A program made the translations under genes and the position numbers. A stretch of 64,000 nt of DNA from an uncultured Actinomycetota bacterium (GTDB lineage: Bacteria; Actinomycetota; Actinomycetes; Propionibacteriales; Nocardioidaceae), in contig CAWEQX010000002.1 of assembly GCA_963811385.1 (NCBI GenBank), forward strand, positions 227,081-291,080, read 5' to 3'. Positions 1 through 64,000 of this stretch are shown here, piece by piece. The notes below the pieces were generated by a model. It made no database searches. It was not told where the DNA came from and saw only the letters and a list, made by a program, of their open reading frames with translations. How positions within the stretch are numbered: position 1 is the first letter of the stretch; each line of letters starts with the position of its first letter.

Positions 1-71
1 CGTCGGCTGAGGTAGTGCCACAGATCGGGAGAACGCCTCATCCGGGCGCGGTGCCTACCTCAGATCGCCGG

Positions 72-1229
72 TCAGGGCAGCGGCCGCACCAGGGGCACCC
101 CCGGCCGGTAGGCCAGGTGCAGGTAGGACGGGGCCTCGAGCGCGGACAGGTCGGCGCGGGCGCCGGGGCGCAGGTGGCCCACGTCGTCACGGTCGAGGGC
201 CGCAGCGCCACCGAGCGTCGCGGCGGTCAGCGCCTCGGCCGGCGTCATGCCCATCTCGCGGACGGCGAGGGCCATCACCAGCGGCATCGACGAGGTGTAG
301 CAGGAGCCGGGGTTGCAGTCGGTCGCGATCGCCACCCGCACACCGCGGTCGAGCAGCATGCGGGCGTCGGGGTAGGGCGAGCGGGTCGAGAACTCCACCC
401 CCGGCAGCAGCGTCGCGACCGTCCCGGTCCCGGCGAGCGCCTCGACGTCGTCCTCCTCGAGGTAGGTGCAGTGGTCCACTGCCACCAGCCCGAGCTCGCA
501 GGCGAGCTGCACCCCGGGTCCGGGCCCCAGCTGGTTGGCGTGCAGCCGACCACGCAGACCCTTGGACCGTCCCGCTGACAAGACCGCCCGCGCCTGGTCG
601 GCGTCGAAGGCGCCTCGCTCGCAGAACACGTCGATCCACTTGGCGTGCGGCGCACAGGCGTCGAGCATCGGCCCGGTGACCAGGTCGACGTACGCCGCCG
701 GGTCGTCGGCGTGCTCCGGCGGCACCACGTGGGCGCCGAGGAACGTGGTCTCGCTGGTCATCCGCGCGGCGATCGCGAGCGCGCGGGCCTCGTCGGCCAC
801 GGTGAGGCCGTAGCCGCTCTTCACCTCCACCGTCGTCGTCCCCTGCCGGCGCATCTCCCCGACGTGACGCAACAGCGTCGCCTCGAGCTCCTCGTCGGTG
901 GCGGCACGCGTGGCGGCGACGGTCGTGCGGATGCCGCCGCCGTCGTACGCCGTGCCGGCCATCCGGGCGGCGAACTCCTCGGCCCGGTCACCGGCGAAGA
1001 GCAGGTGCGAGTGGGAGTCGACGAACCCCGGGACCACCGCGCGGCCACCCAGGTCCTGCGCCTGGTCGGCCTCCGGGGCCTCCCCCGCGGGCCCGGTCCA
1101 CGCCACCGTCCAACCCTCGCCCGTGCCCTCGACCACCACCGCGGCGTCGTGGACGACCCCGAGGCCGGGACCGTGCCGGGGGTCGAAGGTGACCAGCTCA
1201 CCGATGCCGGTCAGGAGGAGGGCGGGCAC
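72..1229 (-). CDS. hutI: imidazolonepropionase
   Basis: 385-aa ORF with amidohydrolase-superfamily motifs ([30 protein letters not shown]). It lies next to hutF/hutU/hutH. GTG start at 1229 follows GAGGGTGGG. Confidence 0.93.
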
Positions 1230-1264
1230 TCACCCACCCTCGCACAGCCTCACAGCGGCGTGCC

Positions 1265-2590
1265 TCATCCGAGGAGCCCGCGGACGGCGGCCGCGAGCGC
1301 GTCGCCCACCCGGCGCTCGGCGTCGGGTCGCTGGCCGGGCTCGAGCAGGACCCGTCCCCCCGCGACCACGCCGACCACGTCCGCGGCGCTCGCGGCGTAG
1401 ACCGCGGTCTCGGCCGTCGGGCCGCTGCCGGCGGTGCGGGGCGTGGTCAGGTCGAGCGTGACCAGGTCGGCCCGCGCGCCCGGCTCGAGCCGCCCCGCGT
1501 CGCCGAAGCCCACCGACGCGTGGCCGTCGGAAGTCGCGGCCCGCAGCAGGTCGGCGGCGCGCCAGTGCCCGCGGCGCTGCGTCACCAGGCGCTCGTCGAG
1601 CTCGACGGCTCGCATCTCCTCGAAGAGGTCGACCACCGCATGGCTGTCGGAGCCCAGGGTGAGGCGCGACCCTGCGGCCCGCAGCGCGGGCGCAGGGCCG
1701 ACGCCGTCGCCCAGGTCACGCTCGGTGGTCGGGCAGAAGCAGGCCGCGGCGCGCGCCGACCCCAGCAGGTCGACGTCGTGGTCGGTCAGGTGCGTGGCGT
1801 GCACCGCGCTGGTGCGGTCGCTCAGCGCACCGGCCTCCCCGAGGACCTCGGTCGGCGTGCGGCCGTAGACCTCGAGGCACTCGGCGTTCTCGGCGACCTG
1901 CTCGGACAGGTGCACGTGCAGCGGCACCTCGAACATGTCGGCCCACTCCGCGACCAGTCGCATGTCCTGCAGCGGCACCGCGCGCACGGAGTGGATCGCC
2001 GCGCCCACGACCACGTCGCCGCCCTCCTCGGCGGTCTGCTGGTCGGCACGCTCCTGCCACTCCTGGCCGGAGCCGTCGGAGTAGCGCCGCTGCACGCCCT
2101 CCGGGGCACGACCGATGCCCGCGGCGAGGTAGCAGGTGTCGAGCAGCGAGATCCGCACGCCCACCTCGCGCGCCGCGTCGAGCAGGGCGGTGCCCATCGC
2201 GTTGGGGTCGTCGTACGGCGTGCCGTCGGGGCCGTGGTGCAGGTAGTGGAACTCCCCGACCGTGGTGATGCCGGCCAGGGCCATCTCACCGAAGACCGCC
2301 ACCGCCAGCTCGCGGTAGGACTCGGGGTCGAGCCGCGCGGCGACGGCGTACATCTGCTCGCGCCAGGTCCAGAACGTGCCGTCACCGCGTTGGGTGCGGC
2401 CGCGCAGCGCACGGTGGAAGGCGTGGCTGTGGCAGTTGGCCAGACCGGGGATCGTCAAGCCGGCAAGGCGGTGCGCCCCGGTGACGGGGGTGTGGTCGAC
2501 GCGGGTGAAGCGCCCGTCGACGACCGTGGCGTAGACGTCGTCGGAGATGCCGTCGGGCAGCCACGCGTGCTCCAGGAGGTACGTCGTCAC
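1265..2590 (-). CDS. hutF: formimidoylglutamate deiminase
   Basis: 441-aa ORF with amidohydrolase motifs (LANCHSHAFHR, PLHVHLSEQ, LGSDSHAV) and hut context. Its GTG start overlaps the stop of the upstream M20 gene (GTGA). Confidence 0.88.
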   Translation of the reverse strand: MTTYLLEHAWLPDGISDDVYATVVDGRFTRVDHTPVTGAHRLAGLTIPGLANCHSHAFHRALRGRTQRGDGTFWTWREQMYAVAARLDPESYRELAVAVFGEMALAGITTVGEFHYLHHGPDGTPYDDPNAMGTALLDAAREVGVRISLLDTCYLAAGIGRAPEGVQRRYSDGSGQEWQERADQQTAEEGGDVVVGAAIHSVRAVPLQDMRLVAEWADMFEVPLHVHLSEQVAENAECLEVYGRTPTEVLGEAGALSDRTSAVHATHLTDHDVDLLGSARAAACFCPTTERDLGDGVGPAPALRAAGSRLTLGSDSHAVVDLFEEMRAVELDERLVTQRRGHWRAADLLRAATSDGHASVGFGDAGRLEPGARADLVTLDLTTPRTAGSGPTAETAVYAASAADVVGVVAGGRVLLEPGQRPDAERRVGDALAAAVRGLLG

Positions 2591-3815
2591 CGGGCGAGCT
2601 CCGCGAGCACGTCGGCCAGCGCCTCGACCCCGGCGAGGCAGTCGGCCACCTCCGCGTGCTCCTCGGGCGAGTGGGAGACCCCGCTCGGGTTGCGGACGAA
2701 CAGCATGGCCGTGGGGACGCCGGCCCCCGAGAGGATCCCGGCGTCGTGGCCGGCCTGCGTCGGCAGCACCGGCCAGCCCCGCGGCTGCGCCAGCCGTCTC
2801 GCGAGCTCGGGGTCGAAGCCCACCGGCCCGCTCACCGACTCGGCGGTGACCTCGACCCGGGTGCCGTCGCGATCGGCGCGCTCACGCGCCTGGCGCGACA
2901 CCGCCCCGACCAGGTCCTCGAGGGCCTCGTCGGACTCCGCCCGGGCGTCGAGCCACCCGGTGACGCGCCCCGCGATGCCGTTGGTCGAGCCCGGGTCCAC
3001 CTCGACGCGACCGAAGGTGGCGCGCTGCCCGGACAGCCGTGCCTGCTTGTTGGCCGCGAGGACGGTCATCGCGTAGGTGAGCATCGGGTCGCGCCGGTCC
3101 TCCATCCGCGTGGTGCCGGCATGGTCGGGCCGGCCGGTGAAGTCGAGCCGGTAGCGCCCGTGCGGCCAGATCAGGCTGGCCACCCCGACCGGCTGGTCCA
3201 CGTCGGCCAGCGCTCGTCCCTGCTCGACGTGGAGCTCGACGAACGTCTGCACGTGCGCCAGCCACCCCTCGTCCGGGTGCGGGCGCGCCGTGGCGCGTCC
3301 GCGACCGGACGAGGCGGGATCCGGGCCTTCCATGACCTCCGCCAGCGCGACCCCGTCCCGGTCCCGCAGCTCTCGGGCCTCGGCCCACGCCAGCGCCCCC
3401 GTCGCGAGGCGCGAGCCCAGGCAGGCCAGCGGGAACCGCGACCCCTCCTCCTCCCGGAAGGACGCGACCCCGATCGGCCGGGCGGGGGTGAACCCGCGCT
3501 CACGCAGCAGGTCGACCGCGGCGAAGGCGGACACCACGCCCAGCGGGCCGTCGTACGCCCCGCCCTGGCGCACCGAGTCCAGGTGCGAGCCGGTGAGGAC
3601 GCCGGGGCGGTCGGCCGTCGGCGTGCCGCCCCACCACGCGACGTGGTTGCCGAAGGGGTCCGTGACGACGGTGAGGCCGCGGCGGGCGCACTCGGCGGCG
3701 TACCACGCCTGCGCCTCCTCCTCGGCGGCGGTGAAGGGCTGCCGGAGGTAGCCGCCGGTCGCGCTCGACCGCCCGACCGGGGCGAGGTCGGTCCACATCT
3801 GCTCGAAGGTCATGC
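2587..3815 (-). CDS. M20-family Zn amidohydrolase (allantoate amidohydrolase / N-carbamoyl-amino-acid hydrolase type); probable N-formylglutamate-cleaving step of the hut pathway
   Basis: The start is an internal ATG (MTFEQMWTDLAP...) of the 656-aa track ORF. The upstream 247 codons are Arg/Gly/Pro-rich shadow sequence that overlaps the opposite-strand nitroreductase gene. The body is M20-like (SHLDSVRQGGAYDGPLGV, FREEEGSRF, GHDAGIL). Confidence 0.8.
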
Positions 3816-3822
3816 TGCTCCT

Positions 3823-4428
3823 GTGGAGTTCGCTGATGTCGTACGTCGCCGCCGGATGGTCCGAACCTACTCCGGCGAGCCGGTCGACCCGGCCCTCGTG
3901 GACCGGGTCCTGGCGCACGCCCTGCGCGCGCCGAGTGCCGGCAACAGCCAGGGCTGGGCGTTCCTCGTGCTCGACGCCCCGGCCGACGTCGCGCGCTACT
4001 GGCGGGCCTCCGCCGGCTCGCGGGTCGACGACCCGGACCGATGGCTGCGGGGCATGATGACCGCCCCGGTGGTGATCGTGCCGCTGAGCCACAAGGACGC
4101 CTACCTCGACCGCTACGCCGAGCCCGACAAGGGCTGGACGGACCGCGCGGAGGACCGCTGGCCGGTGCCGTACTGGCACCTCGACACGGCCATGGCGTCG
4201 CTGCTCATGCTCCTGACCGCCACCGACGAGGGCCTGGGCGCCTGCTTCTTCGGCGTCCCGGGCGACCGGCACGACGCGCTCCGCGCGGAGTTCGGCGTGC
4301 CGGCGGCGTACACCCCGGTCGGGGCGGTCGCCCTGGGTCACCGGGTCCCCGGCGACACCGGTCCGCCCGGCTCGGCCGCCCGCGCACGGCGTACCCCGGA
4401 CGACGTCGTCCACCGCGGGGGCTGGTGA
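3823..4428 (+). CDS. nitroreductase family protein
   Basis: GTG start at 3823 (VEFADVVRRRRMVRTYSGEPV...). Typical nitroreductase N-terminus (RRRMVRxY, APSAGNSQGW) and C-terminal GACFFG motif. High GC3. Only the last 201 codons of the 590-aa track ORF are credible. Confidence 0.8.
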   Translation: MEFADVVRRRRMVRTYSGEPVDPALVDRVLAHALRAPSAGNSQGWAFLVLDAPADVARYWRASAGSRVDDPDRWLRGMMTAPVVIVPLSHKDAYLDRYAEPDKGWTDRAEDRWPVPYWHLDTAMASLLMLLTATDEGLGACFFGVPGDRHDALRAEFGVPAAYTPVGAVALGHRVPGDTGPPGSAARARRTPDDVVHRGGW

Positions 4429-4531
4429 GGACGGTTTACCTGGGTATGTCGAGAACCTGCCACTCCCCCAGGTGAATCCACCTGGGGAGGGGGCGGGTCG
4501 CCTGCATACCCAGGGAAACCGACCCCGACGG

Positions 4532-6193
<1,662 letters not shown>

Positions 6194-6198
6194 CTCGT

Positions 6199-6546
6199 TC
6201 ACTCCTCGGTGGGGGCGGGGTGGCCGTCGGCCCAGACCTCGGTGAGGTCGGTGATCCGGCCGTCGGTGACGGTCAGGAAGGAGGCGACGTGGTAGGTCGC
6301 CTCCTCGTTGAAGACCCGGGCACGCACGACCGCGCGGGTGTCCGTGGCGACGATGTCCTCGGCCACGAAGCTCCAGCGGCCGGGGTAGTCGGCGTTGAAG
6401 CGGATCCACTCCGGACCGCTCATCCGCCGGTCGTCGTGCACGAAGTGCACGGTCGTCGCGTCGTCGACGAGCGCGGCGAGCGAGTGCCAGTCACGGGCGT
6501 CGACCGAGGTGATGAAGCGGTGCGCGACGAACGCCGGTGACGTCAT
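6199..6546 (-). CDS. SnoaL-like / NTF2-fold protein
   Basis: 115 aa ([29 protein letters not shown]...). It occupies the C-terminal part of a 504-aa track ORF. There is an ATGA overlap with the hutH stop and a 5-nt gap to the hutU start. High GC3. Confidence 0.7.
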
Positions 6547-8159
6547 GCCAGCTCCCCGATCACTTCTTGTACGGCGGACAACAGTGCGCCGGTGCCCACC
6601 AGCTGCACGGCCTCCTCGATCTCGGGGGCCAGGTGGCGGTCGGGCCCGGGACCCGGGACGGTGCGCCGCAGGAGCGCGAGCACGGCGCCGGTGGCCGGGC
6701 TGGGGGCCAGGTCGGTGGAGCTCGACGAGACCCGCAGGTCGAGGGCCCGTGCCGCCGTCAGCACCTCGATCGCCAGCACCCGGGTGAGCCCGTCGATCGA
6801 GCGGCGGAGCTTGCGGGCGGCGTGCCACCCCATCGAGACGTGGTCCTCCTGCATCGCCGAGGAGGGGATGGAGTCCACCGACGCCGGCACCGCGAGCCGC
6901 TTGAGCTCGGAGACGATCCCGGCGGAGGTGTACTGCGCGATCATGTGCCCGCTGTCCACGCCGGGGTCGGCGGCGAGGAACGGCGGCAGGCCGTGGTTGC
7001 GGGCCCTGTCGAGGAAGCGGTCGGTGCGGCGCTCGCTGATCGAGGCGAGGTCCGCGATCGCGATCGCGAGGAAGTCCAGGACGTAGCCGACCGGCGCTCC
7101 GTGGAAGTTGCCGTTGGACTCGACACGTCCGCGGGGCCCGCCACCGGACGTCCCCGCCCCCGGCTCGGGCTGGTCGAACACCACGACCGGGTTGTCGATC
7201 GCGGAGGCGAGCTCGCGCCCGGCGACCGTCGCCGCGTGGTCGCGGGTGTCGCGGGCCGCCCCGTGCACCTGCGGCGAGCAGCGCAGGGAGTAGGCGTCCT
7301 GCACGCGGTTGCAGTCCGGACCGCGGTGCGAGGCCACCACGCCGGAGTCGCCCAGGAGGCGGCGCAGGTTGGCCGCCGAGGCCGCCTGCCCCGGGTGCGG
7401 GCGCAGCGCTTGCAGGTCCTCGGCGAAGACCCGGTCGGTGGCGAGCTGTGCCTCCACGGACATCGCGGCCGCGACGTCGGCGACGCGGAGCAGGTTGTCC
7501 AGGTCGTGCAGCGCGAGCACGAGCATCCCGGTCATCCCATCGGTGCCGTTGATCAGCGCGAGGCCCTCCTTGGGACCGAGCTCGACCGGCGAGAGGCCGC
7601 ACTCGGCCAGCGCCGTCGCCGCGTCGGTGGGCGAGCCGTCGGCGCGGTGGACCGGGCCCTCCCCCATCAGCGCGAGGGCCACGTGGGACAGCGGCGCGAG
7701 GTCCCCGGAGCACCCGAGGGAGCCGTACTCGTGGACCACCGGCGTGATCCCGTGCGTGAGGAGGTCGGCCAGCAGCTGCGCGGTGGCCGGACGCACGCCG
7801 GTGTGGCCGGTGGCCAGGGTCGAGAGGCGCAGCAGCATCAGTCCGCGGACCACCTCGCGCTCCACCTCCGGGCCCGACCCCGCCGCGTGGGAGCGCACCA
7901 GGGAGCGCTGCAGCTGGGCGCGGGACTCGGCGGGGATGTGGCGCGTGGCCAGGGCACCGAACCCGGTCGAGATGCCGTACGCCGGCGTGGGCGCCTCCGC
8001 GAGCGCCTCCACCACGGTGCGGGCGTGCTCGATGGCGGCCATGGCGTCGTGGCCCAGCCGGACACCGGCCCCGCGACGGGCGACCGCGACGACGTCCGCG
8101 ACGTCCACCGGCCCCGTCCCGACCTCCACCACCTGCAGGCCTTGCTCGAGTGTCGTCAT
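6543..8159 (-). CDS. hutH: histidine ammonia-lyase
   Basis: 538 aa from the internal ATG (MTTLEQGLQVVEV...). Contains the MIO-forming ASGD-type segment (GSLGCSGDLAPLSH) and HAL-type motifs. Confidence 0.95.
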   Translation of the reverse strand: MTTLEQGLQVVEVGTGPVDVADVVAVARRGAGVRLGHDAMAAIEHARTVVEALAEAPTPAYGISTGFGALATRHIPAESRAQLQRSLVRSHAAGSGPEVEREVVRGLMLLRLSTLATGHTGVRPATAQLLADLLTHGITPVVHEYGSLGCSGDLAPLSHVALALMGEGPVHRADGSPTDAATALAECGLSPVELGPKEGLALINGTDGMTGMLVLALHDLDNLLRVADVAAAMSVEAQLATDRVFAEDLQALRPHPGQAASAANLRRLLGDSGVVASHRGPDCNRVQDAYSLRCSPQVHGAARDTRDHAATVAGRELASAIDNPVVVFDQPEPGAGTSGGGPRGRVESNGNFHGAPVGYVLDFLAIAIADLASISERRTDRFLDRARNHGLPPFLAADPGVDSGHMIAQYTSAGIVSELKRLAVPASVDSIPSSAMQEDHVSMGWHAARKLRRSIDGLTRVLAIEVLTAARALDLRVSSSSTDLAPSPATGAVLALLRRTVPGPGPDRHLAPEIEEAVQLVGTGALLSAVQEVIGELA

Positions 8160-8215
8160 GCCTCGATGGAACACCCCCGAGCGCCCCCGCGGCGAGGCCG
8201 GCGAGGCAGCAGATG

Positions 8216-8229
8216 TCTCGGATCCGAGA
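8216..8229. promoter_or_regulatory. 14-bp perfect palindrome TCTCGGATCCGAGA in the hutH / IclR divergent intergenic region (candidate operator)
   Basis: Read directly. It is followed by a partial third half-site (TAGTCTCGG). It lies 52 nt upstream of the IclR start and 57 nt upstream of the hutH start. Confidence 0.3.
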
Positions 8230-8280
8230 TAGTCTCGGCCGGACCCGGCCACCGCGGACGGTCCGACCACCGGAGGTGCG

Positions 8281-9024
8281 ATGCCGCAGGTCCCCGCCGC
8301 CACCCGGACGCTACGGGTGCTGCGCTTCCTGGCCGGCCAGCCCGCCCCCGTGCCCCTGGAGCGGATCGCCCGCGCGGTCGGGATGCCGCGCAGCTCGGCG
8401 TACCACCTCCTCGCGGCGATGGCCGAGGAGGGCTTCGTGGTGCACCTGCCCGACGAGCGGCGCTACGGCCTCGGCGTGGCGGCCTTCGAGGTGGCCACCG
8501 GCTACGCCCGCCAGGAGCCACTCGCGCGCCTCGCGCGCCGACCACTGGCCGACCTGGTCGACGCGACCGGCGAGAGCGCCCACCTGGCGGTGATGCACGG
8601 GCGCGACGTGCTCTACGTCCTCGAGGAGCGCGCGCCCGGCCGTCCGCCGCTGGTCACCGACGTCGGGGTCCGGCTGCCGGCGCACCTCACCGCCAGCGGG
8701 CGCGCGATGCTCGCCGCGCTGCCGACGGCGCAGGTGCGGGCCCTCCACCCGGACCGGTCCGCCTTCGTGCAGCGCCACGGCACCGGGCCGTCGTCGCTGT
8801 CGGCGCTGCGGACGCTGCTGACCGAGGCCCGCCAGCGCGGGTGGGCGGTCGAGGACGGCGAGGTGACGCCGGGGCTGTCGTCGGTCGCCGCCGCCGTGCT
8901 CGACCACAACGGGCTGCCCGTCGCCGGGGTGGCGCTCACCTTCTCGGCCGGGGACGGGGCCGGCGGCCGGCTGGCTCCCGCGGTCCGCCGGGTCGCCCAG
9001 GCGCTCGGCTCGCGGCTGCGCTGA
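8281..9024 (+). CDS. IclR-family transcriptional regulator (likely hut regulator)
   Basis: 247 aa with an N-terminal wHTH (RTLRVLRFLAG...ERIARAVGMPRSSAYHLLAAM) and an IclR effector domain. GGAGG RBS. Divergent from hutH. Confidence 0.9.
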   Translation: MPQVPAATRTLRVLRFLAGQPAPVPLERIARAVGMPRSSAYHLLAAMAEEGFVVHLPDERRYGLGVAAFEVATGYARQEPLARLARRPLADLVDATGESAHLAVMHGRDVLYVLEERAPGRPPLVTDVGVRLPAHLTASGRAMLAALPTAQVRALHPDRSAFVQRHGTGPSSLSALRTLLTEARQRGWAVEDGEVTPGLSSVAAAVLDHNGLPVAGVALTFSAGDGAGGRLAPAVRRVAQALGSRLR

Positions 9025-9138
9025 GGATCGCGTCGCCGACCGCCCCACCAACCCCTAGGGAGATGATGGGCCGGAGGGCCCCCCGGTCGGGAGAGATGGC
9101 CCCTGGTCAAGACCAGATTGATGACCTAGCGTCCGTTC

Positions 9139-10590
9139 ATGGCCACGCCCGGACGCCACCGCCGCGAGCGCGCGACTCCTGTCCGCGCCCGCCTGGTGGT
9201 CGGGTCCGCGTTGGCGCTGTCGGTGACCACGGCCAGCGTGGCCGCGGCCACGGGCGAGCGCCCCGGTCCGGTCCGGATGAGCGCCGGCACGACCTCCGGA
9301 ACCACCTCGGGCACGACCTCGGGCAGCCCACTCACGGTCGAGTCAGCGGTCGTGCTGCAGCAGCTTCCCGGCACCGTCGACTCGGTCGCGGGGTCGGCCG
9401 GTGTCGGGGCCCCTGCCTGGCTGCGGCGCTCCCCGGGCGACCTTCCGGCCGACGCCGCGTCGGCCTACCTGCTCGCCGCCCGCACGCTCCACCAGGTCGC
9501 GCCGCAGTGCGCGGTGACCGCGCCGCTGCTCGCCGGCCTGGGCCGCGTCGTGTCCGACCACGGGCGGCTGGCGGCCACCCGTGCCGCCTCGGGACCGGCC
9601 GGACCCGACACCGACGGCGGCCGCCTGGACCACGACCCCCGCACCGATCGGCCGGTCGGTCCGATGCGCATGCTGCCCTCGACCTGGACCGCCACCGGCG
9701 TCGACGCCGACGGCGACGGCGTCCGCGACCCGCGCAGCCTCGACGACGCCGCACTGGCCGCGGGGGTCTACCTGTGTGCCGCCGTCCGCACCGGCACCCC
9801 GACCGAGCAGGTCGACGGCGCGCTGGCGGCCTGGGACAGCACGCCCGGCTTCGCGGCGACGGTGCGGCGCCTCGCCCACGCCTACGCGGGCCCGCACTAC
9901 GCCGCGGTCTGGGACACCGGCGCCGCCGCGCCGCTCACCACCCCGCGTGCTGAAGCGGTGACCGACGCGACGCAGCAGCTCTCCGAGACCGGCATCGCCG
10001 CTCGCACCGACACCGCCCGGCCGGGCGGTCGTCCCCACCGGCCGGCGACCCGGCCGGTCGCCCAGCTCGGGCACCACGTCGTGGCCTCCGCCGCCGTCGC
10101 GGCCGGCCCCACCCCGTCGAGCAGCCCGTCCAGCAGCCCGTCCAGCAGCCCGTCCAGCAGCCCGTCCAGCAGCCCGTCCAGCAGCCCGTCCAGCAGCCCG
10201 TCCAGCAGCCCGTCCAGCAGCCCTTCGAGCAGCCCGGCGCCCGCGGTCAGCGAGCCGCCGGCCCCCACCCCCACCGGCCCGACCAGCCCCACGTCGGGTC
10301 CCACCAGCCCCACGTCGGGTCCGACCAGCCCCACGTCGGGTCCCACCACGAGCCCGACCACCAGCCCGACCACGAGCCCCACCACGAGCCCGACCACGGC
10401 CCCCGCGCCCACACCGAGCTCGGCGGTGGAGCTGACCGGCCTGCTCGAGCGCGACGGTGAGACCTGGACGGTAGGAGGCGTGCCGCTCGACGTGACGGGG
10501 GCCGACCTCGCCGAGCTCGAGGCCTTGCTCGGCCAGCAGGTGGTGGCCCGCCGCGACCAGGACGGCGTCCTGGTCGTCTCGCCCGCCTGA
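9139..10590 (+). CDS. secreted protein with lytic-transglycosylase-like core and long Pro/Ser/Thr tandem-repeat linker
   Basis: 483 aa. The N-terminus is signal-like (RARLVVGSALALSVTTASVAAA). The segment GPMRMLPSTWTATGVDADGDGVRDPRSLDDAALAAGVYLC resembles MltB/SLT-type transglycosylases. Low-complexity repeats and a short globular tail follow. Confidence 0.75.
   Translation: MATPGRHRRERATPVRARLVVGSALALSVTTASVAAATGERPGPVRMSAGTTSGTTSGTTSGSPLTVESAVVLQQLPGTVDSVAGSAGVGAPAWLRRSPGDLPADAASAYLLAARTLHQVAPQCAVTAPLLAGLGRVVSDHGRLAATRAASGPAGPDTDGGRLDHDPRTDRPVGPMRMLPSTWTATGVDADGDGVRDPRSLDDAALAAGVYLCAAVRTGTPTEQVDGALAAWDSTPGFAATVRRLAHAYAGPHYAAVWDTGAAAPLTTPRAEAVTDATQQLSETGIAARTDTARPGGRPHRPATRPVAQLGHHVVASAAVAAGPTPSSSPSSSPSSSPSSSPSSSPSSSPSSSPSSSPSSSPSSSPAPAVSEPPAPTPTGPTSPTSGPTSPTSGPTSPTSGPTTSPTTSPTTSPTTSPTTAPAPTPSSAVELTGLLERDGETWTVGGVPLDVTGADLAELEALLGQQVVARRDQDGVLVVSPA
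10114..10392 (+). repeat. in-frame coding tandem repeats: 12 bp x10 (PSSS), 21 bp x3 (GPTSPTS), 12 bp x4 (TTSP)
   Basis: Read directly. The CCGTCCAGCAGC units span 10114-10233, the GG(C/T)CC(G/C)ACCAGCCCCACGTCG units 10276-10338, and the ACCACGAGCCCG-like units 10345-10392. Confidence 0.9.
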
Positions 10591-11119
10591 GCGCGCTCCA
10601 CGCCCTGCGGTCCGGGTGATCCCCGGCCAGGCATCCGGACAATCAGGACATCAAGGCATGCCCTGCCACCGCCGAGGTCCTCCGAGACCTGGTGGAACCG
10701 GGCCGGCGGCGCCGCCCCGCCGGCCCGGACCCACGCGCCGTACTCCCTCGACGACGGCCCGGACTTGCGACGCCGAGCGCCTGGCCGTGCGGTACGACGT
10801 CCGGGGCCACGCGGTGCGGACCAACGTCGCGCGGCCGATTCCTCCATTCGGCTGCCACGCCGGGCTCGGCCGCGAATACTCCGGGTTGCGCGGCTGCACC
10901 TGTCCGCACCTTGGACCGGCGTGTCGGCGAAGGTGGCACGTCGTCTTGTTTCCGCAGCACGGGGGTTTTCGGATGGTCCAGCACAGGCGCACACCTGCTC
11001 GGGTCAGGCTGGTCGCGACGGTCGCCCGGGAAGCGCGCGACCGGCGTGGGCGACGACGCCCGCCGGCAGCCCGCGGTGCGCGAGCCGGTCTGGTCGTCCA
11101 GGGTGGGCCGAGGAGACCT

Positions 11120-12370
11120 GTGCGCACCCACCTGACTCGGCTCGTGGCCCTGCTGGCGCTGGTCGCCCCACTCGGGCTCGCCGCCCCGGCGACCTCGCAG
11201 ACGCGAGGCGTCGACGGCTGGCTCTACTTCGTGGCGAGCACCACCTCGACCACCGGCCCGGTGTGGCGGGTGCGACCGGGCCAGCCGACCACGGCCGAGC
11301 GGCTCACCACCGGCCGCGACGACCGCGTCGCCGTGGCGCCGGACGGGCTCACCGTGGCGTTCCGGCGCCAGGCGGCCAGCTCGAGCGCGCCCGACCAGCT
11401 GTGGCTGATGGACGCCGACGGCGGCCACCAGCGGCAGGTCGACCTGCCGGGCCTCAACCTGCTGACCCCGGCGTACTCGCCGGACGGGAGGTCCCTGGCC
11501 TTCTCCGCCTCCGCCGGGCCGACGATCAACCTCTGGACGGCCACCGGCAGCGGCGCCCGGGTGCGGCCGATCCTGGACTGGGAGGTCGCCGCGCAGCTGC
11601 GCCCGACGTTCCCCACCTACACCCCCGACGGCCGGCGGCTGGTCTTCGTCGGCGACCGTCCCGGCAGCGACACCGTCCGCGACCTGCTGTCGGTGCGCAC
11701 CGACGGGACGGGCCTGACCCGGCTGACCAGCAACGACCTGGCGGAGGAGTCGCCCGACGTCTCTCCCGATGGCCGCACCCTGGCCTACGTCACGGTCAAC
11801 CTCTCGACCACGCTGCGGCGGGTCTGGCTGGCCGACGCCGACGGCAGCCACCGTCGCACCGTCCCCGGGCTCGCCGACCCGGCGCAGGTGCGATGGTCCC
11901 CGGACGGCCGCGACCTGCTGGTCACCCACGGGGCGCCCCACCGTGTCGTACTCGTCTCGCCACAGACCGGTGAGGTGCGCCAGGCCAGCCCGGCGCTCGC
12001 CGGACGCCGGGAGATGGGTGGCGTGCTCGGCAACGCGGGAGCGACCTGTGACGGGCGGCCCGCCACGATCGTGGGCGGGCCCGGGGCCGACACGCTCGTC
12101 GGCAGCGTCGGCGACGACGTCATCGTCGGCGGTGCCGGCGACGACAGGATCGACGGCCTGTCGGGAGACGACGTGGTGTGCGCCGGCTCGGGCGACGACG
12201 TGGTCGTCGGAGGGAGCGGGGCCGACCGCCTGTTCGGCCAGTCCGGCGCAGACACGCTGCGGGCCAGGGACTCACGTCGCGACGGCCGCATCGACTGCGG
12301 GGTCGGACGCGACCCGGCGGCGGGGCGCGACCGCGGGCTCGACCCGCGCGCCCTGTCCTGCGGGCGCTGA
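11120..12370 (+). CDS. secreted TolB-like beta-propeller protein with C-terminal hemolysin-type Ca-binding (RTX) repeats
   Basis: GTG at 11120 follows AGGAGA and opens a signal peptide (VRTHLTRLVALLALVAPLGLAAPATSQ). Repeated SPDG motifs are typical of TolB/WD40-like blades. The C-terminus carries GGxGxD nonapeptides (GGPGADTLVGSVGDDVIVGGAGDDRIDGLSGDD...). The 168 upstream codons of the track ORF look non-coding. Confidence 0.75.
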   Translation: MRTHLTRLVALLALVAPLGLAAPATSQTRGVDGWLYFVASTTSTTGPVWRVRPGQPTTAERLTTGRDDRVAVAPDGLTVAFRRQAASSSAPDQLWLMDADGGHQRQVDLPGLNLLTPAYSPDGRSLAFSASAGPTINLWTATGSGARVRPILDWEVAAQLRPTFPTYTPDGRRLVFVGDRPGSDTVRDLLSVRTDGTGLTRLTSNDLAEESPDVSPDGRTLAYVTVNLSTTLRRVWLADADGSHRRTVPGLADPAQVRWSPDGRDLLVTHGAPHRVVLVSPQTGEVRQASPALAGRREMGGVLGNAGATCDGRPATIVGGPGADTLVGSVGDDVIVGGAGDDRIDGLSGDDVVCAGSGDDVVVGGSGADRLFGQSGADTLRARDSRRDGRIDCGVGRDPAAGRDRGLDPRALSCGR

Positions 12371-12417
12371 CCGAGGGGCGCTGGCCTCCGGGCGCTGGCC
12401 CACGGGCGCTGCCCGGC
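12362..12417. repeat. 4 x 14-bp tandem repeat (GGGCGCTG + 6 nt) spanning the stop codon of the propeller/RTX gene
   Basis: GGGCGCTG occurs at 12362, 12376, 12390 and 12404, an exact 14-bp period. Confidence 0.8.
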
Positions 12418-12418
12418 C

Positions 12419-12439
12419 GGAAGTTACCGACGCGTAGCA
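12419..12439 (+). promoter_or_regulatory. candidate operator GGAAGTTAC-N6-GTAGCA (inverted repeat GTTAC/GTAGC), copy 1
   Basis: The sequence GGAAGTTACCGACGCGTAGCA lies about 105 nt upstream of the Fe-S oxidoreductase start. The same flanks occur at 19721-19741. Confidence 0.4.
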
Positions 12440-12542
12440 TCGATCACATCTTTCCGTCCGGCAGCAGCCCTGCCACTAGGCTCTCCCACGCCCGGGCACC
12501 CCGGCTCGGCGACTCGTGGGCAAACACGACTGGGAGTGTGGC

Positions 12543-15314
12543 GTGACTCTGGTTCTCATCGTCGGCTTGGTCCTGAACGCGATCGCCCTGCCACTGGCCG
12601 CGCAGCGCATCGTGTTCCTCACCCGGCTGATCCGCAGCGGGCAGCCGGCTCCCGACCGCCTGGAGAACGTCACCAAGCGCACGGGCAAGGCCATCTCCAG
12701 CCAGCTGGTCGAGGTCCTCGGTCAGCGCAAGCTGCTCAAGTGGTCGGTGCCCGGCGCCGCGCACGCGTTCGTGATGTACGCCTTCCTCATCCTGGCCAGC
12801 GTCTACCTCGAGGCCTACGTCGCGCTGCTCACGCGCGACCCGTCCACGCAGCTGCTGATCTTCAACAGCTGGGGGCCGCTGGGCTTCCTGCAGGACCTGA
12901 TCGGCGTCCTGTGCCTGGTGGGCCTGGCGATCTTCACCGCGATCCGCTGGCGCGAGGCGCCCGCGCGGCTCGGCCGGGGCTCGCGGTTCAAGGGCTCGCA
13001 CACCGGTGGGGCCTGGCTCGTGCTGTTCATGATCTTCAACGTCATCTGGACGATGTTCCTGTTCCGCGGCGCCTCGTCGGCCCTGGGCAACCTGGGCTAC
13101 GGCAAGTGGGCGTTCGCGTCGTACGCCGTCGGCAAGGCGCTGGGCGGGTCCCCGTCGGCGCCGACCGACTCCTCCGGCGTCGAGGTGCTCGAGGGCGTCG
13201 GCCTGCTGCTGCACATCGGCATCATGCTCGTGTTCCTCATCATCGTGCTGAACTCCAAGCACCTGCACATCTTCATCGCGCCGCTCAACGTGATGTTCAA
13301 GCGCCCCGACGGCCCGGTCGCCCTCGGCGCGCTCAAGCCGCTGACCTCCGACGGCAGGGCGATCACCCTCGACGACATCGAGGACATGGACGAGGACACC
13401 AAGCTCGGCATCGGCTCGATCGAGGACTTCTCCTGGAAGGGCCTGCTCGACATGGCGACCTGCACGGAGTGCGGTCGGTGCCAGTCGCAGTGCCCGGCGT
13501 GGAACACCGAGAAGCCGCTGTCGCCCAAGATGCTGATCATGAACCTGCGGGACCACGCGTTCGCGAAGGCTCCCTACCTCCTCGCCGACGAGGAGGGCCG
13601 CACCGGCCTGGAGCCCCAGGTGATGGCCGAGGTCGAGCGCCCGCTCGTGGGCGCGACCGAGGGCGAGGCCTGGCACCCGACCGGCGGCGCGGTGATCGAC
13701 ACCGACGTGCTGTGGTCCTGCGTGACCTGCGGCGCCTGCGTCAACCAGTGCCCGGTCGACATCGAGCACGTCGACCACATCGTCGACATGCGCCGCTACC
13801 AGGTGCTGATCGAGAACAGCTTCCCCAGCGAGCTCAACGGGCTGTTCAAGGGCATGGAGTCCAAGGGCAACCCGTGGAACATGTCGCCCACCATGCGCCT
13901 GGACTGGGCCCAGGGTCTCGACGTCAAGGTCGTCGGCGAGGACGTCGAGGACCTCGACGAGGTCGACTGGCTGTTCTGGATCGGCTGCGCCGGCGCCTAC
14001 GAGGACCGCGCCAAGAAGACCGTCCGCGCCGTGGCCGAGCTGCTCGACCTGGCCGACGTCTCCTTCGCCGTGCTCGGCAAGGGCGAGACCTGCACCGGTG
14101 ACTCCGCCCGCCGCGCCGGCAACGAGTTCCTCTTCCAGCAGCTCGCCACCCAGAACGTCGAGGTGCTCACCGAGGCGAAGGCCAAGAAGGTCGTCTCGAC
14201 CTGTCCGCACTGCTTCAACACGCTCAAGAACGAGTACTCCGAGCTCGGCATCGAGCTCGAGGTCGTCCACCACACCCAGCTGCTCAACCGACTGGTGCGG
14301 GAGGGCCGGCTCACCCCGGTCGCCGACGCCGACGCCGCCGCCCCGAAGCAGAAGGTCACCTACCACGACCCGTGCTACCTCGGCCGCCACAACCAGGTCT
14401 ACACGCCCCCGCGGGAGCTGCTCGAGGTGATCCCCTCCACGGACTTCACCGAGATGGAGCGCAGCGGTGAGCGCTCCTTCTGCTGCGGCGCCGGCGGCGC
14501 CCGCATGTGGATGGAGGAGCGGATCGGCGAGCGGATCAATGAGAACCGCACCAAGGAGGCCGTCGGCACCGGCGCCGACCAGATCGCGGTCGGCTGCCCG
14601 TTCTGCCGGGTCATGCTCTCCGACGGCCTGACCATGCTGCAGTCCAAGGAGGAGGCGCGCGAGGAGGTCGAGGTCCTCGACGTCGCCCAGATGCTCCTGG
14701 CCGCGGTCAAGCGTGGCGAGACCCCGCCGGAGGCGAAGGCCGAGCCGGGCGAGGGCGACGACGAGCGCTACCCGCCCACCGCGGCCCACGACGGCACCGA
14801 AGACCCCGAGCAGGCGCCCGACCGCCTGGGCGACGCCGCCGAGGTGACCGACCCGTCGGGCCCGCTCGGCGAGCCCGAGGTTGACGCGACGGACGCCGGA
14901 GAGACTGCCTCCGCGGCGACTGCCGCGAGCGCTTCCCTGCCCTCCTGGGCCGGGTTGGACGTCGAGACGATCCTGGAAGGGGACGACGTGGACATCAGCG
15001 AGTTCAAGGCCAAGCTGAAGGCCGAGCTCAAGGACGAACTGCTCGCCGAGATCAAGGCGGAGCTCGAGGGGGCGCTCAACTCCGACTCCGGCACCTCGGA
15101 GCCGGTCGAGCGCACCTCGTCCCCGTCGGTGGCCGACAAGCCGTCGCAGACCGAGCAGGCGCAGGCCGCGCAGGTCCCCGAGCCGGAGCCCGCCCCCGAG
15201 CCCGAGTCGAAGCCGACCACCGCGGAGGAGAAGGTCGAGGAGAAGCCGGCCGAGAAGAAGCCCGCGACCTCCTCCGAGCCGCCGCCGGACATCGACTTCT
15301 CCGGCTCCCTCTGA
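12543..15314 (+). CDS. membrane-anchored (Fe-S)-binding CCG-domain oxidoreductase (heterodisulfide-reductase-related; Rv0338c-like)
   Basis: N-terminal TM helices are followed by two 4Fe-4S ferredoxin motifs (CTECGRCQSQCP, CVTCGACVNQCP) and two CCG-type Cys-rich domains (STCPHCFNT, CCGAGG, GCPFC). A long acidic tail follows. The start is GTG 12543 after GGGAG, or alternatively GTG 12516. Confidence 0.85.
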   Translation: MTLVLIVGLVLNAIALPLAAQRIVFLTRLIRSGQPAPDRLENVTKRTGKAISSQLVEVLGQRKLLKWSVPGAAHAFVMYAFLILASVYLEAYVALLTRDPSTQLLIFNSWGPLGFLQDLIGVLCLVGLAIFTAIRWREAPARLGRGSRFKGSHTGGAWLVLFMIFNVIWTMFLFRGASSALGNLGYGKWAFASYAVGKALGGSPSAPTDSSGVEVLEGVGLLLHIGIMLVFLIIVLNSKHLHIFIAPLNVMFKRPDGPVALGALKPLTSDGRAITLDDIEDMDEDTKLGIGSIEDFSWKGLLDMATCTECGRCQSQCPAWNTEKPLSPKMLIMNLRDHAFAKAPYLLADEEGRTGLEPQVMAEVERPLVGATEGEAWHPTGGAVIDTDVLWSCVTCGACVNQCPVDIEHVDHIVDMRRYQVLIENSFPSELNGLFKGMESKGNPWNMSPTMRLDWAQGLDVKVVGEDVEDLDEVDWLFWIGCAGAYEDRAKKTVRAVAELLDLADVSFAVLGKGETCTGDSARRAGNEFLFQQLATQNVEVLTEAKAKKVVSTCPHCFNTLKNEYSELGIELEVVHHTQLLNRLVREGRLTPVADADAAAPKQKVTYHDPCYLGRHNQVYTPPRELLEVIPSTDFTEMERSGERSFCCGAGGARMWMEERIGERINENRTKEAVGTGADQIAVGCPFCRVMLSDGLTMLQSKEEAREEVEVLDVAQMLLAAVKRGETPPEAKAEPGEGDDERYPPTAAHDGTEDPEQAPDRLGDAAEVTDPSGPLGEPEVDATDAGETASAATAASASLPSWAGLDVETILEGDDVDISEFKAKLKAELKDELLAEIKAELEGALNSDSGTSEPVERTSSPSVADKPSQTEQAQAAQVPEPEPAPEPESKPTTAEEKVEEKPAEKKPATSSEPPPDIDFSGSL

Positions 15315-15506
15315 GCCGGGAGGTCCCCCCTGCAGGACCCGCAGCGGCGTCGCCGAGTCTCCACCCCGGCGGCGCCGCTGGTCGTTCCGGGCCGGTATCA
15401 CGACGGACGAGAGCGGACTCATCGGGACTCACCAGGACCCGTCAGGACGGACCGGTCCAGGACACTGCGGGCCAGGGGTGGCCCGCCGACAGCGAGGGGG
15501 TGGGCC

Positions 15507-15911
15507 ATGTGGCGTTCGGGAGCGACACGCAGGCGTCAGCAGCTCGCGGTCAGCCAGATGATCGAGACCGCACGGCGCAGCGGCACCTGGTCGGCGCCGT
15601 GGCGCTCCGCCCCTGCGGTGTGGGAGTTCTTCGCCGACGAGTCCGCGCTGCTGCGCCACCTGCAGCAGACCTGGCGCACCGCGCTGGCCGGCGCGGTCTA
15701 CGTCGCCATCGAGGCCGGTGACGGCGACCTGCAGGCCGACGTCACCCGTGCCTACACCACGGTCGCCCAGCGTCACACCGGGCTCCGGCAGGTGCTCGAG
15801 GCCCACGCCGACCACCCCGCGATCGCCGCGGCCATGCGCAAGGAGCGCGCCCTGCTCGCCTCACTGGCACTCGGCGTCGGCGACGGGACCGGCCTGCGCC
15901 TGGTCGCCTAG
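15507..15911 (+). CDS. hypothetical protein
   Basis: 134-aa ORF with strong third-position GC bias and a non-shadow composition. No family recognised. Confidence 0.55.
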   Translation: MWRSGATRRRQQLAVSQMIETARRSGTWSAPWRSAPAVWEFFADESALLRHLQQTWRTALAGAVYVAIEAGDGDLQADVTRAYTTVAQRHTGLRQVLEAHADHPAIAAAMRKERALLASLALGVGDGTGLRLVA

Positions 15912-15986
15912 CCTGCCCGCGACTCGCCGGGACCTCGGGCGCGCCGGCTGGGCCCGACCGGCTCGCCGGTCGCGTTGACTGGGCGC

Positions 15987-17192
15987 ATGCAGCGTGTGGT
16001 CCGGCGGGTCGTCCTCGTCGTCCTGGTCGTCCTCGTCCTCGTCCTGGTGGTGGCCGGTGCCGCCACCTGGGTCTTCTCCGACAAGATCCACTCGGCCGCC
16101 CTCGAGGTGCGCCACCCCGAGGTCTCCCATGACCTGGACGTCGTGTCGGTCGACGGTGACGGCGGCGGCGACCGCGTGCTGCTCGACGACCGTGCCGACC
16201 ACCGGGCGGCCCTGCACCACGGCTTCCGCTACGGCCTGCGTTGGGACGGCGGCTCGGCCGTGGTCGGCGGCCCCGCCGAGGAGATGGGCGGCCACCGGCT
16301 CTCGCTCGCGCTGCTCGAGGGTGACCGGCCGGTCCCGGGCACCGACGTCGACGCCTTCCGTGAGCTCTACGACGACCCGGCCGACGTCGAGGGCCTCGCC
16401 CTGCGCCGCGTCCGGTACGACGCCGGGGGACACACGCTGCCGGCCTACCTCGCCGAGCCGACCAGCCCGACCAGGCCCGGAGCCGCCCCGGGCCACTGGG
16501 CGGTGCTGGTCCACGGCAAGGGCGGCACCGCGTTGGAGATGGCGCGGATGGCCCGCGCCACGGTCGCGGCCGGGCGCACCACGATGCTGATCGGCTACCG
16601 CAACGACGCCGGCGCCTGGCAGGACCCGAGCGGCGAGTACGCCTACGGCACGACCGAGTGGCGCGACCTCCATGCCGCCCTGGTCTGGGCGCACGAGCAC
16701 GGTGCCGTCGACGTGGTCCTCGGCGGGGCGTCGATGGGAGGCGGCGTCATCGCCTCCTACCTCGAGCGGGTGCCCGACCACCGCGGGGTCCTCGGGGTCG
16801 TCCTCGACTCCCCGATGCTCGACCTGGACACGGTGGTGTCCTGGGGTGCCCGCGACGAGGAGCTGCCGGGTGGGCTGCCGCTCCCCGAGCCGCTCACCTG
16901 GGCCGCCAAGCGGCTGGCCGGCCTGCGGTTCGGCCTGGACTGGGCGGCGACGGACCACGTCGACGACACGGGCTGGGCCGACGTACCCGTCCTGGTGCTG
17001 CACGGTGACGACGACGGGACCGTCCCGGTGTCCCTGAGCCGCACGCTCGCACGAGAGGACGACGACGTGCGCCTGGAGGAGTTCCCCGGAGCCGGTCACG
17101 TCGAGTCCTGGAACAGCGACCCGGAGCGCTACGACCGCCTGGTCGCCGACTTCGTCGGCTCAGTCGACCGGCGTGCGGTGGAAGTTCCGTGA
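15987..17192 (+). CDS. alpha/beta hydrolase with N-terminal membrane anchor
   Basis: ATG at 15987 ([24 protein letters not shown]...). Nucleophile elbow GASMGG, then the distal segment [10 protein letters not shown] and the His segment GAGHVES. Confidence 0.8.
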
Positions 17193-17738
17193 CGACCGAG
17201 ACGGCGTGGGGCCCCGCTGGCCCTGGTAGCGCGAGCCGTACTTCTCCGAGCCGTAGGGATGCTCCGCCGGCGAGCTCAGCCGGAAGAAGCACAGCTGGCC
17301 GATCTTCATCCCCGGCCACAGCTTGATTGGCAGGTTGGCCACGTTGGCCAGCTCGAGCGTGACGTGGCCGGAGAAGCCCGGGTCGATGAAGCCCGCGGTC
17401 GAGTGGGTGAGCAGGCCCAGGCGTCCCAGGGAGGACTTGCCCTCCAGGCGCGCGGCGACGTCGTCGGGCAGCGAGACGACCTCGTAGGTCGAGCCCAGCA
17501 CGAACTCGCCCGGGTGGAGGATGAACGGCTCCTCGCCCTCGGGCGCGACCTCGCGGGTGAGGTCGGGCTGGTCCTCGGCCGGGTCGATGTGCGGGTAGCG
17601 GTGGTTCTCGAAGACGCGGAAGAACCGGTCGAGCCGCACGTCGATGCTCGAGGGCTGGACCATCGCCTCGTCGTAGGGGGCCAGGGAGACCCGTCCGGCG
17701 TCGAGCTCGGCCTTGATGTCCCGGTCGGAGAGCAGCAC
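17160..17738 (-). CDS. dcd: dCTP deaminase
   Basis: Dcd is recognisable along the whole length (LLSDRDI..., [45 protein letters not shown]). I prefer the GTG at 17738 (MLLSDRDI). It has a TATCGT -10-like hexamer 7 nt upstream, suggesting a leaderless mRNA. The track start at 17747 adds 3 codons. Confidence 0.93.
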
Positions 17739-17785
17739 GAGCGGCACGATACCCGGCGCCGGGGCCGCGGCCGGCGGGCGACAGA

Positions 17786-18601
17786 ATGCGTCGCGTGACA
17801 GCGACCAGCGACCGCCCCGTCTGGACCTACGTCGCGCTCGGGGACTCCTTCACCGAGGGCGTGGGCGACCCCGACCCGGACCGCCCCAACGACGTGCGCG
17901 GCTGGGCCGACCGCGTGGCCGAGGCGCTCACCGCGCACCACCCGGACCTGCGCTACGCCAACCTCGCGATCCGCGGCCGCAAGGCCGGCGCGGTCCTCGC
18001 CGAGCAGGTCGAGCCCGCCGTCGCGATGGGTCCGGACCTGGTCAGCATCTACGCCGGCGGCAACGACATCCTGCGCCCCAAGGTCGACGTCGACACCCTG
18101 GTCGAGCAGTACGCCGACGGGCTGCGCCGGCTGCGCGCCGGCGGGGCGCACGTGATCGTCTTCACCGGCTTCGACCTCGGCTGGGCCCCGGTCTTCGGCC
18201 GGCTGCGCGGCCGCGTGGCGACGTACAACGAGCTGGTCCGCGAGGCCGCGGAGGAGGTGGACGCGACCCTGGTCGACTTCTGGCGGATGCGGGAGTACCG
18301 CGACTCCCGGCTGTGGGACGTCGACCGCATCCACATGTCCAGCCTGGGTCACCGGCACATGGCCGCGCGGGTCCTCGACGCCCTCGAGGTCTCCCACCAG
18401 GTGTCGCTCGACCCGCTCGGACCCCCGGAGCCGCTGGACGCGGCGGCCCGCCGCGCGGCCGACCTGGCCTGGGCCCGCGCGCACGCCGCACCGTGGGTCC
18501 AGCGACGCCTGACCGGGCGGTCCTCGGGCGACGGCCTCTCCCCCCGTTTCCCCGCTCCCGTGCGGGTCGCCGACGGGCTCAGCGGGTCGGGTATGGTCTG
18601 A
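17786..18601 (+). CDS. SGNH/GDSL-family hydrolase
   Basis: 271 aa. Block I is ALGDSFTEG, block III is GGNDIL, and block V is a D..H pair (VDRIHMS). Confidence 0.85.
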
Positions 18602-18612
18602 CCTGCTTCCTC

Positions 18613-18686
18613 GCGGATGTAGTTCAATGGCAGAACATGAGCTTCCCAAGCTCAGAATGCGGGTTCGATTCCCGTCATCCGCTCCA
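18613..18686 (+). tRNA. tRNA-Gly (anticodon CCC)
   Basis: GCGGATG...CATCCGC forms a 7-bp acceptor stem. The D-loop is AGTTCAATGGCAG. The anticodon stem-loop TGAGC-TTCCCAA-GCTCA gives anticodon CCC. The T-arm is GGGTTCGATTCCC, and CCA is encoded. Confidence 0.93.
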
Positions 18687-18813
18687 TCCACGGCGACGCC
18701 GGTCGTGCGATCTTGCGGGTGCCCCGCTTCGGCGAGGGCCGGCTGAGGCCCGCGTCCCGTCCGCCACGACGGCCCGTTCGTCCAGACCTGGTGTCCCTCG
18801 ACGAACCGCAGGG

Positions 18814-19281
18814 TCAGTGCGGCTGCCACGCGTCGTCGTCGACCCGCTCGGTGACCGAGCCGGGCAGCGAGCGGTCGGCGAGGTCCTGGATGCTGACCTG
18901 CTCGCACACCTCGCGCAGGCTGCTGCGCGCGGCGATCCACACCAGCTGCAGGGCATCGGCGGTGGCGTTGTAGTGCACCGCCTCCGGCCGCTCGCCGTGG
19001 ACGCTGACCAGCGGCCCGTCGACGGCCCGGATCACGTCGGCGACGCTGACCTCGCCCGCGGGCCGCGCGAGGCGCCAGCCCCCGGACTGGCCGCGCTGGC
19101 TGATCACCACCCCGGCCCGGCGCAGGTCGGCCAGGATCGCCTGCAGGAAGCCGGCGGGGATCTCCTGGAGCCGGCCCAGCTCGTCGGCGCTCACCGGCTC
19201 GCGGGGGCGGTCGCCCTGTGCGCGCAGGGCCAGCTCGATCAGCGCGCGCAGCGCGTAGTCGGACTTCGCGGAGACTCGCAC
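18814..19281 (-). CDS. Rrf2-family transcriptional regulator
   Basis: 155 aa with the typical N-terminus MRVSAKSDYALRALIELA... and HTH (IPAGFLQAILADLRRAGVV). No 3-Cys cluster motif is seen, so it is probably a non-Fe-S type. Confidence 0.9.
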   Translation of the reverse strand: MRVSAKSDYALRALIELALRAQGDRPREPVSADELGRLQEIPAGFLQAILADLRRAGVVISQRGQSGGWRLARPAGEVSVADVIRAVDGPLVSVHGERPEAVHYNATADALQLVWIAARSSLREVCEQVSIQDLADRSLPGSVTERVDDDAWQPH

Positions 19282-19380
19282 CGGGGCAGTCTGTCATCCC
19301 AGTGCGGCGCGTCACGGTTCAGGCGCAGCAAGCGCGGGTAAACCCCTGGTGCACCCACCCGCTAGGGAAAGGCAGTTGAG

Positions 19381-19551
19381 ATGAGCGACAGCGACAAGCT
19401 GAAGAACTCCGCCCAGGAGACCAAGGGCGACGCCAAGGAGAAGTTCGGCAAGGCCACGGACAACGAGGACATGCAGGCCGAGGGCAAGGCCGACCAGACG
19501 GAGTCCTCCCTCAAGCAGGCCGGCGAGAAGGTCAAGGACGCCTTCAAGTAG
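19381..19551 (+). CDS. CsbD-family stress protein (56 aa)
   Basis: Absent from the ORF track because it is under 60 aa. Translation: ATG at 19381, MSDSDKLKNSAQETKGDAKEKFGKATDNEDMQAEGKADQTESSLKQAGEKVKDAFK, then TAG. GGAAAGG RBS. A strong hairpin follows. Confidence 0.8.
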   Translation: MSDSDKLKNSAQETKGDAKEKFGKATDNEDMQAEGKADQTESSLKQAGEKVKDAFK

Positions 19552-19584
19552 GCCCGAGCCCGACCCGATCCGGGTCACCGGCGT

Positions 19585-19615
19585 CTGTGCCCCCGCGTGC
19601 TGCGCGGGGGCACAG
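19585..19615 (+). terminator. 13-bp perfect GC-rich hairpin after csbD-like gene
   Basis: CTGTGCCCCCGCG-tgctg-CGCGGGGGCACAG. The downstream T-tract is weak, which is typical of high-GC actinobacteria. Confidence 0.6.
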
Positions 19616-19720
19616 TGCTGTCCGGACCCTCGGAGGTCGGCGTACGTCGGTGATCCGCCCCACAGCCGCGGCGCGTTCCTGCCCCCACCGGTTGCCCCGC
19701 GGCCACGGGCCTCGCATAAT

Positions 19721-19741
19721 GGAAGTTACTCATCGGTAGCA
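19721..19741 (+). promoter_or_regulatory. candidate operator GGAAGTTAC-N6-GTAGCA, copy 2, abutting a CATAAT -10-like hexamer
   Basis: GGAAGTTACTCATCGGTAGCA lies about 66 nt upstream of the acyl-CoA dehydrogenase start. CATAAT sits at 19715-19720 immediately upstream, and an extra GTAAC occurs at 19749-19753. Confidence 0.4.
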
Positions 19742-19806
19742 CTGGTGGGTAACCTGCAGCGCACGCGCCTCCGGACGCCGGCGGCACCATCGACGAAGGG
19801 GTTCGA

Positions 19807-21681
19807 GTGAGCCACTACAAGAGCAACATGCGGGACATCGAGTTCAACCTCTTCGAGGTGCTGAACCGGCAGGAGATCCTCGGCACCGGCCCGTTCGAGG
19901 AGATCGACGTCGACACCGCCAGGTCGATCCTCTCCGAGGTCGACCGCATGTCCCGCGGCGAGCTGGCCGAGTCCTTCGAGGACGCCGACCGCAACCCGCC
20001 GACCTTCGACCCGGCGACCGGCGAGGCCGACCTGCCCGCGTCGTTCAAGAAGAGCTACCGGGCCTGGATGGACGCCGAGTACTGGCGCCTGGGCACGCTG
20101 GCCAGCCTGGGCGGCACCCCCGCCCCCTCCACGATCAACTGGGCCATGGGCGAGATGGTGCTCGGCGCCAACCCGGCGCTGTGGATGTACGGCGCGGGCC
20201 CGATGTTCGCCGGCGTCGTCGAGCGCAACGGCAACGAGCGCGACCACAAGATCGCCCAGCTCATGGTCGACAAGGGCTGGGTCGCCACGATGGTGCTCAC
20301 CGAGCCCGACGCGGGCTCCGACGTCGGCGCCGGACGCACGAAGGCCACCCCCAACGACGACGGCACCTGGAACATCGAGGGCGTCAAGCGCTTCATCACC
20401 TCGGCCGAGGGCGACCTGAGCGACAACATCATCCATCTCGTGCTGGCCCGCCCGGTCGGCGTCGAGGGCGTCGGCGGCCCCGGCACCAAGGGCCTGTCGC
20501 TGTTCATCGTGCCGAAGTTCCACTTCGACCTCGAGACCGGCGAGCTGGGCGAGCGCAACGGCGCCTACGTCACCAACGTCGAGAAGAAGATGGGCATCAA
20601 GGTCTCCAACACCTGCGAGGTCACCTTCGGCGACCCGGGCGTCGGCGGCGGCGAGCCCGCCAGGGGATACCTCCTCGGGGAGGTCCACGACGGCATCGCG
20701 CAGATGTTCCAGGTCATCGAGAACGCCCGCATGATGGTCGGCACCAAGGCCATCGCGACCCTGTCGACCGGCTACCTCAACGCCCTCGACTTCGCCAAGG
20801 GCCGCGTGCAGGGTCCCGACCTGGCCCGGGCGGCCGACAAGACCGCCCCCCGCGTCACCATCACCCACCACCCTGACGTGCGCCGGTCGCTGATGACCCA
20901 GAAGTCGTACGCCGAGGCGCTGCGCGCGCTGGTGCTCTACACCGCCTCGTGGCAGGACCGCGTGATGATCGCCGAGCACGACGGCCGGCGCGACGAGCTG
21001 GCCGAGCGGGTCAACGACCTGCTCCTGCCGATCGTCAAGGGCTACGGCTCCGAGCGCTCGTGGGTGCTGCTGGGCACCGAGTCGCTGCAGACCTTCGGCG
21101 GCTCCGGCTTCCTGCAGGAGTACCCGATCGAGCAGTACGTCCGCGACGCCAAGATCGACACCCTCTACGAGGGCACCACCGCGATCCAGGGGCAGGACTT
21201 CTTCTTCCGCAAGATCGTCAAGGACCAGGCGCAGGCGCTCGGCCACCTGGCCGGCGAGATCGAGCAGTTCGTCAAGAGCGAGGCCGGCAACGGTCGCCTC
21301 AAGGTCGAGCGCGAGCTGCTCGCCACCGCGCTCGAGGACGGCAACGCGATCGTCGCCACGATGATCGGCCAGCTGATGTCGGCCGACGAGTCCGCCGAGG
21401 GCGGCGACGTCCGCAACATCTACAAGGTGGGGCTCAACACCACGCGCCTGCTGATGGCGCTGGGCGACATCGTCTGCTCGTGGCTGCTGCTGCGCCAGGC
21501 CGAGGTGGCCCTGGACAAGCTCGGGGGCGAGGTCTCGGACAAGGACCGCGACTTCTACGAGGGCAAGGTGGCTGCCGCGCAGTTCTTCGCCCGCCACGTG
21601 CTGCCCAAGCTGACCGCGGAACGCCAGATCGCCGAGGCGATGGACGTCTCTCTCATGGACGTGCCGGAGAGCGCGTTCTGA
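19807..21681 (+). CDS. large acyl-CoA dehydrogenase (FadE5-like, about 620 aa class with C-terminal extension)
   Basis: 624 aa. N-terminus [19 protein letters not shown]..., ACAD middle and C-terminal domains ([24 protein letters not shown]). GTG start follows GAAGGGG. Confidence 0.92.
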
Positions 21682-21765
21682 CCCTCCCGACAGCGCCGCA
21701 GCCACCCCGCCCGGGGTCGGCTGCGGCGCTTCGTCGTGTCCAGGCGCCTCACTAGGCTGCCGCGC

Positions 21766-22662
21766 ATGAGCGCCGAGACCCCCGACCGCACCGCCGGACC
21801 CGACGGGCCCGACGGGTCCGCGTCCGCAGCCCACGCCCGTGTGCGGGAGCACGTCGCGACCTGGGAGTCCGCCTGCGCCGACGCGGTCGCGCTGCTGCGC
21901 TCGCTCGAGCCCGGTGACTGGGACCGGCCGACCGAGCTGCCCGGCTGGGACGTGCGCGCGGTCGCGGCCCACCTGGCCCACCTCGAGGGCGAGCTCGCCG
22001 GGCGACCGCAGGAGCAGGTCGCGGTGCCCGAGCTGCCCCACGTGCGGGGGTTCATGGGGCGCTACACCGAGGCCGGTGCGATCGCCCGACGCGACTGGGA
22101 GACCGCACGCATCGTCAGCGAGCTGGAGGAGGCCGTCGCCGAGCGGCGCGCGGAGCTGGCCGCAGGCCCGCCCGCGGACCCCACCGCCGCCGGGCCGTCG
22201 TTCGCGGCCCTGGCGGGCTGGAGCTGGGAGACCCTGCTGCACAACCGGCCCTTCGACGTCTGGATGCACGAGCAGGACATCCGCCGCGCCGTCGGACGCC
22301 CCGGCGGCCTGGGCACCCCCGGAGCCGCGCACGCGGCGCGGGTCCTGGCGCGGTCGATGGGGATGGTGGTCGGCAAGCGCGGCGGCGCACGGCCGGGGCA
22401 GTCGGTGCTCGTCGAGCTGAGCGGCGTCGAGCACCCCGACGTGCCGAGCCGCTTGGCCGTGCTGGTCGGCGACGACGGCCGCGCGCGGTCCGCCGACCCC
22501 GACGACCTGCCGGGCGGGCCGACGGCGACGATCCGCCTCTCGTTCGTCGACTGGGTCCGCCTCGGCGGCGGGCGCGCGGGCGTCGACGACGTCGAGACCG
22601 AGGTCGCCGGCGACGAGGCGCTCGGCCGCCGCGTGGTCGCCGGCATGGCCGTCACCCCGTGA
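21766..22662 (+). CDS. DinB-like / mycothiol-dependent maleylpyruvate-isomerase-family protein
   Basis: ATG at 21766 with a TAGGCT hexamer 7 nt upstream (leaderless pattern). The N-terminal domain motif is WDRPTELPGWDVRAVAAHLAHLE. Confidence 0.8.
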   Translation: MSAETPDRTAGPDGPDGSASAAHARVREHVATWESACADAVALLRSLEPGDWDRPTELPGWDVRAVAAHLAHLEGELAGRPQEQVAVPELPHVRGFMGRYTEAGAIARRDWETARIVSELEEAVAERRAELAAGPPADPTAAGPSFAALAGWSWETLLHNRPFDVWMHEQDIRRAVGRPGGLGTPGAAHAARVLARSMGMVVGKRGGARPGQSVLVELSGVEHPDVPSRLAVLVGDDGRARSADPDDLPGGPTATIRLSFVDWVRLGGGRAGVDDVETEVAGDEALGRRVVAGMAVTP

Positions 22663-22702
22663 CCTGGCCCGAGCGACCCGACCGAGCCGGGCGAGGCCGT
22701 GG

Positions 22703-24334
22703 CTAGGTCCGGTCGGCCCCCGCACGAAGGGCGTCGGGCTCCTCGAGCCGGTCACCCGGCCGGCGGGGGACGCGCCAGGTCATCACCGTGCCGGTCGGCT
22801 CGTTGCCCGTCCAGGTGGCGGTGCCGCCGAGGTTGCGGGCGCGGTTCATCAGGTTGCTGATGCCGCTGCTGCGCGGCAGGGGGTCGGGCAGCCCCACGCC
22901 GTCGTCGGCGACCTGGACGGCGAGGTCGCGGTCGGTGCCGACCAGCGAGACCGCCACGTGCGAGGCGCGGGCGTGCCGCGCGATGTTGGACAGCGCCTCC
23001 TGCATCACCGAGGCGACCTGCGCCACCAGGTCGGGCGGCAGGCCGTCCACGAGACCCTCGGCCGAGATCTGGGGCATGAAGCCGAGGATGCGCGAGGCGC
23101 GGGAGGCGATGTCGTGCAGCACCTGCTCGACGTCGTCGTGGTCGGCGATGCTGGTCAGCTCGAAGATCGAGTTGCGCAGCTCGCGGATGGCCATGTCGAG
23201 CTCGCGAGCCACCGAGTTGAGGCTCTCGCCGAGGTGGGCGTCGTCGCCGTACTGCTGCTCGATCTTGCGGGCGGTGCGACCGAGCGCCGCGACCTGGAGC
23301 CCGGCGGCGAAGATGCGCTGGATCACCCGGTCGTGCAGGTCGCGGGCGATCCGGTCGCGCTCCTCGAGCAGGGCGAGCCGGGTGCGTTGCCGGTCGATCT
23401 GCACCGACCGCACCCGCACCCGCTCCTCGAGCTCCAGGTTGACCTGGTGCAGCTCGTCGACGAGCTTCTCCCGCTCGGCGTCGATGCGCTGGGCGGTGCG
23501 CGCCGCGCCGTAGGTGACCAGCACGATGCCGAGGGCCACCGTCGCCATGAGCAGGGTGGCACCGACCCTGAGGTCGAACAGGTCCGCGGCCTGGCCGGTG
23601 ATCCACAGCCGGCCGACGAAGGGGATGACCAGGGTCGCGATGGGGGTGATCACGCGCAGCAGCTGTGCGCCCGGGTCGGTGCCGAAGAAGACCCACTGCA
23701 GGCCTCGGTGCGGGACCGTGACCAGGACGGCGTGCCCGAGCAGCACGACCATGACCGCGGTCAGCAGGCCCATCGCGGTGGCGCCGGAGGCACGGTAGAG
23801 CGCGTCGGCGTCGTAGAGGTGGGCGTAGAGCACGAACCCGCCGATCAGCACGGGCAGCGCGGCCAGGACGCTGCCGGTGACCACGCGTCCGCGCGGGACC
23901 AGGACCACGGCCGCGGCGAGGGCGAGCACGCAGGCGCAGGTCAGCACCGAGGGCCGGCCGGGGTGGGCCGCGCCGAGGAAGTCGTCGACGACCAGCTCGT
24001 CGATGCCGAGGGAGACCCCGGTGACCCACTCGACCAGGACGACGAGGGCCGGGAGCGCGGCGAGCGCGGCGAGGGCGTCACGGGTCTGCCCGCGCAGGGC
24101 GGCGACCGACGCGGCGAGCGCCAGGGTCATCACGGCGGTGAGGAGCTTGGTCGAGGCGGCGTGGCTGGCCGGGGCGACGAGCCGCTCGGCCTCGACGACC
24201 CAGCCGACGATCACGGCGACGGAGATGAGGCCGACCGCGCCGACGACGACCAGCGAGTGGGTCCGCCCGCGGCGCTCCCACTCGTCGAGGATGGCGGCGC
24301 GGATGGTCCGCAGCGAGCTACGTCTCGCAGCCAC
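22703..24334 (-). CDS. membrane sensor histidine kinase (HisKA_3 / NarL-partner type), no adjacent response regulator
   Basis: 543 aa. About 8-9 N-terminal TM helices, a coiled coil, an H-box (ERDRIARDLHDRVIQ) and HATPase_c motifs (SNIARHA, DDGVGLP, GISNLMNRA). AAGGAGG RBS. Confidence 0.88.
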   Translation of the reverse strand: MAARRSSLRTIRAAILDEWERRGRTHSLVVVGAVGLISVAVIVGWVVEAERLVAPASHAASTKLLTAVMTLALAASVAALRGQTRDALAALAALPALVVLVEWVTGVSLGIDELVVDDFLGAAHPGRPSVLTCACVLALAAAVVLVPRGRVVTGSVLAALPVLIGGFVLYAHLYDADALYRASGATAMGLLTAVMVVLLGHAVLVTVPHRGLQWVFFGTDPGAQLLRVITPIATLVIPFVGRLWITGQAADLFDLRVGATLLMATVALGIVLVTYGAARTAQRIDAEREKLVDELHQVNLELEERVRVRSVQIDRQRTRLALLEERDRIARDLHDRVIQRIFAAGLQVAALGRTARKIEQQYGDDAHLGESLNSVARELDMAIRELRNSIFELTSIADHDDVEQVLHDIASRASRILGFMPQISAEGLVDGLPPDLVAQVASVMQEALSNIARHARASHVAVSLVGTDRDLAVQVADDGVGLPDPLPRSSGISNLMNRARNLGGTATWTGNEPTGTVMTWRVPRRPGDRLEEPDALRAGADRT

Positions 24335-24496
24335 CTGGCCTCCTTGTCGCGACCCGCCGTGGGTCTGTCACCTCCGGATGAGGTCCATCGTGCCGAACCC
24401 TGGGACCGCACATGCGGAAATCCCCACGTGGGTGACGTGTCAGCGGAAGCAAGCGACGGCATTGTCACACATCGACAGGTTCGGGACGTAGGACCT

Positions 24497-25357
24497 CTAC
24501 GGCCGGCGGGGGAACTTCTCGAACTCGGGGCGCCGCTTGGCCTTGAACGCCTCACGGCCCTCCTGGGCCTCCGGGTTGCCGTAGAACAGCAGGTTGGCGT
24601 CGTGGGCGAGCTGCTGGATCCCGGCGTAGCCGTCCTCGTGGGCGTGCATGCTCAGCTTGTAGAGCCGGATCGCCCACGGGGAGAGCGCCAGCATCTCGCG
24701 GCACCAGGCCACCGTCGTCTCCTCGAGCTCGGCCAGCGGCACCACGGTGTTGACCAGCCCCATGTCGAGCGCCTGCTGGGCGTCGTACTGGCGGCAGAGG
24801 AACCAGATCTCCTTGGCCTTCTTGGGGCCGACCAGGTCGGCGAGCAGGCCCGCGCCGTAGCCGCCGTCGAAGGAGCCCACCTTGGGGCCGACCTGGCCGA
24901 AACGAGCGTTGTCCGCGGCGATGGTCAGGTCGCAGACCAGGTGCAGCACGTGGCCTCCGCCGATCGCCCAGCCGGCGACCATCGCCACGATCGGCTTGGG
25001 GCAGCGGCGCATGGCGACGTGCAGGTCGGTGACGTGGAAGCGGCCGGTGGCACCTTCGTGGGTCTTGTAGCCGCTGTCGCCGCGCACGCGCTGGTCCCCA
25101 CCGGAGCAGAACGCGCGGTCGCCCTCACCGGTGAGGATGATCGCGCCGACCGACTCGTCCTCGCGCGCGAGCTCGAGGGCCTGGCCGATCTGGATGATCG
25201 TCTGCGGGCGGAAGGCGTTGTGCACCTCGGGCCGGATGATCGTGATCTTGGCGATCCCGTCCTCGGTGGTCTCGTAGCGGACGTCGGTCCACTCCGGGTC
25301 GCCGGCCTCCCGCCACTCGGCGGCCGTCCTGATCTGGCTCTCGGTGCGCTCGCTCAT
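24497..25357 (-). CDS. menB: 1,4-dihydroxy-2-naphthoyl-CoA synthase
   Basis: 286 aa. A crotonase fold with MenB-specific segments ([41 protein letters not shown]). Confidence 0.95.
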
Positions 25358-25417
25358 GGGGCCGATTCTCGACCACCCGGCGAAACCCGGACGCAGCGGT
25401 CCCCCGGTCGCCCCGCC

Positions 25418-26020
25418 TCACGAACCGAGCGCGTGCATGAGGACCCCCAGCAGGACCTCGGCGAAGCCGGCGGGGTCCGGCGCGTCGCCGACGACCGCGG
25501 CGACGACGTACCCCTCGAAGGCGGCGACCATGATCTCCGCGCACTGGCGCGAGACCTCGGGCCGGCTCAGCGGCATGGCGGGGTCGCGCTCGATGGCGTA
25601 GCGCAGCCAGGCGGTCATCTCCGAGAGGGCCTGGCGCCGGTGCTCGTGGCAGACCGCGCGGACGGGAAGGTCGTCGGGCAGGTCCTCCATCACCAGGGCG
25701 ATCCCGGCGACCACCAGCGGCGGCGGGTCGGCCAGGCGGCGGGCCTGCGCGAGCAGCGTCTCCTCCAGGTGCGAGCGCAGGGACTCGCCGGCGCTGATCG
25801 GCATCCAGTCCTCGCGCTCGGCGCGCCACTGCTCGTAGCCGCTGACGATCGCGTCGGCGAGCAGCGTCTCGAGGTCGTCGGCCAGGGCCAGGACGTCGGC
25901 CGGCTCCACGCCGGCACGCTCGGCGATGCCCGGCACGTCGGTGCCGTGGTAGCCGTGCGCGGCGAGCTCGGCGACGGCCGCGCGGAGCACGACCGGGCGG
26001 AGGGCGAGGACGGCGCTCAC
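25418..26020 (-). CDS. TetR-family transcriptional regulator
   Basis: 200 aa with a degenerate N-terminal TetR HTH (VLRAAVAELAAHGYHGTDVPGIAERAGVEPADV). Lies in tandem with a second TetR-like gene. Confidence 0.75.
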   Translation of the reverse strand: MSAVLALRPVVLRAAVAELAAHGYHGTDVPGIAERAGVEPADVLALADDLETLLADAIVSGYEQWRAEREDWMPISAGESLRSHLEETLLAQARRLADPPPLVVAGIALVMEDLPDDLPVRAVCHEHRRQALSEMTAWLRYAIERDPAMPLSRPEVSRQCAEIMVAAFEGYVVAAVVGDAPDPAGFAEVLLGVLMHALGS

Positions 26021-26024
26021 CGGC

Positions 26025-26735
26025 TCACCGCCCGACGTGGTCGGCGAGGGACGGCGAGGTGACGTAGGACGACAGCCCGGCGCTCACGGTGCGCACCAGC
26101 ACCGGGAGGTTCCACTCGACGCCGCTCTGCTGCGCCACGAAGGCACCGTCGACCAGGGTGAGGTGCATCCCGGCGAGGCGGTGGGGCAGGCGCGGGTCCT
26201 GCGCCACCGCGGCGACGGGGAGGATCCGGCTCCACCACTCGGCGACGGCCGCGCGGGCGCTGGCACGGACGGCGGCGAACCTCGCGCGTGCCTGGTGCGC
26301 GCGGTGGCCGGCGGTCAGGGCGAGCAGGATGCCGACGGCCCAGAAGTCGGGACAGTCCGACGCGGCGTCGATGCCGGTGAGCAGCCGCCGCGAGATCTCG
26401 TCGGTCAGGCCGGGGACGGGGTCGACGCGGGTCCAGGTCGGGGCGGCGGAGACCCATCGCCGTAGGCAGTCCTCGACGGTGAGCAGCAACAGGTCGTCGA
26501 GGGTCGCGGCGTGCTGCTGGACCTCGTGCAGGCCGAGACCGCTGCGGGCGGCCACGGCCTCCCAGGTCACGGCGCCGTAGCCCCCGCCCAGGGCGAGGTC
26601 GACCACCGCTCGGACGACGGCGTCGTGTCCCGCGGGCACGGCGCGGCCCGGCCGCGCGGCGGAGCCGGTGCCGGGGGCCTCAGCCGCGACCGCTCCGGCC
26701 GGGCGGCTCGGTTGGGACATCGTCTGCATGCTCAT
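26025..26735 (-). CDS. TetR-family transcriptional regulator
   Basis: 236 aa with HTH-like segment VVRAVVDLALGGGYGAVTWEAVAARSGLGLHEV. There is a 4-nt gap to the downstream TetR gene. Confidence 0.7.
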   Translation of the reverse strand: MSMQTMSQPSRPAGAVAAEAPGTGSAARPGRAVPAGHDAVVRAVVDLALGGGYGAVTWEAVAARSGLGLHEVQQHAATLDDLLLLTVEDCLRRWVSAAPTWTRVDPVPGLTDEISRRLLTGIDAASDCPDFWAVGILLALTAGHRAHQARARFAAVRASARAAVAEWWSRILPVAAVAQDPRLPHRLAGMHLTLVDGAFVAQQSGVEWNLPVLVRTVSAGLSSYVTSPSLADHVGR

Positions 26736-26810
26736 CCCTCACGTGACGGAGGAGGTCCGTCTTCGTGACGCGACTTGTCGGGGAGGAGCCGCCGCGACCG
26801 GGCCAGCGGT

Positions 26811-27662
26811 CTAGCCGAGCCGGGCCAGGTCGTCCTCGTCGAGGGTGAGGTCGGTGGCCCGGAACGAGTCCTGGACGGACTCGGGCCGGCTCGCCCCCGG
26901 GATGGGGACGACGCTCCGGGAGAGGCCGAGCTCCCAGGCCAGGGCGACCTGCTGGGGGCTGACCCCGTGCTTGTCGGCGACCTGGGCGAACGCCTCCGCC
27001 GTGCCACCGAGGTCACCGGCCCCGCCCATCCCGCCGAGCGGGCTCCAGGCGAGGAAGGCCAGGCCGAGCTCGGCGCAGAGCTCGACCTCGGGCAGCGAGG
27101 ACCGGAAGACCGGGGAGAGCTGGTTCTGCACGCTCACCAGCGCGTCGCCGAGGACCTCGTGGGCCTCGCGGATCTGGTCGGAGTCGGCGTTGCTGATGCC
27201 ACACGCCTGGACCAGCCCCTCGTCGTACAGCTCCTTGAGCGCGCCCATGGTCTCGGCGTAGGGCACGCCGGGGTCGGGCCGGTGGTGCTGGTAGAGCCCG
27301 ATGCTGTCCACGCCGAGCCGCTCGAGCGAGGCACGGCAGGCACGGTGCAGGTGGTCGCGGCTGCCGTCGATGTCCCAGTCGGTGCCGCGGCGCGTGTGCC
27401 CGCCCTTGGTGGCGACCAGGACGTCGTCGGGGCCGGCGCCGACGCGGCGCAGGACGTCGGCGACGAGGCGCTCGTTGTGACCGAACTCCGCCTCGTCGCG
27501 CGAGTAGGCGTCGGCGGTGTCGATCAGGGTGACGCCGGCCTCGAGGGCGGCGCGGATGGTGGCCTCGGCGCGTTCGGGGTCGTTCTCCTCGCGCACGGAC
27601 ATGGGCATGGCGCCCAGGCCGAGCGCGCTGACGGTGCGGGTGCCGATCTGTCGGGTCTGCAT
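26811..27662 (-). CDS. aldo/keto reductase
   Basis: 283 aa with motifs LGLGAM, IDTADAY, ATKGGH and an AKR C-terminal signature (PIPGAS). Confidence 0.9.
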   Translation of the reverse strand: MQTRQIGTRTVSALGLGAMPMSVREENDPERAEATIRAALEAGVTLIDTADAYSRDEAEFGHNERLVADVLRRVGAGPDDVLVATKGGHTRRGTDWDIDGSRDHLHRACRASLERLGVDSIGLYQHHRPDPGVPYAETMGALKELYDEGLVQACGISNADSDQIREAHEVLGDALVSVQNQLSPVFRSSLPEVELCAELGLAFLAWSPLGGMGGAGDLGGTAEAFAQVADKHGVSPQQVALAWELGLSRSVVPIPGASRPESVQDSFRATDLTLDEDDLARLG

Positions 27663-27719
27663 GACCCCAGGTTGCTCGTGCGGCTGACGGGCAAACCGTC
27701 CCGGGTCGATACTGCTCGC

Positions 27720-28432
27720 ATGCCGCTGCGCCGTCTCCTGCCGCTCCTGCTCGGCGGGCTGGTCGCCGCGCTCCTGGTCGGACCTTCCTGCCTGCCACCG
27801 CCTCGGCGTCCGCCTTCGCGGCGCGTGCGCAGCGGGCGCTCAACCGGCTCGGGTGCGACGCCGGTGCGGTGGACGGCTCGATCGGGGCGCACACCCGGGC
27901 CGCGGTCACCCGGTTCCAGGCCGCCAACGGGCTGGCCCAGGACGCGCACCTCACCGCCTCCACGCGGCGGCGCCTGTACGCCGAGCGGCAGGTCCGCTGC
28001 GACCGCCGGCCCGCGCCCCGGCATTCGTCGACCGGCCGGCGGATCGTGGTCAGCCAGCGGCAGAACTACGTGTGGCTGGTGCGCGCCGGCGGTGGTGTCG
28101 CGGCCCAGGGGCCGATGGTCGACAACCCGTCGGTGCTGTCGCGGGGCGACCACCGGGTGGCGTCGTACTGCGGACGCTCGGCGCGGATCCGCACCAACAC
28201 CGACGCGAGCGGGTCGCTGTGGCTGCCGTACTTCACCCGGTTCGCGCCATGCGGCATCGGCTTCCACCGGGTGCCGCTGCGACGCTCCACCGGCGCCCAG
28301 ATCCACCCCGACTGGATGCTCGGGACCGACCTCCAGCAGTCCCACGGGTGCCTGCGGCTGAGCCGCCGGATGGCCGCCGCGGTGTGGTCCTTCGGGTCTC
28401 TCGGGACCCGCGTGGTGGTCGTCCGGGGATGA
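27720..28432 (+). pseudogene. L,D-transpeptidase (signal peptide + PG-binding domain + YkuD domain), frameshifted as assembled
   Basis: The signal peptide MPLRRLLPLLLGGLVAALLVG is read from ATG 27720. The rest is in the -1 frame: LPATASASAFAARAQRALNRLGCDAGAVDGSIGAHTRAAVTRFQAANGL, then the YkuD motif HRVP...SHGCLRLS. That frame has no ATG/GTG/TTG between the stop at 27662 and 27869. The frame junction is at about 27780-27787. The largest intact ORF is 27869-28432. Confidence 0.7.
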
Positions 28433-28551
28433 CCCCGAGGGCGCTGCCACGGACTTGAACGTTCCACAACGAGAGATGTGCCACTCGGTCCCCGATGGGG
28501 GCCACACGGCGTTATCGCGCTCCGCGAGCCGGAGATAGAGTGCCGAGCACC

Positions 28552-28580
28552 GAAGGGGCCGCCGAGCCCCTTTTCGTGCT
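28552..28580 (+). terminator. terminator-like hairpin plus T-tract between ldt and pckG (within the probable pckG leader)
   Basis: GAAGGGGC-cgccga-GCCCCTTT followed by TCGTGCTT. A TAGAGT -10-like hexamer lies at 28536-28541, just upstream. Confidence 0.35.
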
Positions 28581-28612
28581 TCCGACCGCGGCGACAGAAA
28601 GGCCCTTCTCCC

Positions 28613-30451
28613 ATGGCCGATGTGGACTCAGCACTCGATGCAGCCGGACTCAAGAACGAAGCAGTTCGCGAGTACGTCCGTCACTGGGCAGGCGTCACCG
28701 GCGCCGAGCGGATCGAGGTGGTCAGCGCCGCTGACGACGCGCGCCTGATCCAGGAGGCCCTGGACGCCGGCGAGCTGCTGCCGGCCGGCGAGGGTCGCTA
28801 CTACTCGCGCTCCTACTACAAGGACACCGCGCGCTCCGAGGAGCGCACGATCGTGGCCACGAGCAACCCCGACGACAAGGGCGTCTACAACAACTGGCGC
28901 CCCGCCTCGGAGATGAAGCCGATGCTCGAGGAGCTGATGACCGGCGCCTCGCAGGGCAAGACGATGTACGTCATCCCCTACCTGATGTCGCCCCCCGGCT
29001 CCCCGCTCGAGGAGTTCGCCGCCGGCGTCCAGGTGACCGACAACCGCTGCGTCGTGCTGCACATGATCCGCATGGCCCGCGTCGGGGTCGACCTGATCAA
29101 CAACCTGCAGAAGCCCGAGTCGTTCGTCCGCGCCGTCCACGTGACCGGCGACCTGGAGAACCTCGGCCAGGGCACCCCCGACGACAAGCGCTACTTCGTG
29201 ACCGTCGCCGACGAGCGCACGATCCTGCACTTCGGGTCCTCCTACGGCGGCAACGCGCTGCTCGGCAAGATCGCCCACGGCCTGCGCCAGGCGGCGTACG
29301 ACGGCTGGGCCTCCAAGCAGTTCCTGTCCGAGCAGTTCATGCTGATCGGCATCCAGGACAAGGAGACCGGCCGCAAGTACCACATCTGCGGCGGCTTCCC
29401 GAGCGCCTCCGGCAAGACCAACCTCGCGATGATGCTGGCCCCGGACGCGCTCGGCGACCGCTACTACGTCTCCTTCTACGGCGACGACATCGCATGGCTG
29501 TGGGTCAAGCCCGAGGACGGCCGCGTCTACGCGATGAACCCCGAGAACGGCGTGTTCGGCGTCGCGAAGGACACCAACGAGGGCACCAACCCGACCGCGC
29601 TGGAGTCGATCAAGGAGGGGACCGAGGTCGTCTTCACCAACGTCGCCTACAACGAGAAGACCCACGAGGTGTGGTGGGAGGGCAAGACCAAGCAGCGGCC
29701 CGCCGACCTCGACGGCTGGATGGACTGGAAGGGCGGGCGCATCGCCGACCGGGGCGCGGAGGACCAGGACGCGCCGTGGGCGCACCCGAACTCCCGCTTC
29801 ACCACGACGCTGGCCAACGTGCCCAACGTGGCCGAGGACTTCGAGGACCCCCAGGGCGTGCCGATCGACGGCATCATCTTCGGCGGCCGCACCCGCGACC
29901 GCGAGCCGCTGATCCGCGCGATCACCGACCTCGCCGAGGGCGTCTACGACGGCCTCACGCTGGGTGCCGAGGCGACAGCGGCGGCCGAGGGCGTCGAGGG
30001 GCAGCTGCGCTACGACCCGATGTCGATGCGTCCGTTCATGTCCTACGGCGAGGGCGACTACGCCTCCCACTGGCTGAAGATCCTGGGCGCCGCGAGCGAG
30101 CAGCCGATCTTCGCCCACGTGAACTGGTTCCAGAAGGACCCGGAGGACGGCCACTTCCTGTGGCCGGGCTACCGCGACAACCTGCGCCCGCTGCTGTGGC
30201 TGATGCAGCTCAAGCAGGGTGAGGTCACCGGTCGCGAGACCGCGGTCGGCATCATCCCGACCAAGGACGAGCTCAACCTCGACGGGTTCGAGGGCGACAC
30301 CAGCGACCTGGACCGGCTGCTCGACATCGACGTGGAGCGCTGGCGCCAGGAGATCGGCTTCCGCGAGGACCACCTCAAGCAGTTCGAGCGCCTGCCCGAG
30401 GAGATCTGGGAGGCCCACCGGCGGGTGGCCCGGGCCCTCGACGAGGCCTGA
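28613..30451 (+). CDS. pckG: phosphoenolpyruvate carboxykinase (GTP)
   Basis: 612 aa from the internal ATG (MADVDSALDAAGLKNE...). GTP-PEPCK motifs are present (GGFPSASGKTNLAM, YGGNALLGK, FHVNWF-like HVNWFQKD). Confidence 0.95.
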   Translation: MADVDSALDAAGLKNEAVREYVRHWAGVTGAERIEVVSAADDARLIQEALDAGELLPAGEGRYYSRSYYKDTARSEERTIVATSNPDDKGVYNNWRPASEMKPMLEELMTGASQGKTMYVIPYLMSPPGSPLEEFAAGVQVTDNRCVVLHMIRMARVGVDLINNLQKPESFVRAVHVTGDLENLGQGTPDDKRYFVTVADERTILHFGSSYGGNALLGKIAHGLRQAAYDGWASKQFLSEQFMLIGIQDKETGRKYHICGGFPSASGKTNLAMMLAPDALGDRYYVSFYGDDIAWLWVKPEDGRVYAMNPENGVFGVAKDTNEGTNPTALESIKEGTEVVFTNVAYNEKTHEVWWEGKTKQRPADLDGWMDWKGGRIADRGAEDQDAPWAHPNSRFTTTLANVPNVAEDFEDPQGVPIDGIIFGGRTRDREPLIRAITDLAEGVYDGLTLGAEATAAAEGVEGQLRYDPMSMRPFMSYGEGDYASHWLKILGAASEQPIFAHVNWFQKDPEDGHFLWPGYRDNLRPLLWLMQLKQGEVTGRETAVGIIPTKDELNLDGFEGDTSDLDRLLDIDVERWRQEIGFREDHLKQFERLPEEIWEAHRRVARALDEA

Positions 30452-30465
30452 GGGCCGGGGTTCGG

Positions 30466-30549
30466 TTTCACTAGGGCCCCAGTGATGTTGGCACTCCCCG
30501 AGCGAAGTTTCGCTCGGGGAGTGCCACTTTCACTAGGGCCCTAGTGAAA
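30466..30549. repeat. 84-nt composite palindromic element: two copies of TTTCACTAGGGCCC(C/T)AGTGA flanking a 36-nt hairpin
   Basis: The near-palindrome spans 30466-30485. The hairpin GGCACTCCCCGAGCGAA/TTCGCTCGGGGAGTGCC spans 30490-30525. The perfect 22-nt palindrome TTTCACTAGGGCCCTAGTGAAA spans 30528-30549. The element lies between the pckG stop and the WS/DGAT promoter. Confidence 0.85.
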
Positions 30550-30560
30550 CTGCGCCGGGG

Positions 30561-30590
30561 GTGACCCGGCCTTCGTCGGGCGTCTAGGTT
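30561..30590 (+). promoter_or_regulatory. candidate leaderless promoter of the WS/DGAT gene (-35 GTGACC, 18-nt spacer, -10 TAGGTT)
   Basis: TAGGTT at 30585-30590 ends 6 nt before ATG 30597. No RBS is visible. Confidence 0.35.
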
Positions 30591-30596
30591 GGGCCG

Positions 30597-32042
30597 ATGG
30601 GCACCGACAAGCGCTGGATCCAGCCCCAGGACGCGATGTTCCTGTGGGGCGAGAGCAACGAGACGATGATGCACGTCGCCTCCCTCATGCCCTACTCGCC
30701 GCCGGAGGACGCGGGTCCGGACTTCCTCGGCGCGTTGTACCAGGAGATGCTGCGGGCGCCGGTGGCGAGCCCGTGGAACCTGCGGCTGACCCACCCGCAC
30801 GTGCTGCGGCACCCCCGCCAGTCGTGGAAGGTCGACGACCACTTCGACATCGACTACCACGTACGCCGCTCCGCGCTCCCCTCCCCGGGTGACGAGCGCG
30901 AGCTGGGCATCGTGGTCTCCCGGCTGCACAGCCACCAGCTCGACTTCACCCGCCCGCCGTGGGAGGTCCACCTGATCGAGGGGCTGGAGGGCGGCCGGTT
31001 CGCGCTCTACACCAAGGTGCACCACTCGCTGGTCGACGGCTACTCCGCGGTGCGCATCCAGGCCCGGAGCATGTCGGAGGACCCCACCGACCGCGACATG
31101 CCGTTCTTCTTCTCCGTCTCCCCCTCCGGGCCCCGCCGCCGGCCGGCCCCGACCGAGCAGCCGCGGCCCGACCTGTCGACCCGCGTGGTGCAGGCGGCCA
31201 CCGCGCCGGCGCGCGCCGCCGTACGCCTCGGCGGGTCGCTGGCCGCCACCTCCCTGGGCACCGCCAAGGCGGTGGCCGGGGTCGAGATGGGCTCGCGCGC
31301 CGAGGGCAGCGAGCTGGTCAGCCCGCTGCAGGCGCCCTCGACGATCCTCAACGCCCGGTGCGGCCGCAACCGCCGCCTCGCGACCCAGGAGGTCGCCCTC
31401 GACCGGATCCGCGCAGTGGCCAAGGCCGCGGGCGGCACGGTCAACGACGTCGTGATGGCCATGTGCGGCGGGGCGCTGCGCCGGTTCCTCGCCGAGCTCG
31501 ACGAGCTGCCCGACCGCCCGCTGGTCGCCTTCCTGCCGGTCAACATCCGCCCGAGCGGCGACTCCGGCGGCGGCAACAAGGTCGGGGCGACCCTGGCCTC
31601 GCTGGCCACCGACCGCGAGGACGCGCAACAGCGGCTCGAGGCGGTGATCGCCTCGACCCGCCAGGCCAAGGACCAGATGAGCGACCTGAGCCAGCTGGGC
31701 GTGCTCGCCTACTCCGGCTACCTCCTCGGCCCCGGCGGCCTGCAGGTGGCCGGCGCGATGAGCGGCACGCGGCTGCCCGTGCCGACCACCTTCAACCTCT
31801 GCATCTCCAACCTCCCCGGGCCCCAGCACCCGCTGCACCTGCGCGGCGCCCGGCTCGAGGCGATCTACCCGATGTCGATCCCGGTGCACGGCATGGCGCT
31901 CAACATCACCGTCGAGTCCTACGCCGGCCACCTCGACTTCGGGTTCATCGGCTGCCGCGACGCCGTCCCGTCGCTGCAGCGGCTCGCGGTCTACACCGGC
32001 GGGGAGCTCGACGCGCTGGAGGAGGCCTACGCCCTCGCCTGA
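30597..32042 (+). CDS. wax ester synthase / diacylglycerol acyltransferase (WS/DGAT)
   Basis: 481 aa. Catalytic HHxxxDG motif (KVHHSLVDGYS) and a typical N-terminus (QDAMFLWGES...MHVASL). Confidence 0.9.
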   Translation: MGTDKRWIQPQDAMFLWGESNETMMHVASLMPYSPPEDAGPDFLGALYQEMLRAPVASPWNLRLTHPHVLRHPRQSWKVDDHFDIDYHVRRSALPSPGDERELGIVVSRLHSHQLDFTRPPWEVHLIEGLEGGRFALYTKVHHSLVDGYSAVRIQARSMSEDPTDRDMPFFFSVSPSGPRRRPAPTEQPRPDLSTRVVQAATAPARAAVRLGGSLAATSLGTAKAVAGVEMGSRAEGSELVSPLQAPSTILNARCGRNRRLATQEVALDRIRAVAKAAGGTVNDVVMAMCGGALRRFLAELDELPDRPLVAFLPVNIRPSGDSGGGNKVGATLASLATDREDAQQRLEAVIASTRQAKDQMSDLSQLGVLAYSGYLLGPGGLQVAGAMSGTRLPVPTTFNLCISNLPGPQHPLHLRGARLEAIYPMSIPVHGMALNITVESYAGHLDFGFIGCRDAVPSLQRLAVYTGGELDALEEAYALA

Positions 32043-32225
32043 GCAGGGCGCGCAAGCCGGACGCAAGCGGGTGGCAAGAGGCGGCTGCCAGCGTGAGGTC
32101 ATCGGGAGGACCACCTCCCGACCGACCGGAGGAGCAGCCATGATCACGCCGATGCACACCGAGTACCTCGTCCCGCGCCCCGCCCCCGCAGCGTGGCGAC
32201 CCACGCGACGGGGTACCTCCGGGAC

Positions 32226-32504
32226 ATGGCTACCAAGAAGAAGGCCGACCCCGGCCCGTCCGTGAAGGACCCCGAGCTCTACGAGTCGCTGCGCGACGAC
32301 GGCGCCAGCAAGGAGAAGGCGGCCCGCATCGCCAACGCGGCGAACAACACCTCGCGCTCCGAGGTGGGCGAGAAGGGCGGCACGTCGGGGTCCTACGACG
32401 ACTGGACCGTCGACGACCTTCGCGAGCGGGCCCGCGAGCTGGACATCGACGGCCGGTCCTCGATGAACAAGGACGAGCTGATCGACGCCCTGCGCAACCA
32501 CTGA
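32226..32504 (+). CDS. small Rho-N-domain-containing protein
   Basis: ATG at 32226 (MATKKKADPGPSVKDPELYESLRDDGASKEKAARIANA...). The C-terminus is a SAP/Rho_N-like helix pair (WTVDDLRERARELDIDGRSSMNKDELIDALRNH). Confidence 0.75.
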   Translation: MATKKKADPGPSVKDPELYESLRDDGASKEKAARIANAANNTSRSEVGEKGGTSGSYDDWTVDDLRERARELDIDGRSSMNKDELIDALRNH

Positions 32505-32513
32505 CCCGGCGGG

Positions 32514-34262
32514 TCAGCAGCCGCGACGCACGCCGGGGACCTCGACCGGCAGCCGGCCCGGCGCCGGTGCGCGGCCCAGCCAGAACGCGACGAGCGCGCG
32601 CATCGGACCCGGCCCTGCGCCGTAGGTCGCCACCCGCACCGCGGCGGCCGTGCGCCCGAGGAGGTACGGCGTGTCCACGGCCACCACGTAGTCGGAGGCC
32701 GGCACCGGGCCGCCGCGCCCGACCAGGTCGACGCGCGTGCCCCGCAGGACGGGCCGCGGCTCGATCGCCTGCCACTGCTCGATCACCCGCCGCTTGCGCT
32801 TCTTGCTCCACTTCTTCCGCAGCTCCGGCCGGGGCGGCTTGACCAGGTCCACGTGGCCCAGCGCGAGCCCGGCCTCCGCCGCCGCCTCCCGGAAGGACGC
32901 CACCGCGGCCGGGTCGCCGAACGGGATCGGCAGGGACGGCGCGATCCGGCCCGAGCACGGCCCCGCCACCGAGGTGAGCGCCTCGGCGGAGAGTCGCGCG
33001 GCCATGGGCCGGGCCGTCCCGACCGGCCGGGACTGCCCGGGACGGCGGGTCGCCCGCTGGTGGAGCAGCAGCGCGACCTGCCGGGCGGCAGCCTGCTCGA
33101 GCCGCCGTCGGGTGAGGTGACCCTCCCGCACCGCACGCACGATCGCGGTCCGCGCTCCGGCGGGGTCCTGCGGCATCAGCGCGACGTCCACCCCGGCCTG
33201 CAGCGCCGCGACGGCAGCGCGGTCCGGCCCCCGGTGGTGGCGTACGGCGGCCATGTCGAGTGCGTCGGTGACCACCAGCCCGCGGAACCCGAGCCGCTCG
33301 CGCAGCAGCCCGGTCACCACCGGGCGGCTCAACGACGAGGGCACCCCCGGGTCGACGGCCCGCACGTCGAGGTGCCCGACCATGATCGCGGGCAGGCCGG
33401 CGTCGACGGCACGGCGGAACGGGACCCAGTCACGCTCGGAGAGCCGGCGCACCGAGCGGGTCTGGACCGGCAGGGTGACGTGGCTGTCGGCGGTGACCGA
33501 GCCGTGCCCGGGGAAGTGCTTGAGCACCGGGACCAGCCCGGCGTCCTGGAAGCCGCGGGCGGCCGCCATCACGTGCCGGGTCACCACGGCGGGGTCGCTG
33601 CCGACCGACCGCGAGCCGATCGCCGGGTCGGCCTCGCCGATCGTCACGTCGGCGTCCGGGGCGAAGTCCGTGGTGAAGCCGAGCCCGCGCAGCTCGCCGG
33701 CCGCGGCGGCGTACACCCGGCGCGTCAGCGACACGTCCCCGGCCGCGCCCGCGGACATGAAGTCCGGCAGCTGCGAGACGTCGCCGCGCACGCGCTGCAC
33801 GGTCCCGCCCTCCTGGTCGACCCCGACCAGCAACGGCCACGGCCGGCGTACGTCGCGGCGCAGGCGGGCGGTCGTGCTGCGGACCTGCTCGGCCGAGACG
33901 ACGTTGTCGGCGAAGACGATGACGCCGCCCAGGTGGAGCCGCCGCACGAGATCGACCGGTGCCGCGGTGCCGGCGTAGCGGGCCACGATCACCTGGCCGG
34001 CGAGGTCGCTCAGGGGCAGCGCGTGCACGAGGCGGGCGGCCCGCTCGAGCTCGGCCCTGGTCGGCCCCCAACCGGTCCGCAGCGCCAGGCGCTCGGCCGG
34101 TGTCGGCGGGTCGGGCGCGGCCGGCTCCGCGCTGTCGGCCCTCCCGGGCTCGTCGGGCGCGGAGCCGCCGAGGTCGCACCCGCCGAGCAGCGCACCGGCC
34201 AGCAGGGCACCGGCCGACACGAGGGCGGCGGCACGCGTACGAGGAGGGGACCGGCGAGCCAC
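32514..34262 (-). CDS. glycoside hydrolase family 3 lipoprotein (NagZ-like beta-N-acetylhexosaminidase) with C-terminal extension
   Basis: 582 aa. Lipobox LLGGC, a GH3 N-domain (GGVIVF, VGVDQEGG, KHFPGHG, VVTDAL). It starts 27 nt downstream of the SARP-STAND gene on the same strand. Confidence 0.88.
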   Translation of the reverse strand: MARRSPPRTRAAALVSAGALLAGALLGGCDLGGSAPDEPGRADSAEPAAPDPPTPAERLALRTGWGPTRAELERAARLVHALPLSDLAGQVIVARYAGTAAPVDLVRRLHLGGVIVFADNVVSAEQVRSTTARLRRDVRRPWPLLVGVDQEGGTVQRVRGDVSQLPDFMSAGAAGDVSLTRRVYAAAAGELRGLGFTTDFAPDADVTIGEADPAIGSRSVGSDPAVVTRHVMAAARGFQDAGLVPVLKHFPGHGSVTADSHVTLPVQTRSVRRLSERDWVPFRRAVDAGLPAIMVGHLDVRAVDPGVPSSLSRPVVTGLLRERLGFRGLVVTDALDMAAVRHHRGPDRAAVAALQAGVDVALMPQDPAGARTAIVRAVREGHLTRRRLEQAAARQVALLLHQRATRRPGQSRPVGTARPMAARLSAEALTSVAGPCSGRIAPSLPIPFGDPAAVASFREAAAEAGLALGHVDLVKPPRPELRKKWSKKRKRRVIEQWQAIEPRPVLRGTRVDLVGRGGPVPASDYVVAVDTPYLLGRTAAAVRVATYGAGPGPMRALVAFWLGRAPAPGRLPVEVPGVRRGC

Positions 34263-34288
34263 GCGTCATGATCGCAGAGCCGGGGCGG

Positions 34289-37200
34289 CTAGCGTGATGC
34301 CGGGCACGTGGTCTCGAAGGGGACGCTGGGCATCACGTCCTCCCACTCCTCGACGGTCAGGCTGCGCCCGACGATGTGGCACGCGACTGCGCGCGCTCGC
34401 TCCACCGAGGTGTCCCACTCGTAGACCGACCCGTCCGCGGCGGCGATGCGCACGGTGCGGCTGTCCGGCAGGAACGCCGGCGACACGAGCGCGTTGCCCA
34501 GGCGCACGGTGCCCAGGAGGTCGGCGGTGCGCCCGTCCCAGAGACTGAGGCGACCGGTCCCGTCGGCGGTGACCACGCGGCGGCCGTCAGGGGAGTACCT
34601 CGCCTCCAGTCCGTCGGACTCCGTCTCGACCAGCGCCGCTCCTGAGCCGCGCGCCTTGCCGGAGGCGAGGTCCACGATCTCGAGCTGCCCGCCCCCGGCC
34701 ACCGCCAGCCTCGCGCCGTCCGGCGACAACGCCGCCGAGTGCGGCCGGATGCCGAAGTCCCCTCGCCCGACGACGCTGCCGTCCCCCAGGTCCACCAGGG
34801 CCCAGCCCTCGACCTGCGTGAAGTCGAACGCGGCCCGCGGCTGGTCCGCGGTGAGCGCGACGAGACCGGAGTCCGACGGGGTGACGAGGCTGTCCACCAC
34901 GTGGCCCACGTCGGGGCGGAGCGGCCGGGACAGCGTCGCCAGGGTCGCCGCGTCGAGGACGGCCCAGCCGCGGGCGAGGCGCGCCACGATCCGCGACCCG
35001 TCGGCGGTGTAGTCCGCCTGCTCGACGGACAGGTCGCGGCGCGCGAGGACCCGCCCGGTGGACACGTCGACGACGTACAGCGAGGTCGGGCTCACGATGA
35101 CCAGTCGGCGGCCGTCTGGGCGCCAGGAGCCGGTGAAGTCGGTGCCCAGCCAGCCGGGACCGCGCACGTTCGTCTCGGCCCCGGACTCCACGTCGACCAG
35201 GAAGACCCGGGTCCGCTGGGTCGTGCCTCGGCGCACCTGGGCCACGACGGTGTCCCCGGTCGGGGACAGGAAGCGACTGTCCCACGTCTCCTGCACCTTG
35301 CGCGCGGGGGGTGCCGTCCGCCGCACATAGCGCTCACGACCGCTCAGGTCGAAGCTCCACAGCCCCGTGTCGGTGACGGTCAGCAGCCTCTCGCCGTCGG
35401 GGCTGAACCGTACGTCGTCGGCGAAGTCGGCGCGCTCGGTCTCGATGCGCTGCCGCAGCAGGCCGGACCTCAGGTCCCAGATCCCCACCGCGCCCTCCCC
35501 GCCGGTCGCGGCGAGGAGGCTGCCGTCGGCGGAGAACTCCACCTCGCCGTCCTCCGCGACCGGCAGACCGGTCAGCCGCCGCGTCTCCCGCCACGTGGCG
35601 GCGTCGAGGAGCACCACCTGGTCGTCCCGGACGGCGGCGACGACCGACCCGTCGGGCGAGAGCGCCATGGCGCTGTGGGGCCCCGTGCGGCTGACCACGG
35701 TGCGCCCGGTGCTCACCTCGATGGTCTGCAGGGGGACGGCGGGCAGGTCGGAGTTCCATCCCGGGACGACGTAGAGGCGGTCGCCGGCCGGGGACATCCT
35801 CAGATGCACGAGGTCTCCGATCGGTCTGACCCTCAGGATCGGCCGCTCCGGGCGAGCGGTGTCCCAGACCACCTCCAACGGCCCCAGGCCCCGGTTCCTC
35901 TCGGCGTCGTACCGGTCGAAGGAGACCGCGACCCGGCTGCCGTCCGCGCTGAAGCTGGCGCCGGTCGGGATCGCCTGCCGGGGCTGGCCGCGCAGCTGAC
36001 GTCGCAGCGGCACCAGGGTCCTGCCGTCCAGCAGACGCACCGGGTCGTGGACCTGGCTGGGGACGCCGAGGACCAGGATCTCGCCGTCCGGGCTGAAGGC
36101 GGCCGGGTCGCACACGCAGAACACCTCGGTCGACCAACCCGGTGGCTGGGGGTCGTAGGTGGCGACCTCGGGTACGCCCCGCCCGTCGTACAGGTGCACG
36201 CGCGCAGCGCGGTCCACGACCGCCACCTGCCCGCTCACCGGGTTGACGTCCAGCCAGGACGGCGTCTGCCCGGTCGGCGTGAAGCGGGCCAGCGCAGGGT
36301 TGCGCGAGACCGCGGCCACCAGGCCGGCGACGGTCTCGCGTGACCGGTCGACCCGTACGGCGGCCAGCGCGAGCAGCAGGGAGAGGTCGTCGCGGTCGGT
36401 GAGCTGGGACAGGGCCGCGACCCGACGGGCCTGGGACTCCCGGGCCGACCGCGCGGCGCGGTCGGACTGACCGGCTGCCACGGCACCGGCGACCACCGCG
36501 ACCACGAGCAGTCCCACCACGGCTCCCAGGAGTCCCCGCAACCGTCGGTTGACCCGCCGCTGCTGCCTCGCCAGCGCGATGGCGTCGCGCTCCTCGGCCT
36601 CCGCTGCGTGCTGCCCCGCCTCGAGGAACGCGCGCTCGGACGACGACAGCTCGGGCTCGACCTGGGTCCGCCACTGCAGCGCTCGCGCGAGCCGGGTGCC
36701 GCGGTAGAGCTCGGACCCCGGGCGCTGCATCGCCTCCCACGTGTCCGCCGCGACGGTCAGGTGGCGACGGATCCGCTGACCCTCGGAGTCCTCGTCGAGC
36801 CAGCCACGCAGACGCGGCCAGGCGCGCACCAGCGCCTCGTGGGCGATCTCCACCGCCTCGCCGTCGATGCTGACCAGGCGCGCTGCGGCAAGCAGCTCCA
36901 CCACCCTGAGGTGGTCCTCGTCCACGGCCAGGCTCGCGCGGGGCACCCGCGCCCGGACCGCCTCCCCGTCCTCCGTCGCGATCACGAGGCGCAGGCACAG
37001 GTCGCGCATGCCTCGGCGTCCCGGTCCGTCCAGCTGCTGGTAGACGGCCTCGACGGTCCGCGCCACCGCGTCCCTGATCCCGCCCGATGCGCGATAGCCC
37101 TCCACGGTCAACGTGTGACCCTCTCGGCGCTCCCACGTGGCGCGGAGCACGTAGGACAGCATCGGCAGGGCCGCCGGGGCGCCGGCGACCTCACGCACCA

Positions 37201-38512
37201 GCAGGTCGACCAGCCCGGGCTCGAGCCGGAGCCCCGCACGCCTGGCCGGGCCCTCGATCGCCCGGCGCAGCTCCGCCTCGCCCATCGGGCCGAGCAGGTA
37301 GATGCCGCCCTCGAGGACACGGGCGACGTCCGGGTACGACGCGAACCGGGCCAGGTGGTCGGCCCGCACGGCGATCACCAACCGGCCTCCGGCCCCGACG
37401 TGGGCAGCGAGCATGGCGAAGTAGGTCGCGCGGAGCGCGGGGTCCGGGCAGAGGGTCATCGCCTCCTCGGCCTGGTCGACCACGAGGGTCTGCCGTCCTC
37501 TTGGCCCGAGCTCCCGCAGCGAGGCGACCGGATCCACACCGGGGTTGGTCACCAGCAGCGCGGCGCCGTCACGGGCGAGCGAGGCAAGCACGCCGGCCCG
37601 GACCAGCGAGGACTTCCCGGTCCCCGACGGCCCGACGACCGCGAGCACACCGGTGTCGCGGAGCCGCCGGAGGCAGGACGACACGTCGTCCTCGCGACCG
37701 AAGTAGGCATCGGCGTCCTCCGACCGGTACGCCAGCAGCCCGCGGTAGGGACACACGTCACTGACGTGCTTCTCCAGTGGCGGCGAGAGCGCCGGGTCCT
37801 GGCGGAGGATCCGCTGCTCCAGCTGGACCAGCTCGGGGCACGCGTCGAGGCCGAGCTCCTCGGCCAGCATCGTCCGAGCCTGGGCCACGGCGGCCAGTGC
37901 CTCGCGCTGCCGGCCCGCCGCGTAGAGCGCGGTCGACAGCAGCACCCAGCGTCGCTCCCGGAACGGCTCGTTGGCGGTCAGCACCCTCGCGCGCTCGAGC
38001 ACGCCTCGCGCCCGGCCCGCCAGCGTGTCCGCCTCGACGAGCAGCTCCTCGGCATCCAGACGCAGTCCTTCCAGCCTGGTGGCCGCGACCCGCCCCGGCT
38101 CCCATTCGACGAGGTCCTCCAGCGCCCTTCCCGTCCACAGCCGCAGGGCGTCGCGGAGCACGTGTGCTGCGCGGTCCGAGTCCTCGGCGTCGAGGGCCTC
38201 GCGCGCCCCGTCCAGCAGGTGCTCGAACCGCCAGGTGTCGAGCTCGTCGCCACTGACCACGAGCCGGTAGCCGGTCGGCCCGGACTCGATCGCCGCCGGT
38301 CCGAGTCGCTTGCGCAACCGGACCACACAGCCCTGCACGACCTTCGCCCAGGACGCCGGCGGGGCCTCCCCCCACAAGGCGTCCGCGAGGGCCTGGGAGC
38401 TGAGCGGCTCGCCGAAGCGCGCGACGAGCGCGGCGAGGACCACCCGGTCCCTGCCACGCAACGCGTCCGTCTGGCCGTCGACCCGCAACGGACCGAGAAC
38501 ACCAATGGCCAC
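34289..38512 (-). CDS. membrane-tethered SARP (OmpR-wHTH + BTAD) / STAND P-loop NTPase / double beta-propeller protein
   Basis: 1407 aa from GTG 38512 (VAIGVLGPLRVDG...). The domains in order are a BTAD region, CPYRGLLAYRSEDADAYFGRED, Walker A GPSGTGKSS (nt 37607-37633) and Walker B LVVDQAEE. A single TM helix (nt 36470-36532) follows, then about 700 aa of TolB/WD40-like repeats. The 60 upstream codons of the track ORF look non-coding. Confidence 0.85.
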   Translation of the reverse strand: MAIGVLGPLRVDGQTDALRGRDRVVLAALVARFGEPLSSQALADALWGEAPPASWAKVVQGCVVRLRKRLGPAAIESGPTGYRLVVSGDELDTWRFEHLLDGAREALDAEDSDRAAHVLRDALRLWTGRALEDLVEWEPGRVAATRLEGLRLDAEELLVEADTLAGRARGVLERARVLTANEPFRERRWVLLSTALYAAGRQREALAAVAQARTMLAEELGLDACPELVQLEQRILRQDPALSPPLEKHVSDVCPYRGLLAYRSEDADAYFGREDDVSSCLRRLRDTGVLAVVGPSGTGKSSLVRAGVLASLARDGAALLVTNPGVDPVASLRELGPRGRQTLVVDQAEEAMTLCPDPALRATYFAMLAAHVGAGGRLVIAVRADHLARFASYPDVARVLEGGIYLLGPMGEAELRRAIEGPARRAGLRLEPGLVDLLVREVAGAPAALPMLSYVLRATWERREGHTLTVEGYRASGGIRDAVARTVEAVYQQLDGPGRRGMRDLCLRLVIATEDGEAVRARVPRASLAVDEDHLRVVELLAAARLVSIDGEAVEIAHEALVRAWPRLRGWLDEDSEGQRIRRHLTVAADTWEAMQRPGSELYRGTRLARALQWRTQVEPELSSSERAFLEAGQHAAEAEERDAIALARQQRRVNRRLRGLLGAVVGLLVVAVVAGAVAAGQSDRAARSARESQARRVAALSQLTDRDDLSLLLALAAVRVDRSRETVAGLVAAVSRNPALARFTPTGQTPSWLDVNPVSGQVAVVDRAARVHLYDGRGVPEVATYDPQPPGWSTEVFCVCDPAAFSPDGEILVLGVPSQVHDPVRLLDGRTLVPLRRQLRGQPRQAIPTGASFSADGSRVAVSFDRYDAERNRGLGPLEVVWDTARPERPILRVRPIGDLVHLRMSPAGDRLYVVPGWNSDLPAVPLQTIEVSTGRTVVSRTGPHSAMALSPDGSVVAAVRDDQVVLLDAATWRETRRLTGLPVAEDGEVEFSADGSLLAATGGEGAVGIWDLRSGLLRQRIETERADFADDVRFSPDGERLLTVTDTGLWSFDLSGRERYVRRTAPPARKVQETWDSRFLSPTGDTVVAQVRRGTTQRTRVFLVDVESGAETNVRGPGWLGTDFTGSWRPDGRRLVIVSPTSLYVVDVSTGRVLARRDLSVEQADYTADGSRIVARLARGWAVLDAATLATLSRPLRPDVGHVVDSLVTPSDSGLVALTADQPRAAFDFTQVEGWALVDLGDGSVVGRGDFGIRPHSAALSPDGARLAVAGGGQLEIVDLASGKARGSGAALVETESDGLEARYSPDGRRVVTADGTGRLSLWDGRTADLLGTVRLGNALVSPAFLPDSRTVRIAAADGSVYEWDTSVERARAVACHIVGRSLTVEEWEDVMPSVPFETTCPASR

Positions 38513-38518
38513 CCCTCG

Positions 38519-38547
38519 ACTGTCACCGTGCAGGAACTCCCCGTCAA
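38519..38547 (-). promoter_or_regulatory. candidate leaderless promoter of the SARP-STAND gene (-35 TTGACG, 17-nt spacer, -10 GACAGT, 6 nt, GTG)
   Basis: Read on the minus strand: TTGACG gggagttcctgcacggt GACAGT cgaggg GTG. Confidence 0.35.
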
Positions 38548-38550
38548 CAG

Positions 38551-38593
38551 CCGCGATACCACCGCGATACCGGCGCCCCACCGCCGCGATACC
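38551..38593. promoter_or_regulatory. three perfect 10-bp direct repeats CCGCGATACC with starts spaced 11 and 22 bp (SARP-type binding-site architecture)
   Basis: Copies lie at 38551-38560, 38562-38571 and 38584-38593. They sit 3 nt upstream of the putative -35 of the SARP-STAND gene and about 90 nt upstream of the divergent small-protein gene. Confidence 0.5.
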
Positions 38594-38679
38594 GCCGTCC
38601 TCTACGCCGTCCTCATCAGATGGTGACGACCCGGGCCCGAGAGGCCCGCGCGGCCACCCAGACGCAAGGAGCACACACC

Positions 38680-38943
38680 ATGACCACCACATCGATCCGT
38701 GCGACCGCGATCCTCACCGCAGCACTCGCCACGGTGGCAGTGGCCGCTGCGCCATCGCCCGCAGCCACACCGACCCACGCCGTGTCCGAGCCTGCGGCCT
38801 ACGCCCCGGGTGCGCGTCTCGACGTCGGCGGAGCCGGACAGCTGCTCCTGGGTGCCGTGAGCGACGAGCACGTCACGATCACCGTGCTCGGTGTGCACGT
38901 CGGCGGCGACGGCTGGTCGGGCGGCACGCTGCTCATTCGCTGA
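38680..38943 (+). CDS. small secreted protein (87 aa), unknown family
   Basis: ATG at 38680 lies 9 nt after AAGGAG. Signal peptide MTTTSIRATAILTAALATVAVAAAPSPA. Gly-rich mature part. Divergent from the SARP-STAND gene. Confidence 0.6.
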   Translation: MTTTSIRATAILTAALATVAVAAAPSPAATPTHAVSEPAAYAPGARLDVGGAGQLLLGAVSDEHVTITVLGVHVGGDGWSGGTLLIR

Positions 38944-39023
38944 CGAGGCGGTGTGGCGCAGCGGAGCTGGTCACCGCCTGCAGCCGGGGCGGGCCCTCGG
39001 CGACGCGCTGAGCGAGCCGCCCC

Positions 39024-39974
39024 TCAGTGCTCCGCGGCGCCGGCGCGGCCCGGGACGAGGTGGAGGACCCCGACGACGACGAAGCCGACCACGAGGCCGA
39101 CGACCGCGGACGCAGCGGTGTTGGTCAGCCAGCCGAGCACCGAGCCGAGCCCCCCGACGGCGTCGTGCACCTGCTCCTCGAGGTGGTGGACCAGGTCGTA
39201 GGGCGCGTGCCAGCCGACGTCGTCGGCGCCGACGAGCAGGATGTGGCCCCCCACCCAGAGCATCGCGGCGATGCCGACCGTGGAGAGCACGGCGAGGATG
39301 CGGGGCATGGCCTTGACCAGGCCGCGGCCCACGCGCTGGGCGGTCTCGGAGGACTTCTCGGCCAGGTGCAGGCCGACGTCGTCGAGCTTCACGATGACCC
39401 CGACGACGCCGTAGACCAGCGCCGTGATGAGGAACGAGACCACGACCAGGATCAGCGCCCGGGCGAGGAACGGCTCGTCGGTGACCTCGTTGAGCGCGAT
39501 CACGATGATCTCCGAGCTGAGGATGAAGTCGGTGCGGATGGCGCCGGAGGTCATCGTCCGCTCGTGCTCGGCGGGGGTGACCCCCTCGGGGATCCCGCCC
39601 TGGTCGGCGCCGGAGTGACCGGTGAGCCGCTCGTAGACCTTCTCCGCGCCCTCGAAGGCGAGATAGGTGCCGCCCACCATGAGCAACGGCGTGAGCAGCC
39701 AGGGCAGGAACTCGCTGAGCAGCAGGGCCGCGGGCACGATCATCAGCAGCTTGTTGCGCAGCGACCCGATCGCGATGCGCTTGACGATGGGCAGCTCGCG
39801 ACTGGGGTGGAAGCCCTGCGCGTAGCGGGGCGTCACCGCGGTGTCGTCGACCACCACGCCGGCCGCCTTGGCGCTCGCCCGTCCGGCCGCGGCGCCGACG
39901 TCGTCGACCGAGGCGGCGGCCAGCTTGGCCATCGTCGCGATGTCGTCGAGCAGGGCCGCGAGGCCGCCGCTCAT
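39024..39974 (-). CDS. DUF808 (YedI-like) inner-membrane protein
   Basis: 316 aa from the internal ATG (MSGGLAALLDDIATMAKLAAASVDDV...), a characteristic DUF808 N-terminus, plus TM segments. Confidence 0.85.
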   Translation of the reverse strand: MSGGLAALLDDIATMAKLAAASVDDVGAAAGRASAKAAGVVVDDTAVTPRYAQGFHPSRELPIVKRIAIGSLRNKLLMIVPAALLLSEFLPWLLTPLLMVGGTYLAFEGAEKVYERLTGHSGADQGGIPEGVTPAEHERTMTSGAIRTDFILSSEIIVIALNEVTDEPFLARALILVVVSFLITALVYGVVGVIVKLDDVGLHLAEKSSETAQRVGRGLVKAMPRILAVLSTVGIAAMLWVGGHILLVGADDVGWHAPYDLVHHLEEQVHDAVGGLGSVLGWLTNTAASAVVGLVVGFVVVGVLHLVPGRAGAAEH

Positions 39975-40073
39975 CGGGCGGCACCCGGGTTCGTGGTCAC
40001 CGGGACAGGGTACGGAAGCCGACCTCGACCCGCACCTCACGAGCCGGTGCAGGACGTGTCCCGCGTCTCACGG

Positions 40074-40124
40074 CGATTGGTTGTCGAGGTCAACCAATCG
40101 GCGTATGGTTGACCCCGTCAACCA
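40074..40124. promoter_or_regulatory. two palindromic operator candidates upstream of the MFS-MarR operon
   Basis: CGATTGGTTG-n7-CAACCAATCG (40074-40100) and TGGTTGAC-ccc-GTCAACCA (40106-40124). Both share the GGTTG/CAACC core and end 28 nt before the MFS start. Confidence 0.45.
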
Positions 40125-40151
40125 GAACCACCGCCATCCGGAAGAGGCTCC

Positions 40152-41858
40152 GTGACCGCGACGCACCCCCCGACCAGGCCCACCTCGCAGACCGGCGCGC
40201 AGCCCGGCGTCGCCGAGGCCCAGGCCCGCATGACCCACCGCGAGGTCCTCGAGGCGATGAGCGGGCTGCTGCTCGCGATGTTCGTCGCCATGGTCTCCAG
40301 CACCATCGTGACCAACGCGCTGCCGCGCATCGTCGTCGACCTCGAGGGCACCCAGACCGGCTACACCTGGGTCGTCGTCGCGACCCTGCTCACGATGACC
40401 GCCACCACCCCGGTGTGGGGCAAGCTCTCCGACCAGTTCAGCAAGAAGCTGCTCGTCCAGACCGCGCTGGTGATCTACAGCGCCGGCTCGCTGATCGCGG
40501 CCTTCGCGCCCTCGATGGGCGTCCTGATCGGCGCCCGCGCCGTCCAGGGCCTCGGCGTCGGTGGCCTCACCGCGCTGGTCCAGGTGGTCATCGCCAGCAT
40601 GGTCACGCCCCGCGAGCGCGGTCGCTACAGCGGCTACATCGGGGCGGTCTTCGCCCTCGCCACGGTCAGCGGCCCGCTGCTCGGAGGTCTCATCGTGGAC
40701 AGCCCGCTGGGCTGGCGCGGCTGCTTCTTCGCCCCGCTGCCGATCGCGGTCCTGGCCTTCCTGGTCCTCCAGCGCACCCTCCACCTCCCGGTGGTCAAGC
40801 GCGAGGTGTCGGTCGACTTCGCCGGCGCGGGCCTCATCGTCGGCGGCGTGAGCATCCTGCTGGTCTGGGTCTCCCTGGCCGGCACCGACTTCGACTGGAT
40901 CTCGGTCACCAGCGCGCTGCTGGTCGCCGGCGGTCTCCTGGTCCTGGCGCTCGCGGTGTACGTCGAGGCGCGGGTCGCCAGTGAGCCCGTCATCCCGCTG
41001 AAGCTGTTCAAGGACCGCACGATGGTCCTGGCGACGGTGGCCTCGGCGATGATCGGCGTCGCGATGTTCGGCTCGACGGTCTTCCTCTCGCAGTACTTCC
41101 AGCTCTCCCGCGGGATGAGCCCGACCAACGCCGGCCTGATGTCGATCGCGATGGTCGGCGGCCTGCTGGTCTCGAGCATCGTGATCGGCCGCATCATCAG
41201 CCACACCGGCCTGTGGAAGCGCTATCTGGTCGGCGGTTCGGTCCTGGTCGTCGCCGGCTTCTCGCTGCTCGCCACGATCGACCACGCGACCCCGCTCTAC
41301 GTCGTCGGGATCTACATGGCGCTGGTCGGGCTGGGCCTGGGCGCGACGATGCAGAACCTCATCCTCGCGGTCCAGAACAACGTGCGCACCGCCGACCTCG
41401 GCGCCGCCAGCGCGACGGTCGCGTTCTTCCGCAGCCTCGGCGGCGCGATGGGCGTCTCGGCCCTCGGCGCGGTGCTGGCCCACCAGGTGCGCGACTCGCT
41501 GGCGACGGGCCTGGCCTCGATGGGGGTCAAGGCCTCCGGCGGCGACGGCGGCTCGATCCCGGACCTGTCTGCGCTGCCCGCCCCGATCCGCGACCTCTAC
41601 GAGCGGTCGTTCGGTGACGCCACCGGCCACCTGTTCATGGTCTCGGTGCCGTTCGCCGTGGCGTCGCTGCTGTGCATCCTGTTCATCCGCGAGGTGCCGC
41701 TGCGCACGACCCTCGACATGGAGGACGAGGCCGCTCCGCTCGAGCCCCCGACCGAGGCGGTCACCGAGAGGACCACCCAGACGCCCAGCCAGGCGACCGG
41801 CCGGACGACCAGTGGCCCGGCCTCCGAGGCGGCCCCGGAGCAGGTCTCGCGGTCATGA
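40152..41858 (+). CDS. MFS transporter, DHA2 (EmrB/QacA, 14-TMS) family
   Basis: 568 aa with DHA2 motifs (LPRIVVDLEG, GKLSDQFSKK, GARAVQGLGVGGL). ATGA overlap with the downstream MarR gene. The N-terminal start (GTG 40152) is uncertain. Confidence 0.88.
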   Translation: MTATHPPTRPTSQTGAQPGVAEAQARMTHREVLEAMSGLLLAMFVAMVSSTIVTNALPRIVVDLEGTQTGYTWVVVATLLTMTATTPVWGKLSDQFSKKLLVQTALVIYSAGSLIAAFAPSMGVLIGARAVQGLGVGGLTALVQVVIASMVTPRERGRYSGYIGAVFALATVSGPLLGGLIVDSPLGWRGCFFAPLPIAVLAFLVLQRTLHLPVVKREVSVDFAGAGLIVGGVSILLVWVSLAGTDFDWISVTSALLVAGGLLVLALAVYVEARVASEPVIPLKLFKDRTMVLATVASAMIGVAMFGSTVFLSQYFQLSRGMSPTNAGLMSIAMVGGLLVSSIVIGRIISHTGLWKRYLVGGSVLVVAGFSLLATIDHATPLYVVGIYMALVGLGLGATMQNLILAVQNNVRTADLGAASATVAFFRSLGGAMGVSALGAVLAHQVRDSLATGLASMGVKASGGDGGSIPDLSALPAPIRDLYERSFGDATGHLFMVSVPFAVASLLCILFIREVPLRTTLDMEDEAAPLEPPTEAVTERTTQTPSQATGRTTSGPASEAAPEQVSRS

Positions 41859-42325
41859 CGGCTCCCGACCGGCAGACCTCCGTGCGTCGGATCGAGTCCG
41901 AGGTCGGCGTCCTGATCCGTCGGGTGCGCCGGGTGGTCGCCGAGCGGGCCCAGGAGGTGCACGAGTCGCTGCACCCCGCGACCTTCGTGCTGCTCAACCA
42001 CCTCGCCGACCACGGACCGCTGCGGGCCACGGCGCTGGTCGAGCACCTCGCGATGGACAAGGCCTCGGTCAGCCGCCAGGTGCAGCACCTGCTGGACCTG
42101 GGGCTGGTCGACCGCAGCCCCGACCCCGACGACGGGCGCGCCACCCTGCTCTCGGTCAGCGACGACGGCCAGCGGCGGCTGCGCGACGTCGCGTCCCACC
42201 GGCGCAAGCTGCTCGACGAGCGGCTCGGCGACTGGGGCGAGAACGAGCTGGCGACCTTCGCCGACGACCTCGCGCGCTACAACGCCACGCTGGACCGGGC
42301 CTTCTCGGGCGCGCCCGCCCGCTGA
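41855..42325 (+). CDS. MarR-family transcriptional regulator
   Basis: 156 aa with a wHTH (LLNHLADHGPLRATALVEHLAMDKASVSRQVQHLLDLGLVDR...DGRATLL). Translationally coupled to the MFS gene. Confidence 0.9.
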   Translation: MTAPDRQTSVRRIESEVGVLIRRVRRVVAERAQEVHESLHPATFVLLNHLADHGPLRATALVEHLAMDKASVSRQVQHLLDLGLVDRSPDPDDGRATLLSVSDDGQRRLRDVASHRRKLLDERLGDWGENELATFADDLARYNATLDRAFSGAPAR

Positions 42326-42515
42326 CCCCCCGGCGTACCGCTTCGGACGGCGACCGCCCCCTCGTCGGCCAGTCGGCTGCCCGCGATCGGCATCAAGCCG
42401 CCGGTCGAGCCCGAGGTGGCGGCCTCGGCGGAGGTCGGCTGCCACACGACGGCCTCGCGCGAGGGAGGTGGCGCGCGTCGGGTCACGGTTACGCTGCGCG
42501 CCTGGAGGTGGGGAC

Positions 42516-43229
42516 ATGAGCACGGACACCGAGGTGGAGGAGCCCGCCCAGGCGCCCGGTCGCCCGCGCGTGCGCAGGGCCCGGCAGGTGCTCGCGGTCG
42601 TCCTGCTGGTCGGCTGGGTGGCGGTGCTGTGGACCACCGTCCTGACCGGCTCCCGCGCCGCGAGCTGGGAGGCGCTCTCCGGGGCGCTCGAGTCGGGCCG
42701 CCTCGACTCGGTGACCGTGGTCGGCGAGGAGCTGCCCGACACCGCCGACGGGTCCGGCTACGCCCTGGTCGAGGTCCGGTGGCGCGACGGAGGTCTGGTC
42801 CGCCGCACCGCGGTCCGGCAGGTCGTCGGGGGCGAGGACCCGCCGCGGACCGGCGGCCACGTGGTGCGCGGGTCGGTGACGGCGGCACTGCGCGAGCTCG
42901 ACGCCGGGGTGCGGGTGCGCCACGAGCCGCTGCGTGGCGGCGGCGAGATCACGGTCGTCGGGCTCCGGCTCGAGGGCCCGAGCGCGGCGGCCACCTTCGG
43001 GCTGGCGCTGGCGACCCTCATGCTGCTCCTCGGTGGCCCCGAGCCCGAGCGGGCCACCCGCTGGGCGTGGTTCTGGCTGTTCACCGCCGCGCCGCCGCTG
43101 GCCTGCCCGGCGTACCTCCTCCTCGGCGGGATGGTCCGCACCCACCCGCAGCCGGGTCCGCGGCGGCTGCGGGGTGGCTGGGCCTTCGTCCTCGCCCTGC
43201 TGCTCGGCGGGGCGTCCGCGGCGGGCTGA
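42516..43229 (+). CDS. hypothetical membrane protein
   Basis: ATG at 42516 follows GGAGGTGGGG. One N-terminal TM helix, a soluble middle part and 2-3 C-terminal TM helices. High GC3. No family recognised. Confidence 0.6.
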   Translation: MSTDTEVEEPAQAPGRPRVRRARQVLAVVLLVGWVAVLWTTVLTGSRAASWEALSGALESGRLDSVTVVGEELPDTADGSGYALVEVRWRDGGLVRRTAVRQVVGGEDPPRTGGHVVRGSVTAALRELDAGVRVRHEPLRGGGEITVVGLRLEGPSAAATFGLALATLMLLLGGPEPERATRWAWFWLFTAAPPLACPAYLLLGGMVRTHPQPGPRRLRGGWAFVLALLLGGASAAG

Positions 43230-43273
43230 GTCTCGGCGCCGGCGATGTCGATGCCAGGACCTAGCCTGGTCGG

Positions 43274-44803
43274 GTGACGCACACTGCCCCGAGCTCGACC
43301 CCGTCCGGCCCCGCGGCCGGCGACAACCCCTGGGCGGCGCTCGCCGCGCTCTGCCTGGGCTTCTTCATGATCCTGGTCGACACGACGATCGTGTCGGTCG
43401 CGACCCCCGCCATCATCGAGGACCTGCAGGCCGAGGTGAACTCCGTGGTCTGGGTGACCAGCGCCTACCTCCTGGCCTACGCCGTCCCCCTGCTGATCAC
43501 CGGCCGCCTCGGCGACCGCTACGGCCAGAAGTGGGTCTACCTCGCCGGGCTGGCGCTGTTCACCGGCTCCTCGCTGTGGTGCGGCCTCACCGGCTCGGTC
43601 GAGATGCTCATCGTCGCGCGCGTCTTCCAGGGCCTCGGCGGGGCGCTGATGACCCCCCAGACCATGGCCACGATCACGCGCATCTTCCCGGCGGACTCAC
43701 GCGGCAAGGCGATGGCGATGTGGGGCGCGACCGCCGGCCTGGCGATGCTGGTCGGCCCGATCCTCGGCGGCGTGCTGGTCGACAGCCTCGGCTGGGAGTG
43801 GATCTTCTTCATCAACGTGCCCGTGGGCGTCGTGGGCCTCGTGCTGGCCTGGCGGCTGGTGCCGCTGCTGCCCACCCACCCGCACCGCTTCGACTGGCTG
43901 GGCGTGGCGCTCAGCGGCGCGGCGATGTTCCTGCTGGTCTTCGGCATCCAGGAGGGCCACCAGTACGACTGGGGGCCGATCACGGGGTTCGTGTCGGTGC
44001 CGCTGCTCATCGTCACCGGCGGCGTGGTGCTGGGCGCCTTCGTGTGGCAGCAGCGCCGCAACCGGCACGAGCCGCTGCTCCCGCTCAACCTCTTCGCCGA
44101 CCGCAACTTCTCGCTGGCCAACGTCGCGATCTCCTGCATGGGGTTCGCGGTCACCGCCTTCGGCTTCCCGCTGATGCTGTGGGCCCAGCTGGTGCGCGGC
44201 TACAGCCCGACCCAGGCGGCCCTGCTCTTCACGCCGATGGCGGTCACGACGATGGCGCTGGCGCCGATCGTCGGGCGCTGGACCGACAGCATCCACCCCC
44301 GACGGCTGGTGGGGGCCGGCTTCGCCCTGCTCGCGCTGTCGATGGTCGTGGTGCTGCACCAGATGACCCCGGAGTCGTCGATCTGGACGATCGTGGTCCC
44401 GATGACCGTCTTCGGCGTCGGCAACGCCCTGGTCTGGGCGCCCAACAGCGCCACCGCCACCCGCAACCTGGCGATGCACCAGGCGGGCGCGGGTGCCGGG
44501 GTCTACAACGCCACCCGCCAGGTGGCCTCGGTGCTGGGCTCCGCGGCCGTCGCCCTGCTGATCGACTCGCGGCTGGCGGCGCAGGGGCTGCAGTTCGACC
44601 CGGCCAGCCAGGGCGAGGCCGCCGGCGGGGTGCTCCCAGCCCAGGTGCTCGACCGGTTCTCCACCGCGATGGCGCAGGCCTCGTGGCTGGTCCCGGCCGC
44701 GTTCGTGGTCGGGTTCGTGGCGGTGATGTTCTTCGAGCGGCCCGGTCACCAGACCCCCGCGGCCGCCACGCCCAGCGAGCCGGCAGCGGCCCAGCCCGTC
44801 TGA
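43274..44803 (+). CDS. MFS transporter, DHA2 (EmrB/QacA) family
   Basis: 509 aa with motifs LCLGFFMILVDTTIVSVATPAI, GRLGDRYGQK and ARVFQGLGGAL. A TAGCCT hexamer lies 6 nt upstream of the GTG (leaderless pattern). Confidence 0.9.
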   Translation: MTHTAPSSTPSGPAAGDNPWAALAALCLGFFMILVDTTIVSVATPAIIEDLQAEVNSVVWVTSAYLLAYAVPLLITGRLGDRYGQKWVYLAGLALFTGSSLWCGLTGSVEMLIVARVFQGLGGALMTPQTMATITRIFPADSRGKAMAMWGATAGLAMLVGPILGGVLVDSLGWEWIFFINVPVGVVGLVLAWRLVPLLPTHPHRFDWLGVALSGAAMFLLVFGIQEGHQYDWGPITGFVSVPLLIVTGGVVLGAFVWQQRRNRHEPLLPLNLFADRNFSLANVAISCMGFAVTAFGFPLMLWAQLVRGYSPTQAALLFTPMAVTTMALAPIVGRWTDSIHPRRLVGAGFALLALSMVVVLHQMTPESSIWTIVVPMTVFGVGNALVWAPNSATATRNLAMHQAGAGAGVYNATRQVASVLGSAAVALLIDSRLAAQGLQFDPASQGEAAGGVLPAQVLDRFSTAMAQASWLVPAAFVVGFVAVMFFERPGHQTPAAATPSEPAAAQPV

Positions 44804-44890
44804 CCGCGCGGCCCTGACCGCGCAGCCGGTGAGCGCACGAGAGCCCGGCCCCTCGCAGGGACCGGGCTCTCGTCGTACGCCGGGTGCGCC

Positions 44891-47152
<2,262 letters not shown>

Positions 47153-47187
47153 CTCGTTCCTTTCGGGGTTGTCGGGGGGACGTGCGG

Positions 47188-47628
47188 TCAGGCTGTCGAG
47201 CGGGCGGTCGCGCAGGCAGGGCAGGTGCCCCAGAACACGACCTCGGCCTCGTCGACCACGAAGCCGTGGTCGACGGAGGCGGTCAGGCAGGGGGCGCGGC
47301 CGACGGCGCAGTCCACGTCGTCGATCCGGCCGCACGAGCGGCACACGACGTGGTGGTGGTTGTCGCCGACCCGGGCCTCGTAGCGCGCGGTGGCGCCGGC
47401 CGGCTGGAACCGGCGGACCAGGCGCGCGTCGGTCAGCACCCGCAGGACGTCGTAGACGGCCTGGGTGGACACGGTGGGCACCTCTGTGCGGACCAGCGCG
47501 ATGAGCGCCTCGGTGTCGAGGTGCGGGTGCCGGTGGACCGCGCGCAGGACGGCCAGCCGAGGACGCGTCACCCGCAGCGACGCCTCCCTCAGCACGGTCG
47601 TCAGGTCGGAGGTCGGCACGTCCGCCAC
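47188..47628 (-). CDS. furA: Fur-family peroxide-responsive repressor
   Basis: 146 aa from GTG 47628 ([28 protein letters not shown]...). Contains the HHHVVC...C and CxxC metal motifs. Lies immediately upstream of katG. A longer start at 47697 would overlap the divergent SDR start. Confidence 0.88.
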
Positions 47629-47695
47629 CCTGCTGTCTTTTCTGGAACGAGTCAAGTCTTGTCTCGACCACCGGTCCGGCGGGTACGTGGCACCC

Positions 47696-48652
47696 ATGTC
47701 CCCTCCGCACCCCCTCCCCCCGACCACGCGGGTCGTCGTCGTCACCGGCGCGACCAGCGGCATCGGCCTGGCCACCGCCCACCAGGCCGCCGACGAGGGC
47801 GACGTCGTCGTCCTGGCCGCCCGCTCCGAGCAGCGGCTGCGCGAGGTCGAGTCCGAGTGCCGAGACCGTGGCGCCCACGACGCCCTGACCTGTCCCGCCG
47901 ACGTCGGCGACGACGCCGCGGTGGCCGGACTCGTCGACGCCGTCCTTGCGCGCTTCGGCCGCATCGACGCGGTGGTCCACAGCGCCGGCGTGGTCGCCTA
48001 CGGGCGCACCGAGGACGTCCCGGTCGAGGTCTTCGCCAAGGTGCTGCACACCAACGTGATGGGCTCGGTCCACGTCGCCCGTCACGTGGTGCCGGTCCTG
48101 CGCCGGCAGCACCACGGCACCCTGGTGCTGGTCGGCTCGGTCATCGGGCACATCGCCGTGCCCGGCATGACGCCGTACGCCGTCAGCAAGTGGGGCGTCC
48201 GCGCCCTGGCCCGGCAGCTCCAGCTGGAGAACCGCGACCGGCCCGGGATGGTCGCCTACGTCGCGCCCGGCGGCGTCGACACCCCGATCTACCTCCAGGC
48301 CGGCAACTACTCCGGCTTCGTCGGCCGGCCACCCCCGCCCGTGGTCCCCCCGGCCTACGTCGCGCGCAAGGCCCTGCGCCTGACCCGCCGCCCCCGCTCC
48401 GGGGTGCGGGCCCGGGTGCAGGCCGGCCCCGCCAACGACGTGATGCGCCTGGGCTTCTCGCTGCTGCCCGGGGTCTTCGACCGGCTGGTCGGCCCGCTGG
48501 TGCCCTACGGCTCCAAGGACCTGACCGACCCCGTCCCGGCCGGTCCGGGCAACGTGCTCGCGCCGCGGCCGCAGGACGAGCGGCTGCGGGGCGAGCAGGG
48601 CAGCGCCGTGCTCGGGGTCGTGCGCAACCTCGCCGCCGCGCTGCGTCGCTGA
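47696..48652 (+). CDS. SDR-family oxidoreductase
   Basis: 318 aa from the internal ATG ([26 protein letters not shown]). Has the TGxxxGxG motif and the YxxxK motif (YAVSKWG). Confidence 0.88.
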
Positions 48653-48663
48653 GACAGGCACGC

Positions 48664-48697
48664 ACGACGGCCGCCCACGTCCGTGGGCGGCCGTCGT
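48664..48697. terminator. 15-bp perfect hairpin between convergent genes (bidirectional terminator candidate)
   Basis: ACGACGGCCGCCCAC-gtcc-GTGGGCGGCCGTCGT. Confidence 0.6.
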
Positions 48698-48714
48698 CCG
48701 GTGCGTGCCGGGGG

Positions 48715-49305
48715 TCAGCTCGTGGTGCGCTGGCGCTTCTTGGTGTCGGCGAGCTCGTCGAGCCGCTCGCTCTCCGCGCGCTTGCCGCGGGCGGACTTCT
48801 TCGTCTCGCCGGCGTCCTCCAGCCGGTCCTTCGCCTTCGCCTGGGCGGAGGAGCGCTGCGTGCGGGCCGCCGCCTTCTCGCGCTCCTTGCGCTGGCTCGC
48901 GGCGTCCTTGCGGGCGGCCGCACGCTTCTCAGCGGCGGCCTTCTTGCGGGCCTCGGCCTCGTCGGCCTCGGCGCGGGCCTGCTGCTTGCCCTGCTCCTCG
49001 GCCTCGTCGGCACGCTCGAGGCCGGTGACCGCGCGGTCCTCGGCCTGGGCGCGCTTGGCGGCCGCCCGCTCCTCGAGGTGCGTCGCGGTGGCCAGGCGGT
49101 GGGACCGCTCGAGCCGCGCGGCGCCCCGCTCGGCGATCGCCGGGTCGCGCAGCAGCGAGCCGGCGAGGCGGTCGGCCGAGCCGATGGCGCGGTCCACGAC
49201 CAGTCGCGGCGCCGAGCCCTCCGGCAGCCGCTCGGTCACGGTGCTGTCGAACAGGCTCAGGGGCAGCCGGGCGAGCTTGTAGGGGGTGCTCAGGACGTTC
49301 GTCAT
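48715..49305 (-). CDS. hypothetical charged coiled-coil protein
   Basis: 196 aa. ATG follows AAGGAG. The C-terminal half is low-complexity and rich in A/E/K/R. Lies 27 nt downstream of the CsbD-like gene. Confidence 0.6.
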
Positions 49306-49332
49306 GTCAGCTCCTTGCGTGCGTCGTGGGGG

Positions 49333-49806
49333 TCAGCTCGGGGCGGACTGGCGCAGCTCCTGCGCCTCCCGCTCGGCGCGGTCCGCCTGCGCGTCCAGGG
49401 ACTCGGCCTGGGCGAGACCGGCGTCGGCGACCCGGTCGGCGCGCCGCTCCGCGGCCTGCTCACCGGCGGCCTCGCGACGCTCGGCCTCGACCTGCGCCTC
49501 GGCCTTCTCGCGCTGCTCCTGGCCCGCGGCGGCGTGCTCGACCCGTTGCTCCTGCTGCTGGGCCGCGCTGCTGCGCTCGGCGGCCTCCCGGGTGGCCTGG
49601 TTGACCTCCTGGTGCGCCTCGGCCCGCTCGGCGTCGGCGACGGCGTCCTCGGCCACGGCCTCGCGGCGCGTGTCGGCCTCGGCCTGCTGGAGCTGTCCCT
49701 CCTCGGTCAGGTCGTCCTTGCCGGTCACGGCGCCGACGACCTCCTTGGCCTTGCCGGTCACGTGGTCCATCAGGCCCTCGCGGGCCTCTGCTGCCTTGTC
49801 GCTCAT
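49333..49806 (-). CDS. CsbD-domain protein with E/A/R-rich coiled-coil tail
   Basis: 157 aa from the internal ATG (MSDKAAEAREGLMDHVTGKAKEVVGAVTGKDDLTEEGQ...). GGAAGG RBS. Confidence 0.65.
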   Translation of the reverse strand: MSDKAAEAREGLMDHVTGKAKEVVGAVTGKDDLTEEGQLQQAEADTRREAVAEDAVADAERAEAHQEVNQATREAAERSSAAQQQEQRVEHAAAGQEQREKAEAQVEAERREAAGEQAAERRADRVADAGLAQAESLDAQADRAEREAQELRQSAPS

Positions 49807-49904
49807 GTCGGGGGTGCCTTCCGTCGATGACGTTCGGTACTCCCTCACCATGCCCACCGACCCCGGCCGGCGATGCGTGCCGGGGCCGTGACATGGGTCA
49901 TGGC

Positions 49905-51110
49905 CTAGCGGCCGCGCCTGCGGAGCAGGCTGCGCCAGCCGCCCTCCGGGAGCGAGAGCCGCACGATCTTGTGCCACGCCGAGGCGACCTGCTGCGGGAG
50001 CGGCCGGGCGTTGTAGGCCAGCCCGTGCCGCTCGAAGACCGCACGGACGCGCGGCTCGATCTCGGCGTAGCGGTTGCTGGGCATGTCGGGGAACAGGTGG
50101 TGCTCGACCTGGTGGCTGAGGTTGCCGGCCATGAGGTGCAGCAGCGGACCGCCGGAGATGTTGGCCGAGCCGAGCATCTGGCGCAGGTACCACTCGCCGC
50201 GGGTCTCGTCGGGGGCGACCTCGGCGACCTCGAAGGTCTCCACCCCTTCGGGGAAGTGCCCGCACATGATCACCGAGTGGCTCCACACGTTGCGGACGAA
50301 GTTGGCGGTGAGCGCGGCGGTGAAGGTGCGCGTGGCGCCGCGGCCCGACAGCAGCGGGAACGCGACGTAGTCGCGCAGTGCGCCCGAGGCCGCCCTCCGC
50401 AGGGTGCGTCGCACCTCCTGGCGCATCGTGGGGGTGAAGCCGCGGCCCTCGCGGAGGGTCGCGCCGAGGTCGAGGTCGTAGGTGGCGATGCCGTACTCGA
50501 AGATGCAGGCGTTGACCAGGTTGAGCAGCGGCTGCGCCAGGTGGCGGGGCTGCCACTCCTGCGCCTCGTCGACGCGCAGGATGCCGTAGCCCAGGTCGTT
50601 GTCCCGGCCGATCACGTTGGTGTGCACGTGGTGCAGCTCGTTGTGCGCCCGCTTCCACTGGTCGGGCGCAGAGGCGTGGTCCCAGTCCCAGGTGCTGGAG
50701 TGGATCGTCGGGTCGCGCATCCAGTCCCACTGCCCGTGCAGGACGTTGTGGCCGATCTCCATGTTGTCGAGGATCTTGGCCGCAGCCAGCCCGGCGGTGC
50801 CGAGCACCCACCCGGCACGGGTGCGCCCGGCCAGCACGAGGACCGCCCGGCTGGCGACCCGCAGGTGCCGCTCGGTGGCGATCACGCGCCGGACGTAGGC
50901 CGCGTCGCGCTCGCCGAGCGTGCTCATCACGTCCCAGCGGATCTCGTCGAGCTCCCGGCCGATCTGCCGGACCTCCTCGGGCGAGAGCCCGTGGATGGTG
51001 CGCCGGCCGTCCGCCGCAGCGGGCGGAGCAGGGGTCGCCGGGGCGGGCTCGACGGCGGGGCTGGCGGTCGACCGGGGGGTCGTCGGGGCGGCGGACGGAG
51101 CGAGGGTCAC
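49905..51110 (-). CDS. membrane acyl-CoA/acyl-lipid fatty acid desaturase (DesA3-like)
   Basis: His boxes HNVLHG, HNELHHVHTN and HQVEHHLFP. The start is uncertain: GTG 51110 or GTG 51152. Confidence 0.88.
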   Translation of the reverse strand: MTLAPSAAPTTPRSTASPAVEPAPATPAPPAAADGRRTIHGLSPEEVRQIGRELDEIRWDVMSTLGERDAAYVRRVIATERHLRVASRAVLVLAGRTRAGWVLGTAGLAAAKILDNMEIGHNVLHGQWDWMRDPTIHSSTWDWDHASAPDQWKRAHNELHHVHTNVIGRDNDLGYGILRVDEAQEWQPRHLAQPLLNLVNACIFEYGIATYDLDLGATLREGRGFTPTMRQEVRRTLRRAASGALRDYVAFPLLSGRGATRTFTAALTANFVRNVWSHSVIMCGHFPEGVETFEVAEVAPDETRGEWYLRQMLGSANISGGPLLHLMAGNLSHQVEHHLFPDMPSNRYAEIEPRVRAVFERHGLAYNARPLPQQVASAWHKIVRLSLPEGGWRSLLRRRGR

Positions 51111-51157
51111 CTCTCCATGGTGCCCACCGGGACCCGATCGAGTCCCCGGCACCCCCC

Positions 51158-52078
51158 TCAGATGCCCGACCAGGGGTCCTCGCGCTCCCACAGCCGCGGC
51201 AGGTGGAGCGCGACACCGTCCTCCCGGGCGAGGCCGCCGAGGACCCGGACGGTCACGTCGAGGTCGTCGCCGGCGTACGGCAGGGCCCGCAGCGGCCGGT
51301 CCAGCGGCCGGAAGAAGTCGTCCCAGTGGGTGAGCACGACCCGGCGGGCGCCGACGGTGCGCACGGTCTGGGTCCAGTACTCGACCAGGTAGGACTCCTC
51401 GAGCACGCCGAGCTGGCCGATCCCGAGGTAGGCCACCTCGGCGCGGTGGTCCGCGAGCGAGCCGGGGACGAAGCCCGCGCTGCCCTGCACCAGCGCGCGC
51501 CTGCCGGAGACGTGCTCGACCAGGATCGACCAGGGCTCGCCGCAGCGGTAGGCGGACGTGCGGACCGGGGGCCGCACCGGCTCCTCGATGGTCCCCGGGA
51601 AGCGGTCGGGCGGGCAGTGGTCGGAGACCACGAAGGTCAGCGTCCACGCGCCGTACGTCGTCGGCTCGCCGGGGGTGACCACGTGCAGCCGGTCCTCGGG
51701 CAGGCCTCCGCCACGCCCGACCTGGGCCGCGGAGGCGCTGCCGACCAGCGCGGCGCCGGTGCGCCGGGCGACGACCGCGGAGTCCATGGCGTGGTCGAAG
51801 TGACCGTGCACCGGCACCACCGCCTGCAGGCGGGAGGCCCCGAGCCGGGCCAGCGCGGCCTCGATCCGCGCCTCGTCGGGTGCGATCCTGCCGAGCCCGA
51901 CCCGGAGCAGCGAGGGGCGGGAGAAGAAGCCGTCGGTCAGCACCGCCGACTCCCCGTCGTCCAGCAGCAGCGTCGCGACGCCCGCCCAGCGGGCCGCGAC
52001 ACCGCCCGGTCCGGCGAGCGGCACGTCGACGAGGGCGGCGTGGGCCGCGAGGTCGGGTCGTCCGGGCTTGAGGCGCAT
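51158..52078 (-). CDS. MBL-fold metallo-hydrolase
   Basis: 306 aa with an HxHxDH-type motif (VHGHFDHAMD). Lies immediately upstream of and co-oriented with the desaturase. Confidence 0.85.
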   Translation of the reverse strand: MRLKPGRPDLAAHAALVDVPLAGPGGVAARWAGVATLLLDDGESAVLTDGFFSRPSLLRVGLGRIAPDEARIEAALARLGASRLQAVVPVHGHFDHAMDSAVVARRTGAALVGSASAAQVGRGGGLPEDRLHVVTPGEPTTYGAWTLTFVVSDHCPPDRFPGTIEEPVRPPVRTSAYRCGEPWSILVEHVSGRRALVQGSAGFVPGSLADHRAEVAYLGIGQLGVLEESYLVEYWTQTVRTVGARRVVLTHWDDFFRPLDRPLRALPYAGDDLDVTVRVLGGLAREDGVALHLPRLWEREDPWSGI

Positions 52079-52298
52079 GGCTCTCCTCGCTCTCCTCGGG
52101 TCGCGGTCCAGCGGGCCGACGGGCGGCGTCGGGCAAGCGCCGGTGCACGCCTCGCGGACGCCCGCGCTCCAACCTACGGGCCGTCCGGAACCGGACCGTC
52201 GGACCGCGTCCTTGGGCCCACTGGCACTGCGCCCACACCCTCAGGCGCGCCTACGGTGCTCCTGGGAGGACGGGGATCCACGAGAGGACCACGCACCG

Positions 52299-52754
52299 AT
52301 GTCACCAGGCCCGAGCCGCACCCGGCCGAGCGACTCCCTCCTCGGCGTGCGGTGCACCCGCTGCCAGCGCCACCTGGTCGGCGACGTCGAGGTGCGCCGC
52401 ACGGTCTCCGGACGCTGGCGCCACGAGTCGTGCGCGGCGGCACCCGAGCCCACCTCCGACGACTTCTCCGCGCTGGCCGACCTGCTCATGCACCAGCACC
52501 CCTGGCCCCGGGTGGCGCCGCTCCTGGCCCAGCTCGACGAGGTGCTCGCGCGGCTCGAGACGCTTCGTGGCGGCGGTTCCGCCTCCCCGGTCCCCCGGCA
52601 GGCCGGTCCGCCGTCCGCCGAGGAGGTGCCGGCCGCGCAGCTCGAGCGCGAGCGCGCCCTGACCAGCCGCGCCGCCGAGCTGCACGAGGCGATCGCCTCC
52701 GAGCGGGCGTGGAAGGCCCGCCGGCTCGCCACCGAGTGGGCCGACGGGCACTAG
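52299..52754 (+). CDS. hypothetical protein
   Basis: 151 aa from ATG 52299 with strong GC3 bias. A CxxC...C segment (CTRCQRH...HESC) is followed by a helical tail. The start is uncertain. Confidence 0.5.
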   Translation: MSPGPSRTRPSDSLLGVRCTRCQRHLVGDVEVRRTVSGRWRHESCAAAPEPTSDDFSALADLLMHQHPWPRVAPLLAQLDEVLARLETLRGGGSASPVPRQAGPPSAEEVPAAQLERERALTSRAAELHEAIASERAWKARRLATEWADGH

Positions 52755-52785
52755 CCCCCTGTCCAGGCGGTCTACGCTCGCCAGG

Positions 52786-54177
52786 GTGAGCCGGGACACC
52801 CACGCCGCAGACCCCGCCGCCGCCCTGGAGGGCCTGGTCGACGAGCTCGGTGCGGACGTGGTCGTGGTCGACCCCGACCGCATGGCGGCCTACCGCTGGG
52901 ACCGGGCCCACGACCCCGACGCGGGCGTGCCGCTCGCGGTGGTCCGCGCCGGCTCGACCGAGGACGTGCAGGCCGCGGTCCGCTTCGCCGCCGCCCACGG
53001 ACTGGCCGTCGTGCCCCGGGGCGCCGGCAGCGGCCTGTCCGGCGGCTCGACCGCGGTCGAGGGCTGCCTGGTCGTCTCCACCGAGCGGATGACCCGCGTC
53101 GACGTGGACCCCGTCACCCGCACCGTCGTCGCCGAGCCCGGGGCGATGAACGCCCGGGTCAAGGCGGCCGCCGCGGAGCACGGGCTGTGGTACCCGCCCG
53201 ACCCGTCGTCCTACGAGATCTGCTCGATCGGCGGCAACGTCGCCACCAACGCCGGCGGGCTCTGCTGCGTGAAGTACGGCGTCACCACCGACTACGTGCT
53301 CGGCATGACCGTGGTGCTCGCCGACGGGACCGCCGTCGAGCTGGGCGGCCCACGCCTGAAGGACAAGGCCGGACTCTCGCTGACCAAGCTCTTCGTCGGC
53401 AGCGAAGGGACGCTGGGGATCATCACCCGCGTCGTGCTGCGCCTCCTGCCCGCGCAGCGTCCGCCGGCCACGCTGGTCGCCACGTTCGCCACCCTCGACG
53501 ACGCCACGGACACCGTCCTCGGCATCACCCGGGTGATGCGGCCCTCGATGCTCGAGCTCATGGACAAGCCGACGATCAACGCCGTCGAGGACCTGACCCG
53601 GATGGGGCTCGACCGCGACGCGGCCGCGATGCTGGTGATCCAGTCCGACGAGCCCGCCGAGCACGCTGGTCGCGAGATCGAGCAGATCTCGGCGATCTGC
53701 GCGGAGCACGACGCCACCGAGGTCTTCCACACCACCGACCCCGAGGAGGGGGAGGCGTTCGTCGTCGCTCGCCGGCAGGCCATCCCGGCCGTCGAGCGCA
53801 CCGGCGCGCTCCTGCTCGAGGACGTCGGCGTGCCACTGCCCCGCCTGGGCGCGCTGGTCGACGGCATCGCCGGCATCTCCGCTGCGCGCGACGTCACGAT
53901 CGCGGTCGTCGCCCACGCGGGCGACGGCAACACCCACCCGCTCATCGTCTTCGACCCCGCCGACGCCGAGCAGGCCGAGCGCGCGCACCTGGCCTACGGC
54001 GAGGTGATGTCGCTGGCCATCTCGCTCGGCGGCACGATCACCGGCGAGCACGGCGTGGGACGGCTGAAGAAGGCCTGGCTCGGGGAGCAGATCGGGCCGG
54101 ACGCCCTCGAGCTCAACCGGCGGGTCAAGCAGGCCCTCGACCCTCAGGGCATCCTCAACCCCGGCGCCCTCCTCTGA
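52786..54177 (+). CDS. FAD-binding oxidase (GlcD / D-lactate dehydrogenase family)
   Basis: 463 aa. An FAD_binding_4 domain (VVPRGAGSGLSGG, SIGGNVATNAGG) and a C-terminal FAD-oxidase domain (GEHGVGRLK). A TACGCT hexamer lies 7 nt upstream of the GTG. Confidence 0.9.
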   Translation: MSRDTHAADPAAALEGLVDELGADVVVVDPDRMAAYRWDRAHDPDAGVPLAVVRAGSTEDVQAAVRFAAAHGLAVVPRGAGSGLSGGSTAVEGCLVVSTERMTRVDVDPVTRTVVAEPGAMNARVKAAAAEHGLWYPPDPSSYEICSIGGNVATNAGGLCCVKYGVTTDYVLGMTVVLADGTAVELGGPRLKDKAGLSLTKLFVGSEGTLGIITRVVLRLLPAQRPPATLVATFATLDDATDTVLGITRVMRPSMLELMDKPTINAVEDLTRMGLDRDAAAMLVIQSDEPAEHAGREIEQISAICAEHDATEVFHTTDPEEGEAFVVARRQAIPAVERTGALLLEDVGVPLPRLGALVDGIAGISAARDVTIAVVAHAGDGNTHPLIVFDPADAEQAERAHLAYGEVMSLAISLGGTITGEHGVGRLKKAWLGEQIGPDALELNRRVKQALDPQGILNPGALL

Positions 54178-54262
54178 CCCGCAGGAGCTGCTGACGGGCC
54201 ACCACCGGATCGGCCGCCTGCAGGTCCACCACGGCTGAGCCCGCCGCGCCGGCCACCACAGC

Positions 54263-54940
54263 TCAGGCGTCGCCGGGTGCGAGCCTCAGCACCGTGCGGC
54301 CCGTGCCGGAGACGACGACGTCGACGGACGCGATGTCCGCCGGGTCGGCGGCGGTGGCCGCCTCGAGCCGCGTCACCCTGCCGGGCACCCCGCGCCACGT
54401 CGCGACCTGTTGGGTCTCGCCGTCGCGAGTCCGGACGACCAGGGCGTACGACGGCGCATCCCCCCAGCCCGCATCGCGGTAGGTGCAGGCCAGGCGCATC
54501 CGCGTGCCCCAGGCGACGCCCTCGAGCGAGACGGTGGCGCTCAGCCGCTCCTGGTCGACCTGTGACATGGCCTGCGCGTCCGGGGGGGCCGGCGAGGGTG
54601 ACGACCCGGCGAGCAGCACCCCGACCACGACGGCCACGGCCGCGGCCGCCGCCGTGACCGCGCCGGCCACCGCGACCGCTCGCATGCGGCGCCGGCGGCG
54701 GCGTACCTCCACGAGCAGCCGGGGCAGCAGGGTCTCGGGCAGGGGCGGGGAGGTGTCCGGGCCGGCGAAGGCGGTCTCGTCGACGTGCGCCAGGAGGGCG
54801 GGCAGGCCGGCGAGGTCGGCCACCGCGCGGGTGCAGGCGGTGCACCGCGACACGTGCTCCTCGAACGCCCGACGCTCCTCCTGGCTCAGGGCTCCGAGGA
54901 CGTACGCCGCGTCGTGGTGCGCGAACGGGTCGCTGCTCAT
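54263..54940 (-). CDS. transmembrane zinc-binding (ZAS, HxxxCxxC) anti-sigma factor
   Basis: 225 aa with the motif EEHVSRCTACTRAV, a central TM helix and an extracytoplasmic domain. ATGA overlap with the sigma gene stop. Confidence 0.82.
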   Translation of the reverse strand: MSSDPFAHHDAAYVLGALSQEERRAFEEHVSRCTACTRAVADLAGLPALLAHVDETAFAGPDTSPPLPETLLPRLLVEVRRRRRRMRAVAVAGAVTAAAAAVAVVVGVLLAGSSPSPAPPDAQAMSQVDQERLSATVSLEGVAWGTRMRLACTYRDAGWGDAPSYALVVRTRDGETQQVATWRGVPGRVTRLEAATAADPADIASVDVVVSGTGRTVLRLAPGDA

Positions 54941-55422
54941 CGGGTCACCCCGATCTCCTCGAGCGCCAGGCGCAGCGCGCGCAGGGCGTAGTGGGTACGC
55001 GACTTCACGGTGCCCTCGGCGATGCCGAGGGCACGGGCCGCCTCGGCGACCGACCGGCCGTCGAAGTAGCACTGCCGCAGCACCTGACGGTGGTCGGGCG
55101 ACAACCGCGTCATCGCCTCGGCCACGACCCACGACTGCAGCAGCTGGTCGACGTGGTCCTGCTGCTCGGTCTCGGGGACGTCCGCGGTGATCGTCTCGGG
55201 GTGGCTGCGCCGGGACCGCCACTGGTCGATGACGACGTTGCGTGCCACCGTGAACAGCCACGCGCGGGTCTGCGCCGACGTCCTGGACAGGACCTCCGGG
55301 TGCTGCCAGGCCCGCAGCAGGGTGTCCTGGCAGACGTCCTGTGCGCGGGCGGCGTCGCCGGTGGTCAGGTGCAGGCAGTAGCGCCACAGGTCCGCCGCGT
55401 GCTCGTCGTGCAGCGCCTGCAT
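54937..55422 (-). CDS. ECF (group IV) RNA polymerase sigma factor
   Basis: 161 aa from ATG 55422, which lies 6 nt after AGGAG. Region 2 (DVCQDTLLRAW, FTVARNVVIDQWR) and region 4 (SVAEAARALGIAEGTVKSRTHYALRAL) are present. An alternative TTG start at 55491 overlaps the upstream stop. Confidence 0.88.
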   Translation of the reverse strand: MQALHDEHAADLWRYCLHLTTGDAARAQDVCQDTLLRAWQHPEVLSRTSAQTRAWLFTVARNVVIDQWRSRRSHPETITADVPETEQQDHVDQLLQSWVVAEAMTRLSPDHRQVLRQCYFDGRSVAEAARALGIAEGTVKSRTHYALRALRLALEEIGVTR

Positions 55423-55487
55423 CAGCCGCTCCTGCTGCCTGGGCAACGCACCCCCCGTCCTCGCGGTTCCGACGCCATTGTCCGCGC

Positions 55488-55877
55488 TCAACCGTGCGCC
55501 CGGCGGGGGCCGGCGGCGGTGAGGCGCGTGAGGTGGCCTTCGTGCAGCAGCCCGTAGGCGCCGCAGACGACTGCGACGACCTCGCTGGCGGCCGCGACCC
55601 AGGCGTACCAGCTCCAGTCGGTGGAGATGCCGAACAGGCTGCCGTTCACCGCGACCAGGAAGGCGACCAGCGTCGTGGCGCCGAACCCCGCGAGCAGGAA
55701 CAGCGGCGCCCAGTGCCGCCACTGCACGAGCATCAGGGCGATCGCCAGTCCCGCGACCACGTTGACCACGAAGAGGGCGCCCACCGTCCCCTGGTCCTTG
55801 ACACCGTCGACCCAGAGGTAGAGGTGGACGAGGGCCGACACGACGGCCGCGGCGGCACCGATGGTTCGAATGCTCAT
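55488..55877 (-). CDS. small integral membrane protein (4 TM), unknown family
   Basis: 129 aa with four hydrophobic helices and high GC3. Lies between the fusion gene and the ECF sigma gene. Confidence 0.65.
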   Translation of the reverse strand: MSIRTIGAAAAVVSALVHLYLWVDGVKDQGTVGALFVVNVVAGLAIALMLVQWRHWAPLFLLAGFGATTLVAFLVAVNGSLFGISTDWSWYAWVAAASEVVAVVCGAYGLLHEGHLTRLTAAGPRRAHG

Positions 55878-55928
55878 GCTGGACTCCGATCCGTCTCACC
55901 CTGGACACGGGCGCGGCGCCCGAACGGT

Positions 55929-58067
55929 TCACCCGCCCGGGGCCGGTCCAGCCCCGAAGGCGGTCAGGAACCGGTCACGGAGGGCGTCCATCCGCCAGAC
56001 CGGGGCCTGCGGTCCGGGGCGCAGGCCGGGCTGCCAGTCCCACCCCGCGACGCGCCGTACGACAGCCGGGTCCTTCGCGACCAGGGTCACCGGGACGTCG
56101 TACCCGGGGTCGGGGCCGCTGACGTAGTGGTGCGGCTGGTGGTCCCCCAGCATCACCACGACGAGGTCCCGGTCGCTCCTGGCCAGGAACGAGACCATGG
56201 TCCGCAGGGTGTACTCGACGGACTGGCCGTATGCCGCCCGCACCCGGCCGGTGTCCCCCAGCACCTCCGCCGCGGTGTCGCCCTGGTCCGGCATCGGGTC
56301 GAAGACCGACCCGTCGCCCACCTGGTCCCAGGGCACCAGGCGCGGCAGCGGCGCCCACGGGTGGTGGCTGGAGACCAGGTCGATCTCCGCCATCACCGGT
56401 CGCGACCCCTGCTCGTGCCGCGCGAACCACGCCAGCGTGTACTGGTCCGGCACGGGGCCGTAGCCGAACGCCGGGCCGCGGTAGCCGACGTCGCGCGAGT
56501 CGTGCAGCGCGTCGACGCCGTAGAACCGCGTCCCCTCCGGCCAGTCGGTCGTGTTCGCCGGCACGTCGAGCACGGTGCGCCAGCCCGCCCGGTGGAAGGC
56601 GCCGGACAGGGTGAGGCGCCGGGTCGCGAGCAGCTGGTCGTAGCGCCGCTGGCCCTGCACCCACAGCCCCGACTGCACGCTCGCGTGGGCCAGCCAGCTC
56701 CCGGCCCCGAAGGTCGGCGAGGTCAGGAACGCGCTGCGCGAGTGGTAGCCGGCCCGTCGCAGCCGCCGGGTCCCGGCGTCGAGGACCGCGCGGATGCCGG
56801 GAGCGTAGGAGCTGTCCTGCACCGCGGAGCGGCCGTAGCTCTCGACGAACACCAGCAGCACGTCCTTGCCCCGCAGCCCGCGCAGCAGCCGGTCCCCGGG
56901 CACCGACGCGAAGGGATCGGTCGCGATCTCCTCGGCGAAGACGCCGCGGTCGTGGACGTCCGCCGCGGCCGCGCGCACCTCCTCGACCGCCAGCCGCGCG
57001 GAGGACGCCGAGACCCCACCCGCCCCGAGCGGGGCGGCGACCACCGCGAGGGCGCCGAGCCCGAGCGCGGCGCGCAGGGCGGGCCGCGGGTGACGACGCG
57101 CGAGCGCGCAGGTCCGCAGGGTCGCCAGGGGCACCAGGACCATGAGCGCCACGGCTGCGGACGCCAGCGCGACCGCGACGGTCCAGGCCAGGTGGTCGCC
57201 CACCGAGTCCGACAGCACCCCGACCGCCGAGGCGAGGTAGGGCCAGTCGCCGACCGGGCGGAAGTCGCGGTCCAGGACCGTCCGGAACCCGACGTCGAGC
57301 ACCTTGAGGACGAGCAGGATCCCGGCCAGGGCACCGCTCGCCGCCGCCAGCACCCGCGCGGTCCGGCCGGGCACCAGCAGGACGGCCGCGACCAGGACCA
57401 GCCCCTCGGCCGGCACCAGGAGGAGCGCCCCGGCCGACACGGTCCCACCGGCCGGCAGGACGAGGGCCGTCCACACCAGCAGCAGTGCCAGTCCCGTGAC
57501 CACGGTGGGTCTCGCCGCGGCGCCGGTGAGACGCTCGGCGACCTCCGTGCCGAAGGACGCGACGAGCAGGCCCAGCGCGGTCGCCACGACGACCGTGCTC
57601 AGCAGGTGGGGAAGGGCTCCCGTCGCCGCCACGAGCAGTGCCACCCCCTGCACGGCCGCGACCACCTTGCGCCAGTACGCCGCCCGCAGCGGTCCCCGCA
57701 ACGCGGGCCAGACCACCTGTCCGACGAGCACGACGTACCTCGCCGCCCCGATCGCCAGCACCCACCAGCCCAGCGACGTCGCGACATAGATGCTCAGCGC
57801 GAGGACGAGCAGGGCATCGGTCTCCGCGTCGAACCGGGCGCCGCGCCCCGACGCGGTGCCGGTGCGCCGGGCGACGTACCCGTCGAGGGCGTCGAGGGGC
57901 AGCGCGACGGCCGTCACCACGCACAGCGCCGTGCGGACGTCCACGCCGACCGACGACAGCAGGACCAGACCGGAGACGACGAGCGTCAGCACCAGCCGGA
58001 CGGCCGTGACGCGGTCCGCCGGCCCCAGCCGGGGCGTGAGGGCGGCGCTCGGGTGAACCGTGACCAC
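55929..58067 (-). CDS. fusion protein: CDP-alcohol phosphatidyltransferase domain + multi-TM region + sulfatase/LtaS-like (alkaline-phosphatase superfamily) ectodomain
   Basis: 712 aa. The GTG start lies 5 nt after GGAGG. The CDP-OH-P-transferase signature is DALDGYVARRTGTASGRGARFDAETDAL. About 9-10 TM helices follow. The C-terminal domain has sulfatase-like segments (VLLVFVESYG, ...GDHQPHH). Confidence 0.85.
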   Translation of the reverse strand: MVTVHPSAALTPRLGPADRVTAVRLVLTLVVSGLVLLSSVGVDVRTALCVVTAVALPLDALDGYVARRTGTASGRGARFDAETDALLVLALSIYVATSLGWWVLAIGAARYVVLVGQVVWPALRGPLRAAYWRKVVAAVQGVALLVAATGALPHLLSTVVVATALGLLVASFGTEVAERLTGAAARPTVVTGLALLLVWTALVLPAGGTVSAGALLLVPAEGLVLVAAVLLVPGRTARVLAAASGALAGILLVLKVLDVGFRTVLDRDFRPVGDWPYLASAVGVLSDSVGDHLAWTVAVALASAAVALMVLVPLATLRTCALARRHPRPALRAALGLGALAVVAAPLGAGGVSASSARLAVEEVRAAAADVHDRGVFAEEIATDPFASVPGDRLLRGLRGKDVLLVFVESYGRSAVQDSSYAPGIRAVLDAGTRRLRRAGYHSRSAFLTSPTFGAGSWLAHASVQSGLWVQGQRRYDQLLATRRLTLSGAFHRAGWRTVLDVPANTTDWPEGTRFYGVDALHDSRDVGYRGPAFGYGPVPDQYTLAWFARHEQGSRPVMAEIDLVSSHHPWAPLPRLVPWDQVGDGSVFDPMPDQGDTAAEVLGDTGRVRAAYGQSVEYTLRTMVSFLARSDRDLVVVMLGDHQPHHYVSGPDPGYDVPVTLVAKDPAVVRRVAGWDWQPGLRPGPQAPVWRMDALRDRFLTAFGAGPAPGG

Positions 58068-58155
58068 GGCACCTCCGTGTGGTGGATGAGGACTCTACGA
58101 GTACGACGGACGGCGGACGCCGGTGGTTCAGCGGCAGCCGGGGCGGGAGCAGACG

Positions 58156-59162
58156 GTGACGGCAACCGCGCGGGCGCTCTGGGTCACCGGCCCCGGCGTG
58201 GCCGAGCTCCGGTCGGAGCGGCTGCCGGAGCCCGGGCCCGGCGAGGTGCTGGTGCGCACGCGGTTCTCGGCGGTCAGCCGCGGGACCGAGCGACTGGTGC
58301 TGCGCGGCGGCGTGCCGGAGGACCAGCGCGAGCGCATGCGGGCGCCGCACCAGGTGGGCGACCTTCCCGTGGCCGGTGAAGTACGGCTACCTCAGCGTCG
58401 GGGTGGTCGAGCGGGGCCCGTCCCACCTCGAGGGCCGCGAGGTCTTCTGCCTGCACCCGCACCAGACGGCGTACGTCGTGCCGGCGCGCGACGTCACCCC
58501 GGTGCCCGACGGCGTCCCGCCCCGGCGCGCGGTCCTGGCGGGCGCGGTGGAGACCGCGGTCAACGCGCTGTGGGACGTGCCGCCCCTGCTCGGCGACCGG
58601 GTCTGCGTGGTCGGCGCGGGCATGGTCGGCTGCGCCGCCGCCCGGCTCCTCGCGGGCGTGCCGGGCGTCGAGGTGACCCTCGTCGACGTCGAGGCCTCGC
58701 GTGCGTCGACGGCGGAGGCGTTGGAGGTCCGGTTCGCGCTCGCCGGCCGAAGCGCCGCGGGAGCAGGACCTGGTGCTGCACGCCAGCGCGACGCCTGCGG
58801 GGCTCGCGACGGCCCTCGGGCTGGTCGCCACGGACGGGGTGGTGGCCGAGCTCAGCTGGCACGGCGACCGCGTCGTCCCGCTGCCGCTCGGCGGGGACTT
58901 CCACTCCCGGCGGCTGACCCTGCGCTCGAGCCAGGTCGGCACCGTGGCGCGGGGGGCCCGGCCGCGCTGGGACCACGCGGGGCGGCTGGCCCTCGCGCTC
59001 GAGCTGCTCCGCGACCCGGCCTACGACGCGCTGCTCACCGGGACCACGCGGTTCGGGGACCTCCCGCACCTCATGCAGCGGATCGCGAAGGGCGCTCCCG
59101 GGATCTGCGACACGATCGGCTACGACCAGGAGGACGGCGATGTTCAGCCTGACCGTGCGTGA
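58156..59162 (+). pseudogene. MDR-superfamily dehydrogenase (BchC-like, SxGTERL type), two +1 frameshifts as assembled
   Basis: The protein is readable only by joining three frames. Frame 1 runs to about 58362 (..MRAPHQVGD). The next frame runs to about 58740 ([19 protein letters not shown]...[11 protein letters not shown]...EVRFAL). The third frame runs to the stop at 59162 ([21 protein letters not shown]...). The start is GTG 58156 after GGGAG, or alternatively 58123. Confidence 0.75.
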
Positions 59163-59539
59163 CCGGATGATGGTCGCCCACAGCCTGCGCGACCCGTTCT
59201 TCGGACCGGCGCAGCAGCTGCACGGCGCGACGTACGTCGTCGAGGTGACGGTGCGGTCGGACCGCGCTGGACGCCCACGGCGTCGTGGCCGACATCGGCG
59301 TGGTGGCCCGGGAGGTGCGGGCGGTCCTCGCCGGGCTCGACTACCGCAACCTCGACGACGAGCCGACCCTCGCCGGCGTGGTGACCACGACCGAGGTGCT
59401 CGCGCGGGAGGTGGCCGACCGGTTCGCGGGCAGGCTCGCGCGGACGGCGGGCACCGACCACGTGGCCGAGGTGGAGGTCGTGCTGCGCGAGTCCGACGTC
59501 GCCTGGGCGTCCTACCGCCGACCGGCGCGGGACGCGTGA
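59140..59539 (+). pseudogene. 6-pyruvoyl-tetrahydropterin-synthase (PTPS/QueD)-fold protein, one +1 frameshift as assembled
   Basis: ATG at 59140 lies 7 nt after AGGAGG ([41 protein letters not shown]). The frame switches at about 59262-59264 and continues ALDAHGVVADIGVVAREVRAVLAGLDYRNLDDEP... to TGA 59539. Confidence 0.75.
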
Positions 59540-60612
59540 TGGACCTGCACCTGGTCGCGCCCGACTCGGTCGACGACCCCGTCTGCCCAGCGGTGGCAAC
59601 GTGTACGACCGCGAGCTCTGCCGTGCGCTCGAGGCCGACGGGGTCACCGTGGTCGAGCACCTGGTGCCCGGTCGCCTGGCCCGACGGGGACCGCGCCGCC
59701 CTCGCGCGGGCGCTCGCGACCGTGCCCGACGGCGCCGCCGTGGTGCTCGACGGCCTCGTCGGCAGCGCCGTGCCGGACGCCCTCGAGGACGTGCGCCGGC
59801 GCCTGACGGTCCTGGTGCTGGTCCACCTGCCCCTGGGGCTGGCCGACCTGCGCTCGGCCCGGATCCGCGCGCACGAGCAGCGGGCCGTCGACGCGGCCGC
59901 CGGCGTGGTGACCACCAGCCGGTGGACCCGCGACTGGCTGCTGCGCACCTACGGGTCGGACCCCGCACACGTCACGGTCGCGTCGCCGGGCGCGCACCTC
60001 GGTCCGCTCGCCCGCCGCGGTCCGGGCGGTGAGCTGATGTGTGTCGGCGCGCTCCTCCCCGCCAAGGGCCAGGACGTGCTGGTCGAGGCGCTGGCGACCG
60101 TGCGGGACCTGCGATGGACCTGTCGCCTGGTGGGGCCGCTGGACCGCGACGCCGCGTTCGTGCGCCGGGTCCGCGGCAGCCTTCGCGAGCACGGGCTCGA
60201 GGACCGCGTCCTCCTCTGCGGTCCCGTGGCGCCCGCCGCCATGACGTCGCTCTACGCGCGGAGCGACCTGGTCGTGCAACCGACGCGCCTGGAGACCTAC
60301 GGCATGGCGCTGACCGAGGCCCTGGCCCACGGAGTCCCCGTGGTCGCCTCGGACACCGGAGGCGTCGCGGAGGCGGTCGGCCGCACCCCCGCCGTGCCCG
60401 GGGTGCTCGTGCCGCCCGGCGACCCGGGGGCGCTCGCGCGGACACTGCGCCGCTGGCTGACCGACCCACGGCACCGGGACGACCTCCGCGCGGCAGCCCG
60501 CGCTCGGCGGGTCGGGCTCGCCGACTGGTCGTCCACCGCCCGGGCCGTCCTGCGGGCCGTGGACCAGGCCGGGGTGAACCGAAGCCCCGCCCCGACCGTC
60601 CTCCAGTCATGA
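59539..60612 (+). pseudogene. GT4-family glycosyltransferase, compensating -1/+1 frameshift pair as assembled
   Basis: The ATG overlaps the PTPS stop (TGATG). Between about 59585 and 59676 the sensible reading (PSGGNVYDRELCRALEADGVTVVEHLVPGR) is in another frame, and the nominal frame there gives VCPAVATCTTASSAVRSRPTGSPWSSTWCPVA. The C-terminal GT4 core is intact (ETYGMALTEALAHGVPVVASDTGG). Confidence 0.8.
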
Positions 60613-61514
60613 AGCAGGCACTCCGACCCCTCGCCGGCCCACTCGCCGGTGCTGCGGTGCTCGCGGTCCTGGTGGTGTCCGTCGGGACGGGTCCCTTCGT
60701 GAGGGCGCTCGGGGGGGTGACGGTCCCCGCCGTGACGACGGCGGTGGCGGTGACGGCGCTGACCACCGCCTGTTGCGCGTGGCGCTGGACCTGGACCGCC
60801 CGCCGCCTGGGGCTCGACCTCGACCTGCGGTCCGCGCTCGGCGCCTACTACCGCTCCCAGCTCCTCAACGTGACGCTGCCGGGCGGCGTGCTCGGCGACG
60901 TCCACCGTGCGGTGCGCCACGGCGTGGACGTCTCGGCGGTGCCGGGCGCCGCCCGCGCGGTCCTGTGGGAGCGGGCCGTCGGCCAGGTGCTGCTCGTCGC
61001 CGGCGCGGTCGTCGCGATGGCGTGGCTGCCCGCCGCGGCCCGCACGCCGGCGTACCTCGGGCTCGGGGGCGCCGTCGTCCTCGCCCTGGGCCTGGTCGGC
61101 TGGTGCGTGCACGGGGGGCGGCGGGGGCGGCCCGTGGCCGCGGTCGCCGAGCTGCGCAGGATCGCCGTCGTCGGCCTGTGGCTGCCGCTCTCGCTGTCGG
61201 CGATCGCCGTCCTGGGCCACGTGCTGGTGCTGCTGACCGCGGCGCGCGCCGCGGGGGTCGCGCTGCCCGCGGCGACCGCCGTACCCGTGCTGCTGACCGT
61301 CCTGCTCGGCTCGTCGCTGCCCACCAGCGTGGCCGGCTGGGGACCGCGGGAAGGGACCGCCGCCTGGGTGTTCTCCGCGGCGGGGCTCGGCGCGGCCGGC
61401 GGGGTCACGGTTGCTGCGCTCTACGGGCTCCTCACGTTCCTTGCCGTGCTGCCGGGAGCTGTGCTCCTGCTGGCCGACGCCCTGCCCCGACCGGTCCGCT
61501 GGAGGCCCGCATGA
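60609..61514 (+). CDS. flippase-like membrane protein (lysylphosphatidylglycerol-synthase TM region / UPF0104 family)
   Basis: 301 aa from the ATG in an ATGA overlap with the GT4 stop. About 8 TM helices. The segment YYRSQLLNVTLPGGVLGDVHR is typical of this family. Confidence 0.8.
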   Translation: MKQALRPLAGPLAGAAVLAVLVVSVGTGPFVRALGGVTVPAVTTAVAVTALTTACCAWRWTWTARRLGLDLDLRSALGAYYRSQLLNVTLPGGVLGDVHRAVRHGVDVSAVPGAARAVLWERAVGQVLLVAGAVVAMAWLPAAARTPAYLGLGGAVVLALGLVGWCVHGGRRGRPVAAVAELRRIAVVGLWLPLSLSAIAVLGHVLVLLTAARAAGVALPAATAVPVLLTVLLGSSLPTSVAGWGPREGTAAWVFSAAGLGAAGGVTVAALYGLLTFLAVLPGAVLLLADALPRPVRWRPA

Positions 61515-62221
61515 CCCGCCCCTACGTGCTCCTGAGCTGCTGCCAGTCGCTCGACGGCTACCTCGACACCGCCACCGAGCGGCGCCTCGTGCTCTCCAAC
61601 GCCGCCGACCTCGAGCGGGTCGACCAGGTGCGCGCGAGCTGCGACGCGATCCTGGTCGGCGCGGGCACGATCCGCAGCGACGACCCGCGGCTCGTGGTCC
61701 GGAGCGCGGCGCTGCGCGCGGAGCGGCTCACCCGGGGCCTGCCCGAGACGCCGGCCAAGGTGACGGTCACCGCCGGCGGGCACCTCGACCCCGGCGCACA
61801 GTTCTTCACCACCGGTGAGACCGACAAGCTCGTCTTCTCCCGCAGCTCGGCGGTGCCACGGCTGCGCACCCACCTGGCCGGGGCCGCCGACGTGCTCGAC
61901 GGCGGCCGCCGGGTCTCGATGGGTCTGGTCACCCGGGTCCTGCACGACCGCGGCGTGCGCCGGCTCATGGTCGAGGGCGGGGGCCGGATGCACACCCAGT
62001 TCCTGACGGCAGGGCTGGCCGACGAGCTGCAGCTGGTCGTGGCGCCACTGTTCGTCGGCGACTCGAGGGCACCGCGGTTCGTCCGCGACGGTCGCTTCCG
62101 CTGGGACGAGCAGCACCGGGCGGAGCTGGCCGACGTACGTCGCATCGGTGACGTGGTGCTGCTGCGCTACGCCCTCTCCGAGCGGTTCAGCGAGCTCGAG
62201 GAGCCGGTCAGTGCCGGCTGA
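61511..62221 (+). CDS. RibD C-terminal-domain reductase (pyrimidine reductase / DHFR-like), no deaminase domain
   Basis: 236 aa with an ATGA overlap with the flippase-like stop. Motifs: MTRPYVLLSCCQSLDGYL, DAILVGAGTIRSDDPRL, RLMVEGGGRMHTQFL. Confidence 0.85.
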   Translation: MTRPYVLLSCCQSLDGYLDTATERRLVLSNAADLERVDQVRASCDAILVGAGTIRSDDPRLVVRSAALRAERLTRGLPETPAKVTVTAGGHLDPGAQFFTTGETDKLVFSRSSAVPRLRTHLAGAADVLDGGRRVSMGLVTRVLHDRGVRRLMVEGGGRMHTQFLTAGLADELQLVVAPLFVGDSRAPRFVRDGRFRWDEQHRAELADVRRIGDVVLLRYALSERFSELEEPVSAG

Positions 62222-62852
62222 GCTGCCGCCCGCCGCCGTCCGGGCCGAGGTCGCGCTGCCGGTCCGCCTCGCGGACGGAGGGGTCGTCACCGGGAGGCTC
62301 TCCTCGTTCACCCGGCTCGTCGACGGCAAGGAGCACGTGGCGCTGCGCCTCGACGGCTCCGCGCGGCCGCCGCTCGTGCGACTGCACAGCGAGTGCCTCA
62401 CCGGCGACGTCCTCGGCAGCCGCCGCTGCGACTGCGGCCCCCAGCTCGACGAGGCGCTCACGCGGATCAGCGCGGCCGGCGGCTACCTGCTCTACCTGCG
62501 CCAGGAGGGGCGCGGGATCGGGCTCTACGACAAGCTCGACGCCTACGTCCTGCAGGACCTCGGGCTCGACACCTACGACGCCAACCTGGCGCTCGGTCAC
62601 GACGCGGACGCACGGGACTACACCGTCGCCGCGCAGATGCTGGTCGCCCTCGGAGTGGGCCGGATCGCGCTGCTGAGCAACAACCCGGACAAGGCGGAGC
62701 AGCTGCAACGGTTCGGGATCGACGTCGCCGAGCGGCAACCGACCACCGTGCACGCGAACGCGGACAACGCGCGCTACCTGAGGGCCAAGGCCACCCGAGG
62801 CGGCCACACCCTCGCTACGGGCGGGACAGCGGCGAACCTCGCGCGCCCATAG
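62211..62852 (+). CDS. ribA: GTP cyclohydrolase II (stand-alone)
   Basis: 213 aa from GTG 62211, which overlaps the RibD-C stop by 11 nt. Zn-Cys triad (HSECLTGD...RCDCG), QEGRGIGL, and the catalytic Tyr retained (KLDAYVLQD). There is no fused RibB domain. Confidence 0.92.
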   Translation: MPAELPPAAVRAEVALPVRLADGGVVTGRLSSFTRLVDGKEHVALRLDGSARPPLVRLHSECLTGDVLGSRRCDCGPQLDEALTRISAAGGYLLYLRQEGRGIGLYDKLDAYVLQDLGLDTYDANLALGHDADARDYTVAAQMLVALGVGRIALLSNNPDKAEQLQRFGIDVAERQPTTVHANADNARYLRAKATRGGHTLATGGTAANLARP

Positions 62853-62874
62853 GGGCGCCGGGCTGCCGACGCGA

Positions 62875-63666
62875 TCAGCGGGTCGACACGACGACGGTGC
62901 CCGCCGCCTTGTCGTGAAGGGCCTGACGCCGGCTGTCCCACAGGGGCCAGAGCCGGTCGAGGGCGTAGAAGCCCACCACGGCGAGCCCGGCGAAAGGGAT
63001 CACGTTGAGGACGTTGACACCCACCTTGACCGCCCAGCGCATCACCGCCCGGCCGACACCGACCACGCCTCCGCCGACGGCAGGCTCGACCTGCAGGTGC
63101 AGCACCAGCTTCCCGGGCGTGGCCTGCAACGTGGCGACGAAGCCCACCTCGTAGGCGAGGGCCACACCGAGGTAGACCAGGGTGACGCCGAGGACCGGGA
63201 CCACCATCTGGCCGAGCAGCTGACCGGACCCGGGCAGAGGTGACCCGTTGTCCTGCGCGGCCTGGACGGAGGTGGCGTAGTCCTCGAACGCCCGCAGGAG
63301 GCGACCGATCAGACGGATCGACAGGAGGATCGAGAGCAGCTGGACCACGAAGCCGTCGATGATGGCGGCCATCCACCGTGTCCCCCACCGCGCCAGGGTG
63401 GCGCCCCGCGCGACGCGGTCAACCTCTCCGTCGACGGCTGCTGCGACGATCGCCCGCGCCTCGGCGTCACCGGCCTGAGCACGCGCGCGGACCTCGGCGA
63501 CGCGCTCACGCCTGTCGGCGAGGTCCGCCTCGGACCACTGCCGTCTCTCCGCCCGCGTCGCCGCCCGCAGCTGCTCGGTCCATGCGCGGCCGTCCCAGTA
63601 GCGCGCGACGTCGAAGGACCCCGACCTGACGGGGTCGGGGTACCACCCCGGTTCGTTCCCGGACAT
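62875..63666 (-). CDS. DUF2510 + RDD-family membrane protein
   Basis: 263 aa. The N-terminal GWYPDP...RYWDGRAWT motif is DUF2510. The C-terminal RDD-type TM domain ends with DKAAGTVVV. Confidence 0.8.
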   Translation of the reverse strand: MSGNEPGWYPDPVRSGSFDVARYWDGRAWTEQLRAATRAERRQWSEADLADRRERVAEVRARAQAGDAEARAIVAAAVDGEVDRVARGATLARWGTRWMAAIIDGFVVQLLSILLSIRLIGRLLRAFEDYATSVQAAQDNGSPLPGSGQLLGQMVVPVLGVTLVYLGVALAYEVGFVATLQATPGKLVLHLQVEPAVGGGVVGVGRAVMRWAVKVGVNVLNVIPFAGLAVVGFYALDRLWPLWDSRRQALHDKAAGTVVVSTR

Positions 63667-63758
63667 GACTCCCCCTGGATCTCCTGGTCCGTCCTCGGTG
63701 CGGAGACCGTACCTGTCCGGGAAGCACGCAGTCCGGAGCCAGTGACTGGGGCGGACTG

Positions 63759-64000
63759 TCAGGGTGCGCTGTGCAGGATGAGGACGTCGGGGTGCAGCTC
63801 GATGAAGTCGGCGGCCTCGAATCCGGCGACGATGTCGTCGAGGCGCCGGTCGACGAGGGCGAGGAGCGCCGCGTTGCTGATGTTGCCGGTCGCAACCAGC
63901 AGGAGGCGGCGTGGCGACCCGGTCACGGTGTGGGAGTGTCGGAAGTCGGAGTCCTTGGTGACCACGGTCGCCTGCTGAGCGTCGGCGTGTTCTGCGATCT
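63759..64000 (-). CDS. DUF5615-like PIN-fold (Mut7-C-type) toxin candidate, 5' end beyond the window
   Basis: The C-terminal portion reads ...ATVVTKDSDFRHSHTVTGSPRRLLLVATGNISNAALLALV... The reading frame stays open to the window edge. Confidence 0.6.
   Translation of the reverse strand, partial: IAEHADAQQATVVTKDSDFRHSHTVTGSPRRLLLVATGNISNAALLALVDRRLDDIVAGFEAADFIELHPDVLILHSAP

What the first reader, a model, noticed from the sequence alone, without database searches (positions are those of the whole stretch)
34289..38512. Membrane-tethered SARP-STAND regulator with an extracytoplasmic double beta-propeller
**Seen in the sequence.** One 1407-aa protein combines the following, in order:
- An OmpR-type winged helix plus BTAD (SARP) DNA-binding N-terminus.
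- A STAND-type P-loop NTPase: CPYRGLLAYRSEDADAYFGRED, Walker A GPSGTGKSS and Walker B LVVDQAEE.
- A single hydrophobic helix, LLGAVVGLLVVAVVAGAVAAG, preceded by RRVNRRLR (positive-inside rule).
- About 700 aa of TolB/WD40-like repeats.

**Established knowledge.** The characterised large SARPs such as AfsR are soluble and carry TPR sensors. ToxR- and CadC-type regulators are membrane-bound one-component systems.

**Inference.** The DNA-binding and ATPase modules would be cytoplasmic and the propellers outside the cell. That makes a ToxR-like one-component sensor gated by a STAND switch. I have not seen this architecture characterised.
Basis: partly seen in the sequence, partly recalled or inferred. 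Interest (0 to 1): 0.7.

Follow-up and report, generated by a model that had tools for sequence, protein, structure and literature searches.

The report
Membrane-spanning SARP–STAND regulator with outside propellers
This gene encodes a 1407-residue transcription factor that appears to span the membrane, with DNA-binding and ATPase parts inside the cell and two beta-propellers outside; it belongs to a large, uncharacterised actinobacterial family that carries conserved binding-site-like repeats in its own promoter.

Summary
One minus-strand ORF (34289-38512, GTG start) encodes, in order:
- a SARP module (OmpR-type winged helix plus BTAD);
- an nSTAND1 P-loop NTPase;
- a single 21-residue hydrophobic helix;
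- a 14-blade double WD40 propeller.

The inside/outside topology is well supported in silico across 226 homologues:
- the helix is present in 226 of 228;
- the charge bias is positive-inside in 225 of 226;
- the post-helix half has an even cysteine count in 213 of 226, against 125 of 226 for the cytoplasmic half.

The architecture is not rare. The 150 best 50%-identity clusters all cover the full SARP+nSTAND1 region. The nSTAND1–helix–propeller module also carries kinase, cyclase, TIR, protease or HTH heads in other phyla. I found no experimental characterisation in the held paper library.

New here: 84 of 84 orthologue promoters share GGTAWC direct repeats in 22+11 bp phase, upstream of TTGAC-N17-GACAGT and a probably leaderless start. 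This points to autoregulation.

The most likely mechanism is a ToxR-like transmembrane one-component regulator whose output is gated by STAND oligomerisation. The signal is unknown; recurrent peptidoglycan-enzyme neighbours hint at the cell envelope. I rate it a new variant of known kinds, interest about 0.6.

The parts
34289..38512 (-). Whole gene: SARP–nSTAND1–TM–double WD40 propeller protein, 1407 aa, GTG start at 38512, stop codon 34289-34291
   Evidence: ORF list and translation. GC3 is 0.93. The 120 best homologues are single ORFs of about 1400 aa. The start is fixed by orthologue N-termini and the conserved promoter.
38243..38512 (-). OmpR-type winged-helix DNA-binding domain (aa 1-90)
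   Evidence: Pfam Trans_reg_C, aa 18-73, 25.3 bits against a 26.2 cut-off. phmmer to EmbR 2fez and AfsR 8hvr/8k60 gives E about 1e-31 over aa 3-245. Foldseek to AfsR 8k60_J gives TM-score 0.80 normalised to the target, 39% identity.
37805..38242 (-). BTAD, bacterial transcriptional activation domain (aa 91-236)
   Evidence: Pfam PF03704, E = 1.5e-29, full profile 1-146. All-helical in the AF2 model, pLDDT above 87.
36719..37750 (-). nSTAND1 P-loop NTPase module (aa 255-598), including the CPYxGL…FFGRE lead-in and the invariant AHEAL…WPRLR segment
   Evidence: Pfam PF20703, 351.5 bits against a 27.1 cut-off, profile positions 1-377 of 379. The AF2 model shows an AAA+-like core, a helical lid and a winged helix; the nearest solved folds are RuvB and Cdc6/Orc1. 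Invariant residues are listed.
37607..37633 (-). Walker A, GPSGTGKSS (aa 294-302)
   Evidence: Read from the sequence. G294, S296, G297, G299, K300, S301 and S302 are invariant in 51 aligned homologues.
37463..37486 (-). Walker B, LVVDQAEE (aa 343-350)
   Evidence: Read from the sequence. V345, D346, Q347, E349 and E350 are invariant.
36533..36718 (-). Helical linker and positively charged juxtamembrane segment (aa 599-660, ending RRVNRRLRG)
   Evidence: The AF2 model has a continuous helix over aa 624-699. R656, R657, L658 and R659 are at least 90% conserved. Mean net charge of the 15 residues before the helix is +4.5.
36470..36532 (-). Single predicted transmembrane helix (aa 661-681)
   Evidence: Kyte-Doolittle 2.76, the only such segment in the protein. 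A segment with KD of at least 1.9 is present at this position in 226 of 228 long homologues. G676 is invariant and V674, A675 and A679 are conserved, forming a small-xxx-small motif.
36293..36469 (-). Extracytoplasmic stalk helix and small helical cap (aa 682-740)
   Evidence: AF2 C-terminal model: helices at fragment residues 2-65, 69-82 and 86-97.
34412..36292 (-). Double WD40-type beta-propeller, about 14 blades (aa 741-1367)
   Evidence: AF2 pLDDT is mostly above 85, with about 54 strands. Foldseek hits: 2ymu at E = 2e-32, Apaf-1 3sfz, Aip1 1nr0. Pfam WD40 and PD40 hits.
34292..34411 (-). C-terminal helical tail with the conserved cysteine pair C1378 and C1403
   Evidence: Both Cys are at least 90% conserved. 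At least two Cys occur in the last 60 aa in 218 of 226 homologues, spaced 25 residues apart in 178. A two-Cys tail is also present in six of the seven full-length nSTAND1 proteins of other phyla that were read to their ends.
38551..38593 (-). Three exact direct repeats GGTATCGCGG: R1 38584-38593, R2 38562-38571, R3 38551-38560. Spacing is 22 and 11 bp. Putative SARP box.
   Evidence: These are the only exact copies in the 64 kb window. The paired motif GGTAWC-N5-GGTAWC occurs once in the window, against 0.05 expected. In 84 non-identical orthologue upstream regions, repeats sit at -46 (54 of 84), -24 (76 of 84) and -13 (59 of 84) relative to TTGAC.
38519..38547 (-). Predicted promoter of the gene: -35 TTGACG (38542-38547), 17-nt spacer, -10 GACAGT (38519-38524), then 6 nt to the GTG start. 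The transcript is probably leaderless.
   Evidence: Read from the sequence. TTGAC lies 35-44 nt upstream of the start codon in 84 of 84 orthologue regions, and A2 and T6 of the -10 are conserved.
38680..38943 (+). Divergent gene for an 87-aa protein with a signal-peptide-like N-terminus. It shares the 167-bp intergenic region that holds the repeats.
   Evidence: AAGGAG ribosome-binding site and ATG. GC3 is 0.80. A 56-57% identical homologue sits at the same position in L001. No Pfam family.
32514..34262 (-). Downstream, probably co-transcribed GH3 beta-N-acetylglucosaminidase lipoprotein (NagZ/YbbD/LpqI type)
   Evidence: The gap to the regulator's stop codon is 26 nt, with no terminator-like site. 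Pfam Glyco_hydro_3, E = 2.5e-72. PDB 6k5j at 1.5e-58 and LpqI 6gfv at 8e-37. The N-terminus …LLGGC looks like a lipobox. The same arrangement is found in L001.

Best explanation
**What it is.** The gene encodes a transmembrane one-component transcription regulator.

**Shown by sequence and structure prediction**
- An N-terminal SARP DNA-binding/activation module.
- An nSTAND1 NTPase.
- One conserved hydrophobic helix embedded in a roughly 80-residue continuous helix.
- A C-terminal double 7-bladed WD40 propeller with a cysteine-paired tail.

**Inferred with good support**
- The SARP and NTPase parts are cytoplasmic.
- The helix spans the membrane, N-in and C-out.
- The propellers sit outside the membrane in the wall zone.

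**Inferred with less support**
1. The propellers bind an extracytoplasmic ligand or partner. This may be envelope-derived, because peptidoglycan enzymes recur next to the gene.
2. Binding changes the packing or clustering of the stalk and transmembrane helices. The invariant Gly and small-xxx-small motif in the helix fit such packing.
3. This licenses ADP/ATP exchange and oligomerisation of the nSTAND1 domains on the inner face of the membrane.
4. Oligomerisation brings several SARP modules together. They then occupy the three in-phase GGTATC repeats just upstream of the gene's own -35 element.
5. Occupied repeats stimulate transcription of a probably leaderless mRNA that encodes the regulator itself and, in this genome, probably the NagZ-like GH3 lipoprotein. 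The divergent small secreted-protein gene may also respond.

The result would be a self-amplifying, membrane-located switch: a ToxR/CadC-like topology with an AfsR-like STAND gate.
For: **Architecture**
- Pfam hits for BTAD and nSTAND1.
- The SARP module is homologous to AfsR and EmbR by sequence (E about 1e-31) and by fold (TM-score 0.80 normalised to the target).
- The double propeller is modelled with high confidence.

**Topology**
- One hydrophobic helix, present in 226 of 228 homologues.
- The N-flank is more positive than the C-flank in 225 of 226.
- The ectodomain has an even Cys count in 213 of 226, against 125 of 226 for the cytoplasmic half. Increases beyond the basal pair are mostly in twos: 81 homologues have 4-12 Cys, against 13 with 3 or 5.
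- In both AF2 models the helix is part of one long solvent-exposed helix of moderate to low confidence and is not buried in a domain.

**The transmembrane segment looks functional**
- G676 is invariant; V674, A675 and A679 are conserved.

**Autoregulation**
- Three exact 10-mers at 22+11 bp spacing occur only here in the 64 kb window.
- The same layout is found in 84 of 84 non-identical orthologue promoters from genomes and metagenomes.
- The paired motif occurs 81 times in 979 kb of fetched loci: once in each of 79 loci and twice in one. In every locus where its position was read it lies at the regulator's own promoter.
- Distant SARP-nSTAND1 homologues carry different direct repeats at 11- or 22-bp phase.
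- SARP domains are known to bind in-phase direct repeats side by side (PMC11301090).

**Sensor-like evolution**
- The cytoplasmic half is 54-66% identical among most orthologues, the ectodomain 28-44%.
- A mosaic breakpoint at about aa 550-575 suggests the sensor module was exchanged as a unit.

**Envelope link**
- A GH3 NagZ-like lipoprotein lies 26 nt downstream.
- Divergent lipoprotein and PGA_cap/Peptidase_M15_4 genes occur in at least 17 and at least 11 related loci.
Against: - Nothing is experimental.
- In characterised STAND proteins the repeat sensor contacts the NTPase directly to autoinhibit it. A membrane between the two rules that out, so the coupling mechanism proposed here has no precedent that I could find.
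- The repeats lie upstream of an intact, near-consensus -35. They do not overlap a weak -35 with the proximal site 8 bp upstream of the -10, as at canonical SARP targets. They could therefore act differently (class-I-type activation or repression) or be bound by another factor.
- One orthologue (L130) keeps the promoter but lacks the repeats.
- The homologues are related, so the counts of 225/226 and 213/226 are not independent events.
- No ligand can be named. Gene neighbourhoods are conserved only within subclades.
- A DNA-binding domain held at the membrane must reach the chromosome, as ToxR and CadC do. Whether a protein with a 660-aa cytoplasmic part does so intact is unknown.
Confidence: 0.6

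Rival explanations
1. Membrane-tethered precursor activated by proteolysis. The protein is anchored as described, but the signal causes cleavage at or near the helix (regulated intramembrane proteolysis). The SARP–NTPase part is released and then oligomerises and binds DNA in the cytoplasm.
For: This reading removes the problem of a large DNA-binding protein working at the membrane, and the problem of coupling through one helix. In one orthologous locus (L002) a Peptidase_M50 site-2-protease gene lies immediately downstream. The invariant Gly and small residues in the helix would also suit an intramembrane protease substrate.
Against: The M50 neighbour occurs in only one of the nine loci whose gene content was read (window), and tblastn found it in only that locus among all loci fetched. 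No conserved cleavage motif was identified. ToxR, CadC and TcpP show that winged-helix regulators can act while membrane-bound (established knowledge).
Confidence: 0.15
2. The propellers are a scaffold or localisation device rather than a ligand sensor. They would dock the regulator to a wall or membrane complex. The real input would be cytoplasmic, for example nucleotide state or Ser/Thr phosphorylation as for AfsR and EmbR.
For: WD40 propellers are generic protein-interaction platforms. SARP relatives AfsR and EmbR are controlled by cytoplasmic kinases (established knowledge). No ligand-binding pocket or conserved partner gene was found.
Against: The ectodomain diverges much faster than the cytoplasmic half and appears to have been swapped as a module. 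That is typical of specificity-determining sensors. The same helix-plus-propeller module serves many different outputs, which suggests it is the common input device.
Confidence: 0.12
3. A soluble cytoplasmic SARP–STAND–WD40 regulator, analogous to AfsR or Apaf-1. The hydrophobic segment would be a buried or oligomerisation helix and not a membrane span.
For: All characterised STAND/NLR proteins with repeat sensors are cytosolic, and their sensors contact the NTPase directly (PMC13581612 and the AfsR preprint). G-beta-type WD40 domains are mostly cytoplasmic.
Against: The segment is 21 uncharged residues with KD 2.4-3.0, flanked by charge clusters with positive-inside asymmetry in 225 of 226 homologues. 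The even-Cys bias applies only downstream of it. AF2 does not pack it against any domain.
Confidence: 0.07
4. An NLR-like conflict or anti-phage system in which the SARP head is the effector, because nSTAND1 proteins were defined in counter-invader systems.
For: nSTAND1 was named in predicted conflict systems with TIR, caspase and trypsin effectors (PMC8195603). Relatives with TIR_2 and Trypsin_2 heads share the same helix-plus-propeller module. The sensor half is fast-evolving and mosaic.
Against: There were no significant PADLOC hits (best E = 0.004, 14.7 bits, to P-loop stretches). None of the nine neighbourhoods read is a recognisable defence locus; they hold housekeeping, metabolic and envelope genes. 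The head is a transcription activator with a conserved cis-element at its own promoter. An extracytoplasmic sensor would not meet intracellular phage proteins.
Confidence: 0.05

Closest known systems
AfsR-type large SARPs (SARP + NB-ARC-type STAND + TPR; Streptomyces AfsR, PolY)
   Same: Both have an N-terminal OmpR-type winged helix plus BTAD. Sequence similarity to AfsR is E about 1e-31 at 39% identity, and the fold TM-score is 0.80 normalised to the target. Both follow this with a STAND-class P-loop NTPase and a C-terminal repeat domain. The expected logic is the same: an NTP-dependent switch controls binding of several SARP modules to in-phase direct repeats (PMC11301090; AfsR preprint).
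   Different: The NTPase belongs to the nSTAND1 clade, not NB-ARC. The NCBIfam AfsR equivalog model scores 136.9 bits against a cut-off of 1430 and aligns only aa 3-252. The sensor is a double WD40 propeller rather than TPR, and a membrane-spanning helix separates it from the NTPase. The repeats lie upstream of a good -35 instead of replacing a weak one.
ToxR / CadC / TcpP membrane-bound one-component regulators
   Same: Both have a cytoplasmic N-terminal OmpR-type winged-helix DNA-binding domain, a single transmembrane helix, an extracytoplasmic C-terminal sensor domain, and a disulfide-capable sensor (established knowledge for ToxR and CadC; inferred here).
   Different: Those proteins are small (about 300-500 aa) and have no BTAD and no NTPase. 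Their periplasmic domains are small alpha/beta folds unrelated to propellers. No sequence homology beyond the winged-helix class was detected: no ToxR or CadC hit appeared.
nSTAND1 proteins of predicted conflict systems (Kaur, Burroughs, Iyer and Aravind 2021, PMC8195603)
   Same: The NTPase family is the same (PF20703, E = 1e-104). In the relatives fetched here the module is also the same: nSTAND1, then a hydrophobic helix, then WD40 propellers, usually ending in a two-Cys tail.
   Different: The head domain here is a transcription activator rather than TIR, caspase, trypsin, kinase or cyclase. The gene is not in a defence context. In the passages I retrieved by searching those papers for transmembrane and membrane terms, I did not find the membrane-spanning topology of the clade discussed.
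Apaf-1 (NB-ARC + 7- and 8-bladed WD40 propellers)
   Same: Both have a double WD40 propeller sensor C-terminal to a STAND NTPase. Apaf-1 (3sfz, 3shf, 3j2t) is among the best structural matches to the C-terminal model.
   Different: Apaf-1 is cytosolic. Its propellers clamp a ligand and contact the NOD. It has a CARD head and no membrane helix.

Membership tests
SARP family (Streptomyces antibiotic regulatory proteins) | N-terminal OmpR/PhoB-type winged-helix DNA-binding domain | tested here: met
   phmmer to EmbR 2fez and AfsR 8hvr/8k60/8jke gives E = 2e-31 to 6e-30 over aa 3-247. Foldseek TM-score is 0.77-0.80 normalised to the AfsR SARP chains. Pfam Trans_reg_C alone is marginal: 25.3 bits against a 26.2 cut-off.
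SARP family (Streptomyces antibiotic regulatory proteins) | BTAD (bacterial transcriptional activation domain) directly after the DNA-binding domain | tested here: met
   PF03704, E = 1.5e-29, 103.7 bits against a 22.1 cut-off, profile positions 1-146 of 146.
SARP family (Streptomyces antibiotic regulatory proteins) | Binds direct repeats spaced one helical turn (11 bp) apart | tested here: inconclusive
   Candidate sites exist and are conserved: GGTAWC at -46, -24 and -13 relative to the -35 in 84 orthologue promoters. Binding itself cannot be tested with these tools.
SARP family (Streptomyces antibiotic regulatory proteins) | Target site overlaps a weak -35, with the proximal repeat 8 bp upstream of the -10 (PMC11301090) | tested here: not met
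   At the gene's own promoter the proximal repeat ends 3 nt upstream of an intact TTGACG -35, which is about 26 nt upstream of the -10. Other target promoters are unknown.
AfsR-like large SARPs | NB-ARC-type NTPase followed by a TPR sensor; soluble | tested here: not met
   The NCBIfam AfsR equivalog scores 136.9 bits against a cut-off of 1430 and aligns only aa 3-252. The NTPase is nSTAND1 and the sensor is WD40. A hydrophobic membrane helix is present.
STAND NTPases, nSTAND1 clade (PF20703) | Full-length match to the family model, with intact Walker A and Walker B | tested here: met
   351.5 bits against a 27.1 cut-off, profile positions 1-377 of 379. The GxxGxGKSS and hhhDQxEE motifs are invariant in 51 homologues.
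STAND NTPases, nSTAND1 clade (PF20703) | Tripartite layout: variable N-terminal output, central NTPase with winged-helix domain, C-terminal superstructure-forming repeats | tested here: met
   SARP head, an AAA+-like core with lid and winged helix in the AF2 model, and 14 WD40 blades. Relatives carry other heads.
STAND NTPases, nSTAND1 clade (PF20703) | Nucleotide-dependent oligomerisation switch | not testable with these tools
   Only inferred from family membership and the invariant AHEAL motif (H558, E559), a possible counterpart of the NLR MHD motif.
ToxR/CadC-type membrane-bound one-component regulators | Cytoplasmic winged-helix domain, single transmembrane helix, extracytoplasmic C-terminal sensor | tested here: inconclusive
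   The layout and in-silico topology evidence agree, but there is no experimental topology. This is a functional analogy only; no homology to ToxR or CadC sensor domains was found.
Known anti-phage defence systems (PADLOC models, Avs/bNACHT-like) | Match to a defence-system protein model or a defence-island context | tested here: not met
   Only two insignificant P-loop hits, E = 0.004. Neighbours are metabolic and envelope genes, with no recognised defence genes.

The most novel reading that the evidence does not exclude
The nSTAND1 clade as a whole would be a class of transmembrane NLR-like receptors. A double WD40 propeller outside the cytoplasmic membrane would sense an extracytoplasmic, possibly cell-wall-derived, ligand. 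It would signal through a single conserved helix by driving STAND oligomerisation on the inner face. Interchangeable heads would supply the output: SARP transcription factor, XRE-type HTH, kinase+LuxR, cyclase, TIR or protease. The SARP version in this window would then be a self-amplifying surface-to-promoter switch that controls peptidoglycan-turnover genes. NLR-type switches would therefore not be restricted to intracellular sensing.
Probability: 0.35. Interest if true: 0.8.

Novelty: new variant of a known kind. Interest (0 to 1): 0.6.

Why it matters
STAND/NLR switches are regarded as intracellular receptors in which the repeat sensor physically restrains the NTPase. A large, conserved family that places a membrane between sensor and NTPase would need a different coupling principle, namely signalling through one helix by clustering. 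It would also extend NLR-type logic to surface sensing.

For actinobacterial biology, it would add a fifth, membrane-bound class to the SARP regulators. This class is widespread in soil Actinomycetota outside the classical antibiotic clusters. It may be linked to cell-wall turnover, because NagZ-like GH3 and VanY-like/PGA_cap genes recur next to it.

The family is immediately testable. The promoter element found here (three GGTAWC repeats, TTGAC-N17-GACAGT and a probably leaderless start) gives a defined DNA probe, a reporter and a genome-wide search motif. Walker A and AHEAL mutations should give off and on alleles, by analogy with AfsR.

Tried and rejected
1. **Conserved operon partner.** I looked for a partner gene that would name the signal. 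Neighbourhoods differ between genera. Only subclade-level associations emerged, so no function could be assigned from context.
2. **Small secreted protein versus the lipoprotein.** I tested whether the divergent 87-aa protein is a remnant of the 170-250-aa lipoprotein found at that position in relatives. It is not: BLASTP E = 0.51, and neither has a Pfam family.
3. **Further binding sites (a regulon).** I searched the 64 kb window and about 979 kb of fetched loci. The paired motif occurs once per locus in 79 loci and twice in one, and I found no additional target promoter. A whole genome is needed.
4. **Defence-system reading.** PADLOC gave nothing significant.
5. **Solved-structure homologues of the NTPase.** None were found by sequence. 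By fold, only generic AAA+/initiator-type ATPases matched, so the STAND assignment rests on the Pfam nSTAND1 model.
6. **Cys1378-Cys1403 distance.** Model coordinates are not exposed to the scripting tool, so I could not measure it.
7. **Genome scan with the SARP+NTPase alignment.** It did reveal the other nSTAND1 architectures. A metagenome scan with a SARP-only alignment supplied the orthologue promoters.
8. **Taxonomic identity of the window.** It could not be obtained; the exact protein is in NCBI/ENA without a name.
9. **Upstream ATG at 38692.** I rejected it as the start. It would overlap the divergent gene and the conserved promoter.

Full report

Yes. The minus strand carries an ORF with its stop codon at 34289-34291. 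Third-position GC is 0.93, which marks a real gene in this 74% GC DNA.

Pfam finds the following:
- a marginal OmpR-type Trans_reg_C hit at aa 18-73 (25.3 bits against a cut-off of 26.2);
- BTAD at aa 91-236 (E = 1.5e-29);
- a full-length nSTAND1 match at aa 255-598 (E = 1.1e-104);
- many WD40/PD40-type hits between aa 900 and 1340.

LLGAVVGLLVVAVVAGAVAAG (aa 661-681) is the only strongly hydrophobic 19-mer in the protein (Kyte-Doolittle 2.76; next best 1.48).

The SARP assignment is firm. The N-terminal 245 residues match EmbR and AfsR chains at E about 1e-31. An AlphaFold2 model of aa 1-700 (pLDDT 81) superposes on the AfsR SARP module with a TM-score of 0.80 normalised to the target. The NTPase part folds as an AAA+-like core with a lid and a winged helix. 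It has no close solved relative, so its STAND label rests on the Pfam model.

An AlphaFold2 model of aa 640-1407 is confident (pLDDT 87.6, pTM 0.85). It shows one long helix, a small helical cap, about 54 strands (two seven-bladed propellers) and a helical tail. Foldseek's best hits are double WD40 propellers, including Apaf-1.

**2. Start codon and promoter**

The longest ORF (ATG 38692) and the database entry (P0001, 1430 aa) are too long. All orthologues start at the equivalent M-G-I-x-V-L-G-P-L. Immediately upstream of 38512 the minus strand reads:

GGTATCGCGG-N12-GGTATCGCGG-T-GGTATCGCGG-CTG-TTGACG-N17-GACAGT-N6-GTG.

The three exact 10-mers occur nowhere else in the 64 kb window. The paired motif occurs once, against 0.05 expected.

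To see whether this matters, I collected orthologous loci from genomes and metagenomes. Among 84 non-identical upstream regions:
- all 84 have TTGAC 35-44 nt before the start codon;
- GGTAWC-type repeats lie at -46 (54 of 84), -24 (76 of 84) and -13 (59 of 84) relative to it, which gives 22 and 11 bp spacings;
- the -10 (consensus gAcagT) follows after 17 nt;
- the start codon follows 6-7 nt later in most, which predicts a leaderless mRNA.

In 979 kb of fetched loci the paired motif occurs 81 times: once in each of 79 loci and twice in one. Wherever I read its position, it lies at the regulator's own promoter. Distant SARP-nSTAND1 homologues have different direct repeats in 11- or 22-bp phase.

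In-phase direct repeats are what SARP domains bind, side by side on one face of the DNA (PMC11301090). I therefore read this as an autoregulatory SARP box. It differs from canonical SARP targets in one respect: the repeats lie upstream of an intact, near-consensus -35 rather than replacing a weak one.

**3. Is the helix a membrane span, and are the propellers outside?**

No topology predictor was available, so I used comparative tests on 228 homologues of at least 1300 aa:
- A hydrophobic segment (KD of at least 1.9) sits at the same place in 226.
- The 15 residues before it carry mean net charge +4.5, against +0.36 after it. The N-side is more positive in 225 of 226, as the positive-inside rule predicts for N-in/C-out.
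- The part after the helix has an even number of cysteines in 213 of 226 (2 in 131, 4 in 55, 6 in 18, 8-12 in 8; odd in 13). The part before it is even in only 125 of 226.
- A Cys pair in the C-terminal tail (C1378 and C1403 here) is nearly invariant and is spaced 25 residues apart in 178.

Paired cysteines restricted to one side of a hydrophobic helix are what disulfide formation in an oxidising, extracytoplasmic compartment produces. This bias is known for exported proteins of Actinobacteria (my own knowledge, not checked in a paper here).

In both structure models the helix is part of one continuous helix of about 80 residues (aa 624-704) that packs against nothing. Inside the helix, G676 is invariant and V674, A675 and A679 are conserved. 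This small-xxx-small pattern is typical of helix-helix packing, so the segment looks like more than an anchor.

The DNA-binding and ATPase parts must be cytoplasmic and there is only one such helix. The propellers are therefore most likely outside.

**4. How common is it?**

Common.
- A word-indexed search gave at least 3200 hits at E below 1e-10. The best 120 are all single ORFs of 1381-1465 aa carrying BTAD, nSTAND1 and WD40.
- An exhaustive search with aa 1-700 against 50%-identity cluster representatives listed 150 best hits, all at E below 1e-146. Most span the whole SARP+NTPase region and most are about 1400 aa long. In total, 16,046 representatives scored below 1e-30, which includes other nSTAND1 and SARP proteins.
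- Named members come from Nocardioides, Knoellia, Nakamurella, Marmoricola and Ornithinibacter. More distant ones come from Acidimicrobiia, Thermoleophilia and Chloroflexia.
- Databases call them 'BTAD domain-containing putative transcriptional regulator' or 'nSTAND1 domain-containing NTPase'.

**5. The helix-plus-propeller module is a clade trait**

Of 33 intact nSTAND1 ORFs recovered from the genome scan, 29 have a strongly hydrophobic segment at or just after the end of the nSTAND1 match. Those read in full continue into WD40 repeats, and six of the seven that run to a C-terminus end in a two-Cys tail.

Their heads differ:
- Guanylate_cyc + AAA_16;
- HTH_31;
- Pkinase + GerE;
- Trypsin_2;
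- TIR_2;
- none.

They come from Actinomycetota, Chloroflexota, Cyanobacteria, Bacteroidota, Myxococcota and Proteobacteria. The SARP protein is therefore one output variant of a broad set of apparently transmembrane nSTAND1 receptors.

nSTAND1 was named in work on predicted conflict systems (PMC8195603). In the passages I retrieved from that paper and related ones by searching for transmembrane and membrane terms, I did not find this topology discussed.

**6. Evolutionary behaviour**

Against most orthologues the cytoplasmic half is 54-66% identical and the ectodomain only 28-44%. The aligned orthologues fall into two subfamilies, A and B.
- The window protein resembles subfamily B over aa 1-550 (65.5% against 56.0% for A).
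- It resembles subfamily A over aa 551-1407 (37.3% against 29.0% for B).
- The switch is clean, at about aa 550-575.

This suggests that the linker, helix and propellers were exchanged as a unit, as expected for a specificity-determining sensor module.

**7. Context and possible signal**

There is no family-wide conserved neighbour.

In this window and its 84%-identical relative L001:
- The gene is followed after 26 nt, with no terminator-like site, by a GH3 lipoprotein of the NagZ/YbbD/LpqI beta-N-acetylglucosaminidase type.
- It is preceded divergently by a small (87-89 aa) protein with a signal-peptide-like N-terminus and no known family.

In the most similar subclade:
- The divergent position holds an uncharacterised 170-250-aa lipoprotein in at least 17 loci.
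- This is followed by a PGA_cap protein in at least 11 loci. In the three loci with Pfam annotation, two of these are fused to a VanY-like Peptidase_M15_4 domain.

These recurrent peptidoglycan-related enzymes hint at an envelope-related signal or regulon. This is a lead and has not been demonstrated.

**8. Mechanism proposed**

Shown:
- domain composition;
- the fold of the head and of the propellers;
- conservation of the helix and of the promoter element.

Inferred with good support:
- N-in/C-out topology;
- autoregulation through the repeats.

Inferred with less support:
1. A ligand or partner binds to the propellers.
2. This changes the packing or clustering of the stalk and membrane helices.
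3. nSTAND1 nucleotide exchange and oligomerisation follow at the inner face of the membrane.
4. Several SARP heads are thereby brought onto the three in-phase repeats.
5. Transcription of the regulator itself is activated, probably together with the GH3 gene in this genome.

The topology is analogous to ToxR and CadC, and the gate is analogous to AfsR. The invariant AHEAL motif in the winged-helix region (H558, E559) may correspond to the MHD-type switch residue that was recently shown to give auto-active AfsR. This is a testable guess.

**9. Rivals**

- The head may be released by regulated proteolysis. One orthologous locus has an adjacent M50 protease.
- The propellers may be a scaffold, with the input being cytoplasmic.
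- The protein may be soluble. The charge and cysteine statistics argue against this.
- It may be a defence NLR. There are no significant PADLOC hits, no defence context, and the head is a transcription activator.

**10. Novelty and verdict**

The components are known: SARP, STAND, WD40 and membrane-bound winged-helix regulators. The family is already in databases under generic names.

I found no characterisation in the held literature. A 2024 review of SARP classes has no transmembrane or WD40 class. A membrane between a STAND NTPase and its repeat sensor has, as far as I could find, no characterised precedent.

I rate it a new variant of known kinds, with interest about 0.6. It is not unique or rare, but it is mechanistically unusual and widespread. 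With the conserved promoter element it can be tested directly.

Noticed in passing
window 34289-38512 (protein aa ~550-575, about 36790-36860): Mosaic signal. The protein is closer to orthologue subfamily B over aa 1-550 (65.5% against 56.0%) and closer to subfamily A over aa 551-1407 (37.3% against 29.0%). The switch is clean, just before the helical linker. This suggests the linker, helix and propeller module was exchanged as a unit.
   Followed up: partly
L010, L013, L014, L021, L029, L031, L033 and other loci: nSTAND1 proteins with quite different N-terminal heads share the same hydrophobic helix after the NTPase, followed by WD40 repeats and usually a two-Cys tail. The heads are adenylate/guanylate cyclase+AAA_16, XRE-type HTH, Ser/Thr kinase+LuxR HTH, trypsin-like protease, TIR, or none. 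The proteins come from six phyla, and 29 of 33 intact ORFs have the helix.
   Followed up: partly
window 32514-34262 (-): A GH3 beta-N-acetylglucosaminidase lipoprotein of the NagZ/YbbD/LpqI (peptidoglycan-recycling) type lies 26 nt downstream of the regulator on the same strand, with no terminator-like site. It is probably co-transcribed. The same arrangement is found in L001.
   Followed up: partly
window 38680-38943 (+): A divergent 87-aa ORF has a good AAGGAG ribosome-binding site and a signal-peptide-like N-terminus but no Pfam family. It is conserved at 56-57% identity at the same position in L001. It is unrelated to the lipoprotein that occupies this position in other orthologous loci.
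   Followed up: partly
L003, L004, L049-L066, L131, L132 (upstream of the regulator gene): In the most similar subclade the divergent neighbour is an uncharacterised 170-250-aa lipoprotein (at least 17 loci). It is followed by a PGA_cap protein (at least 11 loci), which is fused to a VanY-like Peptidase_M15_4 domain in two of the three loci with Pfam annotation. This recurrent cell-envelope gene pair shares the repeat-bearing intergenic region.
   Followed up: partly
orthologue upstream regions, about -61 relative to the TTGAC -35 (window about 38603-38608): A GTTGTC-like element about 15 nt upstream of repeat R1 recurs in many orthologue promoters. It is out of phase with the 11-bp repeats. 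Its role is unexplained; it could belong to a divergent promoter or be an extra site.
   Followed up: no
L024 and L040 (upstream of distant SARP-nSTAND1 homologues); L130: Distant homologues carry different direct repeats upstream of their genes: ACCTAAGT twice at 11-nt spacing in L040, and a roughly 19-nt unit twice at a 22-nt period in L024. Nocardioides pocheonensis (L130) keeps TTGACC-N17-GACAGT but has no repeats.
   Followed up: no
L002 12346-13491: In Nocardioides guangzhouensis a Peptidase_M50 (site-2 protease) gene with a faint CBS-domain hit lies directly downstream of the orthologue, followed by a GAF-HisKA_3 kinase gene. This was seen in only one locus, but it bears on the regulated-proteolysis rival.
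   Followed up: no
window 38513-38692: The public protein record for this gene (P0001, 1430 aa) starts 23 codons upstream of the conserved start. That extension would run through the conserved promoter and repeats, so the start is probably mis-annotated.
   Followed up: yes
window 44891-48661 (-): A 1256-aa ORF (GC3 0.87) has peroxidase-domain hits only at aa 617-920. It is either a catalase-peroxidase-like gene with an over-extended start or one with a long N-terminal extension.
   Followed up: no

Follow-up and report, generated by a model that had tools for sequence, protein, structure and literature searches.

What product is made by a gene cluster that brings a CDP-alcohol phosphatidyltransferase, a glycosyltransferase and a flippase-like protein together with enzymes acting on GTP-derived pyrimidines? 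The question is raised by seven genes (here g0 to g6) in the 64-kb stretch of Nocardioidaceae DNA analysed in this work (the window). The locus is the Nocardioides-type copy of the Streptomyces SCO6648-6655 "PTPS-IV" cluster, which is widespread in actinobacteria and uncharacterised. An earlier note, made from the sequence alone, had stated that no characterised pathway with this gene set was known. No characterised pathway accounting for the cluster was found in the literature, but the cluster itself is a known orphan in S. coelicolor, and in vitro work exists on SCO6655, its GTP cyclohydrolase II (GCH II) paralogue.

Organization of the locus

The minus-strand gene g0 (55929..58067) is intact and encodes a 712-aa fusion of a CDP-alcohol phosphatidyltransferase with an LtaS/EptA-like domain. 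Separated from it by 88 nt (about 90 nt in the earlier note), the plus-strand genes code for a BchC-like medium-chain dehydrogenase/reductase (g1, 58156..59162), a T-fold protein of the PTPS-IV subfamily as judged by sequence (g2, 59140..59539), a GT4 glycosyltransferase of 357 aa (g3, 59539..60612), a stand-alone MprF-flippase-domain (PplT / UPF0104 / LPG_synthase_TM) membrane protein of 301 aa (g4, 60609..61514), a RibD_C-only pyrimidine reductase of 236 aa (g5, 61511..62221) and a GCH II of 213 aa (g6, 62211..62852), the last three being intact. The junctions listed previously were all exact on re-check: a 23-nt overlap of g1 and g2 (g2 ATG at 59140, g1 stop at 59160-59162), TGATG between g2 and g3 (59537-59541), ATGA between g3 and g4 (60609-60612) and between g4 and g5 (61511-61514), and an 11-nt overlap of g5 and g6 (g6 GTG at 62211, g5 stop at 62219-62221). 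HMM searches returned the domain labels assigned earlier (BchC-like MDR, PTPS, GT4, LPG_synthase_TM, RibD_C without deaminase, GCH II).

Frame disruptions in g1, g2 and g3

What did not hold in the description of six coupled genes was the continuity of the reading frames: order, junctions and domains were confirmed, but g1, g2 and g3 are frame-disrupted in the window, where a GC3 frame plot showed frame switches instead of continuous ORFs. When aligned, a contig with 98.6% identity (L002) revealed 1-nt insertions at 58369 and 58739 in g1 and at 59259 in g2, whose Pfam PTPS match is divided between two frames. In g3, loss of a base at 59580 is compensated by a gained base at 59672; the ORF remains open, but residues 15-45, and with them the conserved PSGGNVYDR motif, are scrambled. 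A screen of the whole 64 kb found no frame disruption beyond these five indels.

L002 and a second contig, L085, represent sister haplotypes found in the metagenome of the window, and between 58250 and 60500 the window consists of alternating L002 and L085 alleles. Since all five indels are specific to the window, whereas both haplotypes are intact at g1-g3, the frameshifts are most probably artefacts that arose when two co-assembled haplotypes were collapsed into one consensus. It seems somewhat unlikely that the indels are real and that g1-g3 are pseudogenes in a strain whose cluster is decaying towards the core-only state seen in Kribbella (see below). Such decay would fit the packing of five frame-breaking indels, which are not homopolymer-length errors, into 1.3 kb with none elsewhere in the 64 kb, as well as the natural loss of exactly these genes in Kribbella. 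However, the sequences are flawless apart from the indels, removal of the inserted bases yields full-length, family-typical g1 (334 aa) and g2 (132 aa), and substitutions are mainly synonymous. Moreover, the window interleaves alleles of two co-occurring haplotypes that are both intact, and ~15 substitutions at most but five indels are unique to it, which is the signature expected of a collapsed consensus.

The transferase fusion and its membrane partners

In g0, Pfam recognised CDP-OH_P_transf at aa 18-164 (57576..58016, minus strand; E 3.8e-13). The residues of the motif D59-x2-D62-G63-x2-A66-R67-x8-G76-x3-D80-x3-D84 are invariant in 36 homologues, align with the PssA and CPT1 structures and lie in a predicted cytoplasmic loop, which is K/R-rich between 66 and 85; the domain also resembles PgsA and PIP-synthase-type enzymes. 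Eleven TM segments were predicted, six in the transferase part and five more, with 5 K/R in the last cytoplasmic loop (316-333) and the ectodomain placed outside. This ectodomain (aa ~385-705; 55953..56915, minus strand) belongs to the alkaline-phosphatase superfamily. Its Pfam Sulfatase match (aa 402-649) scored 23.3 bits, slightly under the cut-off of 25, so that the sulfatase half of the fusion proposed earlier was recovered weakly by profile. In Foldseek searches with the AF2 model (pLDDT 84) it was closest to LtaP/LtaS (4uop, E 1.6e-8; also 4uor, 2w8d and 2w5r), in agreement with the earlier call, followed by MCR-1/EptA and BcsG, a likeness that is modest in extent (target-normalised TM-score 0.44-0.59, 11-17% identity). 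Conservation and spacing point to the invariant residues E409, T449-S-P-T452, H568 and D642-H643 as a putative site for the metal and the nucleophile. The family sharing the TM and ectodomain parts is large (824 representative clusters).

For g4, PF03706 scored 71.5 bits, and the AF2 model (pLDDT 88) gave MprF as all of the top six Foldseek matches (TMq 0.59-0.62), no other match having E below 0.05. With MprF as its sole structural match, g4 is, as modelled, of the MprF flippase fold, which upholds the previous flippase-like label. The PplT survey is cited with the characterised analogues. The glycosyltransferase g3 (Glycos_transf_1, E 5e-30) is nearest to sucrose-phosphate synthase, MshA, PimB' and BshA among solved structures. 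The pairing of g3 with g4 resembles GpgSDF, a characterised analogue in which a GT4 enzyme glycosylating a phospholipid head group is paired with a UPF0104 flippase (PMC12713373).

The earlier note had likened these genes to the staphylococcal YpfP/LtaA/LtaS system. The fold of the ectodomain bears this out, but otherwise the likeness is functional only: the glycosyltransferase is of the GT4 type and not YpfP-like, and LtaA is an MFS protein whereas g4 is of the MprF/PplT type. A literal version, in which g0 would be the 'missing LtaS' of Actinobacteria and build a glycerol-phosphate polymer, drawn from phosphatidylglycerol, on a glycolipid made by the GT4 enzyme, the GTP-related genes being regulatory or decorative, is very unlikely. 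It would agree with LtaP/LtaS as the best fold match, with the PgsA-like N-domain, with the size of the ectodomain family and with the presence of lipoteichoic acid (LTA) in Actinobacteria that lack clear LtaS orthologues (PMC3196553). But Streptomyces makes LTA and has no LtaS-like domain near its cluster, the partner proteins are of other types, the fold suits single-transfer enzymes such as EptA, BcsG and OpgB equally well, and it would be left unexplained why four GTP-pathway genes are so tightly linked, either all present or all absent.

The GTP-derived module

The g6 product exceeded the cut-off of NF001591 (258 bits) and, aligned to E. coli RibA (2BZ0), has Tyr at the product-switch position (KLDAYVLQD), as do all 38 GCH II matches from related loci, nearly all of them cluster-adjacent; judged by these residues, it is a canonical Tyr-type GCH II. 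The g5 product (PF01872, E 3e-39; best PDB matches 5XUX, 6P8C and 2AZN) scored 139.8 bits with TIGR01508, under the cut-off of 186. Its closest relatives are archaeal and fungal 2,5-diamino-6-ribosylamino-4(3H)-pyrimidinone 5'-phosphate (DAROPP) reductases, which use the GCH II product as substrate before it is deaminated; by this relatedness g5 is an archaeal-type diaminopyrimidine reductase, which sharpens the RibD-C label given earlier. Because the cluster genes include no deaminase domain or ribB/H/E, and the 64-kb window has no FMN riboswitch, a housekeeping riboflavin role of g5 and g6 is unlikely. The claim that the window contains no other riboflavin genes thus holds for the cluster genes, which also lack fbiC, and, across the window, for the riboswitch.

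The g1 product matched TIGR01202 (bchC) with 40 bits. Its GAGMVG sequence and a conserved Asp suggest NAD as cofactor, and by family conservation the canonical Zn ligands are substituted (SxGTE, KYGY). BchC-type enzymes oxidise a 1-hydroxyalkyl group adjoining a heteroaromatic ring. The g2 product matched SCO6650 (PDB 3D7J) with E 1.7e-35; it has the FGPAQ signature and the T-fold Glu (TTTE), but has neither the catalytic Cys nor, in HGH, the second His, and on this signature it is a member of the PTPS-IV subfamily. The signature is documented, and PTPS-IV was linked earlier to PF00925 and PF01872 (PMC5445326).

Conservation and variants of the cluster

The gene set is strongly conserved as a neighbourhood across Actinomycetota: 31 of 82 loci contain all seven genes, and another 23 contain six. 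In every one of the 57 long loci g0 and g4 occur together, whereas g1, g2 and g5 come and go together (all present in 36, all absent in 15, partial in only 6). Linkage extends from Actinomycetes to Thermoleophilia despite rearrangement; in Solirubrobacterales and Gaiellales the order differs but the genes stay together.

Some variants are informative about the parts. Fifteen of 16 Kribbella loci have only g0 and g4, with or without the GT4 gene, and no GTP module. In Janibacter the CDP-alcohol transferase is fused to an MT-B-type methyltransferase, and the TM and ectodomain parts form a separate 568-aa protein. Streptomyces clusters have a stand-alone transferase, have neither the LtaS-like domain nor RibD_C, and contain instead a gene of the creatininase family and a GCH II of the Met type, which forms FAPy. 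Partner genes include Acyl_transf_3 (21 loci) and two methyltransferases (34-40 loci), accessory genes typical of envelope glycoconjugates.

Probable regulation by an ECF sigma factor

Next to g0, on the same strand, lie genes for a 129-aa small membrane protein (55488..55877; weak, sub-threshold DUF7475, E 3.7e-4), a 161-aa ECF sigma factor (54937..55422; 232 bits with the SigL-type model PRK09645, NF007227, whose cut-off is 202; its ATG has an AGGAG ribosome-binding site) and a 225-aa zf-HC2 anti-sigma factor (54263..54940), the last overlapping the sigma gene at an ATGA and thereby translationally coupled to it. The three adjoin the cluster in 9, 13 and 12 loci, respectively. The SigL-like motif TGAACC-N16-CGTC has two exact matches in the window (0.12 expected), upstream of g0 (58105..58130, minus strand) and in the 3' end of g3 (60575..60600, plus strand), where it stops 9 nt short of the g4 ATG. 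With one mismatch (TGAACC-N16-CGTG) it is found 77 nt upstream of g1 (58054..58079, plus strand), divergent to and overlapping the g0 promoter, and as TGAACC-N16-CGTG(TC) it overlaps the g0 stop codon (55906..55931, minus strand), 29 nt 5' of the DUF7475-sigma-anti-sigma genes. For TGAACC-N16-CGT, 154 occurrences were counted where 13.9 would be expected, and they are concentrated ahead of g0 (31 related loci), of g4 (29, including Streptomyces), of either g1 or g3 (15) and of the sigma gene. Homologues of the g1 site are found 71-76 nt 5' of g1 in four loci (L028, L037, L073 and L075) and 5' of the GT4 gene in Kribbella; equivalents precede DUF7475 in five loci and the ECF sigma gene in three.

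This shared motif, ahead of g1, of g4 (which leads g5-g6) and of g0, is one of several points that make it very unlikely that the two gene sets are chance neighbours, g5 and g6 (perhaps with g1 and g2) feeding the riboflavin/F420 precursor 5-amino-6-ribitylaminouracil and g0, g3 and g4 being a separate lipid module. GCH II and RibD_C are riboflavin-pathway families, unpublished work is cited as tying PTPS-IV to F420 synthesis (PMC5041015), and the core does stand alone in Kribbella. Against this, linkage outlasts rearrangement between classes, g1-g2 and g5(-g6) flank the core and are lost jointly, g3 to g6 are joined by coupled overlaps, and the cluster lacks the deaminase, ribB/H/E and fbiC genes while no FMN riboswitch accompanies it.

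Proposed pathway

We tentatively propose, at somewhat less than even probability, that a phospholipid or glycolipid whose head group derives from GTP is made inside, flipped and then used for transfer outside, under the control of a SigL-type ECF sigma factor of the cell-envelope stress kind; the substrates, step order and final product of this pathway we infer from domain and fold identities, predicted topology, gene linkage and the promoter motif. The core module would be g0 and g4, with or without g3. The cytoplasm-facing domain of g0 would join a phosphatidyl group, for which CDP-diacylglycerol is the most likely donor, to an alcohol that is a polyol or a polyol-phosphate, g3 would glycosylate the product, g4 would carry the lipid to the outer leaflet, and the outward LtaS/EptA-like domain would either polymerise the phospho-head group or pass it to an acceptor outside the cytoplasm. 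The CDP donor is assumed, because the cluster has no cytidylyltransferase. The accessory module (g6, g5, g1 and g2), gained and lost together, would draw GTP off the riboflavin route: g6 would convert GTP to 2,5-diamino-6-ribosylamino-pyrimidinone-5'-phosphate, g5 would reduce this ahead of any deamination, and the NAD-type g1 with the metal-site-deficient g2 would yield a modified ribityl-pyrimidine or pterin, which we infer to be the lipid head group or its decoration. The head group need not be GTP-derived, because 15 of the 16 Kribbella loci run the core without the GTP module, and outside transfer and reduction are not universal, because the LtaS-like domain and RibD_C are both missing from the Streptomyces clusters.

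The same Streptomyces clusters would accommodate a soluble cofactor or secondary metabolite, namely a pterin or ribityl-pyrimidine that is glycosylated and often also methylated, much like the pterin glycosides of cyanobacteria or cofactors of the methanopterin type, with the CDP-alcohol transferase forming a soluble phosphodiester, as in DIPP synthase, and g4 exporting the product. The pterin-binding T-fold family of g2 with its ring-anchoring Glu, the chemistry of BchC-type enzymes, and MshA and BshA, whose acceptors are soluble, among the neighbours of g3 point the same way. We regard this as unlikely: g0 and g4 occur without the GTP genes in most Kribbella loci, g4 matches a phospholipid flippase only, the transferase shares its polypeptide with an outward-facing fold of lipid-phosphoalcohol transferases, Acyl_transf_3 partners are present, an envelope-type ECF sigma is in control, and no cytidylyltransferase is available for CDP-alcohol synthesis.

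The envelope interpretation of the earlier note is thus partly supported. What is newly found here is the conserved SigL-like ECF motif ahead of g0, g1, g4 and the adjacent sigma operon, which would place the making, flipping and outward transfer of a possibly GTP-derived lipid head group under one ECF-type control.

Organization of the gene cluster

The cluster consists of a minus-strand gene, g0 (55929-58067, 712 aa), in which a CDP-alcohol phosphatidyltransferase (CDP-OH-PT) domain is joined to an LtaS/EptA-like ectodomain, and, beyond a spacer of 88 nt, six plus-strand genes. The window, with a GC content of about 75%, derives from a Nocardioides-like actinomycete. Among named organisms, Nocardioides marmoribigeumensis has the closest cluster proteins, with identities of 74-83% for g0, g1, g2, g4 and g5, and of 64% for g3. 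HMM searches agreed with the labels that the earlier note had assigned to the plus-strand genes: a BchC-like MDR dehydrogenase (g1, 58156-59162), a PTPS-like protein (g2, 59140-59539), a GT4 glycosyltransferase (g3, 59539-60612), an LPG_synthase_TM protein (g4, 60609-61514), a RibD_C protein without deaminase domain (g5, 61511-62221) and GTP cyclohydrolase II (GCH II; g6, 62211-62852). The junctions between these genes (a 23-nt overlap, TGATG, ATGA, ATGA and an 11-nt overlap) were exactly as described. For g0, which had been labelled a CDP-alcohol-phosphatidyltransferase::sulfatase fusion, the CDP-OH-PT domain is clear but the Pfam Sulfatase match is below threshold. The gene set is real, but its description was incomplete because of frameshifts that had been missed (see below), and the interpretation first attached to it was borne out only in part. 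A PF20706 match raised the idea of a defence or 'GT4-conflict' system; this was ruled out, as the PADLOC defence-system models found nothing in the cluster except a weak Rossmann-type match of g1.

Relationship to the SCO6648-SCO6655 cluster of Streptomyces

Comparison with a Streptomyces locus (L087), whose PTPS-IV protein is 98% identical to SCO6650, indicates that the window carries the Nocardioides-type form of the orphan cluster SCO6648-SCO6655 of S. coelicolor, in which SCO6650 is the PTPS-IV protein and SCO6655 a GCH II paralogue. In both loci a CDP-OH-PT gene is divergent from genes for a BchC-like dehydrogenase, a PTPS-IV protein, a GT4 enzyme, a PplT/LPG_synthase_TM protein and GCH II, with the same order, so that the families of a PTPS-IV-type neighbourhood are found in the window as well as in L087. 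The corresponding proteins share 45-63% identity. The two loci differ in several respects. In Streptomyces the CDP-OH-PT is a stand-alone protein of 261 aa lacking the LtaS-like domain, an MT-A methyltransferase gene, absent from the window, is located between the GT4 and PplT genes, and a creatininase-family gene (ArfB family) takes the place of the window's RibD_C gene. The Streptomyces GCH II carries Met at the switch position (KLRAMALQ), whereas the window enzyme has Tyr; the window thus has neither the Met switch nor a creatininase partner. Met-type GCH II is said to be FAPy-forming, as reported by Spoonamore in 2006. No creatininase homologue was found in the Nocardioides-type loci, which have RibD_C instead. 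Together, the LtaS-like fusion, RibD_C and the Tyr-type GCH II distinguish the window type, which is a variant of a known, functionally orphan cluster.

The creatininase-family gene of the Streptomyces locus (L087:14119-14883, minus strand) adjoins the gene of the Met-type, FAPy-forming GCH II; its product matches PF02633 with an E value of 4e-67 and, weakly, the model of the ArfB FAPy-deformylase. The matches and the adjacency suggest that SCO6654 is the deformylase turning FAPy back to the diaminopyrimidine, a testable assignment that appears to be unpublished.

A literature search for a characterised pathway yielded orphan-cluster context only and no paper assigning a product. In this sense the pathway is uncharacterised, as had been claimed, but the cluster itself was already known as an orphan. 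In a 2026 review the third RibA paralogue of S. coelicolor is described as having a new function, not tied to flavin biosynthesis (PMC13151069). The occurrence of PF00925 and PF01872 near PTPS-IV had been noted in the AGeNNT work (PMC5445326), and Zallot et al. refer to unpublished evidence tying PTPS-IV to F420 (PMC5041015).

Conservation and gene linkage

Relatives were sought by an alignment scan with g4 in which each GTDB species was represented by a single genome. Relatives of g4 were found in at least 580 of these genomes, and PTPS-IV is ubiquitous in Streptomyces; the cluster occurs in hundreds of actinobacterial species. The best 80 loci of the scan were fetched, and tblastn searches with the intact forms of the seven proteins showed which genes each locus contained. 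The neighbourhood proved to be conserved: all seven genes were present in 31 loci, and six (all except the GCH II gene) in 23, the latter including some loci cut by contig ends. The taxa represented were Nocardioidaceae, Kribbella, Pedococcus, Aeromicrobium, Cellulomonas, Jatrophihabitantaceae, Gaiellales and Solirubrobacterales; in the last two the order is rearranged but the genes are still together.

In the loci of at least 18 kb g0 was beside g4 without exception (57 of 57), and g1, g2 and g5 were all present in 36, all absent in 15 (Kribbella) and partially present in six. From this all-or-none pattern and the constant g0-g4 pairing it follows that the locus is bipartite, with a core made up of g0, g4 and usually the GT4 gene, and an accessory GTP-derived module, which is gained and lost as a unit. 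Unsupervised clustering of ORFs revealed recurrent partners that are missing from the window, namely the methyltransferases MT-A (40 loci) and MT-B (34 loci) and an Acyl_transf_3 membrane acyltransferase (21 loci). In N. marmoribigeumensis the position of the GCH II gene is occupied by a 122-aa ORF (L001:9591-9959), for which neither a Pfam match nor a tblastn match to g6 was found; to judge from this sequence, even the closest named relative can do without GCH II or has a decayed gene for it.

Frameshifts in g1, g2 and g3

The GC3 frame plot indicated two frame switches in g1, one in g2, and an excursion out of frame and back again in g3; the Pfam PTPS match of g2 falls in two frames. Read literally, the window sequence would have g1 and g2 inactivated, and the scrambled PSGGNVYDR would inactivate g3 too. 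Two sister haplotypes from the window's own metagenome, L002 and L085, were available for comparison. L002 is 98.6% identical to the window over window positions 55919-64000, and its g1, g2 and g3 are intact (334, 132 and 357 aa). Five 1-nt indels set the window apart from L002: four are insertions in the window, at 58369, 58739, 59259 and 59672, and one, at 59580, is a deletion. Once the inserted bases are taken out, g1 and g2 are again full-length and typical of their families. A frame-consistency screen detected no further disruption across the 64 kb, which rules out window-wide sequencing noise as the cause, and homopolymer error is not supported by the sequence contexts of the indels.

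In L085, a second contig, g0 is 100% identical to that of the window, and g1-g4 are intact with alleles that differ from the window's. In a three-way alignment the window resembles L085 in g0 and L002 in g4-g6, and is midway between the two haplotypes in the interval 58250-60500. The variant sites of this interval fall into two interleaved classes, 73 matching L002 and not L085, and 57 matching L085 and not L002. Only about 15 substitutions are peculiar to the window, as are all five indels. The likely explanation is an assembly artefact, in which the two haplotypes were collapsed into one consensus. Recent pseudogenisation is a less probable alternative. Six window-unique substitutions are clustered at 60470-60571, in the 3' end of g3, where the sequence switches from mixed to L002-like just upstream of an internal ECF-type promoter; this stretch is possibly the edge of the collapsed region. 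The practical warning is that apparent pseudogenes in MAGs can be consensus artefacts from co-assembled strains.

Directly downstream of g6 lies a convergent gene for a 263-aa RDD/DUF2510 membrane protein (62875-63666, minus strand). L002 continues past the end of the window with a toxin-antitoxin-like pair (DUF433/DUF5615) and a conflict-system-type gene of 1247 aa (DUF4365 + PIN-TPR-GreABC). On the other side, just past the anti-sigma gene, a 463-aa FAD_binding_4/FAD-oxidase_C (GlcD-like) oxidase is encoded (52786-54177, plus strand), which keeps the same position in L085. Beyond this oxidase gene L085 has two transposase genes (DDE_Tnp_1_4 and DDE_3; L085:9446-13007), and similarity to the window stops there; the difference upstream of 52751 is strain-level structural variation beside the cluster.

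Fusion of a CDP-alcohol transferase with a predicted LtaS-like ectodomain

The score of g0 with PF01066 is 50.5 bits, above the cut-off of 22. The CDP-OH-PT motif D-x2-D-G-x2-A-R-x8-G-x3-D-x3-D is invariant in 36 homologues, the motif residues of g0 being D59, D62, G63, A66, R67, G76, D80 and D84. Hydropathy and the positive-inside rule predict 11 TM helices, with the catalytic CDP loop in the cytoplasm and the C-terminal domain outside. In the AlphaFold model (pLDDT 84) helices at 188-347 are followed by an alpha/beta domain. In a Foldseek search of the PDB with this model LtaP and LtaS were the top matches (E 1.6e-8), followed by MCR-1/EptA, BcsG and PbgA, with sulfatases lower. The modelled architecture is thus of the LtaS type, with five TM helices and a predicted extracellular domain of the alkaline-phosphatase superfamily. 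A sequence-profile search of the PDB with g0 returned the CDP-OH-PT motif only, and the kinship of the ectodomain was seen by fold search alone. The putative active site comprises E409 (near-invariant), T449-S-P-T452 and D642-H643 (invariant or nearly so) and H568 (invariant); the spacing of E409, T452, H568 and D642-H643 is presumably that of an LtaS-type site with metal ligands and a Thr nucleophile.

A census with the full-length g0 query (E <= 1e-30) gave 824 representative clusters, many of which are stand-alone TM + ectodomain proteins of about 520-590 aa. Nocardioides sp. JS614 also has a homologue of g0 (P0235). This stand-alone family with five TM helices and an LtaS-like ectodomain (L084:4719-6425; hits P0377-P0509) has no Pfam or NCBIfam annotation. 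By the modelled fold its members would be LtaS/EptA-like enzymes that have escaped notice, in a phylum from which LtaS orthologues are reported to be missing. In Janibacter the TM + ectodomain half is a separate protein of 568 aa, and the CDP-OH-PT is fused to an MT-B-type methyltransferase. This fusion with a SAM methyltransferase is encoded at L084:10730-12199 in Janibacter cremeus, its best NCBIfam match being the DVU_1556 family, and its domain composition would imply that the lipid or its head group is methylated on the cytoplasmic side.

The flippase-type protein and the glycosyltransferase

With PF03706 g4 scores 71.5 bits (cut-off 33.4), which places it with the MprF/PplT flippase domains. 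Its model (pLDDT 88) matched MprF structures only, with a TMq of about 0.6, and all six top Foldseek hits were MprF. The nearest solved relatives of g3 are sucrose-phosphate synthase, MshA, PimB' and BshA, which act on phosphorylated or lipid acceptors. None of the NCBIfam models matched g3 at its cut-off; with the GpgS model NF053787 the E value was 2e-10 and the score 40 bits, the cut-off being 480.

The GTP-derived module

In g1 the Zn ligands are replaced by the BchC-type SxGTE and KYGY. The protein carries GAGMVG followed by a conserved Asp, and these sequence features suggest that it is an NAD-linked dehydrogenase. The sequence of g2 reads ...PFFGPAQQLHGATY... and matches SCO6650 (PDB 3D7J) with an E value of 1.7e-35. 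FGPAQ.LHGAT is at least 95% conserved among 52 g2 homologues, and FGPAQ is the defining signature of the PTPS-IV subfamily (PMC5445326). With QQLHGAT at this site, g2 is without the catalytic Cys and one of the zinc His residues, but the T-fold Glu is retained. Canonical PTPS/QueD activity was ruled out because the Cys and the HGH zinc site (CxxxHGH / CxxxxxHGH) are missing; the scores with TIGR00039 and TIGR03367 were below the cut-offs. The T-fold Glu anchors 2-amino-4-oxopyrimidine rings.

In g5 PF01872 (RibD_C) is the only domain, covering aa 4-217 of 236, and the RibD deaminase domain is absent. Its best models are those of the archaeal reductase and the RibD C-terminal domain, although the TIGR01508 score is below the cut-off. 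It is closest to the 2,5-diamino-6-ribosylamino-pyrimidinone-5'-P reductases of M. mazei, M. jannaschii and fungi, which act before deamination. The last gene product, g6, scores above the cut-off of the RibA model; its switch residue is a Tyr that aligns with Tyr105 of the E. coli enzyme, and Tyr is also found there in all 38 GCH II matches of the related loci, nearly all of which are cluster-adjacent.

None of the seven cluster proteins belongs to the ribB/ribBA, ribH or ribE families, and Rfam detected no FMN riboswitch in the window. A housekeeping riboflavin operon was rejected on these grounds, together with the lack of a deaminase and the 23 loci without GCH II; a housekeeping role in riboflavin synthesis is improbable. 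Toxoflavin, roseoflavin and other known GCH II-dependent natural-product clusters were also rejected, as their partner families were not matched.

Regulation

The motif TGAACC-N16-CGT(A/C) has two exact matches in the window (0.12 expected), one at 58105-58130 (minus strand) upstream of g0 and one at 60575-60600 (plus strand), ending 9 nt before the ATG of g4. Matches with one mismatch are located at 58054-58079 (plus strand), 77 nt upstream of g1, and at 55906-55931 (minus strand), 29 nt upstream of the DUF7475 gene. The latter, with the genes for an ECF sigma factor and a zf-HC2 anti-sigma factor (together 54263-55877, minus strand), lies downstream of g0 and is co-directional with it. In a set of 81 loci it was counted 154 times, with 13.9 expected. 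It was found upstream of g0 in 31 loci, g4 in 29, g1 in eight, the GT4 gene in seven (Kribbella), the DUF7475 gene in five, and the MT-B and ECF sigma genes in three each; the Streptomyces locus carries it upstream of g1, g2 and g4. This ECF promoter motif of the cluster is new here. A scan for sigma-70 promoters and intrinsic terminators found none, and Rfam and ARAGORN found a single RNA gene in the window, for tRNA-Gly (CCC), at 18613-18686 (plus strand).

The sigma factor scores 232 bits (cut-off 202) with NF007227/PRK09645, which we take to be a SigL-type model. With the sigma factor gene, the anti-sigma gene that follows it and the conserved -35/-10 motif, the cluster has the elements of a SigL-type ECF regulon, and its dependence on this sigma factor is predicted. 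The pairing of a PRK09645-type sigma factor with a zf-HC2 anti-sigma factor is like that of SigL-RslA of Mycobacterium tuberculosis, and the motif found here, TGAACC...CGTGTC, resembles the SigL consensus reported by Hahn et al. in 2005. The putative targets here differ from those of M. tuberculosis SigL, which are pks10/7, mpt53 and Rv1139c.

Comparison with known systems

The closest characterised counterparts of the core are GpgSDF, for glucosamine-phosphatidylglycerol (GlcN-phosphatidylglycerol) in P. aeruginosa, and HexSDF of C. difficile, which have the same pairing of a cytoplasmic GT4 with a UPF0104/PplT protein. In these systems the GT4 enzyme glycosylates the head group of a membrane lipid, and the role of flippase is proposed for the UPF0104 protein (PMC12713373), so that synthesis inside would be followed by flipping to the outside. 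The window adds to this pairing a CDP-alcohol transferase, an LtaS-like ectodomain and the GTP-derived module, and no deacetylase was found, either in the window or among the related loci, so that a complete operon of the GpgSDF/HexSDF type is not present. With MprF, g4 has in common the flippase-domain fold, PF03706 and the logic of modifying inside and then flipping, but it lacks the aminoacyl-PG synthase domain, the modifying enzymes being separate proteins.

With LtaS/LtaP, EptA/MCR-1, BcsG and OpgB, g0 shares an extracytoplasmic domain of the alkaline-phosphatase superfamily behind five TM helices, although its identity to LtaS/EptA-type enzymes is only 11-17%, with the Sulfatase match under threshold. 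Unlike all characterised LtaS/EptA-type members, it is fused to a CDP-alcohol phosphatidyltransferase. LtaS draws on phosphatidylglycerol to polymerise glycerol-phosphate on a glycolipid that YpfP makes and the MFS protein LtaA flips; the partners in the window belong to other families, GT4 and PplT. LtaS has no clear orthologues in Actinobacteria, yet some of them make LTA (PMC3196553).

The nearest relatives of g5 come from the archaeal/fungal riboflavin branch, where GCH is followed by a DAROPP reductase before deamination, and the Streptomyces variant, pairing a FAPy-type cyclohydrolase with an ArfB-family protein, resembles archaeal ArfA/ArfB. In contrast to that riboflavin branch, the cluster lacks deaminase, lumazine synthase and riboflavin synthase, and is located in a membrane-lipid locus.

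A proposed pathway

From the observed domain and fold identities, predicted topology, linkage pattern and promoter motif the following pathway may be drawn. The cytoplasmic CDP-OH-PT domain of g0 would make a dedicated phospholipid, the probable donor being CDP-diacylglycerol because the cluster encodes no cytidylyltransferase. This phospholipid would be glycosylated by the GT4 enzyme, decorated by methyl- and acyltransferases where these are present, and flipped to the outer leaflet by g4. There the outward-facing LtaS/EptA-like domain of g0 would move the phospho-head group onto an external acceptor. The accessory module would take the product of GCH II away from riboflavin through reduction by g5 before deamination, and g1 and g2 would remodel the reduced product. 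A chemically attractive route would begin with oxidation of the ribityl C2' and lead, by ring closure, to a dihydropterin; reductase and dehydrogenase together would then amount to an Amadori rearrangement. The head group would consist of this GTP-derived moiety or be decorated by it. In Streptomyces the same diaminopyrimidine would be reached through FAPy and a deformylase. The outside-transfer and g5-reduction steps would not be universal, because Streptomyces lacks both g5 and the ectodomain.

That the cluster serves the envelope or membrane lipids in some way is considered quite probable. The make-flip-transfer model with the GTP-derived module, taken as a whole, is put forward tentatively, at slightly less than even confidence. 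More doubtful is the full picture of an unrecognised actinobacterial envelope modification, in which a glycosylated, often methylated or acylated, GTP-derived diaminopyrimidine or pterin, built on a phospholipid by a dedicated CDP-alcohol transferase, would be flipped by PplT and transferred by a cryptic LtaS-like enzyme family to a wall or membrane acceptor, all under a SigL-type envelope-stress sigma factor.

Two proteins of the cluster were reportedly studied biochemically almost 20 years ago, with no pathway ever assigned. If the proposal is true, the long-orphan SCO6650 and SCO6655 proteins would obtain a function, and LtaS-like enzymes, of a kind that domain models miss, would be identified in a phylum said to lack LtaS. 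The combination of a CDP-OH-PT::LtaS-like fusion, an MprF-type flippase and an ECF envelope-stress promoter makes a lipid-linked GTP-derived head group a testable prediction. The interest of the cluster lies in its wide distribution, in the lack of an explanation over almost two decades and in the direct tests that can now be made, and it bears on how Actinobacteria build LTA-like polymers without a recognisable LtaS.
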